Assembly: GCA_964550175.1 (NCBI GenBank)
Contig: CAZJXP010000001.1
Coordinates: 322,774-386,773, forward strand
Reading direction: 5' to 3'
From: an uncultured Methanosarcinales archaeon
Lineage (GTDB): Archaea; Nanobdellota; Nanobdellia; Woesearchaeales; ARS49
DNA: 64,000 nt
The notes beneath the pieces were generated by a model. The model made no database searches. It saw only the letters and a program-made list of their open reading frames with translations, and was not told where the DNA came from. The stretch's first letter is position 1; each line of letters begins with the position of its first letter. This document shows, in pieces, positions 1 to 64,000 of this stretch. The position numbers and the translations under genes were made by a program.

Positions 1-1888
1 GCGCCAACATTGATGTCATCATCAGCGCTGTCGTAAGACAGGCTGAAGTTGAGGATGTTGTCCGTTCCCGCGCCGTTCTCGCCGTAGCCGTCCTCAGTCT
101 CTTCCGTCAAGGAAAAGATTCGGTCGTTGGTGAATCCAGTCAGGTTAGCGTTGCCCGCCATACCGGAAAGGATCAATCCGCCTTCGTCGTTCAAGCTCGT
201 TTCCGCAAGTTCTGATGTCGATTGCGAAATCGTGGTGAAGTCGAGGATCGCGGCCGTTGTGCCGGAACCCGTTCCACCTGAGCTGTTCGTCACAGTCAAG
301 ACGATTGAACCCGCGCCGGAGCCCAAGTCGATTGTTTGCGCGCCGAGCGGCAACAATGCGCTTGAGTTTGACGAGGTAAAGTCGTCTTCACTGGTGCTTC
401 CGTACGTGACGTCCTTCAGCGAGATCTTGCTGTCGGAGGTGTCGAAGTCCAAGATTTCGATCACGTGAGCTTCGCCGCCCGACGTGATGAGCAAGAACTG
501 AACACCTTCGCACTCGGTGATGGAGGTGACGAAGTCACAGTCCTGGCCTTCCAGCAAGAACCTGTCCTTCAAGTCGCTTCCAGTTCCGAGCACCATCAAG
601 TTGGAGTCGTTCAAGTGCCACTCGATCTTGACGTCCTTGCCATCGCTGTTCAAGAACTTCAAGGTCGCGGTGCTGCCCGAGGCTTCCAAGTCGATCGCTT
701 CCGTCTTTTCGGTGGACAAGCCATCGAAGTAGAACGTAAACGCGTCAAAGACCGGTTCGGTGAAGTGGTCTCCCTTTGCGAGGAAGATGTCGTCATCCGG
801 TTCGTACTGCATTTGTATCGCAGTGATGGAGTTGCCATCGCCCTGGATATCAACAGACGAGCCGTCGATTTCGACGCCGTTCAACTTGACTTCGTTTCCG
901 TCCTCGATTTCGAGTTCGGTCGCGCCCAAGTTGACTTCACAAACGTCGGTGTCCTTGCCTGCGCTGTGCACGACGATTGCGTCGGTCACACCGAGCTGGA
1001 TTCCGTTGACGGTCTTGGTCTGTCCGACATCAATCCATTGGATGGTGCCGTCGACGCTGATTCCACACTTGTCTTCGTCTTCGTTGACGTCAACGAGAAC
1101 GAACGTGTGCGAACCGCCCGAGATTTCACGGGTCAAGGGTTCGTCTTGTGACATCCATCGAGTCGTGTCGCCGGCCAACATCGTGATCTTGTCGATCGCG
1201 GTGTTCGTCGTACTGACAAACTTGGTTTCGGTGATGGTGTACTCCTTGCCCAAGATGCTGATCTTGGCCGTTTCGAAGTCTGCGTTGACGGTGGTCGCCG
1301 ACGTGTTGTCGTAGTCCACGTCATCGTTGAAATCGATGGTGTAGTTGTACATGTTTGCGTTGTCCGCGAAATACAAGTAGGCTCCGGCCATTTCAGCGTC
1401 GTCGTCATCTTGCGTGAAGATGAGCTGACCTGAGTTGCCGATAAACCTGACTTCCTGATCGTAGTCGACCTTGTTCTTGGTCGCGCCTTCGTCCTCGTCT
1501 AAGACGCCCTGAGCCAACAAGCTCGGCAAGTCGGTGTCATCAAGCGTCGTGTCTTGCACGAACTGGATGAATCGGTTGTAGCCGACGTGGGTTCCGGTCT
1601 TGTCAATCTTGACGCCCTTGTCAATGACTGAGACGCCGGTTGCGCCTGCGACTGCGGTCTTCTTGACCGCGGCTGCCTGCAGACCCGCTGCGAGTTCGAT
1701 CGAACCGACAACGTCAGATGTCTTTGCGAGCTCACCGACTACAATCGCTCCCTCGAAGACGCCGTCCTTGATGAACAGCGGCGACGGGTACTGCGACAAG
1801 TCTTGTGCAGCTGCGCCGAATATCGTTGCGCCAACCATGGCTAAGCCAGTGGTCAAGGCCACGATCTTCTTGGTATTTATTGCCTTCA
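1..1888 (-). CDS. Secreted surface (S-layer-like) protein, N-terminal >620 aa; gene continues past the window start
   Basis: Uninterrupted reverse-strand frame from ATG at 1886-1888 (MKAINTKKIVALTTGLAMVGATIFGAAAQ... signal peptide) to the window edge. T/D/G/S-rich, no catalytic motifs. Missed by the ORF track because it runs off the edge. Confidence 0.6.
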
Positions 1889-2378
1889 TTCAAACACCTC
1901 CGTGTTTTTGCTGTATTAGTGGTATTAAATCGCAGTCGGGTTTCCCCGTTAGGCGTATTTAATCCTCGTGTAAAGAACCCACACTTTCAAAAGTATGGAT
2001 TCCTCTCTAGTGTTCGTTGGGAAAGCTCTTCCAACTGAACTTAATGGTACTTTTTTGGATGGTTTATAAGATTTTCGCAAATGGAGATGAGTCAAAATGA
2101 CGGTTTTGGTTAATACGGGCTATAAACGTGTTTTACGCAAGGTATAATGAGCTGTCACTTTCGAATGGTATGGACCTGAAGTCTTGATTTCGGGTCACAA
2201 GGATAGTCAATTCTTCGTTACATTATATAGAGTCGTTTTGGTTAAGAACTTAACGAATCTAAACGGGGCGGTAAAAAAGTTAGGTAAGAACAGCTGACCA
2301 GCCCCCAGCAATAGCTTACCCCGGCCGTTATTGTCTCGTAAGGCTTAAAAGGAGCATAACCACAGCAAGACTATCCCT

Positions 2379-2461
2379 GCAGGGATACCGAAGTGGTCAA
2401 ACGGGCGCGGCTTAGGACCGCGTGGTCTAGGCCTTCGCAGGTTCGAATCCTGCTCCCTGCA
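2379..2461 (+). tRNA. tRNA-Leu (anticodon TAG), type II with long variable arm
   Basis: Acceptor stem GCAGGGA/TCCCTGC, anticodon loop CTTAGGA, T-arm GCAGGTTCGAATCCTGC, discriminator A. Confidence 0.8.
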
Positions 2462-2644
2462 CTTAATTTTGACATCTAGCTTCAGCTCTACTTCCACTAC
2501 GTCCAATATCACCAGCACTCAAACGCTGGGCAAAGAACGTGCTGGGACGGGCGATCTTTGTCGCAGAAAACGTGGCAAAAATGAAGGTGACATACAATTC
2601 TATCGACGGCAGAAAGTATTAGAACATATAGTTTCTAATATATA

Positions 2645-2884
2645 TTATATGCTGGCATAATCGTGATGGTCGTCCAACCACAAATGCGCGATTTCTTCAA
2701 GGCGGTGCACTTGCGCCTCAAGAGCGCGAAAGTATCTCATATGGTCAGAATTCAACGGATTGAACAATTCAGGATGCTCGGCAAGCTGTTTTGCCAAATC
2801 TCCCGCGGCAATCAGCTCCAGGACGCTTTGGCCGTTCAGCTGGTCAGCAGCGAGGTCGCCATAAAACGATTCGTGAGAAACCAT
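2645..2884 (-). CDS. Hypothetical small acidic protein (79 aa), possibly co-transcribed with L37e and LSm
   Basis: ORF on the same strand, immediately downstream of L37e. An antisense ORF (2663..2887 +) is an alternative, so the strand call is uncertain. Confidence 0.3.
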   Translation of the reverse strand: MVSHESFYGDLAADQLNGQSVLELIAAGDLAKQLAEHPELFNPLNSDHMRYFRALEAQVHRLEEIAHLWLDDHHDYASI

Positions 2885-2891
2885 TGAAGAA

Positions 2892-3092
2892 CTACTTCGT
2901 TTCCGCGCGCTTGTGCTTCGGATAGGTCTTGTTCAGCGTATTCCACTTGTAGCTTCGCTTCTTGGCCGTCTTGCCGAAGCCGCAGCTTGAACACGCCTTG
3001 TTTCGGGTGTGGTAGGAGTGCTTTCCGCAACGGCGGCACATGATGTGCGAGTGGCCCTTGCTTCTCTTTCCGTGCGAATACGTTCCTTTCAT
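2892..3092 (-). CDS. rpl37e: Ribosomal protein L37e
   Basis: 66 aa with a C4 zinc ribbon (CRRCG...CSSCG), highly basic; classic archaeal Sm-L37e gene pair. Confidence 0.85.
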
Positions 3093-3093
3093 G

Positions 3094-3354
3094 TTAGTTT
3101 GACGGGGAGATCAAGATGATGTTGTCGCCGCGGAGGAAAACCGTTCCGAGCTTGCGCTTCATAACACCGTTTTCCATTTCCTCAGCCTGGTCCAAGACCA
3201 CGTTGATGTGGATGTCGAACGCGTTCAAGATGCCGACATATTGCTTTCCGCCCTTGGCTTCAACAATGACCTTCTTCTTGCGCGCCTTGTTCAACGCGTC
3301 AAGCGGTCGGCTTTGAGATTCAAACGTTCTTCCTTCATCCATCATATTAATCAC
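3094..3354 (-). CDS. Sm-like (LSm) archaeal protein
   Basis: 86 aa with Sm1/Sm2 fold motifs (GxLxxFDxHMNVVL ... RGDNI), adjacent to L37e. Confidence 0.8.
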
Positions 3355-3448
3355 CCAAAATGGTTAATGGACTGATTTCCTAAAGGGAGCTATTTAAATG
3401 TTTGTGTCGCAGGATAACTTATAATAGTGGCAGGTAAATGCAGTTACT

Positions 3449-3697
3449 ATGGCAACCGGAATGGAAGGCATCCTTATGGGCGTGGCGTGGCTTAACCTGT
3501 TCATCCTGGCGCTTGGCCTGATATTCTTCATTACCGCGATTTTAGGCGTCGTCTTCTGGATTGTGATGATTATTGATTGCGTCAAACGGACGTTCAAGAA
3601 TGACAACGAGAAAATAGCCTGGATCCTGATACTGGTATTCTTGCACGCGCTCGGGGCGGCAATCTATTACTTCGTGGTCAAGAGAAAGGCTAAGTAA
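3449..3697 (+). CDS. Small 2-TM membrane protein (PLD-nuclease N-terminal-like family)
   Basis: 82 aa, two hydrophobic helices, W..IL..FLH..GAAIYYFVVKRK C-terminus. Confidence 0.5.
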   Translation: MATGMEGILMGVAWLNLFILALGLIFFITAILGVVFWIVMIIDCVKRTFKNDNEKIAWILILVFLHALGAAIYYFVVKRKAK

Positions 3698-5330
3698 AGT
3701 TCGTCCGGATGTGCTTCATCGCGTAATCGGCGTCGCCGCGGACCTTTTTTCGCGGGTTGAAGATGCCTTTCTTGTCAAAAATGTCCTTCGTCTGGTTGAA
3801 CAACTGCACGACCTTTTTACCATACATCTGCTCCAAAAACGTCGTTCGCACCAAGCCATCATTATGTTCGGCGGTTGTCGAGCCTTTGAACGCGAGCACC
3901 AAATCGTAGACCTTCTTGCTCACGATCGGGATGAGCTTCCGCTGAGCGGGCTTTTCGAGGTTCATCAAAGGAATGATGTGGAAGTTGCCGTCCCCCGGGT
4001 GGCCGGCAATAGTGTAAAGCAAATCGTACTGGTCAAGGATTTCCTTCAGCTTTGGCAGGAATTCGGGCAAAAACTCGGGCCGGACGATGAAGTCGTCGAT
4101 GAACGGAGCGGTGTGCTTATCCTTGATCTTGTGGCGCAACAGGTTGAAGCTCTCTCTCCTGATGACCCAGAACTCGCGCTCCTCGTCTTCTGAGGCCGTG
4201 ATTCTTGTTCGGACATTGAACGGCTTGATGGCCTGGAGGGTTTCGAACATTCTTGCTTCGATTTCTGCATCGGAGTTGCCGCAGAACTCCGCCATCAAAA
4301 CGAGCTTCGGCATGCCGCCCGTGAGCAGAATCCAGCCTTCCGGAAGCAAATGCCACATCATCGCAAGGATGTGCTTCGGCTTCAGGATTCGGACAAGGTC
4401 GGGGAAGAACTTCATTCCGAGACGCAACGTGTTGTCATCGTAGGACTCGAAGCTGTCCGGCCCGTGCTTCATCACTTCAACGACTAAACTTCCGAGCAGG
4501 TGCATCTCGCGCTCCTTCAGGAAAATGACTAGCATCTTCGATTTTGATTTCACCGGGACCAATCCGAACGTGATTTCGGTCAGCAGGCCAAGAGTTCCTT
4601 GCGAGCCGACGATGAGTTTCGGCAGGTCGAACGTCTGGCCGTCCCAGACATTCCAAAGATAGTAGCCGGCCGAGTTCTTGGATACATTCGGCTTGGCCTG
4701 TTGCAGCAATGCTTGGTTGGTGCTTATGAGCTTGAAGAGTTTGCGGTAAAGGTCGCCTTCGAACCCTTTTTCCTTCAGTTTTTTTTCCAATGCGGACCCT
4801 GAGAGCGGACGAATGGTGTGCTCGTTCCCGTCGCTGAGCACCATCTTGACTTCCTTGACGTAGCGCTCGGTCTTGCCGTACTTCGGGGTCTTTTCGCCGC
4901 CGGAGTTGTTCGAAACCATCCCGCCTACAGTGCACAGCTCTCTTGACGCGGGGTAGGACGGGAGGATGAGCCCTTTCTTTCTCGTTTCCTTATCAAAGTC
5001 GCGGTAGAAGACGCCCGGCTCGGTGATTGCAAAGTCCTTGCCGATCTGCTTGATGTGATTGAAGTTCCGGTAATGAACGACGACGGACTCCGTCAACGGG
5101 CCGCCGGTCATGTCGGTTCCTCCGCTACGTGCGGTCAAAGAAACGTTGTGCTTTGAGGCGAGCGCAACGAGAACCTTGATGTCCGCGACGTCCTTCGGGA
5201 AGACGACGACCTTGGGTTTGAGCTCGAAGATGCTCGCGTCGTGGCTGCACTCGGTCAGAATAGTAGGATCAACAGAAATCTCGCCCTTGAAACGAGACTT
5301 CAATTCAGCGATAAAACGGTCAATCATCAA
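3690..5330 (-). CDS. FAD-linked oxidase (D-lactate dehydrogenase / alkyl-DHAP synthase-like, FAD-binding PCMH type)
   Basis: 546 aa with an N-terminal FAD-binding domain (GGTDMTGG, GTLGLLTEITFGLVP) and a C-terminal FAD-oxidase_C-like region. Confidence 0.75.
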   Translation of the reverse strand: MMIDRFIAELKSRFKGEISVDPTILTECSHDASIFELKPKVVVFPKDVADIKVLVALASKHNVSLTARSGGTDMTGGPLTESVVVHYRNFNHIKQIGKDFAITEPGVFYRDFDKETRKKGLILPSYPASRELCTVGGMVSNNSGGEKTPKYGKTERYVKEVKMVLSDGNEHTIRPLSGSALEKKLKEKGFEGDLYRKLFKLISTNQALLQQAKPNVSKNSAGYYLWNVWDGQTFDLPKLIVGSQGTLGLLTEITFGLVPVKSKSKMLVIFLKEREMHLLGSLVVEVMKHGPDSFESYDDNTLRLGMKFFPDLVRILKPKHILAMMWHLLPEGWILLTGGMPKLVLMAEFCGNSDAEIEARMFETLQAIKPFNVRTRITASEDEEREFWVIRRESFNLLRHKIKDKHTAPFIDDFIVRPEFLPEFLPKLKEILDQYDLLYTIAGHPGDGNFHIIPLMNLEKPAQRKLIPIVSKKVYDLVLAFKGSTTAEHNDGLVRTTFLEQMYGKKVVQLFNQTKDIFDKKGIFNPRKKVRGDADYAMKHIRTNFT

Positions 5331-5421
5331 TCCTCCTTTTTGATTCTCACTTGATTAGGAGTTTAAATAGGTTCCGAGAGGGAAGTTTGGGGTTGCCTTT
5401 CGCGTTGCTCTCCTGCACACA

Positions 5422-5522
5422 CTTTTTACCGGCACGATTTGTTTCGTTCGCTCGATCAAGAATACGAAAATGCCTTAACGCGACTTCAAATCGGGGCGGT
5501 AAAGAGTTCGGGCGGTAAAAAG
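5422..5522. repeat. Intergenic palindromic element copy (CTTTTTACCGG... / ...GGCGGTAAAAAG)
   Basis: Left TIR CTTTTTACCGGCACGATTTG, right end TCGGGGCGGTAAAGAGTTCGGGCGGTAAAAAG. Confidence 0.7.
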
Positions 5523-5527
5523 GTAAC

Positions 5528-6277
5528 TTACTGAGAAATACTGATTCCCGCATCGCGCACGGACTTAATCGCGGGCTCGCGCATCGCTAACGGCAGGCTG
5601 GCGAGCAAACAAGCAATTCCGTCGCCGAGCATCTCCTTCGCGTGAGTTGCCAAGAAATTTGGAACTTCCGACTGCTTAAGGAACGTGCACTGCTTGAACA
5701 CATCAGGCGTCATGAGCTTGCCGAACTGCTCCTTAGTCATGTTGATCTTCACGACGAAGTCGAACATGCAGCTGTGGTCGTGCGCGGTCTCCGTGTGGAC
5801 GGCGGTTAATCGAATTTCGATGTTGTCCTTGAAATTGAAGTCGCGCACGAGCTTGTCGCGGACCGAGCGTTCGAGCGCGAGAACTCCGTTGTCGACGTGG
5901 ACGAACCCGGAGAACGAGGCGTCGAGCATGCCCGCGTGAGTTGCTTGTTCGGGCCGTTTTCGGATGATGGTGACGTCGTCCTTCAACAGAATTACGCCGC
6001 CGATGGCCGAGATTTTCATCCCTTCCGGCATCGCGGCATAGGTCTTGAACTCGGTCGGCTGGAACTTGAACGCGGTCTTGTCGTATTCGATGAACGTTCC
6101 TAATCCGTTCGGCTTCGAGAACATCTTCGGATTCTTGTCGACTTTTATTTTCCATTCCTTGTCGATGTGGTCGCGCTGCGCCTTCGTCAAAGTCGAGGCG
6201 TAATCCTTGCCTTCGACGACGGTCTTTACTGAGAGCAATGAAACGGACGACTTCGGCAGATAGATGAACGTTATCAT
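5528..6277 (-). CDS. Hypothetical protein (249 aa)
   Basis: Long ORF with good coding character; no motif I can name. Confidence 0.5.
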   Translation of the reverse strand: MITFIYLPKSSVSLLSVKTVVEGKDYASTLTKAQRDHIDKEWKIKVDKNPKMFSKPNGLGTFIEYDKTAFKFQPTEFKTYAAMPEGMKISAIGGVILLKDDVTIIRKRPEQATHAGMLDASFSGFVHVDNGVLALERSVRDKLVRDFNFKDNIEIRLTAVHTETAHDHSCMFDFVVKINMTKEQFGKLMTPDVFKQCTFLKQSEVPNFLATHAKEMLGDGIACLLASLPLAMREPAIKSVRDAGISISQ

Positions 6278-6278
6278 G

Positions 6279-7964
6279 TCACAGCCCCAAGCTTTCGATC
6301 AACAGATTCGCGTCGAACTTCTTCAGGTCGTCGTAGTTCTGGCCCGTGCCGAGATACAAAATTGGTTTTTTCGTGACGTAACTGACGCTGATTGCCGCGC
6401 CGCCCTTTTCGTCGATGTCCGCCTTGCTGAGGATGATGCCGTTGATGCCGACGGCTTCGTCGAACTGCTGCGCTTGTTGAACGCAGTCGTTGCCCGTGAT
6501 GGATTCGCCGATGAACAGAATCAAGTCAGGCTTCGCGACGCGGACAATCTTCTTCATCTCGTCGATGAGGTTGATGTTGGAGTGCAATCGTCCGGCCGTG
6601 TCGATGAGGACGACGTCCTTGTTCGCGGCTTCGGCGTGCTTGATGGCGTCGAACGCGACGGCGGCCGGGTCGGAACCGTAATCGTGCTTGATTAATTTGA
6701 GATTGAGCTTGTCGGCGTGCGTTTGCAATTGGTCGATTGCGGCCGCTCGGAACGTGTCGGCCGCGGCCATGACGACGCCGAGCTTCTCGTTCTGCAGCAT
6801 ATGCGCGAATTTGGCGATGGTTGTCGTCTTTCCGGAGCCGTTGATGCCGACAAAGCAGATGACGTACGGCTTCTTAGCTTTGATGTTCGCGAACAAATCA
6901 ATCTGCTCGACGTCGAACAATGAGCTTAATGACTGTTTCAATGTTGAAAGGATCGTTGATTCAATGCTGCCGCGCGGGATGGGCTGGTCGACGAGAACGG
7001 TTTTCAAGTCGACCTTTATCTTTTCGATGACTTCCACCGCGACGTTGTTTTCAAGCAGCGCGACCTCGACGTCCCAGAACAAATCCTCGAACTGCTGCTC
7101 GGAGATTTTCTTTGTCGTGACGGCCTGCTTCAGTTTCGCGAAGAATCCTTTCTTTTCTTCCGGCTTTTCGATAGGTTTGACCGGGATCGGTCGCGAGCGC
7201 TCGACAGGAATGTAGCGTTTCTCAGGCTTTGCCGGCTGCGCTTTGCTCTCCCCGGCAGATTTTGTCGCGTCAGGAGTATCATATTTCGGCTCTTGCTCGA
7301 CGACCTGAACATCCTTGATTCGCTCCAAAACTTTTTTCGGCTCGTAGTCCTCGGGCTCGCCTTTCTTTTCTTTTTCCTTCTTAGGCTCGGCGGGCTCGAT
7401 CGGCTCGAACAACTGCTCGATCTGCGGGCGCTCGTCCTCGATGTGGTCGTGGATCTTGATTTTTCGTAACGGTGAGCCTTCGACTTCGATTTCCGATTCT
7501 TCGATGACGACGTCCTCGACTTGCTCGGGCTCGGGAATCGGCTCCTTCTTTTCTTCCGCGACCTCTTCCGGCTTGACGAACTTTTCCTTCAACCGCTTGA
7601 AGAAACCTTTTTTCTCTGGTTGGATCGTGATGGATGGCGGAGAATTTTCTGACGGCTCACTGCTAATATCAGGCGGGGTTTCAACGGCAGGGGACTCCGA
7701 GTCACTCTTTACCGGCACGCTTTGTTCCGTCGTTTCAGCAGTTTCGTCAGTCGAGTCTTCAACCTCTGATGAACTTCCGATCGGGGCGGCAAAAAGTTCT
7801 GATGGGGTTTCAACGGCAGGGGATTCGGCGGGCTCTTCTTCCGGCTCAGAAATCTCGAGCGGCTCTTCCGAGGATTCTACCACTTCCTCCTTCGCGGTCT
7901 CTTCCGCCTTCTTAGAAAACGAGGATAATGCGCCCTTCAGTTTGTCCTTCAAGAATTTGAACAT
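6279..7964 (-). CDS. ftsY: Signal recognition particle receptor FtsY with a long acidic low-complexity N-terminal extension
   Basis: C-terminal NG domain with GINGSGKTTT, DTAGR and SKADIDEKGG motifs; N-terminal ~260 aa is E/P/S-rich. Confidence 0.9.
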   Translation of the reverse strand: MFKFLKDKLKGALSSFSKKAEETAKEEVVESSEEPLEISEPEEEPAESPAVETPSELFAAPIGSSSEVEDSTDETAETTEQSVPVKSDSESPAVETPPDISSEPSENSPPSITIQPEKKGFFKRLKEKFVKPEEVAEEKKEPIPEPEQVEDVVIEESEIEVEGSPLRKIKIHDHIEDERPQIEQLFEPIEPAEPKKEKEKKGEPEDYEPKKVLERIKDVQVVEQEPKYDTPDATKSAGESKAQPAKPEKRYIPVERSRPIPVKPIEKPEEKKGFFAKLKQAVTTKKISEQQFEDLFWDVEVALLENNVAVEVIEKIKVDLKTVLVDQPIPRGSIESTILSTLKQSLSSLFDVEQIDLFANIKAKKPYVICFVGINGSGKTTTIAKFAHMLQNEKLGVVMAAADTFRAAAIDQLQTHADKLNLKLIKHDYGSDPAAVAFDAIKHAEAANKDVVLIDTAGRLHSNINLIDEMKKIVRVAKPDLILFIGESITGNDCVQQAQQFDEAVGINGIILSKADIDEKGGAAISVSYVTKKPILYLGTGQNYDDLKKFDANLLIESLGL

Positions 7965-7965
7965 C

Positions 7966-8385
7966 TTACTTCACGAGCGCGTGGAGCTCTTTCTCGGTGG
8001 TTTGCGCGATGTCGGTCAATTCCTTCAGTTGAACTGCTAGTTGTTGCTGCACCTTTCGCAGCTCTTCGGATTGGGTGACTAATAATCGTTTCACGTCGGG
8101 AATTCCCTTCGCGACGTTCACGTGGCTGCCGACGTTGACCAACAATTCCTTCGTGCTTTGAATATGGGCTTTGACAAATATGCCGTTCGCGACGGGAACA
8201 AGGATTTCGGTGCCATCCTTGACGGTGCTTAATTCGTCAAGGCTTTGATTCGTGTCGTCGACGCCCTCGACCTGGGCTTCCAGCTGCTGCAACTGCTCCT
8301 GCATCTGCTGCATCTTCTGGCCGAGCATCTGCAGCTCCATGTACTTCTTGGTGGCTGCCTGTTCCAACTGTTCGGTTTCGCTCAT
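7966..8385 (-). CDS. pfdA: Prefoldin alpha subunit
   Basis: Coiled-coil / beta-hairpin / coiled-coil architecture, immediately upstream of ftsY as in many archaea. Start chosen at the internal Met (MSETEQLEQ); the track's ORF extends further upstream. Confidence 0.7.
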   Translation of the reverse strand: MSETEQLEQAATKKYMELQMLGQKMQQMQEQLQQLEAQVEGVDDTNQSLDELSTVKDGTEILVPVANGIFVKAHIQSTKELLVNVGSHVNVAKGIPDVKRLLVTQSEELRKVQQQLAVQLKELTDIAQTTEKELHALVK

Positions 8386-8774
8386 GAGAGTTTCTTCAGC
8401 AAATTCTTGACAAACGCTTCGTATTTCTTCTGCGTCAATAGGAATGAAAGGTCGCTGTCGGGCTCGCGCAAGTCCCGTTCGCTGGCGAGGTGCTTCCATT
8501 CGCGCGTCACGACTAATTTCAAATATTGCTTCTCGTCCTTGGTTAATGCCATAGAGGATTATTCAAAGAATGCTATATAAACGTATCGTGAGATGATAGT
8601 TAGTTGGCGAGTTTCTTTTTACAAACAGGACGAAGTCCTGTTGTACACGAGGACTCTGTCCTCGTTGTACCGGCACATTTTGACGCGTTTCGGCCATAAT
8701 TGAATTTCTAATTGAGCCAACGAAACAAAACTGCAAGGGTGCAACGTGCGGGAAAAAGCAAACGCTCAGAATAC

Positions 8775-9539
8775 TTATTTCACTTCGGCTTTGACTTCAG
8801 GTTTGTCCGACTTCAACCTGATTGAGAAATCATCAAAAGCCTGCTGCTGCTCCAAATCAAGCTTTCTCGACGTGCCCAAGTGCAGCAGTGGAACGAACGT
8901 GTACATCTTGGCGTCGCGCGACGGGTTTTCGGGCAGCAGCTGCGAGAACTTGACGTTCGACTTCCGGTTGAGGATGAACCATTCACGGATGGACTTGTAG
9001 ACCTGCTTGATTGCGAGCGTGATATCGAGCTTTTTTAGTGGAACAATCAACCGTCCCTCGGGACTGTCCAATCTGATTAATCGTCGATGCTTGACTTCCA
9101 ACGCCTTCTCCAGCGCGCGAACGAGGTCGAACACGGACACCTTTCGCTTTCTCGGCTGCGGAGATCTTGGAATCAGTTTGAGCATTTCTTCCGGCGCGAG
9201 GATTCTCGCCTTGTGGAGCTCCCCTTCTAATTCGGTGTAAAACTGGTCCTCAGTCATGTCCGCTGATGCTAGGAGTCGGTCGAACTCGTTCAAGTCCTCG
9301 CCGATCAAACGCTTTGATTTCATTTTCAAAAGCATGGCGGCAGCGAGAAGAATCTTTCCGGAAACCTGAAGATCATGCTGCTCCTTCAACTCATGGATTT
9401 TCGCGATGTACTTCTGTGTGAGCACGCTCAAGTCGACGTCCCAGGGGTCCATCTGCTCGGATTTGATCAAGTCCTGGATGAGCTGCTTCCACGTGAGCTC
9501 GTTCTGCTCAACGACAATCTGAAATATCTTCTCGTGCAT
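8775..9539 (-). CDS. scpA: Segregation and condensation protein A (kleisin ScpA)
   Basis: ScpA-like N-terminal region and winged-helix C-terminus; start taken at MHEKIFQIV. Confidence 0.6.
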   Translation of the reverse strand: MHEKIFQIVVEQNELTWKQLIQDLIKSEQMDPWDVDLSVLTQKYIAKIHELKEQHDLQVSGKILLAAAMLLKMKSKRLIGEDLNEFDRLLASADMTEDQFYTELEGELHKARILAPEEMLKLIPRSPQPRKRKVSVFDLVRALEKALEVKHRRLIRLDSPEGRLIVPLKKLDITLAIKQVYKSIREWFILNRKSNVKFSQLLPENPSRDAKMYTFVPLLHLGTSRKLDLEQQQAFDDFSIRLKSDKPEVKAEVK

Positions 9540-9620
9540 GAAGGTGCAATCATTTCCGAGATATATAAAACCGACGCACTCGGAAAGGCTTATAAAAGCG
9601 GAAAAATACAATTTCTCAGC

Positions 9621-9692
9621 GGGCGCGTAGTTTAGTGGCTATAACGCGGCTTTTACACAGCTGAGGTCGCAGGTTCGAATCCTGCCGCGCCC
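9621..9692 (+). tRNA. tRNA-Val (anticodon TAC)
   Basis: Acceptor GGGCGCG/CGCGCCC, anticodon loop TTTACAC, T-arm GCAGGTTCGAATCCTGC. Confidence 0.8.
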
Positions 9693-9694
9693 AT

Positions 9695-10105
9695 ATGAAC
9701 GCCACGGAGCAGGCCAAAGACATCCTCGCCAGCCAGCGGGCTTGCGTGCTCGCTACTTCTTCGCTTGACGGCAAGCCCGAAGCCGCGACGATTTACTTCG
9801 CCGAAGAAGGATTCAACCTATACTTCGAGACGTTCGCGACCTACCGAAAGTACGCGAATTTAACCGCAAATCCCCGCGCGAGCGTCGTGGTGAACAACCC
9901 TCCGTTGACGCTGCAGATGGACGGCACCGTGCACCAATTATCCGGGGCGGACACCGAGCACGCCAAAAAGAGACTGATGGAGAAGCGACGGAAGACCAAG
10001 AAGTATGACGAAAAATTCATCTTCTTCAAATTCATGCCGACGCGTGTGCATGTCATGACCAAGGCCGAATGGCCGCCGACGTTCGAGACGATACTTGGGA
10101 AATAG
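9695..10105 (+). CDS. Pyridoxamine 5'-phosphate oxidase-like FMN-binding split-barrel protein
   Basis: 136 aa with a PNPOx-like N-terminal pattern (ACVLATSSLDGKPEAATIYFA). Confidence 0.6.
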   Translation: MNATEQAKDILASQRACVLATSSLDGKPEAATIYFAEEGFNLYFETFATYRKYANLTANPRASVVVNNPPLTLQMDGTVHQLSGADTEHAKKRLMEKRRKTKKYDEKFIFFKFMPTRVHVMTKAEWPPTFETILGK

Positions 10106-10336
10106 TTTTGCGTTTTCTCATCATCGCTACCCCTGGCCGTTATTGATTTAGTGGCTCTCTTTTTATTAGACTTATTGCCTAAACTCTACAAAATGGGGCG
10201 GTAAAAAGTTTTGTAAAGCACAAAGATAACGCAGAAAAATAAAGTGGACCCGGACAGACATACACCGAACGAGTTCGGTGAGCCTGTACGGGTCCGTTGG
10301 TTACGTGTCCGAACTTGCATCCGAACATCGTTTCTA

Positions 10337-10467
10337 TGGACCCGGACAGATTTGAACTGTCGACCGGTGGTGTGCCTAGGTTAGCCTACCTGTGCAGACG
10401 TGAGTCTGCGTTGTGATGAGCAGCGCCATATAAGACCACTGCTCTAGCCGGACTGAGCTACGGGTCC
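10337..10467 (-). tRNA. tRNA-Ile-like (anticodon TAT) with a 56-nt intron at canonical position 37/38
   Basis: Reverse complement gives acceptor GGACCCG/CGGGTCC, D-arm GCTCAGTCCGGCTAGAGC, anticodon stem GTGGT...ACCAC interrupted by an insert after CTTATA, T-arm GACAGTTCAAATCTGTC. Confidence 0.7.
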
Positions 10468-10547
10468 GGGCTAGATTCGGTTGTTGCTCTTTTAAAGGTT
10501 TGTGATGCAATTCGTTAGTTCCAATTCCTGCGCCGCTGGTTCGTCCT

Positions 10548-10618
10548 TGCAGATTTTGCGTTTGTGTGAGGTCGTCGATAATCCATACCGACACTCGACC
10601 AATCGGGGCGGTAAAAAG
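10548..10618. repeat. Intergenic palindromic element copy (CAGATTTTG ... CCAATCGGGGCGGTAAAAAG subtype)
   Basis: Near-identical over about 70 nt to the copy at 59432..59500. Confidence 0.7.
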
Positions 10619-10757
10619 TTTGGCAAGGACGAGAGAGCGTGACAAAAAATCATTTATTCATCAGATATCTTTAAATACGGCTGATTAGCACTTTCCAGTA
10701 TTCGCGCTCACCGAACAACCATTCGGTGGCGCACGAGCCTGCTTCGGCAGTCTCTTT

Positions 10758-10828
10758 GCGCTTGTGGTCTAATGGTAGAATACGACCTTGCCAAGGTTGT
10801 GATGCGGGTTCGATTCCCGCCGAGCGCA
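10758..10828 (+). tRNA. tRNA-Gly (anticodon GCC)
   Basis: GCGCTTGTGGTCTAATGGTAGAATACGACCTTGCCAAGGTTG...GGGTTCGATTCCCGCCGAGCGCA. Confidence 0.85.
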
Positions 10829-10860
10829 CTTTCGCGAAAAAGTCAGTAAAAGAAATCATT

Positions 10861-10935
10861 GCTCCTGTCGTCTAGACCGGTCAAGGATGGAGCCCTTTCG
10901 AGGCTCTGACACGGGTTCAAATCCCGTCGGGAGCA
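10861..10935 (+). tRNA. tRNA-Glu (anticodon TTC)
   Basis: Acceptor GCTCCTG/CGGGAGC, anticodon loop CTTTCGA, T-arm ACGGGTTCAAATCCCGT. Confidence 0.8.
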
Positions 10936-10938
10936 CTT

Positions 10939-11439
10939 ATGGCCGAGCACGTCATCTTAGTGGATCCTCACGACAAGGAAATCGGCACTTCTGAGAAATT
11001 GCAGGCGCACAAAGATGGCAAATTGCACCGCGCGTTCTCCATTTTCGTCTTCAACAAAAACGGCGAGATGCTGATTCAGCGTCGCGCGCTGACGAAGTAC
11101 CATTGTGGGGGGTTGTGGGCAAACACTTGTTGTGGACATCCTCGGCCGGGCGAGAAACTGGATGCGGCCGCGCACCGACGCATCAAGGAAGAATTAGGGT
11201 TCGACTGCCCGATGCGCGAACAATTGCACTACACGTACAAAACGTCGTTTGAAAACGGATTAACTGAACACGAATATCTGCACGTTTTCGTCGGGCAGTT
11301 CGACGGCACGCCGAAATTAAACGCGGAAGAAGTTTCCGAAATCAAGTGGGTTTCCGTCGATGAAATCAAGCAGGAACTCAAACAGCATCCGAAGCACTAC
11401 GCGTTCTGGTTCCACGAAAGCATGCAACGATTATTCTAG
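10939..11439 (+). CDS. idi: Isopentenyl-diphosphate delta-isomerase, type 1 (NUDIX fold)
   Basis: 166 aa; HRAFS, conserved Cys (NTCCGHP) and E-rich NUDIX-like segment typical of IDI-1. Confidence 0.75.
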   Translation: MAEHVILVDPHDKEIGTSEKLQAHKDGKLHRAFSIFVFNKNGEMLIQRRALTKYHCGGLWANTCCGHPRPGEKLDAAAHRRIKEELGFDCPMREQLHYTYKTSFENGLTEHEYLHVFVGQFDGTPKLNAEEVSEIKWVSVDEIKQELKQHPKHYAFWFHESMQRLF

Positions 11440-12062
11440 CAGCAGAAGCAGCTTCGCTCGTCATACACTTCAGGGAAGTTCATGTACCAGTCGTAATCGC
11501 AGTCCGCGGTCTCGGTGCGCAAGACCGACTCAGAGTTCGCGCCGATGATGTGCGACTCGACTTCCCAACGGACTGTCATGGCGCCGGTGCATTTGAACCC
11601 CCTGTTACCGCAGGCCGTGTCGCACGAGCCCGACGTGATGGTCGTCGATGAGCACGGCTGGTTCATCCGGTTTTCTAAAACGTCAATTCGGCCCTGCATG
11701 TCGTTGACGGTGCCGATGAGATCATCGATGGCCGCCTGTTGGTCCGCACAGCAGCCGCTCGACGTGTCCGTTGAGGTTGTATCCTCAGGCGTGTCGCTCG
11801 TTTCAATCTCGCCGAAAATTTCCGTGAAAAACCGGTTCCAGAATCCCGGCTTGATGTCGACAGTCGTTTCCAGCTTCGCAGACTCGGGCGGATTGACCGT
11901 CGACGCGCCGAGCTTCGAGGAGCTCGCCACCGCGCCCGTTAACAGATTAGATGAATGCTTGACGACCCAGCCGTCGTGAAAAGGAGAAGATGACACCGCG
12001 ATTGCGGCCGCCAACAAGATGGCGACGACGATGATGGGCGTATGGTTCGGTTTCATCAGCAA
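11436..12062 (-). CDS. Secreted cysteine-rich protein (paralog 1)
   Basis: Signal peptide IIVVAILLAAAIAVSSSPFHDGW, about 12 Cys, C-terminal CFCC; paralog of the next gene. True start may be 6 nt in (MKPNH). Confidence 0.6.
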   Translation of the reverse strand: MLMKPNHTPIIVVAILLAAAIAVSSSPFHDGWVVKHSSNLLTGAVASSSKLGASTVNPPESAKLETTVDIKPGFWNRFFTEIFGEIETSDTPEDTTSTDTSSGCCADQQAAIDDLIGTVNDMQGRIDVLENRMNQPCSSTTITSGSCDTACGNRGFKCTGAMTVRWEVESHIIGANSESVLRTETADCDYDWYMNFPEVYDERSCFCC

Positions 12063-12454
12063 CAGACGCAGTCGCGCACGAGGATTCTGTCACCCGGAGT
12101 GCCGAAGACGCACGAAGGTTTTGATTCATCGCCGCAGTTGCTCGTTCCGCACGAGAAACCCCACTTGTTGTTCCGGCTCACGTCTCGTATCGACGCGCCG
12201 CTGCACTGCAGGCCTTTTATTCCGCAGGAATAATCGCAGTCGCCGTACTGAGAAAGCACGCTTCGGCAGGCGCTCGGACGGTCATTGACCGCCAAACCGG
12301 TGATGGTCTCAACCGAGTTCGGCTTCTCCGCGTCGCGCAAAATCATGGAGGAGGAATACTTGACGCTCCAGCCGTCGTGGATAGGCGAGGACGAGACCGC
12401 TATCGCAACGGCCAAGAAAAACATCAATCCTACGAATCCATGCTGCGACTTCAT
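12056..12454 (-). CDS. Secreted cysteine-rich protein (paralog 2)
   Basis: Signal peptide FFLAVAIAVSSSPIHDGW, about 12 Cys, C-terminal CVCC; shares N- and C-terminal motifs with the previous gene. Confidence 0.6.
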   Translation of the reverse strand: MKSQHGFVGLMFFLAVAIAVSSSPIHDGWSVKYSSSMILRDAEKPNSVETITGLAVNDRPSACRSVLSQYGDCDYSCGIKGLQCSGASIRDVSRNNKWGFSCGTSNCGDESKPSCVFGTPGDRILVRDCVCC

Positions 12455-12684
12455 CGAACACCTCTTTATAGTTAGTGTTGGTTATTTCGCATATAAAAAG
12501 GCTCTGGTTGAACGTTTACTTTGACGACGATACCACAAAATCGGCAAGGGACAGCGTGTCGGGAAAAGTAACGACGTGCAGTTGATTTGGCGGACTGCAA
12601 GTCCGCCGCGTCTCGTTGCACCTCCAGATGGTGCACGTCATCTGAGCGGAAGCTTTATAAAAGACCCATCGTGAGCAACAAACC

Positions 12685-12792
12685 ATGAAACGAGGCTCAC
12701 GCCGCTGGAAGAAGAAACAGCAAATGCGATGGAAGTGGCAGCGTAAGCGAATGAAGAAAGAGAAGCGAAAGCGAGCCGCTCGCACCGCCTAA
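12685..12792 (+). CDS. rpl41e: Ribosomal protein L41e (35 aa, unannotated because under 60 aa)
   Basis: MKRGSRRWKKKQQMRWKWQRKRMKKEKRKRAARTA, an extremely basic K/R/W peptide matching the L41e pattern. Confidence 0.5.
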   Translation: MKRGSRRWKKKQQMRWKWQRKRMKKEKRKRAARTA

Positions 12793-13172
12793 TGGGCCTC
12801 TTTGATTTTTTTAACCGTTCTACGACAATTTCTTTCGTTTTGAACTCGCCTGATTTGGTCCGTTGCGCCCAGTGCATTCAGATCACGTTGCAGCAGGCCG
12901 ACGACAAAATCGCGAACGTCGGGCCGCTGCGCAAGGAGGATTACGTCTCGATCGGGTCGAGCATTCTGGTCTGTGCGAAGGAATATTCCGGGTTGCCGTC
13001 GGAAAAACCCGCGGTCGTTTCGGTCAAATTGCACGACGCGAAGCTGATTTCGATAGCGCGCGGCGTGAAGCAATTCCTCGAAGCGGCAGACGTTGACAAG
13101 CGACCCGCCGTCAGCGCGCAACGGACGCTGAAGTTGTTGGGCAACGCGCTGATGCGCGAATTCAGGCAATAA
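12792..13172 (+). CDS. Hypothetical protein (126 aa)
   Basis: GC3-rich ORF; the opposite-strand ORF is Arg-rich and less protein-like. Confidence 0.4.
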   Translation: MGLFDFFNRSTTISFVLNSPDLVRCAQCIQITLQQADDKIANVGPLRKEDYVSIGSSILVCAKEYSGLPSEKPAVVSVKLHDAKLISIARGVKQFLEAADVDKRPAVSAQRTLKLLGNALMREFRQ

Positions 13173-13216
13173 CGAAATATATTTATATCATTACAGTCTT
13201 TGTAACACAAAACCCC

Positions 13217-13747
13217 ATGGACGCCCTCTTCGTTAAAACCGTAATCGGCTGGCTCGTGTTGTTATTGCAAATCCTGATCATGTTCTCACTGTTTTCTTTG
13301 TTCATTCCGTCGATACGGAAATCGCGCGCATTCGCCTTGCTCAAGAAAAACGCACTTTTGATCTCATTCCTGATTGCCCTCACCTCAATGCTCGGCAGCC
13401 TGTTCTTCTCGGAAATCCTGGGCTGGGAGCCGTGCGTGCTGTGCTGGTACCAGCGCATCGTGCTCTATCCGCTCGTGTTCATCTTCGGAACGGCGCTGCT
13501 GCGCAAAAAAACGGACTCGTTCACGTATGCGATTCCTTTGGCAATTGTCGGGCTGTTCATCGCCGCGTACCATTTCATCATCCAACTACTGGCAAAATTC
13601 GGAACGGAAGTCGCGTGTTCAACGAACGGAGTCCCGTGCAACGTCTCACCGACGTGGATGTTCGGCTACGTGACGATCCCACTCATGGCATTCACCGCGT
13701 TTACCGCAATCCTTTTATTCGCTTGGATGCACGGAACAAAAGAATGA
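13217..13747 (+). CDS. Disulfide bond formation protein B-like (DsbB/BdbC family) membrane oxidoreductase
   Basis: Four TM helices, PCVLCWYQR motif and a second Cys pair (CSTNGVPC). Confidence 0.75.
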   Translation: MDALFVKTVIGWLVLLLQILIMFSLFSLFIPSIRKSRAFALLKKNALLISFLIALTSMLGSLFFSEILGWEPCVLCWYQRIVLYPLVFIFGTALLRKKTDSFTYAIPLAIVGLFIAAYHFIIQLLAKFGTEVACSTNGVPCNVSPTWMFGYVTIPLMAFTAFTAILLFAWMHGTKE

Positions 13748-14088
13748 AAACGATCACGTTGTTCGGACTTTTTGCGCTGCTTCTTTTTGTCGTCGGATGC
13801 GCGCCCAACCACGACGTGCTGGCGGACTGCTTGTCCGCGAACGGGGTGAAATTCTACGGCGCATTCTGGTGCCCGCATTGCGAGGCGCAAAAGGAATTAT
13901 TCGGATCTTCCGTAGACCGATTGCCGTACATCGAGTGTTCGCTGCCGGACAAATCCGCGCAGACTCAAGTGTGCGTCGACGCGAACGTCGAAAGCTATCC
14001 GACGTGGGAGTTTGCCGACGGAACGCGACTGACCGGCGAACAGCCGCTCGATAGACTGGCGATAAAAGCGGGTTGCGCTGTTGAGTGA
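13744..14088 (+). CDS. Secreted thioredoxin-fold (DsbA-like) protein with CPHC active site
   Basis: Lipoprotein-type signal (LLLFVVGCA), FWCPHC motif; ATG overlaps the dsbB-like stop (ATGA). Confidence 0.7.
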   Translation: MKTITLFGLFALLLFVVGCAPNHDVLADCLSANGVKFYGAFWCPHCEAQKELFGSSVDRLPYIECSLPDKSAQTQVCVDANVESYPTWEFADGTRLTGEQPLDRLAIKAGCAVE

Positions 14089-14700
14089 TTTTTCTACGAC
14101 CGCACTAGCGACGCTACAAAAATAGCCGGTAAAAAGTCAACGTGCGAAGAAGCTGTAACGAAATAAATGCGACCTGCCGTTGCGGCGGTTGGCGGGCGCA
14201 GCCCCGGCCAGCAATGCCGCCAAAAACACGACTTTTTCTGCCATTTTACCCCCTTTAAATACCTCGACGATACCTTTATATACAACCTACTAGGTTCTTC
14301 AGCTATTCCCTTCACGACGAAGGGAATCTTTGATCAACACCAACAGTTCTGTCCATCACCAACCTCGGTTGGAAGGCGGTATTTCCCCGCTGCGAGACGA
14401 ATGTCAGCGAACTCACAACATCAGATGTTGTGCGCTCATATTCATGAATGCGCATCGCTACAGATGCGCACGATGAACGAACAACCAAACTGTCAATTCT
14501 AGAGAGTTTTATAGTGATGCTTCGAGATTAAGCTCGAACGTATTTTTGACACGGATACTTTTTCGAAAGGAAAATTATCGTGCGAAAACAGCAATGTTTT
14601 TCGTGTCAAAAACGATACTTGCGACCAAAATAAAAAGTTAATGAACGCGGCCTCGACAGCAATGTCGAGATGTTCATAGCTTGCAATTAGACGAAACGTC

Positions 14701-16171
<1,471 letters not shown>

Positions 16172-16292
16172 TTTCTTTTTTTCAATAAAATGAAAAACTG
16201 AATAATCATGTTGATATTGACACCGAGTAACATCGGTCATGGGAAAATTTATTTTTCCATGAGTTTGGTTGTTCGATTTTTTTCATACTCCG

Positions 16293-16364
16293 GGGCTCGT
16301 AGCTCAACGGTAGAGCGCTCCCTTTGCAAGGGAGAGGCTCCGGGTTCAAATCCCGGCGAGTCCA
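16293..16364 (+). tRNA. tRNA-Ala (anticodon TGC) in the 16S-23S spacer
   Basis: GGGCTCGTAGCTCAACGGTAGAGC...CTTTGCAAG...GGTTCAAATCCCGGCGAGTCCA with the G3:U70 identity pair. Confidence 0.9.
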
Positions 16365-16500
16365 TGTTTTGATTTGGAAAACGAATCACATTCGAATCCA
16401 GAATCGACACATGGACGAGACGGTGCAGGAGAACGCGCAAGCGTTCGACTCGCACCGGCGAGTCCGGAATCACAAGAAAAAACGTACTGCGACGATACGA

Positions 16501-16560
16501 CAAAATCTGCAGGGGAAAAGCAAAGCTGGGGAACCAGAAACTTTTTACCGGCACGTTTGG
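16501..16560. repeat. Palindromic element fragments inside the 16S-23S spacer
   Basis: CAAAATCTGCAGGGGAAAAGCAAAG followed by CTTTTTACCGGCACGTTTGG, about 140 nt downstream of tRNA-Ala. Confidence 0.6.
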
Positions 16561-16829
16561 AAGTTCGTTCGTCAGAAACGTAGTCACAAAGTTCACAGGA
16601 AATCATCAAGCTCATTGGTTCATAACGATGGGAAACGCTCGGCGGCTGTATTGCGTCGATCGATTGGTTAAGGAAATGAGTATGACAAATTTAATGGGTG
16701 ACCGTTGTTCACAACGGTCACGCGGAACAACAGGTTCCGTGATGTCTTCACTCTCATTTTGATGCGACCGTGCATGAGGCCTATATTGCATAAGATAGGG
16801 AAATCGACTTGAAAGAAAGTCAAATTAAC

Positions 16830-19800
16830 TTATATGGTGGAGGACTTGGTTCTCGACGCCGATGAAGGACGTGGCAAGCTGCGATAAGCTTCGGCGACCC
16901 GCACGCAGGGGTTGACCCGGAGATCTCCGAATAGGACTTCCTTTTAAGACCGCAAGGTCGGGGAACGGGGGGAATTGAAACGTCTTAGTACCCCCAGGAA
17001 AAGAAACCAATAGGGATACGGTGAGTAAGAGCGACTGAAAACCGCATACGACAAACCGAATCTTGCATTGAAAGATGCAAGGCATGTGGTGTGATAAGGA
17101 CTTTCATTTAGGCTACGCTCGATACGACAAAGTCGCCTGGAACGGCGCGCCAGAGAGGGTGATAGCCCCGTCGTCAGTGTTGAGAGAGCTGAGAAAGTAT
17201 CCTGAGTACTGTCCCTCGGAAATGGGGCAGGAAGATGGGAGGCATCTACTTCCAATCGTAAACACGTCGAGAGTCCGATAGCGTACAAGTACCGTGAGGG
17301 AAAGTTGAAAAGAACCCGTGACAGGGAGTTCAAAGAGCCTGAAACCATATAAGGATAGTCCTCTAATGCTTCAAGGAGTGTTAGAGTCCGTTGCGAATAA
17401 TGTGCCAGGGAGTGCCGGGGATGTGGCGAGGGTAAGCAGATCATCTGCGGACCCGTAGCGAAAGCGACACGCACGCAGGTAACAAGGTGCGCGGTATGAA
17501 AGTGCCGGAAGTCACATCATGGCAACCCGAAACCACTCGATCTAATCCTGAGCAAGATGAAGCGGGGGTAAAACCCCGTGGAGGTCTGAAGAGGTTCTGG
17601 ATGCATCCGTTCTTCTGACTTGGGATTAGGGGTGAAAAGCCAATCGAGAGTGGTGATAGCTGGTTCCTTCCGAAATTGGCCATAGTCAAGCCTCAAGCGA
17701 GATGGCGTTCGCTGTAGAGTCACAGATTGGGGGCTTAGGCTTCGAAAGAGGTCGGCCCTTTGTCTAACTCCGAATACGAGCGCGTCGTAGACCTTGGGAG
17801 TCGGGGCGTCGGCGTAAGGTTGATGTCCAAGAGGGGAACAACCCAGACATACATTAAGGTCCCTAAGTACCAATTAAGTGTGAAAGGCGAAAGGTTGTTC
17901 ATTGCCACAGACAGCGAGGAGGTAGGCTTAGAAGCAGCCACCCTTTAAAAAGTGCGTAACAGCTCACTCGTCAAGGCAATGAGTACCTACAATGGACGGG
18001 GCTAAATTGGTCACCGATATGTATGGCATCTCAAAAGGATGCGGTAGGAAGGCGTTCGGTGCGCGTAGAACGTGGCTTGAAAGGGCCACGGGAGCGCTTC
18101 GAAATGAGAATCCTGGCGTGAGTAGGATCATAGTGCTGTGAGAATCAGCATCGCTGAAAGGGCAAGGGTTTCTAGACACTGTCGATCAGTCTAGAGTTAG
18201 TCGGTCTTAACTGCGACCCCCACTGGGTCGTGTGAGGAAAAGGCAACAGGTTAATATTCCTGTACCATGTGTGTATGTGCGGCAACGCAAGCGTCATTAC
18301 CGACGCTTCGGGGTCAGTCGACACGAACTGTCGTTCGTGCTAAAGAAGATACAACCGAGGAGTATCGTCATGATGAGAATCGGTTGAACACTCTGAATGG
18401 TTCCGCTTTGCGGAATTCGGCCTATCCCTGGAGCCCGTGAAAAGGGAAAGACGAAAAATCACATATGTCCGTACCCAGAACCAGCACTGGTGCCCCTAGG
18501 TGAGAAGCCTCAAGTGTGAAGGAGACAACCCGGGCGAGGGAACTCGGCCAATTGGTCCCGTGCCTTCGGTAGAAGGGATCCCTGCGGCCGTGTGCATATG
18601 CATGGCGGCGGCAGGGCGCAGAGACCAGGGGTTCCCGACTGTTTAACAAAAACACAACTTCGTGCGAAGCTGAAAAGCTGTGTATACGAGGTGACGTCTG
18701 CCCAGTGCAGGTATCCGAATACCCTTTTCAAGGGGTTAAAGGACCTGTAAACGGCGGAAGTAACTATAACTTTCTTAAGGTGGCATTTACGACTGCCTTA
18801 GTGGGGTGTGAGACCCCTTCGATTGATTCACGCGCGCCGTGAACGACGAAAAAATCTGGCTATATGCTGGAACATCTGTTGCTGTTTTCGAATTTTAAAA
18901 CGAAAACAGCGTCAACGCAAGTTGATATCCGGTTGCATTGGTAACGGTGCAAACGCAGACAATCAGCAGGAAAGGCCGAGGCGACTTTTCGGAGTGTAAT
19001 AACTCCGAAGCGAAGCTTCGGAATCCTCAGAGACTGCATGCCAAGACAGCATTTTATGGAGAGCTCATCACTCACCGACATCAGCAATGATGGAAATGTT
19101 GAAGATACAGTCCGAGCTTAACAGCGATGTTAAGAACGTGACAGAAATGATCATGTCGTCAAGCAATTGACGTAACAAAAATGAGCGAAATGCCTTGTCA
19201 TTTGATTGGTGACGTGCATGAAGGGCGCAACGAGGTCCCCACTGTCCCCGCCCGGAATCCTCTGAAACCCCCTTCTGGTGCAAAGGCCAGAGAAGTCCAG
19301 TAGGAAGTGAAGACCCCGTGAAACTTTACTGTAGTCTGTCGCTGTGACGTGGAGATCATTGCATAGGGTATGCAGGAGCCGTTATGCGGAAACTTTCGGG
19401 TTTCCGATAGGCACCGATGTAACACTGCACTCTGATTTCCGCGCCGCTCACCCGATTGGGGACACCGATTGACGGACAGTTCGGCTGGGGTGGCACGCCG
19501 ATGAAAACATATCATCGGCGCCCAAAGGTTGGCTCAGACGGGTCAGAAATCCGTCGTAGCGTGCAAGGGCATAAGCCAGCCTGATTGGAATCCGATCAAG
19601 AACGATTCCAAACGCGAAAGCGTGGCCTAGCGAACCTCACTGCGCCTCTTGATGAGGCCGTGGGATGACCGAAAAGTTACTCCGGGGATAACAGAGTTGT
19701 CGCGCCTGAGAGTTCACATCGACGGCGCGGCTTGCTACATCGACGTCGGCTCTTCCTCTCCTAGGTGTGCAGTAGCATCTAAGGGTACGGGAGTTCACCG

Positions 19801-20105
19801 GTTAAAAGGGATCGTTAGCTGGGTTCACAACGCTGTGAGGCAGTTGGTATACGATCCACTGGACTTGCATAAACTTCTGAGGGGAAGGAAGACATAGTAC
19901 GAGAGGAACTGTCTTTCGTGGCCTCTAGTCTACCGGTTATCTGACAAGGTATTATGCCGGGCAGCCACGCCATATGGGATAAACACTGAAAGCATCTAAG
20001 TGTGAAACCCACCTCGAAAAGAGAAGAAAGGACGCTCATAGAAGATGAGTTCGATGGAAACGGGGTGTACGTGTTTAGGTAACGAGACACTCAGCCTGCG
20101 TTCCC
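16830..20105 (+). rRNA. rrl: 23S ribosomal RNA, interrupted by a ~402-nt intron
   Basis: GATGAAGGACGTGGCAAGCTGCGATAAGC near the 5' end; conserved GTAACTATAAC, CCCCACTGTCCC and GACCCCGTGAAACTTTACTG blocks; GAAAGCATCTAAG near the 3' end. End coordinates approximate (+/-20 nt). Confidence 0.9.
18782..19183 (+). other. Intron within 23S rRNA, between CTTAAGGT and AGCGAAAT (domain IV)
   Basis: The universally contiguous CTTAAGGT|AGCGAAATTCCTTGTC is split by ~402 nt with no 23S similarity. No LAGLIDADG-like ORF inside (only 63-75 aa junk ORFs). Confidence 0.75.
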
Positions 20106-20338
20106 CAAAAGTCCGTTATTACTTTATTTTATGTTTTGTAGGATGATCATTCAGGCAACTTTATGATCAATGCGCCTTCGGCGCTCTCATGCACGGTCGT
20201 TTCTTTTTTTTATTCTAGTTTTATTTCATTTTCAATGGATTCAGCGTGAGCTGGATTCTGAAAAATCATTTTTGAATGGAGCTAGCGAGAGCCATATTAT
20301 GACTGAACAGTTAATGAAAAAGCAATAAATAGAGTTAA

Positions 20339-21130
20339 TTAATTACTAGGAATAATTATTGTTCCAGAAATATCTCCTTTTTTGATTTCTTCAGAACTTA
20401 TAAGCATCACACGTTTATTTGTTTCAGTTAAGAAACTTTGACATTTATTAATAAGCTCGGTTGTTTTTGCTAACAAATCAGCATTTTGAGATTGAACTAC
20501 ATTCAAATCAAGATATTGCAATTCTGCTAATGTTATTCGACTATCATGTCTATCTTTATTCATGAACAAAGAAACCACTTCGTGCGTATGTCCAAAATCA
20601 TCATATTCTACATGTTTAAATTTAAACAAGGATGGTTTTGTGTTTATCATCCCCATGATTTTAAATTTTGCAAAGTTAAATATTTGTTTAGCATTTTCTT
20701 TTAGCAACGGGTCTTCCGATTTAATATGTTTAATGGCTCTAAACCAACCCCCCTCATACTGACAAACTGGGTCAATTTGAGTTATTACTGTATTGGGAGT
20801 TAGAGTTAATTCATCTGCTTTCAAAAATAAGCAACATAAGGAAGAGCAGCAATGAACTGGCACGTATACTTGAAAGGAGGATAGATTTTCTCTCAATATG
20901 TACGCCATAATAATTGCTGTTTTAAAATCGCCACCCTCACCATGAAGTATGACCGTTAAATTTTTACTAATGCTTGACTGCATAAAATCCATAAGCCATA
21001 TTTCATCATTTTCTTGGATTTCCTTATGATGAGCATAAATTAAAAAAATAAATTCGCGACCAAGGATTAACTTTATTTCTGCCTTAACTGAATAAATTTC
21101 TTTATTCAATAAGTCTAATTTATCTTGCAT
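20339..21130 (-). CDS. ClpP/S49-fold (crotonase-like peptidase fold) protein in the AT-rich island
   Basis: Segment LHGEGGDFKTAIIMAYIL...VYVPVHCCSSLCCLFLKAD...TPNTVITQIDPV parallels ClpP INSPGG...MAASMG...PNS.IMIHQP. Cys-rich where ClpP has the catalytic Ser region. AT-rich codon usage. Confidence 0.4.
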   Translation of the reverse strand: MQDKLDLLNKEIYSVKAEIKLILGREFIFLIYAHHKEIQENDEIWLMDFMQSSISKNLTVILHGEGGDFKTAIIMAYILRENLSSFQVYVPVHCCSSLCCLFLKADELTLTPNTVITQIDPVCQYEGGWFRAIKHIKSEDPLLKENAKQIFNFAKFKIMGMINTKPSLFKFKHVEYDDFGHTHEVVSLFMNKDRHDSRITLAELQYLDLNVVQSQNADLLAKTTELINKCQSFLTETNKRVMLISSEEIKKGDISGTIIIPSN

Positions 21131-21285
21131 ATTAACCTAAACGTGTCACTACATATATATTTAATGCTGCATTACAAATGATATCTAAATAACATACAAT
21201 TAATATACAGGAAGCTTTATAAATCAATTAAACCGTATAAAGTCATAATAACAGACGTACCTATCGGCAGCTGTGGAGGTGCTAT

Positions 21286-21498
21286 ATGGGCAAACAAATA
21301 AATATTCGTCTTTCGGATAAAGCAGTGAAAGAATTAGAGGACTTAAGAACTCGATTAAATTTAAGTTCGATTTCTGATGTGATTCGTGGTAGCATAGCTC
21401 TTCAAAAATTCATTGAAGATGAAAAAAGTAAGAATAAAGAAATTGTTCTAAAAGATAAACGAACTAACAAAGAACAAGTTATTGTAACCCTTAGGTAA
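21286..21498 (+). CDS. Small ribbon-helix-helix-like DNA-binding protein (70 aa)
   Basis: N-terminal beta-strand/helix pattern INIRLSDKAVKELEDLRTRL typical of RHH (CopG/Arc). Confidence 0.4.
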   Translation: MGKQINIRLSDKAVKELEDLRTRLNLSSISDVIRGSIALQKFIEDEKSKNKEIVLKDKRTNKEQVIVTLR

Positions 21499-21503
21499 AC
21501 CTA

Positions 21504-21767
21504 ATGCCAAAAGAAGAGTTTATTGAAATTACGGAAATTACTGACGGAAAAAAAACGCAGCACAAGTATCCAAATTTTGAACCAGAATTAAGTGTGAAAC
21601 CTCAAACAACAAAATGGTTTTTTTACACATTTAATTGGATATCACTATTGTTCTGTTTAACTTTTATTATTTTGATATTTTTGGAAAAACCGTTGCCAGA
21701 ATACTTCATTGGATTTATAGGTTCCATAATCGGATATTTCATTGCAAAAAGACCATATGAACTATAA
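21504..21767 (+). CDS. Small 2-TM membrane protein (87 aa)
   Basis: Two hydrophobic helices; 5-nt gap after the RHH gene suggests an operon. Confidence 0.4.
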   Translation: MPKEEFIEITEITDGKKTQHKYPNFEPELSVKPQTTKWFFYTFNWISLLFCLTFIILIFLEKPLPEYFIGFIGSIIGYFIAKRPYEL

Positions 21768-21785
21768 TTTACGTACGAGTTATCT

Positions 21786-22313
21786 ATGCAATTCAAGAAA
21801 AAGGGAATCATTCATGTTTCCATTCAAGATATCATGCTTGAAGACGGAACTACTATTGGCGTATTTGAAGGAAATCGTGGCGCGAATCCCGATCACGATA
21901 TTCTCATTAAATATCAAGAAAAAGCAAAGCGGTTACGCACGCCAAAACACGTTCATTGGGTTATTGACTTGCTAATTAAAAAACAGCATAACCCCGAACT
22001 AACGATTAAGTTCATGACTTATTTACGAAATATGTACGATCGTGTTGAAAAGTTCACCAGTAAAGAAGATAGAGCAAAATGTATTTTGAAAGAAACGACA
22101 AAAGTAAAATTAGCGCCATTTAAGGAGCTCGATAAGTATGGTGAGTATAAAGTAGAATTCGTTGGTCATCTTATTGAACTCATGATTAAGATGGAAAAGA
22201 ACACCCCGCCAGACAAACCTGCTCGCGTGTTCAGAGAATTAATTGATGCTATGATTCAAGAAAAAGACATATTTTCAATCGTGAGCAGAGCAACTCAAAT
22301 CGGCGGCCGTTAA
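21786..22313 (+). CDS. Hypothetical protein (175 aa), convergent and tail-overlapping with the Dam methyltransferase
   Basis: AT-rich ORF; stop overlaps the MTase stop region. Candidate partner of the MTase, which is speculation. Confidence 0.4.
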   Translation: MQFKKKGIIHVSIQDIMLEDGTTIGVFEGNRGANPDHDILIKYQEKAKRLRTPKHVHWVIDLLIKKQHNPELTIKFMTYLRNMYDRVEKFTSKEDRAKCILKETTKVKLAPFKELDKYGEYKVEFVGHLIELMIKMEKNTPPDKPARVFRELIDAMIQEKDIFSIVSRATQIGGR

Positions 22314-23197
22314 TAATTTGTCACAACAACTTCATTAATCAGTCCGCGACCGTCACTTCTGCAATTAATCATGCGTTTTGCCTGAACCGTATGAATATTG
22401 TATTTTGAGTAGAGTTCTCGAATAAACGTCGTGTCGCTATTGCTTAACATACAGAGAACGCCCTTTTTATCTAGCTTCTTGAAGACGTCAGCGAGTGCGA
22501 GCTGTTCCTTGTCAAGGAAGTCTCCTTTTGCATATTTTGTGAAGCTGGGTTTTCTGTCAAGCGGATAGTACGGCGGATCGAAATAGACGAAATCTCCTTT
22601 CTGACATTTATCAAGAACAACTTCAAAACTGCCCGTTGAGGTCTTAAATTGCTTCAATATCTTGTTTAATTCCTGAATATTGTCTTTTTGAATTATGTTT
22701 GGATTTTTGTACTTGCCACAGGGCACGTTAAATTGTCCTTTGCTATTGACACGGTGCAAACCGTTAAAACATGTTCTATTGAGATAAACAAAACGTGCGG
22801 CACGTTCTTCCTTTGATAACGTCTTCACATCAAGCGCACGTACTTTGTAAAAATGAGCTGCTGAATGCTTTTTCTTATGTTCTGTCAACAATTTTGTTAA
22901 ACGTGTAGGATTGTCACGAACAACTTCATATGTGTCAATAAGCTCAGAATTAACATCCGAGATGAACAGTTTCTTTTCCGGAAATTGTTTCGCTAGATGG
23001 AACGCGACAATTGCACTTCCTGCGAACGGCTCAAAGTAGTTGTTGAACGATTCGGGAAAGAGAGGAATAAACTGAGCAAGAAGCTGCCGTTTGCCACCTG
23101 CCCATTTTACAATGGTTGGCGCAGTGATAACTTCTTTAACGATCGCAGTTTGCAACGGAACACCCTCTTTAATGAAGGAAGATATTGCGAGCTGCAT
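22310..23197 (-). CDS. DNA adenine methyltransferase (Dam / D12 class N6-adenine MTase)
   Basis: Motif I FEPFAGSA and motif IV DPPY; overall Dam-like length and order. Confidence 0.85.
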   Translation of the reverse strand: MQLAISSFIKEGVPLQTAIVKEVITAPTIVKWAGGKRQLLAQFIPLFPESFNNYFEPFAGSAIVAFHLAKQFPEKKLFISDVNSELIDTYEVVRDNPTRLTKLLTEHKKKHSAAHFYKVRALDVKTLSKEERAARFVYLNRTCFNGLHRVNSKGQFNVPCGKYKNPNIIQKDNIQELNKILKQFKTSTGSFEVVLDKCQKGDFVYFDPPYYPLDRKPSFTKYAKGDFLDKEQLALADVFKKLDKKGVLCMLSNSDTTFIRELYSKYNIHTVQAKRMINCRSDGRGLINEVVVTNY

Positions 23198-23285
23198 ATT
23201 TTAAGCTTTGCATAAGTAGTTAAATTGGCTACGAGCCCATGTCCAGTGACAAACATTTTTAACTAACCTATAGATTATATAATCA

Positions 23286-23954
23286 ATGAGAAAAACACAA
23301 GAAAAGTTCCTCTTCTCCCCCTCCTCGCTGAACCTCCTCAAGGACTGCCCCCGTTGTTTCTGGTTGCAGTTCAACAAGGCCATCAAGCGTCCGGCAGGCA
23401 TCTTTCCATCATTACCATCAGGCATGGATCATGTTCTGAAGACTCATTTCGACCGGTACATCGGGAAAGGACTCCCATCTGAGTTGAAGAACCTTGAAGG
23501 GGTCGAACTGTTCAGCGACAAAGCCCAATTGGACCTCTGGCGGTCGAACTTCAAGGGAATACGCCTAGAAACGCCTGCGTACACGCTCCGTGGTGCGGTG
23601 GACAACCTGCTCGTGAAAGGAAAGAAACTCATTGTGCTTGATTACAAGACGCGCGGTTTCCCGCTGAAGGAAGACACGCATCACCATGCAGAAGATCAGA
23701 TGCACCTCTACAACTTTCTGCTGCGCAAGAACGGCCACGCGACCGAAGACTACTCCTATCTCCTATTCTACCATCCGAAGGAAGTGCTGGAAAACGGCGA
23801 TGTCGTCTTCAATAAGGATTTAATCAAAATTCCTGTGGACATCAAGCGTGCCAAAACCATCTTGAAAACAGCCGTGAAAACGTTAAAGGCAAAGTGTCCG
23901 AAGAAGTCTTGCGACTGGTGTCAATCACACACAAGTCGACCAAAACCAAAATAG
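23286..23954 (+). CDS. PD-(D/E)XK nuclease, Cas4-like (RecB-family) with Cys cluster
   Basis: N-terminal CPRCFW, central IVLDYKT (D-x-K) and C-terminal CPKKSCDWC, a Cas4-like Fe-S cysteine arrangement. Confidence 0.6.
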   Translation: MRKTQEKFLFSPSSLNLLKDCPRCFWLQFNKAIKRPAGIFPSLPSGMDHVLKTHFDRYIGKGLPSELKNLEGVELFSDKAQLDLWRSNFKGIRLETPAYTLRGAVDNLLVKGKKLIVLDYKTRGFPLKEDTHHHAEDQMHLYNFLLRKNGHATEDYSYLLFYHPKEVLENGDVVFNKDLIKIPVDIKRAKTILKTAVKTLKAKCPKKSCDWCQSHTSRPKPK

Positions 23955-24443
23955 CCCTGCTATTACCGAAAAGACTGCTACTGACAAAGCAGCTATCGTT
24001 GAAATTTTGATGTCTTTTGAAACGACAAACGTGATGCCCAGTACCGAAGCGCCGAATGCCCCTGCTAGAAGAAGAATACTTAAAATCGCACCGACAATTC
24101 CCATGGATGCGAATCCACCATACTGATTAGCTAATTTACAAAGTGCATCATCCTTTATGCAACGACCTTCAGAGCACGCATTTCCATTTTGAGCACAATC
24201 TTCATTTCGCACGCACGATTCTCCCTGTGCACTTTTCTGACAATGACCTGATCGACAGCTGCCAACGGCACAATCATACGTTGAAACGCATTCTTCAAAT
24301 TCATTACTTTTTGCACAGAAACCGCCTTCACAGCGACCTGAAAGACAATCAGTCGGAATTTCGCATGATGAATGAGCGCCGACTCGACCATCACAGCCGG
24401 CGAGCATCAGCAGCATAATCGGCAAAATCCACCAATATTTTTC
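23925..24443 (-). CDS. Cys-rich surface lipoprotein with C-terminal TM anchor
   Basis: Lipobox LLMLAGC; repeated C..DC..G.C..G.C modules (about 22 Cys); C-terminal hydrophobic helices. Confidence 0.55.
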   Translation of the reverse strand, partial: EKYWWILPIMLLMLAGCDGRVGAHSSCEIPTDCLSGRCEGGFCAKSNEFEECVSTYDCAVGSCRSGHCQKSAQGESCVRNEDCAQNGNACSEGRCIKDDALCKLANQYGGFASMGIVGAILSILLLAGAFGASVLGITFVVSKDIKISTIAALSVAVFSVIAGLFWFWSTCV

Positions 24444-24869
24444 CATGCCCATCCCGCGACGCACGGAATGCAATCCGTTAAAAGGGTTATGGACGCAAAG
24501 TACTTTGCCATATAAAAATTAAAGAAAGACAACCATTCATCTCGGCGCTTTCACCCTCCTCACCCTCATCTCAACGCAGGTGCAGAAGCGTTCAGGTTTG
24601 TTGCACATGACGCACAGCACGGGTCAGTCGCAGGTGATGCAGGTCATTCTTCCCGTGAGCAAGACACGCAGGCGATGGTTGATATTCTCGACGTGCTGCG
24701 TTCTTTATAACAACGCAAACTTAATTCCCGCAATTCTTCCGATTTTTCGGAAAAGTTTCCGGATTATCTTGAGAAACTCATATCAAGCCAAAATCATCCA
24801 CTTCACCTCATGGACTCCAAAGCCCAGAAAACCTTAAATATACATACCGTGTTAATACGGGATACATAC

Positions 24870-25124
24870 ATGGTGCAGGCAATCATAAACATCCCGGAAC
24901 ACACGAACCAGCTTCTGAACATCGTGAAAGCGAAGTACGGACTGAAGGACAAGTCTCAGGCCATCGAGAGAATGGCGGAAGAATACGAAGAAATCGTCCT
25001 CGAGAAGCCGTTCAAGCCCGCGATGCAGAAGAAGCTTGAACGCAGGCTCGCGGACATGAAGAAGGGCATACGCACGACGCGGATGACGCAGAAAGAAGCT
25101 TTGGAATACCTGAAGGGGTTGTGA
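24870..25124 (+). CDS. Antitoxin (small helical/RHH-like) of a RelE/ParE-type pair
   Basis: 85 aa, overlaps the downstream toxin by 4 nt (GTGA). Confidence 0.5.
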   Translation: MVQAIINIPEHTNQLLNIVKAKYGLKDKSQAIERMAEEYEEIVLEKPFKPAMQKKLERRLADMKKGIRTTRMTQKEALEYLKGL

Positions 25125-25375
25125 GCTATCATCTCGAATTCAGCGACGCTTACCAGCGGGACTTCAAGAAAATAAAGAAGAAAGACCCTGTCCGCGCGTC
25201 GCAGATCAAGCGGAAGCTTGAGGAGGTCGTTCTCGCGCCAGAACGATTCAAACCGCTTCGCAACATCTTAGCTGGATTCTATAGGCTCCATTTCGGAAGT
25301 TTCGTGTTAATATACTGCATAGAAGGGGATTGTGTGTACGTCGTTGGTATCGAACATCACGATGATGCTTACTAG
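25121..25375 (+). CDS. Type II toxin, RelE/ParE family
   Basis: 84 aa; C-terminal YRLHFGSFVLIYCIEGDCVYVVGIEHHDDAY matches the RelE/ParE Y-R-[IL]-R-x-G-x-Y-R-[IV]-I-Y...H-R-x-x-Y pattern. Confidence 0.7.
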   Translation: MSYHLEFSDAYQRDFKKIKKKDPVRASQIKRKLEEVVLAPERFKPLRNILAGFYRLHFGSFVLIYCIEGDCVYVVGIEHHDDAY

Positions 25376-25390
25376 TTTTCTGACTTCGAC

Positions 25391-25648
25391 TCACAACTGT
25401 CTATACTGAGAAACATGCACATCAATCTCGTCCAATTTCTTCTCGACAATCGTCACGTCCTGGTGCGTCTTCGGCGTTCGAGAAACCTCGGCGACATCGT
25501 GAATTAGAGAATCAACCAACTTCTGCAAGTGGAACTCCTCAAGCAATTTCTTCAGCTCGACCAATTTCGCCGTGACCAACAGAAACTTCCCCTTCTCAAG
25601 CGCGTTGCGAATCGACGCGATCAACGAGCTCACATCTTCAATCGTCAT
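25391..25648 (-). CDS. Hypothetical helical protein (85 aa), downstream member of an overlapping pair
   Basis: 4-nt overlap with the upstream ORF; possibly a second TA-like module. Confidence 0.35.
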   Translation of the reverse strand: MTIEDVSSLIASIRNALEKGKFLLVTAKLVELKKLLEEFHLQKLVDSLIHDVAEVSRTPKTHQDVTIVEKKLDEIDVHVSQYRQL

Positions 25649-26025
25649 AGGACCTTCACGGGCTTGCCGTAGATGGAGATGTAGCGTTCAACCAATTCGT
25701 TCGTCGGGGCGCGGATGACCGTCACCATCAATCCCCAGCCGAGATCGACCTTGTTCTCAATCGAGCACGCGCCGAGCTTGTACGCATTCATGGACCGGAT
25801 GCCCTGCTTCGTCTCCTCATTCAAATCCAGGCGCGACTTCAAGAGGCTGGCGTTCACATCAGCGCAGACATCCTCCAATAAGGCCATCGTTTCAATAAGC
25901 CGCTGCGTGTTGCCCTCAAGCTCCCGTTTGATCTCGTTCTGAAACCTGATTTCCATAACAACCACGGTGTGCGCAATCTTTAAAAAGGCTTCGACAAGCA
26001 TATTCCATATGACGCTCACGGTCAA
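25645..26025 (-). CDS. Hypothetical protein (126 aa), upstream member of an overlapping pair
   Basis: ORF with translational coupling to 25391..25648. Confidence 0.35.
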   Translation of the reverse strand: MTVSVIWNMLVEAFLKIAHTVVVMEIRFQNEIKRELEGNTQRLIETMALLEDVCADVNASLLKSRLDLNEETKQGIRSMNAYKLGACSIENKVDLGWGLMVTVIRAPTNELVERYISIYGKPVKVL

Positions 26026-26305
26026 AAAGCTCGACTACGCCGGCTACGACGGCGACTTCAGCGGCGGCTTCCTCGAAGCGCGGGTCATCACCACTGGACC
26101 GTTCGACCACTTCGTGCTTTTGAAGTACGACACGCATCCTGACCTGTTCGAGAGCCGAAGCCACTACAAAAAAATAGAATGCAAAGACAAGGACGACCTG
26201 CTGGACAAGTTCAAGCGCGCGTTCGGCGGCCACCAGTTCAAGAATTGGAAAGACACGGACGAAAACGCCGGATACTCAACGCAACAGCAGTATCTGTTCG
26301 CGTGA
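26009..26305 (+). CDS. Hypothetical protein (98 aa)
   Basis: Start taken at MTLTVKKLDY within the track's ORF 25967..26305. Confidence 0.35.
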   Translation: MTLTVKKLDYAGYDGDFSGGFLEARVITTGPFDHFVLLKYDTHPDLFESRSHYKKIECKDKDDLLDKFKRAFGGHQFKNWKDTDENAGYSTQQQYLFA

Positions 26306-26321
26306 CGCACTCCATTTCACA

Positions 26322-26407
26322 CTTTTTACCGGCGATATTAGAACCGTGAGCTCAATTATGATAACACTGATGGCTCTAAAGACGAAACAAAACGTGGCGG
26401 TAAAAAG
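26322..26407. repeat. Intergenic palindromic element copy
   Basis: CTTTTTACCGGCGATATTAG ... GTGGCGGTAAAAAG; ends 19 nt before the kae1 ATG. Confidence 0.7.
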
Positions 26408-26425
26408 CTTAGCGCAGGACAACTC

Positions 26426-27406
26426 ATGAAAATCAAAACCATTCTCGGCATTGAAAGCACCGCCCACACGTTCGGCGTCGGCATCATAACGTCCAAAGGA
26501 AAGATTCTCGCGAACGCGCGAGACATGTACAAGACCAATTCCGGCGGAATGATTCCCGGAGAAGTCGTCAAGCACCACGAGAAAGTAAAGCAAATAATTC
26601 TAAACCAAGCCTTGACCGAAGCCAAACTCACTATGGAAGACATAGACTTGATCAGCTTCTCAAGAGGTCCAGGCTTCACCGCAGGAATTCTAACCGTCGG
26701 AAGAACATTCGCGTTAGAACTCGCCGAACAACACTCCTTGCCATTAGTCGGCGTCAACCATAGCATGGCCCATTTAACGATCGGCGACTTGATCTGCAAA
26801 GCCAAAGACCCCGTCTACCTCTACGTCTCCGGCCCGAACACCCAAGTCATCGCGTACGCCGGAAAACGGATGCGCATCTTCGGCGAAACTCTCGACAACG
26901 GGCTAGGAAACATATTGGACAAATTCGCGAGAGACGCAAATTTAGGCTTCCCCGGCGGACCGAAAATAGAACAATTAGCCTTGAAATCAAACCATTTCAT
27001 CGAACTCCCCTACCGAGTAAAAGGCATGGACGTCAGTTTCGCGGGAATGCTCACCAACGCCCAACATCTTTTGGCAACCGGAACCAAGATCGAAGACCTC
27101 TGCTTCTCGATGCAAGAGACTTCCTTCGCGATGCTCGCCGAAGTCGCGGAAAGAGCGATGGCCCACTGCGACAAGAAAGAACTCCTATTAATCGGCGGCG
27201 TGGCAGCCAACAAACGCTTAGGAACCATGCTCGACCAGATGTGCAAGGCAAGAAAAGCCAAGTTCCACGCCGTGCCTTTAGCCTACTCGGGCGACCAAGG
27301 CGTCATGATAGCCTGGCAAGGATTCTTAGAATTCACGCACGGCAAAATCAGCACCGGAATCTTCCCGCACGAACGCGTCGATGAAATTGAAGTTACTTGG
27401 CGTTAA
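26426..27406 (+). CDS. kae1: tRNA N6-threonylcarbamoyladenosine synthase Kae1 (stand-alone, not fused to Bud32)
   Basis: GIESTAHT N-terminus, HSMAH metal-binding motif, ASKH-fold length of 326 aa. Confidence 0.9.
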   Translation: MKIKTILGIESTAHTFGVGIITSKGKILANARDMYKTNSGGMIPGEVVKHHEKVKQIILNQALTEAKLTMEDIDLISFSRGPGFTAGILTVGRTFALELAEQHSLPLVGVNHSMAHLTIGDLICKAKDPVYLYVSGPNTQVIAYAGKRMRIFGETLDNGLGNILDKFARDANLGFPGGPKIEQLALKSNHFIELPYRVKGMDVSFAGMLTNAQHLLATGTKIEDLCFSMQETSFAMLAEVAERAMAHCDKKELLLIGGVAANKRLGTMLDQMCKARKAKFHAVPLAYSGDQGVMIAWQGFLEFTHGKISTGIFPHERVDEIEVTWR

Positions 27407-27441
27407 TTAACTTTAAATAGCCCCCGCAAGGACTTCTCAGC

Positions 27442-28611
<1,170 letters not shown>

Positions 28612-28627
28612 ACACGCCTTTCACGTT

Positions 28628-28744
28628 TCTTTTTACCGCCCCGATTCGAACCGTTGGCTTGATAAGAATGAAACTCGACGCCGTAACGCTACTTCCAATC
28701 GTGCCGGTAAAAAGTGATGTAAAGACGCATTTGCCGGTAAAAAG
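28628..28744. repeat. Intergenic palindromic element copy with duplicated right end
   Basis: CTTTTTACCGCCCCGATTCG ... CCAATCGTGCCGGTAAAAAG ... GCCGGTAAAAAG. Confidence 0.7.
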
Positions 28745-28795
28745 TTCACTCTTCCCTTCCGAAACCTTTTTGAACCCCTTTTTTCTATCGAAATC

Positions 28796-29102
28796 CATGC
28801 CAACCGCATCCATCTGCGCACGAATCGGCGATCCCGCCATCGACGCATGCCGCAAAGCTCTCAAGGCCAGCGGCATCGACGCCGTCCTCAGCCCATACTA
28901 CGGCGACGCGAAAAGCCCGCAGTACAACGAAAACACGTTCCCCATCATCAACCACAACGGAAAGAGCTATTACGGCAAGAAAGGGCTGCAGGAACTCATC
29001 GAAACCTACAACAAGAAAATAGCCAACAGGCCCGAAACGAAAGTCATCTCTAGCATCCACGCGCCCAAAAAAGCAAATACGGAACCCTACAAGAATCTTT
29101 AA
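28796..29102 (+). CDS. Hypothetical protein (102 aa), possible thioredoxin/glutaredoxin-like
   Basis: ORF starting 50 nt downstream of a GCCGGTAAAAAG element; C..C pair near the N-terminus. Weak. Confidence 0.35.
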
Positions 29103-29111
29103 GAAAAATAA

Positions 29112-29327
29112 TTACTTCTTTTTCTTCGGCTTAGCGCCCATCGTCAAGTCGTGCGCCTTCTCGTACTTGGCTTCCGCGACCGGATCCAGCGGCTCGAACA
29201 CCAAACCGCAGTCCTTGCAGACGACCTGGTCGAGCTCCTTCGACTTCACGAGGTTGTCGCTCGCGCAGTCGGGGCACTCGTTGATTTCCGATATGTTCTT
29301 TATCATGGGGAATTTACTGCTTTGCAA
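29112..29327 (-). CDS. Small zinc-ribbon protein (TFIIB-type C4 ribbon)
   Basis: CPDCAS...CKDCG motif, 71 aa, Lys-rich C-terminus. Confidence 0.5.
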   Translation of the reverse strand: MQSSKFPMIKNISEINECPDCASDNLVKSKELDQVVCKDCGLVFEPLDPVAEAKYEKAHDLTMGAKPKKKK

Positions 29328-29392
29328 ACTTATAAAGATTGTGATTTAACGAAGAAGAGCATTTAAATAAAAATAAGGCACTCTGCAATAGT

Positions 29393-29773
29393 ATGGACTC
29401 TCTTCCCGCGGACCTGCGCAAGGCGTTGACCGCGAAAACGAAAACACAATGGGACGCGCTCACGGAAATCGCGCGGCGGGACTTCATCAGCTGGATAAAC
29501 GACGCCAAGCAGGCCGAAACCCGCGCGAGCCGGATAAAACGCGTGCCGTCGATGCTCGCGTCCGGGAAACGAAGACCGTGCTGCTTCGCCGTCGTTCCGA
29601 TGCATTTCTACAAGGCGCTCGGGACAAACCCGAAGGCGAAGGCGCAGTGGACGACGCTTACCGCGATGGAGAAGCGGGACTTCACCGACTGGGTCGACCA
29701 AGACAAGGAGTTACGTGATAAACGGGTTGAAGAAGCGTGTGCCAAGTTAGTTGCGAAAAAAAGAAATCCGTGA
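29393..29773 (+). CDS. YdeI/OmpD-associated family protein (DUF1801-like)
   Basis: LPADLRKAL...WDALTEIARRDFISWINDAKQAETRASRI pattern. Confidence 0.55.
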   Translation: MDSLPADLRKALTAKTKTQWDALTEIARRDFISWINDAKQAETRASRIKRVPSMLASGKRRPCCFAVVPMHFYKALGTNPKAKAQWTTLTAMEKRDFTDWVDQDKELRDKRVEEACAKLVAKKRNP

Positions 29774-29950
29774 ACGTTTGCTGACCCCTGCTACCTTTTT
29801 ACAATGAGGACCTGAGGTCCTCATGTACCACAGAACCTGCTGGATTCTGTTGGTACCGCCCTGATTTGTTTCGTTAGTGCATCAATTCTAATCACAATCG
29901 AGCTCGCACTACGACAAAATTTGCCGGTAAAAAGTCCACTCTACTCAGAA

Positions 29951-31825
29951 CTACTTGCCCTGCAACTTCTTCAAAATCTCTTCCTTGCCAGTCCAATCCA
30001 ATGCTTCCTTCAAGACTTGCAGAATCGTTTCGACCGGGATGATCTTGATCTTCGCCAGCCGCTCTTCAGACAAAACAATGTCCTGCATGTTCGACTTCGG
30101 CACGATGACGTTGGCGATGCCCGCGTCAATCGCGGCGTCAATCTTAGCCGAAACGCCGCCAATGGGCAAGACGTCGCCGCGAACAGACAATGACCCCGTC
30201 ATCGCGTACGTCTGCTTGATCGGGACTTCCTTCAGCGCGGAAATAATCGCGGTAGCGACCGCAATCGAAGCGGAATCCCCTTCAACTCCTTCATAGGTCT
30301 GCAAAAATTGAACGTAAATGTCGTGCGACTGCTTGATGTCCTCGCCGAAGAACTTTCTGACAATAGCGGTGACGTTCAGGATGGCTTCCTTCGCGATTTC
30401 GCCAAGCTTTCCGGTCGCGACGATGGCCTTCTGCTCCTTGCCTAAAGTCACTTCCGCTTCAATCGGCAAGATGATTCCCGACAATGCCGCGCCGGAACCA
30501 ATCACGGCCAACCCGTTGACTCGTCCGACTTTCTTTCCTTCCGTAACGATGACTTCATACTCCTTCTTGCGCTCGATGAACTTGTCCGCCATCTGCTGCT
30601 CCAACGGCTTCGCGACCTTCTTCGCGGCAAGGATGTGTTCCGGCTCAACGAGCTTCGAATTATTTTCGAGCGCGATGTCGCCGGCAGCTCTAATCAATCC
30701 GCCTAATTCCCTGAATCGCAACGTGAGATGGTCCTTTCGGTTCGCCATTCGTCGAGCGACTTGAATGATAACATCAACCGAAGCCTTTGAGAAGTGAGGG
30801 ATCTTCTTGTCCTTCGCGACTTCCTGCGCGATGAACAACGCAATCTTGTCGCGCGTCTCCTGTGTATCCGGAATCGTTTCCTTCATGAACACTTCGTAAC
30901 CATAGCCTCGGATTCGTGAACGTAATGCGGGGTGAAGGTGTTGAATCGTTTCGACGTTGCCGGCCGCAATCATGACGAAGTTGCACGGGACAGGTTCTGT
31001 TCTTACCATCGCGCCAGCCGAGCGCTCCGACTGTCCCGTGATTGCGTACTTCCCTTCCTGCAGCGCGGTCAAAAGCTCTTGCTGCGTCTGCGGCTCGAGC
31101 GTGGCTATTTCGTCCACGAACAGCACGCCCATGTTGGCCTTGTGGATCATTCCCGCGACGACTCGCTCGTGAGCCGGCGTGCCTAAACCGCCGGACTGGA
31201 ACGGGTCGTGCTGAACGTCGCCCAAAAGCGCGCCGGCGTGCGTTCCCGTCGCGTCCCAGAACGGGGCGTTCTTCTTGCCGAAATTGTCCACGATAACTTT
31301 CGGGACTTCGATACGGATTCCCATGCCGGGACGCTTGGCCATGTTCATGAAGAATGAAAAGCCCGCGAGGAAAATCATGCCGCCGAGGAAAAAGGCAGCG
31401 AACATGATGTCGCTGTTGTAGTAGGAACGCGCCCACCAGGGGAGCACTAATGATAGGATGAGAATGATAATCAACAGCCAGTTCTGGCCCTTGAAGAGGT
31501 TGCTCGACTGCGCGCGGGCCTGCTGCACCAAGACGCGCCCTTGACCGGCCGGAACGGTGCGGATGATGGGCTGGTTCTCGTCATTCGCGTTCGGAAACGC
31601 GATGATGTCGACTAACTTTTCTTTTGGAAGCAATTCCGCAAGCGCGAGACCGAGCATCGACTTTCCCGTGCCGGGCTCGCCGATGAGAAGAACGTGACGT
31701 CGCTGCTGCGCGGCCTTCTTGATGATTTCGACGGCGTCCTCCTGCCCGATAACCTGGTCTATAATTGACTCAGAAACCTTCAGGTCAGCGGTCGACGTGT
31801 ACGCTTTTGCTTTTGATTTTACCAT
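29951..31825 (-). CDS. lonB: Archaeal membrane-bound Lon protease (LonB)
   Basis: AAA+ Walker A GEPGTGKS, two TM helices inserted in the ATPase domain, C-terminal Lon protease domain with the catalytic Ser region (MTGSLSVRG) and Lys. Confidence 0.9.
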
Positions 31826-31911
31826 AAACCCCGTCAGAATTACTCTCGGGATGATTTATAAAGGTTATGCATGGGGCAGTCGTGCAAAAATATTATTACT
31901 GGTGCAACTCA

Positions 31912-32754
31912 CTATCGTCCGCTCTTCCTCGCGCCTAAAGCGGTTACTTTCGCCAATTTCCCGTTCTTATAGCCAAAGCATAATTCGCCGAACTCGCAGT
32001 TCCTGCACCACTTCGTGTCCTTGGTCTTGGGGTAGTCCATGATATCCTCGGACTCAGTGCCCTTGTGGATTAACGCGATTTCTCGTTTCGCCATCTCCAA
32101 AAGGTCGTGGTCGACGTTGATGAACTGCGCGTTGTCCTTCAAAAAGAATATGCCGACCTGCTTCGGCAGCACGCCGTGCGTCTCGTGGTACAAAAGGGAA
32201 TAAATCGCCAACTGCAACCGATACTCAGGCGTGATGATAGCCTCCTTTGAGGTCTTGTAGTCCATGATTCTGACGCCGTCAGCGGCGTGCTCGATCGCGT
32301 CGATGAATCCGCGCACGGAATGGATCTCGGAGCTGTACTGTTTCTCTCGGATGGGCGTCAATTCCTTGAACGCGGTCGCAAAATCATTCGGGTTCTGCTC
32401 AATGCGAACAACAAAGTGGTTCAGCCAGTTGAACAGCATCACTAAGGTTTCTTCGAGATAGAAATTTAATTCTCGCTCGCTCAAGTCAAGCTTGTCCAGC
32501 TCGGGCTTCGCGGCCGTCCAGTACTTGACCAGCAATTGCGGGATGGCTGACTGCAGCTTGTCCTTGCAGTTTTCCTTCGTTATTCCTGTGATGTCCTGAT
32601 TGTAGAAGTGCTCCAAGACCGAGTGCGCGATGTTGCCCCGCACCATGTGAATCGAGGGCAATAACTGAAATCCCTTGTTGTAGATGTAGAAATACTTCCG
32701 ATTGCACTGCCGGAACATATTGATGCTGGATGGACTCTGCACCCTTTTTGCCAT
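31912..32754 (-). CDS. Cas4-like / RecB-family PD-(D/E)XK exonuclease (DUF83) with C-terminal Cys cluster
   Basis: N-terminal Cys (FRQCNRKYFY), central nuclease core, C-terminal CRNCEFGELC. Confidence 0.6.
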   Translation of the reverse strand: MAKRVQSPSSINMFRQCNRKYFYIYNKGFQLLPSIHMVRGNIAHSVLEHFYNQDITGITKENCKDKLQSAIPQLLVKYWTAAKPELDKLDLSERELNFYLEETLVMLFNWLNHFVVRIEQNPNDFATAFKELTPIREKQYSSEIHSVRGFIDAIEHAADGVRIMDYKTSKEAIITPEYRLQLAIYSLLYHETHGVLPKQVGIFFLKDNAQFINVDHDLLEMAKREIALIHKGTESEDIMDYPKTKDTKWCRNCEFGELCFGYKNGKLAKVTALGARKSGR

Positions 32755-32806
32755 AAACGGAAGACTTCGCGTGGCCTTTATATGGATTTAGGTTGCAAAT
32801 GTCCAG

Positions 32807-33135
32807 TCAAGAATGCTCATTTTCAACGAATGGCTCGAGTAGCTCGTGCGCGTTGCGCTCCAGATGCGCCTTCAATTCAGGCTGGTTATACGCATACGAA
32901 TCCGGAATGTTGAGCGTCACGATGCGCTTCTGCAAATACTGCTTCGGAAACCGTCTCGAAAGCTCAATGCGTTGCTCGTCGTCCATCACGACAACAATAT
33001 CTGCCCACTGCAGCTGCTCAAGATGCACCTGGTTGTTGTACAGCCCGGCTGACTTCGTCTCAAACCTATCTTTGAATAATTCTTCCGCCGTCTTGCTTCT
33101 GTGCTTGTTTTGGTTGCAGATGAAGAGGACGCGCA
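32807..33135 (-). CDS. Low-molecular-weight phosphatase / ArsC-like protein
   Basis: MRVLFICNQNKHRS P-loop (C-x5-R-S); start taken at this Met rather than the upstream ORF start. Confidence 0.6.
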
Positions 33136-33253
33136 TACCTGATAGATTGCTTTTCAATATAAATGGGTTCCGAAAAAATCCGGAAATCTTCCGGAATTTC
33201 CGTGGTTTTTCCGGTTTTTCTTGAGAAACACATTTTAAACGAAAAATGCTGTT

Positions 33254-33541
33254 TTGCGTATGCACGAAACCACCCTCCTCAAGCTCGCATTGACCTGCAC
33301 GCTCCTAGGATTGCCGCTGATATTCATCACGTCAAGCTTCGTGCACGTGAAAGAAACCGTTGAGTATGAAACGATTGAGGGAACGATAGCCGAGGTTAAC
33401 GTCACGAATGAGACGACACTTGTTTTGACGAATACTCTGACTATTCCCGACGCTCTTGATGTAACAATCGGAGGACACGCGACCGCGAAAGGTAACTGGC
33501 AGAACAACACGTTCGTCGTGAAATCGTTGAAGGTCGACTGA
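33254..33541 (+). CDS. Small secreted/membrane protein (95 aa)
   Basis: N-terminal hydrophobic helix; stop abuts the start of the downstream transporter-like gene. Confidence 0.4.
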   Translation: MRMHETTLLKLALTCTLLGLPLIFITSSFVHVKETVEYETIEGTIAEVNVTNETTLVLTNTLTIPDALDVTIGGHATAKGNWQNNTFVVKSLKVD

Positions 33542-34707
33542 TGCTCGCAATCATCCTCGGAACGCTCGCGGGCGTTGTCACCGGACTTACTCCCGGGCTG
33601 CACATCAACCTCGCGACCGTCATCCTCCTGTCGTTACCGTTGCCGTACTCGCCGTTGACGTTAGCCACCTTTATTCTTTCTATGGCAATCACGCATACGT
33701 TCCTCGACGCGCTGCCAAGCATCTATTTGAGCGCGCCGAACGCCGACACGGCGCTGCTGCCGACAAAACTATTACTGGACGGTAAAGGGCACGAGGCCGT
33801 GCGATTAACGACGCAAGGGAGTTTGCTTTGCTTGATTCTTGGCATCGCGTTAACCCCTGTGTTGATCGTCGTGTTTCCAAAAGTCAACTTCGCGCTGCAC
33901 GGAATATTAGGGTGGATACTCTTGGGAATTGTGCTGTACTTGCTTCTGCGCGAACGCGATTTGAACAAACTTTTCTGGGGCATTGTGACGTTTGTTTTTG
34001 CAGGCATTCTCGGACTCATCGTGCTGAACACCAAGATGAATGAACCATTACTGCCGTTGTTGTCCGGCCTGTTCGGCGCGAGCGGGATGCTGATGAATCT
34101 ATTTTCAATAACTGAGGTGCCGAAGCAAGAAGTCACGGACCAACTGCATCCGAACGCGCAAGAAACTGTCGAAGCAACTGCCTTGGGCACGTTCGCGGGC
34201 GTCTTCATCGCGCTGTTTCCCGGATTAGGGCCGTCTCAAGCCGCGAGCTTGACCGGATTCAGAAGCCCGTTGGGAAGCTTAGTGCAGATGGGCGGCATCA
34301 ACACGGTGAACATGCTGACCAGCCTAGTCACAATGATGACCCTACATACTGCAAGAAACGGCGCGATGGTCGGGATGCTGTCGGTGCTAGGAATGCTCGA
34401 CGGGAAAACTCTCGCGTTCTTTCTTTCTGTTTCTTTAACGGTGGCCGGAATCGCGACTTTGCTGACCTTGTTCTTATCCCGATTCTTTGCGCAACTGGTC
34501 TCTTGCGTCAACGAGAAGGCTTTAACGCTGTTCGTGCTCGGGGTTATCGTTACGCTCGTGTCTCTTTTCTCCGGCTGGTTCGGACTGTTGATTTTGTTTG
34601 TCGCGGCTTCAATCGGGCTGATTCCGCAACTCACGAACACGGCGAAAAGCAACTCGATGGCGTGCATTTTGGTGCCGGTGATATTGTTTTTACTTGGCTG
34701 GCGCTGA
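33541..34707 (+). CDS. Polytopic membrane protein, TctA/DUF112-like
   Basis: About 10 TM helices with the G..TG.TPGLH signature near the N-terminus. Confidence 0.5.
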   Translation: MLAIILGTLAGVVTGLTPGLHINLATVILLSLPLPYSPLTLATFILSMAITHTFLDALPSIYLSAPNADTALLPTKLLLDGKGHEAVRLTTQGSLLCLILGIALTPVLIVVFPKVNFALHGILGWILLGIVLYLLLRERDLNKLFWGIVTFVFAGILGLIVLNTKMNEPLLPLLSGLFGASGMLMNLFSITEVPKQEVTDQLHPNAQETVEATALGTFAGVFIALFPGLGPSQAASLTGFRSPLGSLVQMGGINTVNMLTSLVTMMTLHTARNGAMVGMLSVLGMLDGKTLAFFLSVSLTVAGIATLLTLFLSRFFAQLVSCVNEKALTLFVLGVIVTLVSLFSGWFGLLILFVAASIGLIPQLTNTAKSNSMACILVPVILFLLGWR

Positions 34708-34717
34708 GTCTCGTGGC

Positions 34718-34800
34718 CTTTTTACCGCCCCGATTGGTTGAGTGTCGGCATTAATTATCAACGACCTCACGCAAACTCAAAATCTACGCAGAAAAGCAAC
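34718..34800. repeat. Intergenic palindromic element copy (right end degenerate)
   Basis: CTTTTTACCGCCCCGATTGG ... CTCAAAATCTACGCAGAAAAGCAACG. Confidence 0.6.
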
Positions 34801-34831
34801 GTGAAGGAAAAAGGCAACTAAAGAAAACTAT

Positions 34832-35257
34832 CTACTTCAACCAAGCCGGAAGGATCGGGGCGATGAACGGGTACAGGTACGGCGAGAAGCCGGACAATAC
34901 GCCAATCACGATGCTGTGCGTCCAAGTTTCACCCAGACCAGCCGAGGACATGGATGAGCTCTTCAAGGCAGCAGAAACGCCGTGCACCTTGATGGCCATG
35001 ATGATAGACACCGCGATTCGGATGCCCAACACACTCCCTAAAACAGGAACGTTCGCCAACGCGGGAAACAACCCCAGAACGAACGGAACATTGAACGAGA
35101 TGAACGTGCCAGCGATGGCAAAAATCAAGGCGTGAACGCCATGCCCCAAACGGTGCTGCGGAACGGCCACATCGCGGTGGACGAGAATCATTTCATAGAT
35201 GCCGATGATAGCTCCGAAAAGAATAGACGGAATGACGATAAGCGCGGTTGTTGCCAT
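34832..35257 (-). CDS. Membrane protein (141 aa, 4 TM)
   Basis: Hydrophobic ORF. Confidence 0.45.
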   Translation of the reverse strand: MATTALIVIPSILFGAIIGIYEMILVHRDVAVPQHRLGHGVHALIFAIAGTFISFNVPFVLGLFPALANVPVLGSVLGIRIAVSIIMAIKVHGVSAALKSSSMSSAGLGETWTHSIVIGVLSGFSPYLYPFIAPILPAWLK

Positions 35258-35368
35258 GTGACCTCTTTGCTGAAATAGATTAGCTCATCGGTGTATTTAA
35301 AGGTTACGGGGGCAAGAAAGCTTTATATATTGTCAGATGCGTAAGACTGTAGAAAAATAGGTGAATAC

Positions 35369-36544
35369 GTGAATATCAAAAAGATTCTCCCCTTGCTCGT
35401 TTTGTTCTCCTTATTCGCGTTGCCCGCGGCGGCGCAGACCTTCGGTCCGGTCGCAGACCTGTTTGGCAACATACAGGAGCTTATCGGTTCGGGCCTTGAC
35501 GGCATCTCCGCGAATCCAGCCATCTGGATGAAGATTATCTTTATCCTCTTGTTGTTCATTGTACTATACAATCTTGCGTTCAAGGCGTTCATGAAGGACG
35601 CGAACAAAGGAAGCAAAATATTCTTCTCAATGATTGTCGCTGTCGCGATGGTCGCCCCCATCCCGAACGCGCTCGCTGAAGGCATCTTCAATAGCTTGGG
35701 GCTCGTCGGCGGCGTAATCGTGCTTCTGCCTGTTCTGGGAATCATGATCATGACTCACAAGATGACCTCAGGAATATCACTTGGCAATAAATGGGGAAAT
35801 AGTAATGACCATCTCCCCGGACGAGGCATGTACTTCCTTGCATTCGGCATCTGGATGCTCACGCTCACGTTCTACATCAACGGCATCGCGCTTCAAGTCG
35901 ACAGTCCGCTCGTAAAATCGGTTTCAGCGTATCTCAGCTTGCTTGCCCTCGGCTACTTGTGCTATTACGGCTACAAGATGATTCTTCCGACATCTACAAG
36001 CGGAGACGAACTGCAAAAGACGCTTACGCCGGATGACTCGGTTAACAAGTTCATTCCGGGCACACAAGCGCACAAAAACGCTTCGAATGAGCGTCAAAAC
36101 GCAGAAATAATCGCGCTAAAAAAAGTCATTCCTACTGCAATAGCCCGATTGCCTCATATCCAACACGCAATACTTGAACTCACCGCGCAAGCCTACAACC
36201 GAACAAAGAAAGATAAGAAAGCAAACCTGCACAATGACGCAGTCATCCAAGAACGCAATTTTGTCGGAGTCCAAGCGACGGTAAAAGACTTCATCAAGTA
36301 CCTTGTCGAAATCAGGCAATTCCAGACGGGATTGAACTATCTTGACCCGCGCGCACTTGCGGGATTCAACAAAGATATTACTTTGGCGCAAAACATTCTG
36401 AAGGTAGAGTACAAAGCACTGATTGACCCTCAAGATGAGGCAAACTGGGCAAACATGTTGCATTTGCTTTTTGCCGAGAGAAACGGTCGAATCACGGTTG
36501 CACTTACTCTCTTCCAGGCAGCACTTGCAAAGATTACCCCTTAA
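35369..36544 (+). CDS. Signal-peptide-bearing polytopic membrane protein with ~190-aa C-terminal soluble domain
   Basis: Signal sequence LLVLFSLFALPAAAQ, 5-6 TM helices, helical C-terminal region. Confidence 0.55.
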   Translation: MNIKKILPLLVLFSLFALPAAAQTFGPVADLFGNIQELIGSGLDGISANPAIWMKIIFILLLFIVLYNLAFKAFMKDANKGSKIFFSMIVAVAMVAPIPNALAEGIFNSLGLVGGVIVLLPVLGIMIMTHKMTSGISLGNKWGNSNDHLPGRGMYFLAFGIWMLTLTFYINGIALQVDSPLVKSVSAYLSLLALGYLCYYGYKMILPTSTSGDELQKTLTPDDSVNKFIPGTQAHKNASNERQNAEIIALKKVIPTAIARLPHIQHAILELTAQAYNRTKKDKKANLHNDAVIQERNFVGVQATVKDFIKYLVEIRQFQTGLNYLDPRALAGFNKDITLAQNILKVEYKALIDPQDEANWANMLHLLFAERNGRITVALTLFQAALAKITP

Positions 36545-38257
36545 TTAAGAACAGTTATCGAATATCTTCTGGTTTCGGGCAATGGCTCGCTTTTTAGCCG
36601 ATTCAGCCGAGAAATAGCTGAAGAACCCATTTCCGTTATTAGACACAGTAGCTTGTGCAACTGGAGCAACCGTCGCATTCCGCTTCTGGAACTCGACTTC
36701 GTTTCGCGCGTGGTCGTTCAAGACGGCTTCAAGTCCCTTGACTTTGGCTTCGAGCGACTTGACTTCCTTGGACTTGCCGATGCCAAAGAGGCTCTTGATG
36801 CCTGAGACTGCCTTCGAAATGTAGCTTGAGTTGATTTCAGCGTCCTTGGACTTGAGTTCAGCATTCATATTTTCGATGATGGCTGCCTGTTCGCCCGCCT
36901 TTGCGGCGCGTTCCATCCATTGCGCCTTCGCGAACTGGTAGTTGGATTCCTGAGACTTGCTGTGCGCGAATTCCATTTCGTGCGCCAAGCCAGAGGCATC
37001 AATCAAGTGTCGCAACACAATCGCCTGCTCGGCGAACGGCTTTGAATGGTCATACACAAACCCATAATCCTTGCCCATGACCGTCAAGCAATCAATGAAG
37101 TTCTGTCGCTCAGCATGTCGTCCGCGGATGAGGTTCTTCATGCGCTGATTCGTGTCAAGCATACGGAGGTTGCCGTTAAGCAAGTTGTCGCGCTGCTCTT
37201 TCAAATCGGCATTCGTGCCCTTGAGCTGCGCGTTGGCGTTCAACGATGAGTCAAACGCTGAGATGAGGAGTTGGATTGCGTCTTCAGGCGAGTGGACTAT
37301 GCTTTCCGCGCTTTGCGAGGCGCGAGGAAGACCCTGGTCGTAACGCGTGCCTTTGTCGTCCTTCCATAACAGACCTGAGCGGTCAAGCGCCGCGCGGGCG
37401 TCAGTAACCAATGCTTGAGCCTGGGCGTCATACTGCTGGAGCTTGCCTGTCGCAGCAGTTAATTCGGCCGTCTTCTGGCTGAGGTCGTCTTCTGCTTTGG
37501 CCTTGCCCATCGCAATTTCCATCGCCTTCGCTTCCTGGTCCGAGCTGTCCTTGAGCAAGTCCTGGCGATTGAACGCCAATCGGCTGAGCATCTTATCATA
37601 AGTGATGACTTCATCCTTATTGATGAGTCGCTGCTCTTCCATGTACTTGCGCAGCTTGTTGTAGCGTGCAGTGCCGTTGGTTTCAACCGTCTTAGGTTCA
37701 GCTTGATCGATTGCGGCGTAGCTTCGGAGCGCTTCAATCTTGTCCATAAGATTGTCGGATTCGCCTTGGAGGACGTCGACAGAATCACTCCATTTCTGGA
37801 GCGCGTTAATATGAGAACGGGTGACTTTCTTGTTTTCCTTGGTCAATTCGTCGATGGTGGATTTCGCTTCAATCTCATTGTCCACTATTTCACCCATCAA
37901 TTGGTGGCTGTAAGTAATGAGATTGCTGCAAGCGTCGTCAAGCTCAAGCAATTGGCCAGTCATCTCGAGACCAGTAACAACCGCAATATCATAATCTATG
38001 ATAGGAACATACGCCTTCTTTGATTGAGAACGAACATACTTTCCGGAAAGAGAAATGCCGGCGTCGTACGCGACGTTGAGATCTTCACCCGCAACTTCAA
38101 GTTCAGCTCGAACGCCACGGAGTTCTTTTCGAACGACTTTGAGCGTTTCCCGAGTGCCGTCGTACTTCTTCTCGACGTTGTCCAAGGCGCCCTTCAAGAG
38201 CTCATGCGCGGCGACAATCTTGTGGTCCGCCTTTCGAATGTAATCATTCTTTTTCAT
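36545..38257 (-). CDS. Large alpha-helical coiled-coil protein (570 aa)
   Basis: Heptad-rich, charged, no enzymatic motifs; stop codon directly abuts the stop of 35369..36544 (TTAATTAA). Confidence 0.55.
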   Translation of the reverse strand: MKKNDYIRKADHKIVAAHELLKGALDNVEKKYDGTRETLKVVRKELRGVRAELEVAGEDLNVAYDAGISLSGKYVRSQSKKAYVPIIDYDIAVVTGLEMTGQLLELDDACSNLITYSHQLMGEIVDNEIEAKSTIDELTKENKKVTRSHINALQKWSDSVDVLQGESDNLMDKIEALRSYAAIDQAEPKTVETNGTARYNKLRKYMEEQRLINKDEVITYDKMLSRLAFNRQDLLKDSSDQEAKAMEIAMGKAKAEDDLSQKTAELTAATGKLQQYDAQAQALVTDARAALDRSGLLWKDDKGTRYDQGLPRASQSAESIVHSPEDAIQLLISAFDSSLNANAQLKGTNADLKEQRDNLLNGNLRMLDTNQRMKNLIRGRHAERQNFIDCLTVMGKDYGFVYDHSKPFAEQAIVLRHLIDASGLAHEMEFAHSKSQESNYQFAKAQWMERAAKAGEQAAIIENMNAELKSKDAEINSSYISKAVSGIKSLFGIGKSKEVKSLEAKVKGLEAVLNDHARNEVEFQKRNATVAPVAQATVSNNGNGFFSYFSAESAKKRAIARNQKIFDNCS

Positions 38258-38388
38258 CTTAGGTTTAGTTTGTTCAGGGTCCTATATAAGCCTTTCTGTT
38301 ATGATGTTACTTCGTAGTGACTACAATACAACCAAATCGCAAGGTATATAAGCAAAGGGGCGTATGCAAAGTAAGCAAAAAAGAGACC

Positions 38389-39090
38389 ATGGAACTATCC
38401 CAGAAGCCCAAGAATGTAACAGTCATAGCAGGTTTTCCCGGCTTCGGACTTGTCGGCACTGTGGCAACTGGTTTTCTCGTCGACCATCTGGACGCCGAAC
38501 GCATCGGAAACCACTGGTTCGAGGAGCTGCCCGCGACTATCGCGCTGCACGACGGCAAAATCGTCGATCCCGTCGGCATCTACTACTCCAAGAAATACAA
38601 TCTCGTCATCGTCCACAGCATCGCGAATGCTACTGGCGTCGAATGGCTAGCTTCTGATTTAGTATTGCAAGTGTGCAAGGAACTTAGCGCGAAGGAACTG
38701 ATAGCGATCGAAGGCGTCGGCAGCCAACGCATGGAGCTGCAGCGCGCGTTTTACTTCTCTACCGACGGTAAAAATGAGAAAGCGTTAGCGAAAATCGGCG
38801 TCGAGCCCTTGAAGGAAGGCATCATCGTCGGCGTCACGAGCTCACTTTTGCTCAAAGCGAAACTACCAATCACTTGTTTGTTCTCTGAAACTCATACGAA
38901 TCTGCCGGACTCCAAGTCAGCCGCGAAAGTGGTTGAAGTCTTGGACAAGTATCTTGGCTTAAACGTTGACTATCTGCCACTCCTGCAGCAGGCAGCCGAG
39001 TTCGAAGCAAAGGTCAAGACCATCCTTCAAAGCCAGGCCAAGACCCAAACGGACTCCGAAACCAAGAAGAATTTGAACTACATCACGTAA
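38389..39090 (+). CDS. Proteasome assembly chaperone family protein (PAC2/PbaA-like)
   Basis: VIAGFPGFGLVGTVATGFLV N-terminal signature of the archaeal PAC2 family. Confidence 0.7.
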   Translation: MELSQKPKNVTVIAGFPGFGLVGTVATGFLVDHLDAERIGNHWFEELPATIALHDGKIVDPVGIYYSKKYNLVIVHSIANATGVEWLASDLVLQVCKELSAKELIAIEGVGSQRMELQRAFYFSTDGKNEKALAKIGVEPLKEGIIVGVTSSLLLKAKLPITCLFSETHTNLPDSKSAAKVVEVLDKYLGLNVDYLPLLQQAAEFEAKVKTILQSQAKTQTDSETKKNLNYIT

Positions 39091-39270
39091 TTCTGGCATT
39101 ATGCTCACTTTTAGCCTTGTTTGATACTTGATGATGGTTTGTTCTGAGGGTTAATTCTCCCTTTTTTCGACCTTTGAGCTAGTGCCTAATGGGAATAGTT
39201 GAGTTTGAGACTGGTTGGCTACCTGATAGCTCACAATTCTAGCTCACCCAAGCAAGTCTGCCCAAGCCAA

Positions 39271-39365
39271 CTCTTTACCGCCACGATTGGACGCGTTCGG
39301 GCATCGACCGTTTTTGTGATCCAGCCAACTGCTCAAAATCTGCCGGGGACGACGGCAAAAATGAC
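39271..39365. repeat. Intergenic palindromic element copy (right end degenerate)
   Basis: CTCTTTACCGCCACGATTGG ... CTCAAAATCTGCCGGGGACGACGGCAAAAATG. Confidence 0.6.
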
Positions 39366-40510
39366 GAACAGGCGACTGCGACCTCCCCAAACTGCCCTTC
39401 GGCACCCAAAAACTCACTCACAAACTCCCCCTCGAATGCGCCGTTACCTTGCAAAATCAAACGAACTCTCACTTTTTGCCTTCAAATGATTTATTTTAAA
39501 TATGCAAGGTAATTACTCGAGCATGCCTTGAATAACTAGAATATCGAGGTTCAACAAGATAAATAACAATAGTTATTTTCTGTCCATTAGTTTAGACTTA
39601 CTCATTATCAGATAGTTATTTTAAAAACTATTTCTTATGCAACAATAATTCTTTTAAATGAATTTGTCACTAAAAATTAGGTAGCAAAGTCAATCAATTT
39701 TGTTCTTCAATTGCGAATTTTGAAATGCAATTGAGTGAATTGTCGATTTTCTCGCCTGATTGAGCGCGGATCAAAAATGACCTCAATTGCACCAAAACAA
39801 GGGTTCAATTAATGACTTTTTTCCTGACGCTAGCGCGCGAAAACAGTCCAAAAATAGACCGCACAACGCGCCTAAAACCTCTTGCGCGCGAGTTTTCAAC
39901 CGGCCGCGATAAACCCTCAAACAAACAAAAATCTCGCGTGAAATCGCCCCTGTTTTCGCCATAAAAACCGCAAAACTATCGTCGTAACCATTGAAACCAA
40001 CCCCATTTTCAAACCTGTCAGCGATAATCCCGAATTTTCTTCATTTGTGCGAATAAATGGATCTTTTCGTGTGGCAGCAGGCTTCGGCGCGACGACCCCC
40101 GTGACCTCGTCTGCAGGGATTAAGGAGGAAAGTCCGGCAGAATGGCGACTGGGACGGGATTTGGCACGACCGGACGGGTTTCGCGCGAACACGACAGTTT
40201 AGGGGTTTGTCAAAAGTGTCGGCAAAATCCCGACGACACGAATTGAGCCCCTCAATGCCACCAAAACCAATCATCCAGCCTAGTGTGGCCCTGGTGTTTG
40301 TACCTTTTACGCAAAAAAGTGGCTAGAATCGGCTGTAAACGCGTCGCGTGAAGGACTTGGATTGATGGTTACCCCCCATTTGCGCACCTGCGCAATAACT
40401 TCTGCATTTTGATTAAAACTTTTAATTCGGATGTAACCCCCGAAACCTGTCAGGGATTGTTCCGAAAGGTTTAAATCACACCGCATGCATCCAAAATCAG
40501 CAAAAAACAG

Positions 40511-41023
40511 GTGACCATCGTGAAAATCCAGCTTGAACACGCCGAATCTCTCCCTGACGCAAGTGTCGAAGAGCTCGCAAAAACGCTTCTTGCTCGATTC
40601 GGACTGCTGCCACGCAAGAAAGACGGCTCGGCCGCAATGCACAAACTGCTACTCGAACTCTACGAACGCAAGAAGGTCGCGAACCGGGACCGGAAACCCG
40701 AATCTGCCGTGATTCCCGTCGAGCTCATGGGACACCTGGCCGGCATCAAGCGCCAAACGATGTACGAGTATCTGCACCGCTGGCTTGACCTTTCCATTCT
40801 CAAAAAGACTTCCTTCGTCGCGGACGGCAAAGTCGTGATTGGGTATGAGCTGAACGGCGCGAATCTTGAAGGAGCTTTTAGGAAAGCAGAAACCTCAATC
40901 CGCAACCACCTCGAAACGAGCCTAAAACTCGTCGACACGCTGCAGAACGAAGTCAAGAAGGACAAGCTCAGGCAAGGGTTCAAGGAAACTGCTGAGACGC
41001 CCGCAATCCCCCCATCTCCGTAA
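40511..41023 (+). CDS. Winged-helix DNA-binding protein with C-terminal helix (170 aa)
   Basis: wHTH segment LAGIKRQTMYEYLHRWLDLSILKK...VIGYELN. Confidence 0.5.
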   Translation: MTIVKIQLEHAESLPDASVEELAKTLLARFGLLPRKKDGSAAMHKLLLELYERKKVANRDRKPESAVIPVELMGHLAGIKRQTMYEYLHRWLDLSILKKTSFVADGKVVIGYELNGANLEGAFRKAETSIRNHLETSLKLVDTLQNEVKKDKLRQGFKETAETPAIPPSP

Positions 41024-41138
41024 ACCTTTTTACCGGCACGTTTGGTTCCGTTTCGGCCTCAATTCTAATGACGATAAAGCCAACGCGACAAAATCTGCCG
41101 GGGAACGGAGAAACCAGGGAAGAAATGGCGGTAAAAAG
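41015..41138. repeat. Intergenic palindromic element copy
   Basis: CTTTTTACCGGCACGTTTGG ... CAAAATCTGCCGGGGAACGG ... GGCGGTAAAAAG. Confidence 0.7.
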
Positions 41139-41153
41139 CCAACGAAAATTCAG

Positions 41154-41705
41154 TTAAGCACTATGCTGATCCCAGTAGGTAAGCTTGGTGTCCAGTTTGA
41201 CGATATTTTGCTTCGCCTGAGCTTGGCGGAACTGCTTGTCCAGGCCCAAAAACGCGTTGCCGCTGGAGTACTTTTTCTCGACCGGAACTCCCTTCGAAAT
41301 CAATGCCGTGATGGAGCGTGAAACGATCTCAACGGACGTCGTCAATTTGCGCGCCAATTGGTGGTACGTGACGAACGGCGTCGTCTCGGTGAGCGTGTAG
41401 AGCGCGAAGAAGGCTTCTTTTTCCGGGCCGGTCAGCGGCTGGACCTTGAATTCCGGCATCACTTCCGCAGGCTTTCCGTGGCGGACGAGCATCGTCAGCT
41501 CATCCAGCCGTTCCTGCAGCTTGTCGAGCCGCGAATTCAGCTGGTTCAGGAGCTCGAAATTCGACTCGATTTCGCTCGTGTTTTCATTCAGCGCGGAACG
41601 GTGGTCGTCAAGCTGGTCCTGGATGCTCAAAAACGTCTTGTCAAGATCTTGTCGAAGGTCATCGTGCTCGCGACGGAACAATGTTTGCTGTCCCTCATTT
41701 TCCAC
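41154..41705 (-). CDS. Coiled-coil plus C-terminal wHTH regulator (paralog A)
   Basis: N-terminal coiled coil, C-terminal TTPFVTYHQLARKL...SRSITALISKGV HTH. Confidence 0.5.
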   Translation of the reverse strand: MENEGQQTLFRREHDDLRQDLDKTFLSIQDQLDDHRSALNENTSEIESNFELLNQLNSRLDKLQERLDELTMLVRHGKPAEVMPEFKVQPLTGPEKEAFFALYTLTETTPFVTYHQLARKLTTSVEIVSRSITALISKGVPVEKKYSSGNAFLGLDKQFRQAQAKQNIVKLDTKLTYWDQHSA

Positions 41706-41776
41706 TGATTACCACCCAACGATTTTGTGATTTTGAGTCGCTCTTAAGCTGATTTCGATACTGCAACAGCGAGGTT

Positions 41777-42529
41777 TCAGCGCTCATGTCGCACCTTTTT
41801 CGCACGGGCGCCGCCCCACAAATACCGCTTTTCCTTGCCCTCATCAACGACCGTGATGTCCTGGGTTCCTTCGATTTCCTCAAGCAACCGGTAGAAGCTG
41901 CTCTTCGAGCACAGGCCCTGCTCGTGCACGATGCTTTCGCGCAACGCGACGCCGGAAACCTGACCATGCATTCGAATGAGATTGAAGATGCTTTCCTTGA
42001 TCAAATCTTTGCTATTTCTGACTGCCATTTTGATGACTTTTTCTTGCAGCGCGGAGCCCATTTCCGGCGGCGTCCTGAGACTGCTGGGAATGACAGTTTG
42101 TCGACGGACATTCCCAAGTTCTGAGACCTGGGAATGAAGCTGTTTGAGCTGCGCGAACACGTCAATTTGCTGCGTTTCGATCGCGGACATTTGCGGCGCG
42201 ATCCTGCCGAGCGCATCAATGCGATGCTCGATCTCGCGCACGCGCTCAAGCACCGGTTCGACCGAATAATGCGCATCAACCAAGGCCTTCACGTCCTCTT
42301 TCGTGAGCCGCGGAAGCGAAGAAATCACGTGCGATTGGTCGTCCAACTCGCGCTGCAGGCGCTGGTTCTCCGCCGCAAGGTAATTCACCCATTGCGACAG
42401 CAGGCCCATGTCCTCTTTTGCCGACGAGAAGGACGTCCTTACGTTCTCCTCGACCTGGCGGATCTCCTCTTTTGTGGCCAAGCCAAACATGCGGTTGGCA
42501 ATCGCCAACCCATTTAAAAACCTTTTCAT
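41777..42529 (-). CDS. Coiled-coil plus C-terminal wHTH regulator (paralog B), preceded by an operator-like repeat array
   Basis: Same architecture as 41154..41705; start codon sits directly downstream of the TCCCAGGAC repeat cluster. Confidence 0.5.
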   Translation of the reverse strand: MKRFLNGLAIANRMFGLATKEEIRQVEENVRTSFSSAKEDMGLLSQWVNYLAAENQRLQRELDDQSHVISSLPRLTKEDVKALVDAHYSVEPVLERVREIEHRIDALGRIAPQMSAIETQQIDVFAQLKQLHSQVSELGNVRRQTVIPSSLRTPPEMGSALQEKVIKMAVRNSKDLIKESIFNLIRMHGQVSGVALRESIVHEQGLCSKSSFYRLLEEIEGTQDITVVDEGKEKRYLWGGARAKKVRHER

Positions 42530-42680
42530 TCCCTGGGATGGTCCCAGGACATTCCCAGGACCGTCCCAGGACTATGCTGGGAATGAGCACAAGCTAAAAC
42601 GAGTGTAAAATACATTTAAACGTGATTCTCATTCCCAATTGGGACGGTCTCAGGACCATCCCAGGACTATCCTGGGACTA
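42528..42680. promoter_or_regulatory. Operator-like array of about 8 YCCCAGGAC / GTCCTGGGR sites symmetrically flanking an AT-rich TATA-like spacer, immediately upstream of the 41777..42529 wHTH gene
   Basis: TCCCTGGGA, TCCCAGGAC x3, CTGGGAATGAG | spacer TAAAATACATTTAAAC | CTCATTCCCA, TCTCAGGACC, ATCCCAGGAC, ATCCTGGGAC. Confidence 0.6.
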
Positions 42681-43261
42681 TAGTGAAAGGAAATATATAA
42701 ATAGTAGTTGCGACAAACAACCGAATTAGTTCAGGATCAAGCGGATCCGGAACGGCCAAAATCGTTGGTTTTTAGGTTCCCCCCGGTTCCTGAAAATCAG
42801 CAAAAGGTGGCTAAAACAGGCAAAACTCCTGGTGCCTACCAACGCCAGGAAAAAGAGCCAAAATCAAGCGAAATCAGCCGGGTTGTGAGCAAAATCAAAT
42901 AGCTGCCACGAATTCCGGCAAAAGAGCAGAAAGCAAGGGAAAAAGAGGGTGAAAAGTGATTCGTGCGAGGGATTGTGAAGGAATACCCATAGCCAGTAGA
43001 GTATGCCATAATCCCTCCCCGTAGAGCAAAAAGTGAGAGTTCAGAAGGTGGTTTTTGAGCCTTCATCCCAGGAGATCCCGGGAAAGAGTGAGGCTCAAAC
43101 CCCCTTTGAACTGCAGAAGCCACCCTGTGAGCCAGAGTGAGCCCTGCAAGGACCCGTCAGAAGGCTGAAACAATGCCAAACCAAGGGCGTTGTGAAGCAA
43201 AAGTGAGCGTGAGACTGTGAAAGAGCAAGCTTTATTAGGCACTAGTCGGAAGCAGGGTTGA

Positions 43262-43954
43262 ATGGCCCCTGGACACACCACCCGCTTCTATATAGAGACG
43301 CTTCCGACCGAAGGCATCGTCAAGATGCCCAAGGAAGCGTCGCGACACGCGAAAGCCTTGCGCCTGAAGGACGGAGACCTCATCCAAGTGTTCGATGGCA
43401 CGACCGAGTACACCGCAAGGCTGCTCACGAACCACGAACTCGAGATAGTGGCTAAAAGTGAGCACACGAGCCATTCTGGTGCCCAAGTCACCCTCGCAAT
43501 AGCTTTTCCCAAAGGACCACGAGTGGACTGGCTCGTTGAAAAGGCAACCGAGCTTGGCGTGCACGAGATTATCCCTCTTATTACGAAACGCACCGTCGTG
43601 AACCCGCGCGACACGAAAGTCGAACGACTGCAAAAGCTCGCGATCACGGCGTGCGAGCAATGCGGACGCAGCACGATTCCCAAGATCTCGCTGCCCATTG
43701 CCGTCGACAAACTCCTCGCGCGAACGAACGAGTTCGATGCCTGCTTTGTTGCGGATGGATCCGGAAACAAACTCTCACTTTCAAAATCCGCAAAGAAAAT
43801 CCTCGCCCTCATCGGACCCGAAGGCGGATTCTCCGACGAGGAAATCACAAAAGCAAAGAGTACTGGCTGCCACATAATCTCACTTGGAACAACGACGCTT
43901 CGCACCGAGACTGCTGGACTCACGATACTGGCCCAGCTCAACGCACTCCTATGA
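43262..43954 (+). CDS. rsmE: 16S rRNA (uracil-N3)-methyltransferase RsmE
   Basis: PUA-like N-terminus, SPOUT C-terminus with IGPEGGFS motif. Confidence 0.8.
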   Translation: MAPGHTTRFYIETLPTEGIVKMPKEASRHAKALRLKDGDLIQVFDGTTEYTARLLTNHELEIVAKSEHTSHSGAQVTLAIAFPKGPRVDWLVEKATELGVHEIIPLITKRTVVNPRDTKVERLQKLAITACEQCGRSTIPKISLPIAVDKLLARTNEFDACFVADGSGNKLSLSKSAKKILALIGPEGGFSDEEITKAKSTGCHIISLGTTTLRTETAGLTILAQLNALL

Positions 43955-43959
43955 TCAAC

Positions 43960-44042
43960 CTTTTTACCGGCAATATTGGTAGCGTCGTTACGTCCGTTAC
44001 TATCACGACGACAACGCGACGTCCAATCGGGGCGGTAAAAAG
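43960..44042. repeat. Intergenic palindromic element copy (most symmetric: 20-bp terminal inverted repeats)
   Basis: CTTTTTACCGGCAATATTGG ... CCAATCGGGGCGGTAAAAAG. Confidence 0.75.
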
Positions 44043-44123
44043 CTTTCCTGGCAACTATCAACGGGTGCCTAAAACCATAACGCTTTTAAATGACTCAAGA
44101 ACAACCGAACAAGGTGGTATGAA

Positions 44124-44405
44124 ATGGTACTAAACGTGAAGATTCTCGACGAGAAGAAGAACAAGATATCCTTCGAAATCGAAGGCGACTCGCACACACT
44201 TTCTGCTGCGCTGACCAAGGAACTCTGGAACGACAAGAGCGTCAAGGCAGCCGGCTACAACGTGGACCACCCCCTTCTGGGCAAACCCACGTTCACGGTC
44301 GAAACCGACGGCGAAGACCCCAAGAAGGTCGTTTCCGCAGCCGCGAAACGACTGGCCAAAGCCGCTGAAAAGCTCAGCGAACAGGCATCCAAGGAACTCA
44401 AGTAA
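44124..44405 (+). CDS. rpoL: DNA-directed RNA polymerase subunit L (Rpb11 homolog)
   Basis: 93 aa; FEIEGDSHTLSAAL...YNVDHPLL pattern. Confidence 0.8.
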   Translation: MVLNVKILDEKKNKISFEIEGDSHTLSAALTKELWNDKSVKAAGYNVDHPLLGKPTFTVETDGEDPKKVVSAAAKRLAKAAEKLSEQASKELK

Positions 44406-44411
44406 ACGCCC

Positions 44412-44915
44412 GTGGCATTCGTCCGCGTCAAGACCATCAAGGGCAACCGCTACGCTTACCTGGTTGAAAACACCTGGCAGACGCGCGGCTCACGCCAAGT
44501 GGTCAAAGGCTATCTCGGCAAGGTGTTGAAACCTGATGCTCAGCCGTTCGGCACGCCGCCCGACATTTCTACGCTATCCTATGCTGACGCGGTCACGACC
44601 TTGGCTTCTTGGACGTTGGACAACCACGGATTCTCGCACGCGGACGGGAAACACACGAAAGACACGGTGACGGTCCACGTGCACGATAAGCAAATCCTGC
44701 ACAAATCCAAATCCGCCGTTCTTGAACTGAACGAAGGCTATCTCTGCAATCATACTTTGACGAATTTACTGAACTTCGTCGGCGAAGGCTCCCGCGAAGA
44801 AGAAGTCGGCAAACGCCTGGCAAACACGCTCTTGGAAGCCGGCATTTCTGTCCCGCAAGACACGTTCGTCGCGCTGTTTCACAAAATCTATAAACCGCTT
44901 CCGGAGCAAAACTAA
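44412..44915 (+). CDS. Hypothetical protein (167 aa)
   Basis: ORF between rpoL and uppS in the same orientation. Confidence 0.4.
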   Translation: MAFVRVKTIKGNRYAYLVENTWQTRGSRQVVKGYLGKVLKPDAQPFGTPPDISTLSYADAVTTLASWTLDNHGFSHADGKHTKDTVTVHVHDKQILHKSKSAVLELNEGYLCNHTLTNLLNFVGEGSREEEVGKRLANTLLEAGISVPQDTFVALFHKIYKPLPEQN

Positions 44916-44916
44916 G

Positions 44917-45636
44917 ATGCAACCGACCACCAGCAACGTGCCGAAACACATCGGCATCATCATGGACGGCAACCGACGCTTCGCGAAAAAGCTCATGCTC
45001 AAGCCATGGAAAGGCCACGAATGGGGCGCGAAAAAAGTCAAGGACGTGCTCCAATGGTGCAACGAGCTCGGCATCAAAGAAATCACACTCTACGCGTTCT
45101 CGATTGAGAACTTCAGCCGACCGAAAGAGGAATTTGACTACCTCATGACGCTGTTCTTGAAGGAATTCACCGAACTTCATTCGAAAAAGAACCTCGCGCA
45201 GCTCAAGAAGGACGGCGTCAAAATCAACTTCCTGGGCCGCATCGAAATGTTCCCGAAGAACGTGCAAGATGCGATGAACCAAATTATGAAATCAACCCAA
45301 AGCAACGGTCCTAACTTGGTGAATTTCGCGATGGCCTACGGCGGACGCGCGGAAATCATCGACGCGACCAAGAAAGTCGCAGCCTTAGTTAAGGCAGGCA
45401 AGCTCGACATCGACAAGATTAACGAATCCATGTTCCAAAAACAGCTGTACACTGAATCCGAGCCTGATTTGATTATCCGAACCTCAGGCGAACAGCGCAC
45501 GTCAGGATTCTTATTGTGGCAAGGGTCGTACGCAGAACTGTACTTCTCTGACAAGAACTGGCCTGATTTCGAGAAGAAAGACCTCGAGAAAGCGCTTGAA
45601 ACGTACCAGAACCGCGAGCGGAGGTTCGGGAAATGA
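44917..45636 (+). CDS. uppS: cis-prenyltransferase (undecaprenyl/dehydrodolichyl diphosphate synthase)
   Basis: HIGIIMDGNRRFA N-terminal motif and overall UPPS family pattern. Confidence 0.9.
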   Translation: MQPTTSNVPKHIGIIMDGNRRFAKKLMLKPWKGHEWGAKKVKDVLQWCNELGIKEITLYAFSIENFSRPKEEFDYLMTLFLKEFTELHSKKNLAQLKKDGVKINFLGRIEMFPKNVQDAMNQIMKSTQSNGPNLVNFAMAYGGRAEIIDATKKVAALVKAGKLDIDKINESMFQKQLYTESEPDLIIRTSGEQRTSGFLLWQGSYAELYFSDKNWPDFEKKDLEKALETYQNRERRFGK

Positions 45637-45938
45637 CGAACACACAACCGAGCGAATGGCGACAACTCCACAGCAAGCAAGCAAGCCGTTCGATGTATTT
45701 CGGCGGGGCGATGAGCGGCATCGGAGTCGGCTTCCTCGCAAGCGCCGGTCTGAAACTCAAGGAACAAAAAGAACTAGAAGCAAACTCTTCAACGCTCGAA
45801 ACGACCATCAAGGACTGCCAAACGCTCGCTATCGGATACGGCTTCACCGGAGCTTCTTTCCTCATCGCCGGCCTGCTTAGCTACTACATCGGACGACACT
45901 TTTTCACACTCGACAAAAAGGGGTATTTCGGCAAATGA
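45633..45938 (+). CDS. Small Gly-rich 2-TM hairpin protein 1 (101 aa)
   Basis: Overlaps the uppS stop by 4 nt; two Gly/Ala-rich hydrophobic segments. Confidence 0.5.
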   Translation: MTNTQPSEWRQLHSKQASRSMYFGGAMSGIGVGFLASAGLKLKEQKELEANSSTLETTIKDCQTLAIGYGFTGASFLIAGLLSYYIGRHFFTLDKKGYFGK

Positions 45939-46198
45939 CCATCAATGAAAAAGTAGACGGAGTGCAAACCGCGCGACCGTTCCGAATCGCAGCAGACTCA
46001 GCGGCATTAGCCACCATCAGCGGATCACTTTCCGCATTCTGTTATTCCCGCATAGACAGCGAAACGCGCCCGGTCCGAAAAGTCGGCTATCATATTGAAG
46101 GAGCCGGCTTCGGCATCTTCGCGGCATTACTCGGCGCGCAAGCCGTAAGCCTCTTATACCGAGGGGTTCGGCAGGCCTATCGTAAGGTGAATGAATGA
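45935..46198 (+). CDS. Small Gly-rich 2-TM hairpin protein 2 (87 aa)
   Basis: 4-nt overlap with the previous gene; same architecture. Confidence 0.5.
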   Translation: MTINEKVDGVQTARPFRIAADSAALATISGSLSAFCYSRIDSETRPVRKVGYHIEGAGFGIFAALLGAQAVSLLYRGVRQAYRKVNE

Positions 46199-47022
46199 CA
46201 AAATTCGATGGCATAGACTCAATCGACGACGCGTTCGCGAACGACAACAGCGACCCGAACGAAACGAAGACCTGGCAGATGCCGGCGGAAGACCCCGTCA
46301 TAGAAAACGCGAAGCTCACGTACGAGAACGAAATCCTCAAGAAAACCAACGACTCGCTCAACAATCAATACACAATCCTCGAGCAAGTCGCAAACGAAAT
46401 TGTCACAGAACGCGACGCCGCGCGCAGCGAACTGGTCAAAACCTACGCCATCCCTCAATCAAAGAACTGGTTCGCGCTCGGAACAATAGCGGGCGCGTTC
46501 GCGCTCGGACTGTACGCACTCAGAACGATGGACCCCATCGCGGTCTACGCCTCGATGACGCTCGCCGGACTCGGAGTCGGGATTGGAATCACAAAGCCGG
46601 GAACGGACAAGAAACCCACGCCTAAATTCATTGACCCGCACACTCATGCACGAGACCAATCCAACGATGTATCGCGCGACCTTGAACGATCAACATACGC
46701 GGTATGGAATGAACGACAAAAGGAAAATCATGATAATGTGCGCCTAGAAAAAATAGCCATGCCGAACATAATTCAGGATCACCACGCAGCCTACCCTTCA
46801 CCTATGGAAGTCTACGGAAAAAAACTTGATCACCACTGCAGCTGGTGCCACAAGCCGGATTGCACTGATAAGGACCACAAACGCGGATACATTAGTTTGA
46901 ACGAAGAAGCAACGCCCGCCCGCCGGGCTCGCCGCCCGAAGCAAACCTCTGAAGAAAAGAAAGGGCTTCGAGAGCACCCGGACGAATGCATGTGCAAGAT
47001 GTGCGCCTGGATGAAATCCTAA
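46195..47022 (+). CDS. Coiled-coil, 2-TM hairpin and C-terminal Cys/His-rich (zinc-finger-like) protein 3 (275 aa)
   Basis: 4-nt overlap with the previous gene; HHCSWCHKPDC...ECMCKMCAW C-terminus. Confidence 0.5.
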   Translation: MTKFDGIDSIDDAFANDNSDPNETKTWQMPAEDPVIENAKLTYENEILKKTNDSLNNQYTILEQVANEIVTERDAARSELVKTYAIPQSKNWFALGTIAGAFALGLYALRTMDPIAVYASMTLAGLGVGIGITKPGTDKKPTPKFIDPHTHARDQSNDVSRDLERSTYAVWNERQKENHDNVRLEKIAMPNIIQDHHAAYPSPMEVYGKKLDHHCSWCHKPDCTDKDHKRGYISLNEEATPARRARRPKQTSEEKKGLREHPDECMCKMCAWMKS

Positions 47023-47297
47023 TGACCAACCAACACGACATCGAAGAGCGAATCGCGCGGTACGGTGGCTATGCTTCCGCGTTCGTAGCAGGCGGACTTG
47101 CTTGTCGAAGCGTCGCCGTGTACAATTACGCAATGGAATTGCCTCCGTCTAAAGAGGCGGGAAACGCCGCGCTTACCAGCTACCTTGAGCTCACAGGAGC
47201 ATTGTTCCTCGTTGGCCTGAGCTATGCGCTGTTCCGTTCTGCGAAAGAATCACGCAAATTCTCACTTGAACAGGACGCGTCGCAGAAAATCCGATGA
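47022..47297 (+). CDS. Small Gly-rich 2-TM hairpin protein 4 (91 aa)
   Basis: Start MTNQHD overlapping the stop of protein 3; same architecture. Confidence 0.45.
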   Translation: MTNQHDIEERIARYGGYASAFVAGGLACRSVAVYNYAMELPPSKEAGNAALTSYLELTGALFLVGLSYALFRSAKESRKFSLEQDASQKIR

Positions 47298-47668
47298 ACC
47301 AAAGCTTTCTTCCCGAATGGGACCCTTCTCCGTACCCTTCGTTTGAAGATTTAGTGCAAGAAAGTAAAGTCATCAACAAAGAATGGGACGCAGCGGAAAA
47401 GATTGCCGAAACCCGTCTGAACTCACTACTTTTACCCGGCATCGGCTACGTCAGCTCGTTAGCGCTTGCGGTCAACTACGGCATCCCCTCGGGAAATCCT
47501 GCCTTGATGACGCTCAGCATTGCCGCAAGCATCTTCTCTACGGGAGTTTTACAACATTATGCCCGCTCATTCCTGCGCGCGGACGCCGAAAGAAAAATCA
47601 AAAAAGCGCAATGGCATAATTCAATCGATGAGATAGACTACTGCTTCGAAAGAATAAATAAAGAATAA
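47294..47668 (+). CDS. Small Gly-rich 2-TM hairpin protein 5 (124 aa)
   Basis: 4-nt overlap with the previous gene; same architecture. Confidence 0.5.
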   Translation: MNQSFLPEWDPSPYPSFEDLVQESKVINKEWDAAEKIAETRLNSLLLPGIGYVSSLALAVNYGIPSGNPALMTLSIAASIFSTGVLQHYARSFLRADAERKIKKAQWHNSIDEIDYCFERINKE

Positions 47669-47677
47669 AAAAGAGTC

Positions 47678-48244
47678 TTAGCCGAGCCACCGACGTTCTA
47701 AACGGCGAACCATCTTCTCGTAGTGCACTAAAGCAGCCTCATTGCGGCCGCCTTCAACTAGTCTTAAAGACTGCCGAATATCCCGATCATACAGTTTCTC
47801 GAACACGCTCCGGGGATTGCGCGCCTTACCATAGATTGCGGCAATCACCCGAGGCGCGGTCTTGTAGTACGCCCTGACGAGTCCGCTTCCACCAGGGACT
47901 TCTTGGAGGATATAGGAATCACGGAACGCTCGCAGTGTTTCCAACTCAAGACAGTTATCCTGACGTCCCTTAGCGCCAACACAAGCAGTTGTTAAGAAGC
48001 ACCAACTACTTGAGCCGCTATCGCTCGAACTCTCCGGAATTTCGCCGTTCTTGTATGCGTGATAGCCTTCTTCTCTTGCCTGCTCTTCAGGACTATCCTT
48101 GCACGGAACAATTGTGTTCGCAGCACCATTGAGTAAATCACTAATGAAGTGACCAAATCCATCACCCGGCTTTTCGTTTTTTGCCTCTTCAACTCCATCA
48201 TTGAACGCCTTTCGCTGGTTGTAATCATCTGTTAGCCGTCCCAT
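47678..48244 (-). CDS. Hypothetical protein (about 188 aa)
   Basis: Start taken at MGRLTDDY; the upstream part of the track's ORF is Cys/Gly junk overlapping the trmB leader. Confidence 0.4.
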   Translation of the reverse strand: MGRLTDDYNQRKAFNDGVEEAKNEKPGDGFGHFISDLLNGAANTIVPCKDSPEEQAREEGYHAYKNGEIPESSSDSGSSSWCFLTTACVGAKGRQDNCLELETLRAFRDSYILQEVPGGSGLVRAYYKTAPRVIAAIYGKARNPRSVFEKLYDRDIRQSLRLVEGGRNEAALVHYEKMVRRLERRWLG

Positions 48245-48354
48245 TGGCAATCCTCCGCCGCATCCGCAGCAACAGAAACAGAGGCAAAAACCTATTTCTA
48301 TTTTCGTTGTGGGAAATCCACAACAATAATAAGCAAGAAGCGCATTGCAACCGC

Positions 48355-49095
48355 ATGCACCACGGACTCGCAGCCTACGGACTGACTGAAAAAGAGTCAA
48401 AAGTCTATCTCGCGCTCCTAGAGCTAGGCACGACAACCGCAACGAGAATCTCCCAAGTCACGCACCTGAACCGCACGACCCTCTACGATATTCTCGGCGG
48501 ACTCACGGAAAAAGGAATCGTGAGCCGAGTCAAGCAAGGGCAAGTCACTCATTTCGCGGCGGCGTCACCAAAACGATTATTGGACCAGATGGAAGAACGC
48601 GCACGCACATTCCAAGAATCACTCACGGAATTAAGCACGCGCCAGAACAGCCTCGGGCCGAAGCCGAGTATTGAACTCTATGAAGGCAGCCAGGGCGTGA
48701 ACGCCATTTATAAGCACCTGTTGAGCCTCGGAAAACCCATCTATGGCTATGGTTCGTTTGAGATTATCGAGCATGCGGCCAGACATCACACGCGTGACTA
48801 CCGCAAGCAGCGCGTCGCGAAAAAGATCCACACGGAAGTAATCACTGACTCAACTGTAACGTACCTTCCCTCATGGAAAGACGCGAACTACCGCAAATAC
48901 ACCAAAATCTATCTTGATCCATCCATGAAAACTATGCCCGTGTGGACATACATCGTCGGAACCACGGTTGCAGTCATTTCCTGCAGCAAAAGCCTACTCT
49001 TCGGATTTCTCATGAATGACCTAGGCCTGGCGAAGAAGGAACTGGCCGTGTTCGAACGGCTGAAAGCGGACGCGACGCTGTTCCATAAGATTTAA
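48355..49095 (+). CDS. TrmB-family HTH transcriptional regulator
   Basis: N-terminal YGLTEKESKVYLALLELGTTTATRISQVTHLNRTTLYDILGGLTEKGIV wHTH. Confidence 0.7.
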   Translation: MHHGLAAYGLTEKESKVYLALLELGTTTATRISQVTHLNRTTLYDILGGLTEKGIVSRVKQGQVTHFAAASPKRLLDQMEERARTFQESLTELSTRQNSLGPKPSIELYEGSQGVNAIYKHLLSLGKPIYGYGSFEIIEHAARHHTRDYRKQRVAKKIHTEVITDSTVTYLPSWKDANYRKYTKIYLDPSMKTMPVWTYIVGTTVAVISCSKSLLFGFLMNDLGLAKKELAVFERLKADATLFHKI

Positions 49096-49131
49096 AAACC
49101 CATTTTTCAGCGTTTCTCATGGGGAAACCAT

Positions 49132-49680
49132 ATGGAAATACTCGGCGTTATGCACGATGATACTCATCCTGATTTTAAAACGACAATCAACTATCTCGAT
49201 GCGCACTTGACGAAATCATCCATTGTGGCGCTTGAAGGCGCGGATTTGACTGTGTCCGACCTGCTCCACTCGCCAAGAAAATATCCTAATGATCCGTTTT
49301 TTGCATTTTTCAGCAAAATCGCCGTACATACCCATAATTACGGCGCACGCGCCATCGTCGTGGACGACCCGGTTGCGAGACAGGAAGAAAGCGAGCTTGA
49401 ACAATTTCTTTGTCAATATGAGGGTTTGACTGCTGAACAGTGGAATGCCAAATACACCGCTGCCGTCAAACGAAGCATTGCAATGTATCAGCAAGCGAAA
49501 CAACATCGCGCAACCCATTTAATTATCGGCGGAATGCACGCCTACGATATCAAACGAATCTTTTCCGTACCGGTCACGCATTTTACCCCGAGGGAATTCG
49601 ACTCCCGGGACCAAATTGAAACCCGCAGCAAGGCAATCAGCAAATTCCAGCGCGAATATGCATCAGGCAGTAAGGTTTAA
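49132..49680 (+). CDS. Hypothetical protein (182 aa)
   Basis: ORF with good coding character. Confidence 0.45.
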   Translation: MEILGVMHDDTHPDFKTTINYLDAHLTKSSIVALEGADLTVSDLLHSPRKYPNDPFFAFFSKIAVHTHNYGARAIVVDDPVARQEESELEQFLCQYEGLTAEQWNAKYTAAVKRSIAMYQQAKQHRATHLIIGGMHAYDIKRIFSVPVTHFTPREFDSRDQIETRSKAISKFQREYASGSKV

Positions 49681-49743
49681 ATACCCCCTCTTGACCCCAA
49701 GAGTAGTTCCCGAATACTACACAGCGTGTAGGAGGGCTAAATC

Positions 49744-50649
49744 ATGGAAAAACAAGATTTCAAAGTCGCATTGGACTTCCTCAAATCGGTTTCTGAGAAG
49801 AAGAAGTTCGTCCAAAGCATCGACCTCATCATCAACCTGAAGAACCTCAATCTCAAGCAGAACGACCAGCAGCTCGATTTGTTCGTCCAGTTGCCGCACG
49901 GACGCGGCAAGAAGACCAAGATCGCCTGCTTCTGCGGTCCCGAGCTCGCGGCAAACGCGAAGCAGAACTGCGACCTAGCCATTACCACTGACGAATTCCC
50001 GCGCTACGACAAGAAAAAGGTCAAGATGGTCGCGAACGAATACGACTTCTTCCTCGCGCAGGCGAACATCATGCCGGAAGTCGCAAAAGTGTTCGGTCGC
50101 GTTCTTGGACCGCGCAACAAGATGCCAAACCCGAAGGCCGGAGCAGTCGTCCCGCCGTCGGCGAACATCAAGGCCCTCGTCGAAAAGTTCGCGAAGACCG
50201 TCCGAATGTCCGCCAAGACCCAGATGAACACCAAGGCGCTCATCGGCAAGGAAAGCCAGCCCGAGCAGGAAATCCTGGACAACGCGTTCTTCCTCTACGA
50301 CTCCGTCCGAAAGGCATTGCCGCAGGAAACCAACAACATCAAGAGCGTACTCCTCAAACTCACCATGAGCAAACCCGTCCCCGTCGGCATGACGCCGGAC
50401 GAAATCAAGAAGCTCTGGGACGAAGGCGCGAAGCGAGCGGAAGAAGGAAAGGCGAAAGCCTCCCAAGTCCGCGCGCGAACGGCCGAAAAGCAAGCGCGAC
50501 GAACCGAGCACGACACGAAGAAGGACGCGAAACCGAAGAAGGACGAAGTCATCGACCCGAACGCGCCGCGAAAGCCCATCGAACGTGAAGTCTGGGAAAC
50601 CGACCTCGACAAGCCGCGAAGAGCGCGACCGAAGAAGAGGGAATTCTGA
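49744..50649 (+). CDS. rpl1: Ribosomal protein L1 with ~85-aa K/R/E-rich C-terminal extension
   Basis: L1 core motifs (GRGKK, GPRNKMPNP); C-terminal charged tail. Confidence 0.85.
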   Translation: MEKQDFKVALDFLKSVSEKKKFVQSIDLIINLKNLNLKQNDQQLDLFVQLPHGRGKKTKIACFCGPELAANAKQNCDLAITTDEFPRYDKKKVKMVANEYDFFLAQANIMPEVAKVFGRVLGPRNKMPNPKAGAVVPPSANIKALVEKFAKTVRMSAKTQMNTKALIGKESQPEQEILDNAFFLYDSVRKALPQETNNIKSVLLKLTMSKPVPVGMTPDEIKKLWDEGAKRAEEGKAKASQVRARTAEKQARRTEHDTKKDAKPKKDEVIDPNAPRKPIEREVWETDLDKPRRARPKKREF

Positions 50650-51620
50650 TGGCAAAGCCGAAAGCCCACGTCGCGGAATCCAAGAAAGTCCTCGTCAAGA
50701 AGCTTGAGCACTTGCTCGAGAAATCCCCGATCATCGGCATCGTCAACATGGAAGGATTGCCTTCCTCACAATTGGGCGCATTGAAGAAGGGACTCCGAGG
50801 TAAGGCCGACCTCTTCATGGCAAAACGCCGATTGATCACCATCGCATTCGAAAACGCGAAAGTCAAGGTCCCGAAGCTCGAGACCCTAATCCCGCACCTG
50901 AAGGGCATGCCGGCCTTGCTGTTCACCAAGGACAACCCCTTCGCGCTCTACAAGTTCCTCAAGAAATCCAAGTCTCCCGCGCCCGCAAAGGCAGGCCAGG
51001 AATCCCCGCGAGACATCACCATCCCCGCAGGACCGACGCCGTTCGCGCCGGGACCCGTCATTTCAGAATTGGCAGCCATCGGCATCAAGGCCGGCGTCGA
51101 GAACGGCAAGGTCGCCGTCCGTCAAGATTCATTAGTCATCAAGCAAGGAGAGAAGTTCAGCGGTCCGCTTGCCTCAATGCTCTCGCGCTTGGGCATCGAA
51201 CCGATGGAAATCGGCCTTAACGTCGTCGCGGTCTTCGAGAAAGGCATCATCTACGACCGAAGCGTCTTGGACGTCGACGAAACCGTCTTCATGGCAAACC
51301 TTATGACGGCAGCGTCAGAAGCGTTCAACCTCTCCGTCGAAGCAGAAATCCTCACGGACGACAACAAAGAACTCATCATCGGCATGGCATTCCTCGGCGC
51401 GAAGTCATTGGCACGCGAATCAAAGTTCCTTGCCGACGCCATCGCGGAAGAAATCCTCGAACAAGGCGAACGCGAAGCCCGCTCGCTCGCGGCCGAAACG
51501 AAGTCCGAAGTCTCGCACGAACGCCACACGGCGGCCGCGCAGCACCCGAACGACGCTCAAACTCACAAACAGGCCGAGCAAATGCTCGGTGACCTGAAAC
51601 AGAAAGGAACCTTACGGTAA
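50649..51620 (+). CDS. rplP0: Ribosomal protein L10 / P0
   Basis: Classic L1-L10-L12 order; P0 N-terminal domain. Confidence 0.85.
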
Positions 51621-51634
51621 TTGGAGGAAACAAC

Positions 51635-51943
51635 ATGGAGTACATCTACGCGGCACTGCTCATCCACAAAGCAGGCCAGAAAGTCGACGAAGCCAACGTG
51701 ACCAAAGTCCTGCACGCAGCGGGAGTCAAGGTAAACGAAGCCCGAGTCAAGGCCCTTGTCGCGGCCCTTGAAGGCGTCAACATCGAGGAAGCTGTCAAGA
51801 AGGCAGCGGTCGCTCCTGTTGCAGCCGCTCCGGCACACGCCGAGCACAAGGCTGAAGGCAAGAAGGAAGAAAAGAAGTCCGCCGAAGACGAAAAGAAGAG
51901 CGAAGAAGCGGCAGCAGCCGGTTTGAGCGCTCTGTTCGGATAA
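51635..51943 (+). CDS. rpl12: Ribosomal stalk protein L12 / P1
   Basis: [15 protein letters not shown]-terminus, Ala-rich hinge, acidic C-terminus ending GLSALFG. Confidence 0.85.
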
Positions 51944-51998
51944 GTACCTCCTTTTGTTTTTTTTCCCTTTTTCGGGAACCAAAAGAGGAGTTGCATAA

Positions 51999-52883
51999 TT
52001 GACAACGGATGAAAAAACTCAACTTACCAAGCAAGCCGATGAATTGCTTCATCAGATAAAGGCTTTGCGGAAGACATTGCACGAGTTGAACGACCAAAAA
52101 GAGAAATTGTTCGACCAGCGCAACGCCGTCGGCAAAGAGATTTCTGAATTAATCAAGAACGTCAAAGGCATCCGCTCTGAACGCGATTCGCTTACTTCAA
52201 CAGTCAAACTTTCGAAGGAAGAACGAGAAAAATTGACGTCCGACATCAAGGCGCTCACGGCCGAAGTCAAGAAGCTCACGGAAGAGAAAGATTTAGCAAT
52301 CAAGAAGTCCGGCATCACGGACGACCCACGATTCTTACGCCACGAATTCGAGCGACTGAACTACAAGCTCGAAACCGAGGCCATCAGCTTCGAGAAAGAG
52401 ACCAAGATGATGAAAGTCATCAAGGACATCAAGAAGAAATTGGATGCGGCCAAAGGCATCAGCGTTGTCGTCGACAAACTCCGAGCAGCATCACGCGAAC
52501 TCGACAGAATGAAGTCCATCGCGCAATCAGCGCACACCAAAGTAACCTCCGCGGCTCACGCTTCCCAAGAAAAGCACACCGGAATGATCGAAGTCTCGCA
52601 CAAGATCGACCTGCTGAAAGCGAAGGAAGACGAATTCAACAAGCAGATCGCCGCGAAGAAGGCCGAAATGCAGCCCATCGGCGACGAACTCGACAAGAAG
52701 TCGGCGCAGTTGAACGAACTGAACGACAAATTGGGCTTCGCCCGCGAAGAAGGCAAGAAGCAGAAGGAAGACAGCCAGAAGAAGCAGATCCACGACAAGG
52801 CAGAGGAAGTCCGCGCGAAGTTAATGCGCGGCGAAACCTTGACGACGGAAGACATCTTAGTGTTGCAAGGCGCAGATAAATAA
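51999..52883 (+). CDS. Coiled-coil protein (294 aa)
   Basis: Continuous heptad-rich K/E sequence. Confidence 0.5.
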   Translation: MTTDEKTQLTKQADELLHQIKALRKTLHELNDQKEKLFDQRNAVGKEISELIKNVKGIRSERDSLTSTVKLSKEEREKLTSDIKALTAEVKKLTEEKDLAIKKSGITDDPRFLRHEFERLNYKLETEAISFEKETKMMKVIKDIKKKLDAAKGISVVVDKLRAASRELDRMKSIAQSAHTKVTSAAHASQEKHTGMIEVSHKIDLLKAKEDEFNKQIAAKKAEMQPIGDELDKKSAQLNELNDKLGFAREEGKKQKEDSQKKQIHDKAEEVRAKLMRGETLTTEDILVLQGADK

Positions 52884-52921
52884 GTCATAGCCTTTTTATT
52901 TAGACAAACGCTACAATTTCT

Positions 52922-53209
52922 ATGTCACTCAAGGTTGATTTGGATTTAATGGACACCTTCTCCCCGGATGACCTAGAACGCATTCTCAAAGATGTCCACG
53001 CCATCACCGAAAGCCCGTTCGGCAAGAATTTCTATCCTGCTGGAGCCGTCATGCGCGTCGGCATCGACAAGAAACCTGATGGACGCATCGACTACCAAGT
53101 CACCATCCACAGCCTGCCTCCTAGCCAAACGGGCAGCTACAAGATAAAGTCGTATACCTACCAGTCAACGCCGGCAAAACCGTTACACGGCCATCTCAAT
53201 CGGGCGTAA
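52922..53209 (+). CDS. Hypothetical protein (95 aa)
   Basis: ORF. Confidence 0.4.
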   Translation: MSLKVDLDLMDTFSPDDLERILKDVHAITESPFGKNFYPAGAVMRVGIDKKPDGRIDYQVTIHSLPPSQTGSYKIKSYTYQSTPAKPLHGHLNRA

Positions 53210-53234
53210 AATATCTACGTTTACGTTGCTCCCC

Positions 53235-53311
53235 CCGGCAGATTTTGAGTCGTTAGTTATATCGTAAATAAAATTCTGAACGTAACGACGTCCAAACATG
53301 CCGGTAAAAAG
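53235..53311. repeat. Intergenic palindromic element copy (inverted orientation relative to most others)
   Basis: CCGGCAGATTTTGAG ... CGTAACGACG ... CCAAACATGCCGGTAAAAAG. Confidence 0.7.
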
Positions 53312-53312
53312 T

Positions 53313-53591
53313 TTACGGCTGACTTCCTACTTTCGGACACACGCCTTCCGTCCAAGAAGCCACGTTTTCGTCCTTGCAGGCCTCGCACTTATTGTTGAAG
53401 TTCTGCGCGCACGGATACGCAAAACATTGAATCTTCTCAGAATACCAGCCACAGACTTGGTTGTACTCCGAAGGACAGACCGAAACCAAACGGTCAGCGT
53501 CCGTGCAGTTGGCCTGTTTGATTTCAGGCGGAGCACTACACGCGGCTAAGAAAAGAACGCAAAAAAGAAGCGGAATTCTCACAGGCAGCAT
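53313..53591 (-). CDS. Cys-rich secreted lipoprotein (92 aa, 10 Cys)
   Basis: Start at MLPVRIPLLFCVLFLAACS (lipobox); mature part is Cys-rich. Confidence 0.5.
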   Translation of the reverse strand: MLPVRIPLLFCVLFLAACSAPPEIKQANCTDADRLVSVCPSEYNQVCGWYSEKIQCFAYPCAQNFNNKCEACKDENVASWTEGVCPKVGSQP

Positions 53592-53854
53592 TTGCCCGAG
53601 TGCTGGCCGACCAGCACGAACGCGACCGCGATCATAACTGTGCTTAAAGCGCTCACGGTGAGACCATCCAGCGTGCCCAATTGCACGAGCGTGAACAAGA
53701 CCGAAGAGACGATGAACAGCAAGAACGCCCACATCAGCAAGACCGCGCTCTTCGCCTTCGTGAGGTAATACAGCCCGATAAGCGCCGCGACCAAGTGCAC
53801 GATTATCCAAACAAGACTAGGAACCGAACTGAACCATCCTGCGCCGAATGCCAT
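53579..53854 (-). CDS. Small membrane protein (91 aa, 3 TM)
   Basis: Hydrophobic ORF overlapping the start of the downstream lipoprotein. Confidence 0.45.
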   Translation of the reverse strand: MAFGAGWFSSVPSLVWIIVHLVAALIGLYYLTKAKSAVLLMWAFLLFIVSSVLFTLVQLGTLDGLTVSALSTVMIAVAFVLVGQHSGKCCL

Positions 53855-53938
53855 ATGACACCTCTTTTGATACTTGTGCTGAGAGCTCTCCGTATTTAAA
53901 GATTATGAGAAATAAAAAAATAAAAAAGAATAATTAAT

Positions 53939-54421
53939 TTATTCGGTTACGACTGCCTTGGTCGGAATAACCATCTGGACTGACTTCTCGTCAGACCAAT
54001 AGTCCATGCCGCCAATAGATGCGTGCGCTCGGACGTAGACCGTGACAAGCTCGCCCATCGCAAAGCTAGTCTCGAATCCCTTAGTCGCGTCGCCAGTGAA
54101 CTGCATCTTCGGAGACGTGCTCTGGTAGGTCAGCGCAGTCGGAGCAACAACATCCGCATTTGAGACGGTGCTGTAATGAACCGCTGACTGCGTTACCATA
54201 TCGGCGCCGTTGACTTTCCAGGAGATGACAATCGGCTTACCGATTGCGACTTCCATCGGCACATTTACGAACTCGACGCTCGGAGAGGCCATAACCTCAA
54301 CTGGGGCTGGCGCAGGGGCCGGAGCCGGGGCAGGCGAAGGAGACGGAGCAGGAGCACTTGAGCAGCCTGCAACGACAACCAGCGCTGCGACCAAAATAAA
54401 CCATAACATGTTTCGCTTCAT
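53939..54421 (-). CDS. Secreted lipoprotein with Pro-Ala repeat linker
   Basis: Signal VVAGCSS followed by SPSPAPAPAPAPAPVEV, then a beta-rich domain. Confidence 0.5.
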   Translation of the reverse strand: MKRNMLWFILVAALVVVAGCSSAPAPSPSPAPAPAPAPAPVEVMASPSVEFVNVPMEVAIGKPIVISWKVNGADMVTQSAVHYSTVSNADVVAPTALTYQSTSPKMQFTGDATKGFETSFAMGELVTVYVRAHASIGGMDYWSDEKSVQMVIPTKAVVTE

Positions 54422-54531
54422 GGGATCACCTTTTATGATTCATTTTGTCTATTCACAAGTGTATATAAAGATTACGAATAGTAAAATGAAACACTGTCGG
54501 GATAATATAGAAATATAAGGTCAAAAAAGAA

Positions 54532-54756
54532 TTACTCAACTTTCTTCGCGTGGTACTCGACGTACCCACACTTGCCGCAAACAACACGGTCCTTATGGGC
54601 GCCAAGGAAGAATCCAGGGCCGCACTTCGGGCAATGCTTGTTCTTGCGGTGGACGGAATCGCCCTTCTTCTCGAAGAGGTCCCACACACCTGCCAACGGT
54701 CCCTTCTTGACGGGAGCCGCGGCTGCCTTCTTTTCCGGTTTTTTTGCGTCTGCCAT
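54532..54756 (-). CDS. rps27ae: Ribosomal protein S27ae
   Basis: CPKCG...CGKCG zinc ribbon, 74 aa. Confidence 0.85.
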
Positions 54757-55053
54757 TTAACTTGCCGCCGGGGCTGCGCCAGCAGCCGCCTTTACCTTGA
54801 TCTTCGGTTCAATCTTGTCCTTCTGTTCCTTGGACGCGTAGACGTACGCCTTGATGACCGCGTGGGTCGAGCCAAAGCCGCCCTTGATCTGCTTGACCAC
54901 GACCGCGTCCTCGGACGCGGAGAGCTTGGTCGCGATAGCCTTTGCGACTTCGACGTTGCTCGGCGTCGCCTTCGTGAACGAGACGTGCGCCAAAATTTCC
55001 TTGCGAAGCAGCATAGGATTCTCTTTCTGTTCCTTGATTGTGAGTTCCATTAC
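54757..55053 (-). CDS. rps24e: Ribosomal protein S24e
   Basis: MELTIKEQKENPMLLRKEI...; the track's ORF is extended upstream, trimmed here to this Met. Confidence 0.8.
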   Translation of the reverse strand, partial: VMELTIKEQKENPMLLRKEILAHVSFTKATPSNVEVAKAIATKLSASEDAVVVKQIKGGFGSTHAVIKAYVYASKEQKDKIEPKIKVKAAAGAAPAAS

Positions 55054-55238
55054 GTCACCTTGATTGCATATTCTGCCGCCTTCGTGATGCCGACTTTCTT
55101 CGCGACATCGCTCTTCTCGGCGTCCATGATCGTCATCCTTCCTTTCCAGTTCTGCACGAGCTGGGAGCCCTTGCAGACGGGGCATTCGTGTCCGTCGACC
55201 AATGCCTTACACTTTTTGCATGCTTGTTTCTTGCTCAT
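55050..55238 (-). CDS. spt4: Transcription elongation factor Spt4 (RNA polymerase subunit E'')
   Basis: 62 aa with CKKC...CPVC zinc ribbon; sits between rpoE' and S24e as in other archaea. Confidence 0.8.
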   Translation of the reverse strand: MSKKQACKKCKALVDGHECPVCKGSQLVQNWKGRMTIMDAEKSDVAKKVGITKAAEYAIKVT

Positions 55239-55846
55239 TTCTTCTCCTTCTTCTTGTCTTCCTTCTTCTCTTCCTTGACTTCCGCCTTTGCGGGAGCCTT
55301 GTTCTCGGCTTCAATCCACTCGAGCTTTCCTAAGCCAACTTGACGCATCGTCAAGCCAATCTTCGGGTTCAGCGGATCCTTGAATGAAACTGCGATGACT
55401 CTTGCGCGACATTCGTCGCCGACCTTCAATGCGCGCTTCGAATCCTTGCCCGTCAGGACTTTCTCCTTGGCGAACGAAACGAAGTCGTCCATCGTCTGGC
55501 TGACGTGGATCATGCCGTCTATCGGGCCCATCGTGAGGAATGCACCGAAATCGGCGATATCCTTGATTCTGCCCGGGATGACCTCGTGCATTTCCGGCTT
55601 GAACGTGATTAAGTTGAAGGTGGTCTCGTAGTACGCCGCGCCGTCGCCGGGGATGATGATGCCCTCGTTGACGCTCTCGACGTTCAATACATCGATGACG
55701 AATCCGATATCCTCATCGATGAAACCGCCGTACTTCTCTCTGACGGCCTTGATAACTGCTTCGTTGACGTCGTTCACGAAGTGCTTCGGAGCGACGCGAA
55801 TATGGTCCTTGAGTTGGGTTTTGTAAAACATGTTGGTGTCCATCAA
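55235..55846 (-). CDS. rpoE: DNA-directed RNA polymerase subunit E' (Rpb7 homolog)
   Basis: N-terminal RNP domain and C-terminal S1 domain. Confidence 0.85.
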   Translation of the reverse strand: MMDTNMFYKTQLKDHIRVAPKHFVNDVNEAVIKAVREKYGGFIDEDIGFVIDVLNVESVNEGIIIPGDGAAYYETTFNLITFKPEMHEVIPGRIKDIADFGAFLTMGPIDGMIHVSQTMDDFVSFAKEKVLTGKDSKRALKVGDECRARVIAVSFKDPLNPKIGLTMRQVGLGKLEWIEAENKAPAKAEVKEEKKEDKKKEKK

Positions 55847-55940
55847 TGCCGGCGGGGTTACAGAACCCCCAGCATCTCACAGACAGACTTCCTGAAGACC
55901 CCTTTATAAAGGTTTCCCTGACGACGCAGTTCCTTGTGAC

Positions 55941-56040
55941 CTTTTTACCGCCACGTTTGGTACCGTCGTTACGCGTACGATTCTAACTACGGTACGAACT
56001 CAAAATCTGCCGGTGCGAACCAACGTGCGGAGAAAAGCAA
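55941..56040. repeat. Intergenic palindromic element copy (right end degenerate)
   Basis: CTTTTTACCGCCACGTTTGG ... GTCGTTACG ... CTCAAAATCTGCCGGTGCGAACC. Confidence 0.65.
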
Positions 56041-56044
56041 ACTA

Positions 56045-56440
56045 CTAACTCAATCCACGTTCAATAAGACTCAAATAACCCTTTTCTCTGATTACAATAA
56101 CACCGATTCCGGCTGATTTTAACCGTTGTTTCAAGCGCTGGTCCTGGGTCGCGACGATGTCTTTTTTTGTGGCGGTCGAGACGAGCAAGTCGTCGACATG
56201 CCCTCCTTTCGTTTTCAACGTGATAATGTCCTTGTTGGATGCCAATATCAGAAGCGCGATGCTGCCGAGCTCCTTCTTCTTGCCGCCCAAGGCCTGGAAC
56301 TTCTTCAGCTCGTCAAAGACCCGGTCCAACACGACGATATCATACGCAAAATCGCAAATGCGACGGATCTCTCCGAACAGGTCGACTTTCCACCTCACGG
56401 TATCCAGAATCAAGTTGGTGTCGAGGAATACGCGTCGCAT
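56045..56440 (-). CDS. PIN-domain protein
   Basis: N-terminal VFLDTN acidic motif; 131 aa. Confidence 0.6.
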   Translation of the reverse strand: MRRVFLDTNLILDTVRWKVDLFGEIRRICDFAYDIVVLDRVFDELKKFQALGGKKKELGSIALLILASNKDIITLKTKGGHVDDLLVSTATKKDIVATQDQRLKQRLKSAGIGVIVIREKGYLSLIERGLS

Positions 56441-56463
56441 ACGGCAATTAACTCATGAGAGTA

Positions 56464-57468
56464 TTAATGGGTTTTGCTCGCCAACGCGAGCAGCTGGCTG
56501 CCGAGCAAAAAGGCAACCAAGTACGGGACGATGACGGCGAATAGCGGGATGACCCCGATGAGCAGCAACAACGCAGCCGTGTCCGCGCCTCTTTGTCCGG
56601 CAAGCGCAAGATGGGCGCGCTCGGCGAACGACATAGGGACGGAAAACCAGACGAGGAACCGGATGACAACCGAAATGCACAACAGCAACAACGCGACCAA
56701 CAAGATTTGCCAGGTCAGCGAGACCATGCCGAGCAACAGGCACGCCAAGACAAGCAACGACTTAAACGGCCCCTGGTCGAGACGATGGTGCTCCGCAATG
56801 ATCGCGTTGCTGACGAACATTCCAAGGACAATGACTGCGATGACGCCCGAGCCGTTCAACGCGGCGGCGAGCAAGTAAGTAACAATCGCGGCAAACGCAA
56901 ACCCGAGATAACGATGGTGCACGTTGCCATGGCGGATGATTCTCAGCACCATGATTCCGATCAACACCCCCGTGCCGATGCCGGTGAGCCACGGAATGAC
57001 GATATCCGAGATTCCTGAAACGGCATCAAGCGGACGCAAACTGGTCAACAAGAACACGATGACAATGGCGAGCAACGACGTGAACCGGCTTTCGTGGCCG
57101 AGCAGTTCATTCGAGAATGATTGAACGCTCGCCAATGCGATACCGGCGATGACGGAAAAGAACAGGTCGAACCCGACAATGTGCAATCCCCAGCCCAACG
57201 CGGCGGCATGGAGAATTAATGAGCATGCCGAAACGCGCAACGCCTTGAACGCGGTCGTGTCTAAGTGCGCGAACCGCATCCGGCTATTGTCGAACAACAC
57301 TAATGCTAAGGTGATGCTCGCGACCACCATTCTAACGTTATCGGGCACGCTGATGCCGAAGAAGAACAATGCGAGACCGGCAAGCAGCCCCATCAACACG
57401 CCGTGGCGCGAGAACGAAAGCGCTATCGCGACAACAATCACGATGGCTATGCTCCAAACTTGGTCCAC
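56464..57468 (-). CDS. Polytopic membrane protein (about 10 TM), possible transporter
   Basis: Hydrophobic 334-aa ORF. Confidence 0.5.
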   Translation of the reverse strand: MDQVWSIAIVIVVAIALSFSRHGVLMGLLAGLALFFFGISVPDNVRMVVASITLALVLFDNSRMRFAHLDTTAFKALRVSACSLILHAAALGWGLHIVGFDLFFSVIAGIALASVQSFSNELLGHESRFTSLLAIVIVFLLTSLRPLDAVSGISDIVIPWLTGIGTGVLIGIMVLRIIRHGNVHHRYLGFAFAAIVTYLLAAALNGSGVIAVIVLGMFVSNAIIAEHHRLDQGPFKSLLVLACLLLGMVSLTWQILLVALLLLCISVVIRFLVWFSVPMSFAERAHLALAGQRGADTAALLLLIGVIPLFAVIVPYLVAFLLGSQLLALASKTH

Positions 57469-57542
57469 GCATCACCTCTTTCTTGAAACAGTCGCGTTGC
57501 GGTATAAAAACATTTTTATATGGCGCTCGGGTCAAGTCAACC

Positions 57543-58778
57543 ATGAAGATTCCCGCGATTCTTAAGCAAGCCCTTTCTGAAATCTCGCCCAACAAGGAAG
57601 ACCACTGGGTCGTCAAGGACGTCAACGCCTTTCTTAATCGACTGAAGCTCGAGCTGAAGTCGCGCAAAATCAACGCAAAACCGATTCTTGGTGGCAGCTT
57701 CGCGAAAGACACCTGGCTCAAGGGAGACTACGACGTCGACGTGTTCGTGGCTTTCGATATGAAGCACAAGGACGATGCCCTCAGCGATTTGCTCGCGAAA
57801 GCGTTAAAGCCGTGGAAAACCGAACGCGTGCACGGCTCGCGCGACTACTTCCAAATCCACGGCAAGATCAACTACGAAATCATCCCGGTGTTGGCGATCA
57901 AGACCGCGAAGCAGGCGCAGAACGTCACAGACTTTTCGCCGAAGCACGTCGCGTGGGTCAACACCAAAGGAAAGAAGTTCAAGGGAGATATTCGATTGTT
58001 CAAAAAGTTCTGCAAAGCCCAACGCATGTACGGCGCGGAAAGCTACATCCGAGGCTATTCAGGACACGTGGTCGACATCCTCGTCATCTACTTCAAGGGA
58101 TTCCTTCCGTTGCTGAAAGCAGCCTCGAAATGGGACGCGAAAGCGAAAATCGTGTTGGACTACAACAACTCATTCAAGGGACAGGCGCTGTTCAAATTGA
58201 ACGAAAGCAAAATCCAAGGGCCGCTCGTGGTGGTCGACCCGGTCCAGCCGGACCGCAACGCGGCCGCCGCCTTGGTGCAAGAACATTTCGAGGCGTTGAT
58301 TCATGCTGCAAAAGATTTCCTCAAGAAGCCGTCCATCGACTTCTTCATCGAAGAGACCGAGTCTGACGCCGACTTGAAGAAGCAAGGGGCGTTGATTATG
58401 CACGCGACGACCATCAAGGAAAAGGAAGATATCGCCGGCGTCAAGATGGTCAAGGCGTTCCAGTACATCACGCAGCAATTGATCGACAACGACTTCACCG
58501 TCATGAGCGACTGGCAGTGGGACAAGAAGTCACACGCCGTCTACTGGTTCCGCACGAAAGAAAAGACGCTTCCGGCAACGATGCTCCGCCGCGGGCCGCC
58601 GACCGACATTCCCAAAGCGGTTGCGATCTTCAAGAAGAAGTACAAAACTACAAAGACCGTCAAAGGACGGCTGGTCGCGAACGTCAAGCGCGAATTCCGA
58701 ACGCCTCTTGAGGTCATCAAGCACGCGATGAAATCGGATTACCTGAAAGACAAACTCGTCGCGCTCAAACTCGCATGA
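57543..58778 (+). CDS. cca: CCA-adding tRNA nucleotidyltransferase, archaeal class I
   Basis: GGSFAKDTWLKGDYDVDVFV nucleotidyltransferase motif; start at MKIPAIL rather than the track's upstream ORF start. Confidence 0.85.
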   Translation: MKIPAILKQALSEISPNKEDHWVVKDVNAFLNRLKLELKSRKINAKPILGGSFAKDTWLKGDYDVDVFVAFDMKHKDDALSDLLAKALKPWKTERVHGSRDYFQIHGKINYEIIPVLAIKTAKQAQNVTDFSPKHVAWVNTKGKKFKGDIRLFKKFCKAQRMYGAESYIRGYSGHVVDILVIYFKGFLPLLKAASKWDAKAKIVLDYNNSFKGQALFKLNESKIQGPLVVVDPVQPDRNAAAALVQEHFEALIHAAKDFLKKPSIDFFIEETESDADLKKQGALIMHATTIKEKEDIAGVKMVKAFQYITQQLIDNDFTVMSDWQWDKKSHAVYWFRTKEKTLPATMLRRGPPTDIPKAVAIFKKKYKTTKTVKGRLVANVKREFRTPLEVIKHAMKSDYLKDKLVALKLA

Positions 58779-59404
58779 ACCTTCTCAATTTCATATTGCA
58801 TTTAGATACGTCGCTGGACGCGTTGATATCTCAGTTCGGCATCGGGATTTACGTCATTCTCTTCATCGTTATGTTTTGCGAAACCGGGCTTGTTGTCACG
58901 CCGTTCTTGCCCGGCGATTCTTTGTTGTTTGCGGCCGGAGCGTTCGCGGCGCGCGGGACGATGAGCTTTTGGATATTGTTTATCACATTGACGATCGCGG
59001 CAATACTTGGGGACACGGTCAATTACTGGATTGGGCACAAACTCGGAGCAAAAGTGTTCACGCGCGAAACCGGATTCTTCAACAAGGAGCACCTGACCAA
59101 GACGCACGCGTTCTACGAGAAATACGGGCCGAAGGCGATCGTGCTCGGCAGATTCATCCCGATAATCAGAACGTTCGCGCCGTTTGTGGCGGGCGTCGGA
59201 AAGATGGCGTATCCAACGTTCGTTTTCTACAACATCACCGGCGCAATACTCTGGGTCGGACTGGCGCTCGGCGCGGGGTATTTGTTCGGAAACATTCCGG
59301 TCGTGAAGGACAACTTCACGTTGGTCATCCTCGCGATTATCGGGATTTCTCTGTTACCGGTGATTTGGGAAGCTTATTCGCACAGGAAGAAGAAAATAAG
59401 TTAA
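58775..59404 (+). CDS. DedA-family membrane protein
   Basis: GLVVTPFLPGDSLLFAAGAF motif. Confidence 0.75.
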   Translation: MNLLNFILHLDTSLDALISQFGIGIYVILFIVMFCETGLVVTPFLPGDSLLFAAGAFAARGTMSFWILFITLTIAAILGDTVNYWIGHKLGAKVFTRETGFFNKEHLTKTHAFYEKYGPKAIVLGRFIPIIRTFAPFVAGVGKMAYPTFVFYNITGAILWVGLALGAGYLFGNIPVVKDNFTLVILAIIGISLLPVIWEAYSHRKKKIS

Positions 59405-59431
59405 GATTTTTCCCAAGCCGTTCTTCCTGCG

Positions 59432-59500
59432 CAGATTTTGAGTTAGCGTTAGGTCGTCGATAATTAACGCCGACACTCGACCAATCGGGCCGGTAAAAAG
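59432..59500. repeat. Intergenic palindromic element copy (CAGATTTTGAG ... CCAATCGGGCCGGTAAAAAG subtype)
   Basis: Paralog of the 10548..10618 copy. Confidence 0.7.
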
Positions 59501-59565
59501 TTTAACGACGAACCACTAGCTTCTAGCACCATAATCGTTTTAATCATTCGATTTGTTCTTCCTTC

Positions 59566-60567
59566 ATGGACGCGGGAACCTTCAAGGAAATCAATGCGAA
59601 GATAACTCCTGATGCTTCTGTTCCGACCAGCATCATTCTCGGAAAAGAAGGCTATGTTGCGGTTCCGCTAGGAATTGAACATTTCCACGCAATAACTCCC
59701 GCAGAAAAGATGCTTGCGTTCGTCGACTCCGGGAACGCGGAATTGGCGAAAGGAGCGAACTTTTCGCTGCAGTTCATCCGCACCTGCGCGGTCATCAAGG
59801 GCAAGGCTGCAATTCATCGCGAACACACCTGTCTTGTTCAAGCGTCACGAAAAGACGGCAAGCTCGGCTATTCGATTGAGCTTTTCGGCACCAGCAAGAA
59901 TCTCCCCTTCATCGATTTGTACGACCAATCGCTCGCGCTCGGATCAAACCGCGTCGAACCCGCAAGAGTTGCGGAATTAGTCCGAACCTTGCTCGAACTC
60001 CAATTAGCCACTGACATCATCAAAGACCTGCCGAACAACAGTTTCCTTGTTCGCGACGGAAGCTTGGAAGCCCACACGATCCATGAACAAAATGCGCTCC
60101 GAGCGCTGTACGAAGCGGCCCGATTGCAGGGCGTCACGATTGCCGGACTGAGCAAAACGAGCACGCTTTTGACTGACACGGGCCACGCGGCCGTGCCGTT
60201 CATCGCGCATTTGGCGCCGCAAGGACGCTGGGCCTATCACCCGATTGCGACCAGCAACCGACCGGAACACCAGGCGATTGTCTGCATCGCGAAACTGCAC
60301 GAGCGTAGCACGCATTCCTTTCGAATTGACGTGTTCGACCAGAATGCTCCGTTTGTGGACGAATTACTCTCAGCATTGGCGTTCGAAAGCCAAGACGCGG
60401 CGTTCTTGGGCTATCCGTACGGATTGACTGAAGTCGACCGCTACGCCAAAGTGCGGGAAGAAGAGCGAGCGTATTTGCGCATGCGCGCTGAAGCCGCGTT
60501 AGGACACTCATTGCAAGACGCCGAGAGAGCGATTGACGCCCACGATAGGCTGAATGAAGCCGTTTAG
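59566..60567 (+). CDS. NurA-like nuclease domain protein (tentative)
   Basis: LVRDGSL motif and size about 330 aa; weak. Confidence 0.35.
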   Translation: MDAGTFKEINAKITPDASVPTSIILGKEGYVAVPLGIEHFHAITPAEKMLAFVDSGNAELAKGANFSLQFIRTCAVIKGKAAIHREHTCLVQASRKDGKLGYSIELFGTSKNLPFIDLYDQSLALGSNRVEPARVAELVRTLLELQLATDIIKDLPNNSFLVRDGSLEAHTIHEQNALRALYEAARLQGVTIAGLSKTSTLLTDTGHAAVPFIAHLAPQGRWAYHPIATSNRPEHQAIVCIAKLHERSTHSFRIDVFDQNAPFVDELLSALAFESQDAAFLGYPYGLTEVDRYAKVREEERAYLRMRAEAALGHSLQDAERAIDAHDRLNEAV

Positions 60568-60656
60568 CATTTTCTAGTAGTGATAAACCCTTTTATAGCA
60601 TCCGCCGTAAAGGTCTGCCATACGTTCCTACAAGGAACAAACGGAGGAGTATCATT

Positions 60657-60980
60657 ATGGATGCAAAAATCGGACATTGGGCATTCATTGTGGGCATCTT
60701 GCTTGCGATCATCGCAGGGCTTGTCCCGCAATTGCAGACCTCAACCATTACCTGGATTCTCGTAATCTTGGGACTCGTTGTCGGCTTGCTGAACATCAAC
60801 GCGAAGGAAACCACGGAGTTCCTCGTTGCAGTCATCGCATTGCTGATCGTCGGCAGCGCAGGAGCAATCCCGGCGCTCGGCGGCATCGTGTTGTCCATCT
60901 TGGCCAACATCGTCGCCTTGTCGGCACCGGCAGCCTTGATCGTCGCGTTGAAGGCGATCTACGCCTTAGCGGCTGAATAA
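60657..60980 (+). CDS. Small membrane protein (107 aa, 3-4 TM)
   Basis: Hydrophobic ORF. Confidence 0.5.
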   Translation: MDAKIGHWAFIVGILLAIIAGLVPQLQTSTITWILVILGLVVGLLNINAKETTEFLVAVIALLIVGSAGAIPALGGIVLSILANIVALSAPAALIVALKAIYALAAE

Positions 60981-61119
60981 ATACATTTTTTCTTAAATTT
61001 TTAATTTTTTGATGTTACTTGCGGCAGCGCTGGCCGGGGCTGCAGCCGAGCTGCGCCCGCCAGCAGCCGCACGGAAGGTCGCAACTCATCCGTTACCATC
61101 TTTCCGCTTCCTTGCAAAA

Positions 61120-61200
61120 CTTTTTACCGGCGAGATTGGACGTAGCGCAGTCAAAGTAAATCTGATTTCAAAATCATAACGCATAAAAAGGGGAACACGT
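61120..61200. repeat. Intergenic palindromic element copy (right end degenerate)
   Basis: CTTTTTACCGGCGAGATTGG followed by an A-rich degenerate tail. Confidence 0.55.
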
Positions 61201-61334
61201 CGCAGGAAAACGTGAAAAGCTACGACCGACGACCGGCAGAGTCAAGAAAACAGAAAATCCAGCACGACAAGGCGTTCGTGCGATGGATTCTCCTCGTCAT
61301 CGCGTTGGCATTCGCACTGAGCTTTCTGAGATAA

Positions 61335-61715
61335 TCATTCCCTGCCGTTGATTCGCGCCGCGCCGTCAGCGATGCGCTGGAAGAAGTCCTGCGGCGTCTG
61401 CTTCCCTTTGATGCACTTCTCAAGCCCGCTGTCAACATAGACGTTGATTTGCTTCTTGACATTGTGATAATCAAGCAAAGACCCCTGGGCTACGGCAGCA
61501 GCATACCTTTGAAGCTCGCGGTCTTCTTTTGCTTTGCTCAAGATAACAATGGCCGCGAATACACGGACATCCTTGGCCTGGGCAAGCTGGTCATCCGTGA
61601 ACCGCTTCAGCATCGGAACAAGCACTTCGGCCCGACCGTAAAGTCCCTTGCGGGAAGGCAGTCCCTCAAGAAGCTCCGCAATATTCGGAATAATCTCAGT
61701 CTCATGCCCATCCAT
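61335..61715 (-). CDS. Hypothetical helical protein (126 aa)
   Basis: ORF. Confidence 0.4.
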   Translation of the reverse strand: MDGHETEIIPNIAELLEGLPSRKGLYGRAEVLVPMLKRFTDDQLAQAKDVRVFAAIVILSKAKEDRELQRYAAAVAQGSLLDYHNVKKQINVYVDSGLEKCIKGKQTPQDFFQRIADGAARINGRE

Positions 61716-61797
61716 GCAGGAATTATTCCTGAATCCTTCTTAAATATTTCCCTCGCAACCTTTAAATACCGATAAACCCGTTTTCAGTCTGAAAAAG

Positions 61798-64000
61798 ATG
61801 GTGGCCCGCGACAACAAGTTCGTTCTCTGGTTCGATGAGCTCGCTATTGAAGACATTCCGTTGGTGGGCGGCAAGAACGCGTCATTAGGTGAAATGTACC
61901 GGTTGCTCACGCCCAAAGGCGTCCGCATCCCGAACGGGTTCGCAATCACGGCGCACGCGTACCGATACCTTCTCGAAAAAGCGAACCTCGGGCCGGCCAT
62001 CAAAGCCATCCTCAAAGACTTGAACGTCAAGGACATGCGCAACCTGGCCGAACGCGGACAGAAAATCCGCGAACTCATCCACCACGCCGAATTCCCGGAA
62101 GAGCTGAAATCAATCATTTCCGACTCCTACCACGCGCTGTGCAAAGACTACGGGCCGAACACGGACGTGGCGGTCCGCTCGTCCGCGACAGCCGAAGACT
62201 TGCCTGACGCCAGTTTTGCGGGCCAGCAAGAGACATTCCTCAACATCCGCGGAACTGAAGACTTGTTGGAAGCCTGCCGAAAATGCTTCGCCTCACTGTT
62301 CACCAATCGGGCCATCGCCTACCGCGTCGAAAAGAAATTCGACCACTTTAAAGTCGCCCTGAGCATCGGCGTGCAAAAAATGGTGCGCTCAGACATGGCA
62401 TGCTCGGGCGTCATGTTCACCGTGGACACGGAAACCGGATTCAAGGACGTCGTGTTCGTAACCGCGAGCTACGGGCTCGGCGAGAACATCGTCCAAGGGG
62501 CCGTCAACCCGGACGAATACTTCGTGCACAAGCCGACGCTCAAAGATGGATTTAAGCCGATTGTGAAAAAATCTCTTGGCGAAAAGACCATCAAGATGAT
62601 TTACACCGAAGAGGGCACGAAGACGACGAAGAACGTGCCCGTAGCGATTGGAGATAGACGAAAGTTCTGTTTGAACGACGAAGAAATTCTGTTACTTGCC
62701 AACTGGGGCTGCATCATCGAAGACCACTACACCCACAAGAAAGGGCACTGGAGCCCAATGGACATCGAATGGGCGAAGGACGGACGCACAAATCAATTAT
62801 TCATCGTGCAAGCCCGACCGGAGACCATCCAAAGCAGACGCAATCAAAGCATCATCGAAGAATACCGGCTCAAAGGAAAAGGGACTGTGCTGTGCCAAGG
62901 AAAGAGCGTCGGCAGCAAAATCGCTGCTGGAACGGCTCAAGTCTTGCACGAAGCCAAAGACATCCGGCATTTTACTCCTGGCGATGTACTTGTCACGGAA
63001 ATGACCGACCCTGACTGGGTGCCCATCATGCGCGTCGCGAAAGCAATCGTGACGAACCGAGGCGGAAGAACGTGCCATGCGGCCATCGTTTCGCGCGAGC
63101 TTGGAATTCCTTGCGTGGTCGGCACAAACGACGCTACAGAGCGAATAAAGTCAGGACAAAAAGTCACCGTGAGCTGCGCCGAAGGAGAGGACGGACGGGT
63201 TTATTCTGGACTGATTCCGTTCGAAAAGAAAGTCATCGACGCCAGCAAACTAGCCAAGCCCAAAACAAAAATCATGATGAACGTCGGCAACCCGGACGAG
63301 GCGTTCAACCTCAGCTTCATCCCGAACGACGGCGTCGGGCTGGCGAGAATGGAGTTCATCATCATCAACAACATCCGCGTACATCCGATGGCGCTCATCC
63401 ATTTCAACAAGCTCACCGATGAAAAAGTCAAATCAGAAATCGAAGAGATAACGCGCGGCTACAAGAACAAGCCCGACTTCTTCGTGGACAAGCTCGCTGA
63501 GGGAATCGCCACCATCGGCGCGGCGTTCTACCCTAAAGATGTCATCGTCAGAATGAGCGACTTCAAGACGAACGAATACGCCGGCTTGATCGGCGGCACG
63601 CAGTTCGAGCCGAAGGAAGAGAACCCGATGATTGGCTGGCGAGGGGCGTCACGCTACTACAAAGAGGGCTACCAAGAAGGATTCGCGTTAGAATGCACAG
63701 CTATCAAGAAAGTCCGCGACGAGATGGGACTCACCAATGTCAAGGTCATGATTCCCTTTTGCCGCACGATCAAGGAAGGAAAGAACGTCTTGAATGTCAT
63801 GAGCTCCCACGGATTGGTGCGGCACAAGAATGGGCTGCAGGTGTACGTCATGTGCGAAATCCCGGCAAACGTAATTTTGGCGGAACAGTTCGGCGAAATC
63901 TTCGACGGATTCAGCATCGGCTCGAACGATTTAACGCAACTTACTTTAGGGGTTGACCGCGACTCGGCGTTAGTGGCGGACGTCTACGACGAACGCAACG
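61798..64000 (+). CDS. ppsA: Phosphoenolpyruvate synthase (PEP synthase), N-terminal ~730 aa; continues beyond the window end
   Basis: DIPLVGGKNASLGEM and TAEDLPDASFAGQQETF motifs; phosphohistidine region RGGRTCHAAIVSRELGIPCVVG. Missed by the ORF track because it is open at the edge. Confidence 0.9.
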   Translation, partial: MVARDNKFVLWFDELAIEDIPLVGGKNASLGEMYRLLTPKGVRIPNGFAITAHAYRYLLEKANLGPAIKAILKDLNVKDMRNLAERGQKIRELIHHAEFPEELKSIISDSYHALCKDYGPNTDVAVRSSATAEDLPDASFAGQQETFLNIRGTEDLLEACRKCFASLFTNRAIAYRVEKKFDHFKVALSIGVQKMVRSDMACSGVMFTVDTETGFKDVVFVTASYGLGENIVQGAVNPDEYFVHKPTLKDGFKPIVKKSLGEKTIKMIYTEEGTKTTKNVPVAIGDRRKFCLNDEEILLLANWGCIIEDHYTHKKGHWSPMDIEWAKDGRTNQLFIVQARPETIQSRRNQSIIEEYRLKGKGTVLCQGKSVGSKIAAGTAQVLHEAKDIRHFTPGDVLVTEMTDPDWVPIMRVAKAIVTNRGGRTCHAAIVSRELGIPCVVGTNDATERIKSGQKVTVSCAEGEDGRVYSGLIPFEKKVIDASKLAKPKTKIMMNVGNPDEAFNLSFIPNDGVGLARMEFIIINNIRVHPMALIHFNKLTDEKVKSEIEEITRGYKNKPDFFVDKLAEGIATIGAAFYPKDVIVRMSDFKTNEYAGLIGGTQFEPKEENPMIGWRGASRYYKEGYQEGFALECTAIKKVRDEMGLTNVKVMIPFCRTIKEGKNVLNVMSSHGLVRHKNGLQVYVMCEIPANVILAEQFGEIFDGFSIGSNDLTQLTLGVDRDSALVADVYDERN

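Follow-up and report, generated by a model that had tools for sequence, protein, structure and literature searches.

Immediately downstream of uppS in an archaeal genome, five consecutive + strand ORFs of 101, 87, 275, 91, and 124 aa (A101, B87, C275, D91, and E124) span positions 45633–47668 of the window, which denotes the whole 64-kb stretch of DNA that was analysed. The locus raises the question of whether these ORFs are genes, whether they constitute one family of membrane hairpin proteins, and whether they serve the lipid pathway of the enzyme whose gene they follow. Our analysis favours the view that they are real, fast-evolving, lineage-restricted orphan genes for small predicted membrane proteins, accessory in nature and located in a hypervariable slot; we give this reading a probability of about 0.55.

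Gene context of the five ORFs

The host is a small-genome DPANN archaeon of the Woesearchaeota/Nanoarchaeia type, represented by a 969-kb contig. The window contains an archaeal rRNA operon, and the genes around the cluster are housekeeping genes. The closest uppS relatives (54–66% identical) are labelled as Woesearchaeota/Nanoarchaeia or as unclassified or mislabelled archaeal MAGs, with Woesearchaeota or Nanoarchaeia being the label of many labelled ones.

Upstream of the five ORFs lies a tightly packed gene string composed of rpoL (44124–44405, +; labelled RNA_pol_L_2), the conserved gene p167 of unknown function (44412–44915, +), and uppS (44917–45636, +), which encodes a 239-aa cis-prenyltransferase (Pfam Prenyltransf, E=1e-79). 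The spacing is 6 nt between rpoL and p167 and 1 nt between p167 and uppS, and rpoL and p167 are syntenic with uppS in about 19–29 Woesearchaeota loci. The TGA stop codon of uppS overlaps the start of A101. Read directly from the DNA, the uppS/A, A/B, B/C, and D/E junctions are ATGA and the C/D junction is TAATG. The string rpoL-p167-uppS-A-B-C-D-E is probably co-transcribed, with the five ORFs at its 3' end. Overlaps of 1–4 nt are also found between unrelated neighbours in the same genome (L1/L10 and S24e/Spt4/Rpo7). The rest of the slot between uppS and rpl1 is filled by a convergent gene for a 188-aa CFI-box-CTERM protein (47678–48244, −), a TrmB-family regulator (48355–49095, +), and the gene p182 of unknown function (49132–49680, +), and the slot ends at rpl1 (from 49744).

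Coding evidence

For each ORF, a codon-usage log-odds score trained on the conserved genes of the window exceeds zero in the annotated frame alone (+0.15 to +0.34 bits/codon), with the remaining five frames scoring −0.35 to −1.07. A101 reaches +0.32 and E124 +0.19, and B87 and D91 are lowest at +0.15 each. The C-terminal 140 aa of C275 score near zero (+0.05), yet the annotated frame is still the best there. In addition, a GGAGGT Shine-Dalgarno motif precedes the ATG of A101 by 7 nt, and AGGTGA precedes that of C275 by 4 nt, whereas a comparable site stands before 4.4% of the window's ATGs overall. All five ORFs are predicted by both the NCBI and the Logan gene callers. The Logan contigs carrying the same proteins are 100% identical in DNA and come from the same organism, so that they provide no population variation.

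That the ORFs are spurious open frames could be argued from their low-complexity helices and from the lack of homologues beyond one contig for four of the five. We regard this as scarcely credible, and it is already largely refuted by the frame-specific codon bias, the Shine-Dalgarno motifs, the exact start/stop overlaps at the junctions, and the existence of orthologues of C and D, with a dN/dS of 0.19 for C (see below). The start/stop overlaps together with the codon score agree with an earlier, sequence-only reading of this DNA that described translationally coupled real genes, and non-coding statistics were not seen. The lengths and coordinates given in that reading are all correct, and the peptide segments it quoted all occur in the translations.

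Architecture of the five proteins

Each of the five proteins possesses two weakly to moderately hydrophobic helices rich in Gly, Ala, and Ser, and each is predicted to insert in the membrane as a helical hairpin. A101 (45633–45938, +) has predicted helices at about residues 22–40 and 64–86, connected by a 23-aa charged loop. Its AF2 model is a two-helix hairpin (H8–48 and H55–95, pLDDT 67), for which Foldseek returned only generic helical-hairpin matches (E>3) and no informative fold match. B87 (45935–46198, +) contains one clear hydrophobic helix at residues 55–75 (GAGFGIFAALLG) and a weak Ala/Ser-rich helix at 18–37. The glycine motifs GIGVG and GAGFG are found in A101 and B87, and the charged loops make the topology of these two proteins ambiguous. 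D91 (47022–47297, +) is a predicted hairpin with helices at about 15–37 and 50–71, followed by a basic C-terminal tail. Translation from an ATG further upstream (46986) would yield 103 aa instead; the start that gives 91 aa is supported by homology with D', its counterpart in a close relative. E124 (47294–47668, +) is composed of an acidic N-terminal region, a hairpin (43–63 and 69–89) whose loop is 5 aa long, and a C-terminal helix that is charged. In C, D, and E, both ends of the chain probably lie on the cytoplasmic side.

The putative transmembrane helices are only marginally hydrophobic: a rough estimate on the Hessa scale, summed over 19-residue segments, gives +1.8 to +6.5 kcal/mol, and helix 1 of B87 and of D91 is the weakest. 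The Gly/Ala-rich helix pair reported earlier for every protein is present, and is modelled as a hairpin in A101.

C275 (46195–47022, +) has a more elaborate organization. An acidic head (aa 1–33; 46195–46293, +) is followed by an Asn/Leu heptad zipper (aa 34–84; 46294–46446, +), a tight hairpin (aa 92–132; 46468–46590, +) containing the turn RTMDP and the segment GLGVGIG, and a lineage-specific Cys/His-rich tail (aa 136–275; 46600–47019, +). The zipper and the tail correspond to the N-terminal coiled coil and C-terminal Cys/His-rich region described previously. The AF2 model is of low confidence overall (pLDDT 49), with the helix 34–84 at about 80 and two further helices at 92–111 and 114–126. 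The second hairpin helix carries a GxGxGxG motif (G125-L-G-V-G-I-G131), and helix 1 shows GxxxG-type spacing only.

Homologues and a close relative

A full HMMER scan with C275 against 1.84 billion (1.84e9) representative proteins identified one homologue, P0009 (E=6e-38), hereafter C'. Another candidate, P0010 (825 aa), was rejected, being a repetitive, tail-fibre-like protein whose match comes from low-complexity stretches. C' lies on L086, a single 1.6-kb metagenome contig to which our comparison with a close relative is confined, in the gene order uppS-ATGA-C'-ATGA-D'-E'-L1. With ribosomal L1 86% identical between the two organisms, C is 62% identical, D 33%, and E can no longer be recognised; the contig lacks A and B, as well as the CFI-box-CTERM protein, the TrmB-family regulator, and p182. 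The D/D' match (E=3e-8) was obtained after repair of one frameshift in D', which may mean that D is dispensable or may be a sequencing error in the contig. E' (P0011) is a 101-aa hairpin protein that is the positional analogue of E124, with no detectable similarity to it.

C' is 138 aa long and lacks the Cys/His-rich tail. The RTMDP turn and its flanks are invariant between C275 and C', and the glycine motif is kept as GLGVG(I/L)G; this GxGxGxG is unique to the pair among about 5,500 ORFs of the window and 80 related loci. In the zipper, 12 of the 13 heptad a/d positions are identical, compared with 18 of 30 elsewhere. The dN/dS over 130 codons is 0.19. On the best reading of this sequence comparison, C is under purifying selection and is the only clearly constrained member of the five.

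Word-index searches of 5.8e9 proteins returned the query proteins and E' alone: A101 and B87 retrieved nothing but themselves, and E124 retrieved itself and E', the latter having been part of the query alignment. Near uppS in the 80 related loci, phmmer in default and --max modes gave no homologue below E=0.08, and no paralogue was found elsewhere in the window. Scans of metagenome contigs with C-family peptide patterns and with a back-translated RTMDPIAVY DNA pattern were empty; the collection evidently does not include the L086 sample. Searches of Pfam, NCBIfam, PHROGs, PADLOC, and PDB gave no match for any of the five proteins, in line with the earlier statement that they belong to no known family. 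Judged by these searches, the five genes are known from the window organism and one close relative only, a range of about a single genus; three of the five are known from one genome.

The five had also been described as paralogues, and this part of the description did not hold. All-against-all BLASTP, Smith-Waterman alignment with 300 shuffles, and hhalign, in which two-sequence profiles of C and D were compared with the others, detected nothing significant among the five; the significant pairs were the orthologous C/C' and D/D' only.

The variable uppS–rpl1 slot

The five genes are located between the conserved rpoL-p167-uppS block and rpl1. Across about 19 syntenic Woesearchaeota loci, the distance between uppS and L1 varies between 73 bp and 4.4 kb, and the gene content of the gap is unrelated: the slot is either empty or occupied by genes for other small proteins, secreted or membrane-bound, and in one locus (L071) rpl1 begins just 73 bp after uppS. 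Of 75 relatives, just 2 or 3 have a Gly-rich small membrane ORF beside uppS, and about 70 have nothing comparable. In locus L047 an ATGA junction couples uppS to a Gly-rich multi-TM ORF of 123 aa, and in L021 a Gly-rich 104-aa ORF lies 57 nt downstream of uppS.

These two loci, together with the start/stop overlap between uppS and the first hairpin gene in both the window and L086, could suggest that the five proteins are membrane partners of the cis-prenyltransferase, in which one or more hairpins would tether UppS or hand polyprenyl-diphosphate to the bilayer. The ATGA coupling kept in both genomes leaves some room for such a functional link, although the gene joined to uppS differs (A101 in the window, C' in L086). 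We consider the partnership improbable, since most relatives have no comparable gene, rpl1 can follow uppS almost directly, short overlaps equally join unrelated genes, and none of the five proteins has a Prenyltransf, DPM2/3, or OST-subunit Pfam match. Moreover, bacterial and archaeal UppS works as a homodimer and is not known to have a membrane subunit. The possible functional tie to polyprenyl or dolichol metabolism raised in the sequence-only reading is not supported, given the same variation in slot content and the same overlaps between unrelated genes, and a survey of the uppS linkage found that it is not kept beyond the one close relative.

Known partners of lipid-carrier enzymes offer a further comparison. 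NgBR/Nus1, DPM2, DPM3, and OST4/5 are small hairpin/TM proteins that anchor or stabilise such enzymes; NgBR/Nus1 is the partner of eukaryotic DHDDS, and DPM2/DPM3 are partners of Dol-P-Man synthase. The likeness of the present locus to these subunits is that its genes are coupled in translation to an adjoining cis-prenyltransferase gene, whereas the linkage is not kept beyond one close relative. With respect to NgBR/Nus1, there is no cis-PT-like match, A, B, D, and E are too short (87–124 aa), C275 is unrelated, and the RXG motif is absent from the C-termini of all five. None of the five has a Pfam match to DPM2, DPM3, OST4, or OST5 at E<=1. We find it highly doubtful that the hairpins assemble around the zipper-bearing C into a hetero-oligomeric complex that docks UppS or supplies the polyprenyl-phosphate carrier. 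Such a complex, if real, would be an independently evolved archaeal functional analogue of NgBR-DHDDS in the envelope of a host-dependent DPANN archaeon.

Comparison with other hairpin proteins

Class II holins and pinholins (e.g. S21 of phage 21) are proteins of about 70–120 aa with two helices. The proteins studied here resemble them by analogy in size and build: they too have two helices, of which the first is Gly/Ala/Ser-rich and weakly hydrophobic, their C-terminal tail is charged, and their topology is probably N-in/C-in. This format, the variability of the region, and the tightly overlapping small genes, which are common in viruses, would be compatible with a pore-forming, holin-like, or toxin cassette, or with the remnant of a virus or mobile element in a hotspot. 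Such an origin is quite improbable in view of what surrounds the genes and what the searches returned. The cluster comprises five different genes with native codon usage within a housekeeping operon, its neighbours are rpoL, uppS, TrmB, L1, and L10, and C occupies the same position in the relative. No endolysin or other lytic enzyme, viral setting, integrase, or tRNA target was found, and the repeats around the cluster are short and at chance level, with no flanking repeats or att-like sites. No holin family was matched in Pfam or PHROGs at E<=1, PADLOC gave no match, and IMG/VR viral contigs, GenBank phages, and plasmids contained no relatives.

Mic10, the MICOS core subunit, and ATP-synthase subunit c are small two-helix hairpins with GxGxGxG motifs, and C275 and C' have a tight hairpin with such a motif in helix 2; this is a 'works like' analogy only. 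The predicted hairpin of C275 combines the two TM segments and the GxGxGxG motif that characterise Mic10 (PF04418). However, MICOS_Mic10 was not matched in Pfam at E<=1, the host is a DPANN archaeon rather than a mitochondrial/eukaryotic or alphaproteobacterial one, and C differs from both Mic10 and subunit c in carrying an extra 90-aa cytoplasmic acidic/zipper domain. Subunit c (PF00137) is likewise not matched by any of the five (ATP-synt_C at E<=1; NCBIfam none). As for its helix-2 carboxylate, only D91 has a Glu (E56), which is not conserved in D', and no ATPase subunit gene occurs among the Pfam-scanned or Pfam-labelled genes across the window. VirB2/CedA1-type conjugative pilins are hairpin proteins whose genes adjoin those for a VirB4/CedB-type ATPase and a polytopic channel protein; such an ATPase was found neither among the Pfam-labelled genes between 38.7 and 57.3 kb nor in the window's remaining large ORFs.

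A lineage-restricted gene set

The absence of A, B, and the C275 tail from a close relative also bears on a different possibility, namely that at least some of the genes arose recently in evolution, possibly de novo, have at most a minor function, and persist in a permissive slot that ends a well-expressed operon. This would apply most readily to A101, B87, E124, and the C275 tail: A101, B87, and E124 are singletons, the codon scores of B87, D91, E124, and the C tail are the lowest, and D' is frameshifted. In addition, de novo candidates are reported to be short and rich in TM helices (PMC9258230). We judge this origin rather unlikely, considering that all frames are intact, the annotated frame clearly outscores the other five each time, the Shine-Dalgarno motif of A101 is perfect, and C is under purifying selection.

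In the favoured reading of real, accessory membrane proteins, C would be the constrained core of an assembly. Its conserved Asn/Leu zipper would form a parallel coiled-coil dimer or oligomer in the cytoplasm, and the GxGxGxG and small-xxx-small faces of its RTMDP hairpin would pack against the Gly/Ala-rich D and E and, in this genome, also against A and B. GxGxGxG motifs in hairpin proteins such as Mic10 and subunit c drive homo-oligomerisation (PMC4431669). Together they would make up a small hetero-oligomeric assembly in the membrane, whose role would be structural or that of a scaffold, either in the envelope or at the cell-host interface. On the favoured reading, the adjacency of uppS reflects genome compaction and operon position rather than a shared pathway. 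The locus would gain more weight only if a UppS link, membrane-remodelling, or pore activity were shown, and no finding points specifically in that direction.

If this reading is right, the cluster is another case of a known pattern, the hypervariable slots between housekeeping blocks in reduced DPANN genomes, and the slot proteins are plausible players in envelope or host contact, with possible recent gene birth. Hypothetical proteins specific to one archaeal lineage tend to be small and to contain many TM helices, and they have been suggested to function in cell-cell or cell-environment interaction or to reflect recent gene origination (Meheust et al. 2022, PMC9258230). The five proteins are likewise small, TM-rich, unannotatable, and confined to a narrow lineage, although the families described there are shared throughout a phylum-level lineage, in contrast to the single genus or genome seen here. 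The two relatives provide a compact comparative case, in which one slot contains a core gene, a frameshifted gene, a replaced gene, and two genes present in one organism and absent from the other.

Five coupled orphan genes follow uppS

The cis-prenyltransferase gene uppS is followed on the forward strand by five tightly linked, translationally coupled orphan genes (A-E) of 101, 87, 275, 91 and 124 aa, namely A101 (45633-45938), B87 (45935-46198), C275 (46195-47022), D91 (47022-47297) and E124 (47294-47668). The ORF listing and the raw sequence confirm the coordinates, lengths and overlaps described in the sequence-only reading, and all peptide segments quoted there are found in the translations. 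The junctions are ATGA for uppS/A, A/B, B/C and D/E, and TAATG for C/D. An upstream ATG at 46986 is another possible start of D91, giving 103 aa; D', its counterpart on a close relative's contig (L086), has a start that corresponds to the 91-aa form.

Coding status was assessed by log-odds scoring of codon usage, with the window's conserved genes as training set. The annotated frame is the sole positive frame in each of A-E (+0.15 to +0.34 bits/codon), the remaining five frames scoring from -0.35 to -1.07. The lowest coding score belongs to the C-terminal 140 aa of C275 (+0.05). The 16S 3' end in the window is ...GGATCACCTCCT; GGAGGT lies 7 nt upstream of the A101 ATG and AGGTGA 4 nt upstream of the C275 ATG, and a comparable Shine-Dalgarno-type site precedes just 4.4% of all window ATGs. 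Because the codon score is frame-specific and such sites are rare, A-E are real genes, and their being spurious ORFs is scarcely credible.

None of A-E matches Pfam, NCBIfam, PHROGs, PADLOC or PDB sequences above noise, in line with the initial failure to recognise a known family. Word-index searches of 5.8 billion proteins returned just the query proteins and the L086 counterpart of E124 (E', P0011), itself included in the query alignment. When C275 was run with HMMER against all 1.84 billion cluster representatives, a single true homologue emerged: the 138-aa protein P0009 (C'; E=6e-38), 64% identical to C275 residues 3-133. The other match to C275, P0010 (825 aa, tail-fibre-like), was rejected as a false hit to a repetitive protein. 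By these comparisons, A-E represent sequence families that are new and extremely narrow in distribution.

Predicted hairpins and the features of C275

Each of A-E contains two Gly/Ala/Ser-rich hydrophobic helices. The paired helices read earlier are thus present, and their insertion as two-TM hairpins is a prediction, since the hydrophobicity is only marginal (+1.8 to +6.5 kcal/mol per 19 residues in a rough Hessa-scale sum, weakest in the first helices of B87 and D91). The loops of C, D and E are short (5, 12 and 5 aa), nearly uncharged and flanked by K/R-rich segments, which fits a cytoplasmic location of the termini. The loops of A101 and B87 are longer and charged, with ambiguous topology. 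The AF2 model of A101 shows two long antiparallel helices (pLDDT 67).

The AF2 model of C275 contains a confident long helix (34-84), followed by helices 92-111 and 114-126; the remainder is of low confidence (mean pLDDT 49). The long helix is a heptad zipper, with Asn, Tyr, Ala or Arg at the a positions (38, 45, 52, 59, 66, 73) and Leu, Ile or Ala at the d positions (41, 48, 55, 62, 69, 76). The tail carries CxxCH...C and CxCxxC clusters, which may be zinc-binding sites. Both the coiled coil and the Cys/His tail proposed for the third ORF are thereby recovered. One copy of a short imperfect direct repeat, ATGTGCGCCT(A/G)GA... (46736-46767 and 46999-47030), lies inside this lineage-specific tail and the other at its end; the copies are in different reading frames, and their similarity (72% over 32 nt) is at about chance level.

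The five proteins had been proposed to form a paralogous family, and this claim is not supported: all-against-all BLASTP, Smith-Waterman alignment with shuffles and hhalign profile comparisons revealed no significant similarity among them. The best z was ~3.6, a score also attained by 2/300 shuffles; it was obtained for B87 with E124 as well as with C'. All hhalign probabilities stayed below 2%. A very ancient duplication, convergence or the low-complexity composition of helices rich in Gly and Ala may explain the common plan.

Constraint revealed by a close relative

C' is encoded on L086, a JGI metagenome contig of 1,655 bp with the order uppS 3' end, C', D', E', an 85-bp spacer and rpl1. 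The N-terminus of its L1 (the rpl1 product) is 86% identical to that of the window, versus at most 57% in GTDB relatives, so by this measure L086 is a much closer relative than the GTDB genomes. C' stops right past the hairpin and is without the Cys/His tail. C' and D' (L086 565-833) are again coupled through ATGA. One frameshift, located in the loop between the two helices, breaks the D' frame; it marks either a pseudogene or an error of sequencing or assembly in this low-coverage contig. Once repaired, D' has ~88 aa and is 33% identical to D91 (BLASTP, E=3e-8).

Comparison of C(1-135) with C' gives pN=0.25, pS=0.66 and dN/dS ~0.19, with dS near saturation. In the zipper helix, 12/13 a/d positions are identical versus 18/30 elsewhere (Fisher p=0.03, register chosen after inspection), and YALRTMDPIAVY around the hairpin turn is invariant. 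By these values C is under purifying selection, with the zipper and the turn as its constrained parts. D, in contrast, diverges and is possibly in decay.

E' (101 aa, GTG start) has the same helix/hairpin/charged-helix plan as E124, with no detectable similarity between them (E=0.89; z=0.66). A101 and B87 are unique, and both are missing from this one 1,655-bp contig, as are the CFI-box protein, TrmB and p182 that follow E124 in the window. That at least A, B, E and the C tail are young or de novo genes of little function is unlikely, yet deserves real weight.

A hypervariable slot downstream of uppS

The block n250(-)...rsmE-rpoL-p167-uppS...L1-L10 is found in ~19 of 80 uppS loci. Across these, as little as 73 bp (L071) or as much as 4.4 kb separates uppS from L1, and the contents are unrelated; among them are genes on either strand for lipoprotein-like and signal-anchored proteins, a membrane protein resembling transglutaminases, ORFs similar to polyprenyl synthases, and PIN/AbrB-like pairs. 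A phmmer search of A-E against all 4,901 ORFs of the 80 loci found no match. Given the variable gap and the lack of matches in these loci, A-E fill a hypervariable accessory slot. A similar theme follows uppS in just two of the 75 loci with enough downstream sequence: a 123-aa Gly-rich multi-TM ORF in L047 (7687-8058), overlapping the uppS stop by ATGA, and a 104-aa Gly-rich small membrane ORF in L021 (7768-8082), neither matching Pfam. Both loci are from distant Woesearchaeota relatives, and these ORFs are unrelated.

The ATGA coupling to uppS is kept in L086, where the partner is C' instead of an A101 homologue. Unrelated genes of the window's genome likewise overlap by 1-4 nt (L1/L10, S24e/Spt4/Rpo7). 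The suggested tie to polyprenyl or dolichol lipid metabolism through uppS finds no support in this variable slot, and gene position together with genome compaction offers the best explanation of the coupling. A role of A-E as a membrane tether of UppS is accordingly improbable, and a UppS-docking membrane complex very doubtful indeed.

Possible role and known systems

A-E would insert in the membrane as hairpins, and C would dimerise or oligomerise via its zipper. The hairpins would pack against one another through GxGxGxG and small-xxx-small faces, on the model of Mic10 and subunit c of ATP synthase, whose oligomerisation is driven by such motifs (PMC4431669). We speculate that in a symbiotic DPANN cell A-E act as structural or scaffold components of the envelope or of the membrane in contact with the host. 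Such a role would match what is generally found for hypothetical proteins confined to one archaeal lineage: they are small and rich in TM helices, and may act in interactions between cells or with the environment, or reflect recent gene origination (PMC9258230). Lineage-specific small membrane proteins in a DPANN variable slot are an already known phenomenon, and A-E provide no evidence here for a new mechanism.

No membership test assigned A-E to ATP-synthase subunit c, Mic10, holins, VirB2/CedA1 pilins, NgBR-type partners or DPM/OST small subunits; for Mic10, the glycine-motif hairpin alone was found. This generic hairpin is the only feature common to A-E and the known systems compared. A holin-like, toxin or mobile-element remnant has little probability: searches of viral, phage and plasmid collections found nothing, the genes have native codon usage, and neither an integrase nor an att site is present.

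Source organism and genomic neighbourhood

A-E are encoded on an NCBI contig of 969,452 bp. The window contains a complete archaeal rRNA operon (16S, tRNA-Ala, 23S; 14704-20128), with a group I intron in the 23S gene (18772-19134), whose locus is ~330 nt longer than the Rfam model. Among 185,579 GTDB species (one genome each), the best uppS relatives are 54-66% identical, many labelled Woesearchaeota or Nanoarchaeia and others unclassified or with other archaeal labels. By the rRNA operon and these identities and labels, the source is a DPANN archaeon, none of whose close relatives has been sequenced.

Upstream of A-E the gene order is rsmE, rpoL, p167 and uppS, with intergenic gaps of at most 6 nt from rpoL through E124. 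The protein p167 (44412-44915, 167 aa) has no Pfam family and is kept in ~19 Woesearchaeota loci at 36-48% identity, making it a clade-conserved protein in a transcription/translation neighbourhood. A convergent gene ends 9 nt past E124 (47678-48244, reverse strand) and encodes a 188-aa CFI-box-CTERM protein (NF041770, E=6e-12), with this domain mid-protein rather than C-terminal. It is followed by a TrmB regulator (48355-49095), p182 with no assigned family (49132-49680) and the 301-aa L1 (49744-50649). This L1 bears a Lys/Arg/Glu-rich C-terminal extension of ~85 aa, and its tblastn matches in relatives span just ~200-250 residues. The 64-kb surroundings are housekeeping in character (Kae1, LonB, FtsY, ScpA, CCA-adding enzyme, Rpo7, Spt4, L1, L10, L12), with no secretion or conjugation ATPase among the window genes examined.

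Directly 3' of the 23S gene, a low-GC island (20000-24000, GC 0.33-0.43 versus ~0.52 elsewhere) encodes an SDH-type ClpP-like protease-like protein (20339-21130, reverse), a D12-class N6-adenine DNA methyltransferase (22310-23197, reverse) and a PD-(D/E)XK nuclease (23286-23954, forward), and probably represents a restriction-modification-like island gained by horizontal transfer. An Rfam tRNA call spanning 131 nt (10337-10467, reverse), absent from the ARAGORN results, is probably an intron-containing archaeal tRNA.
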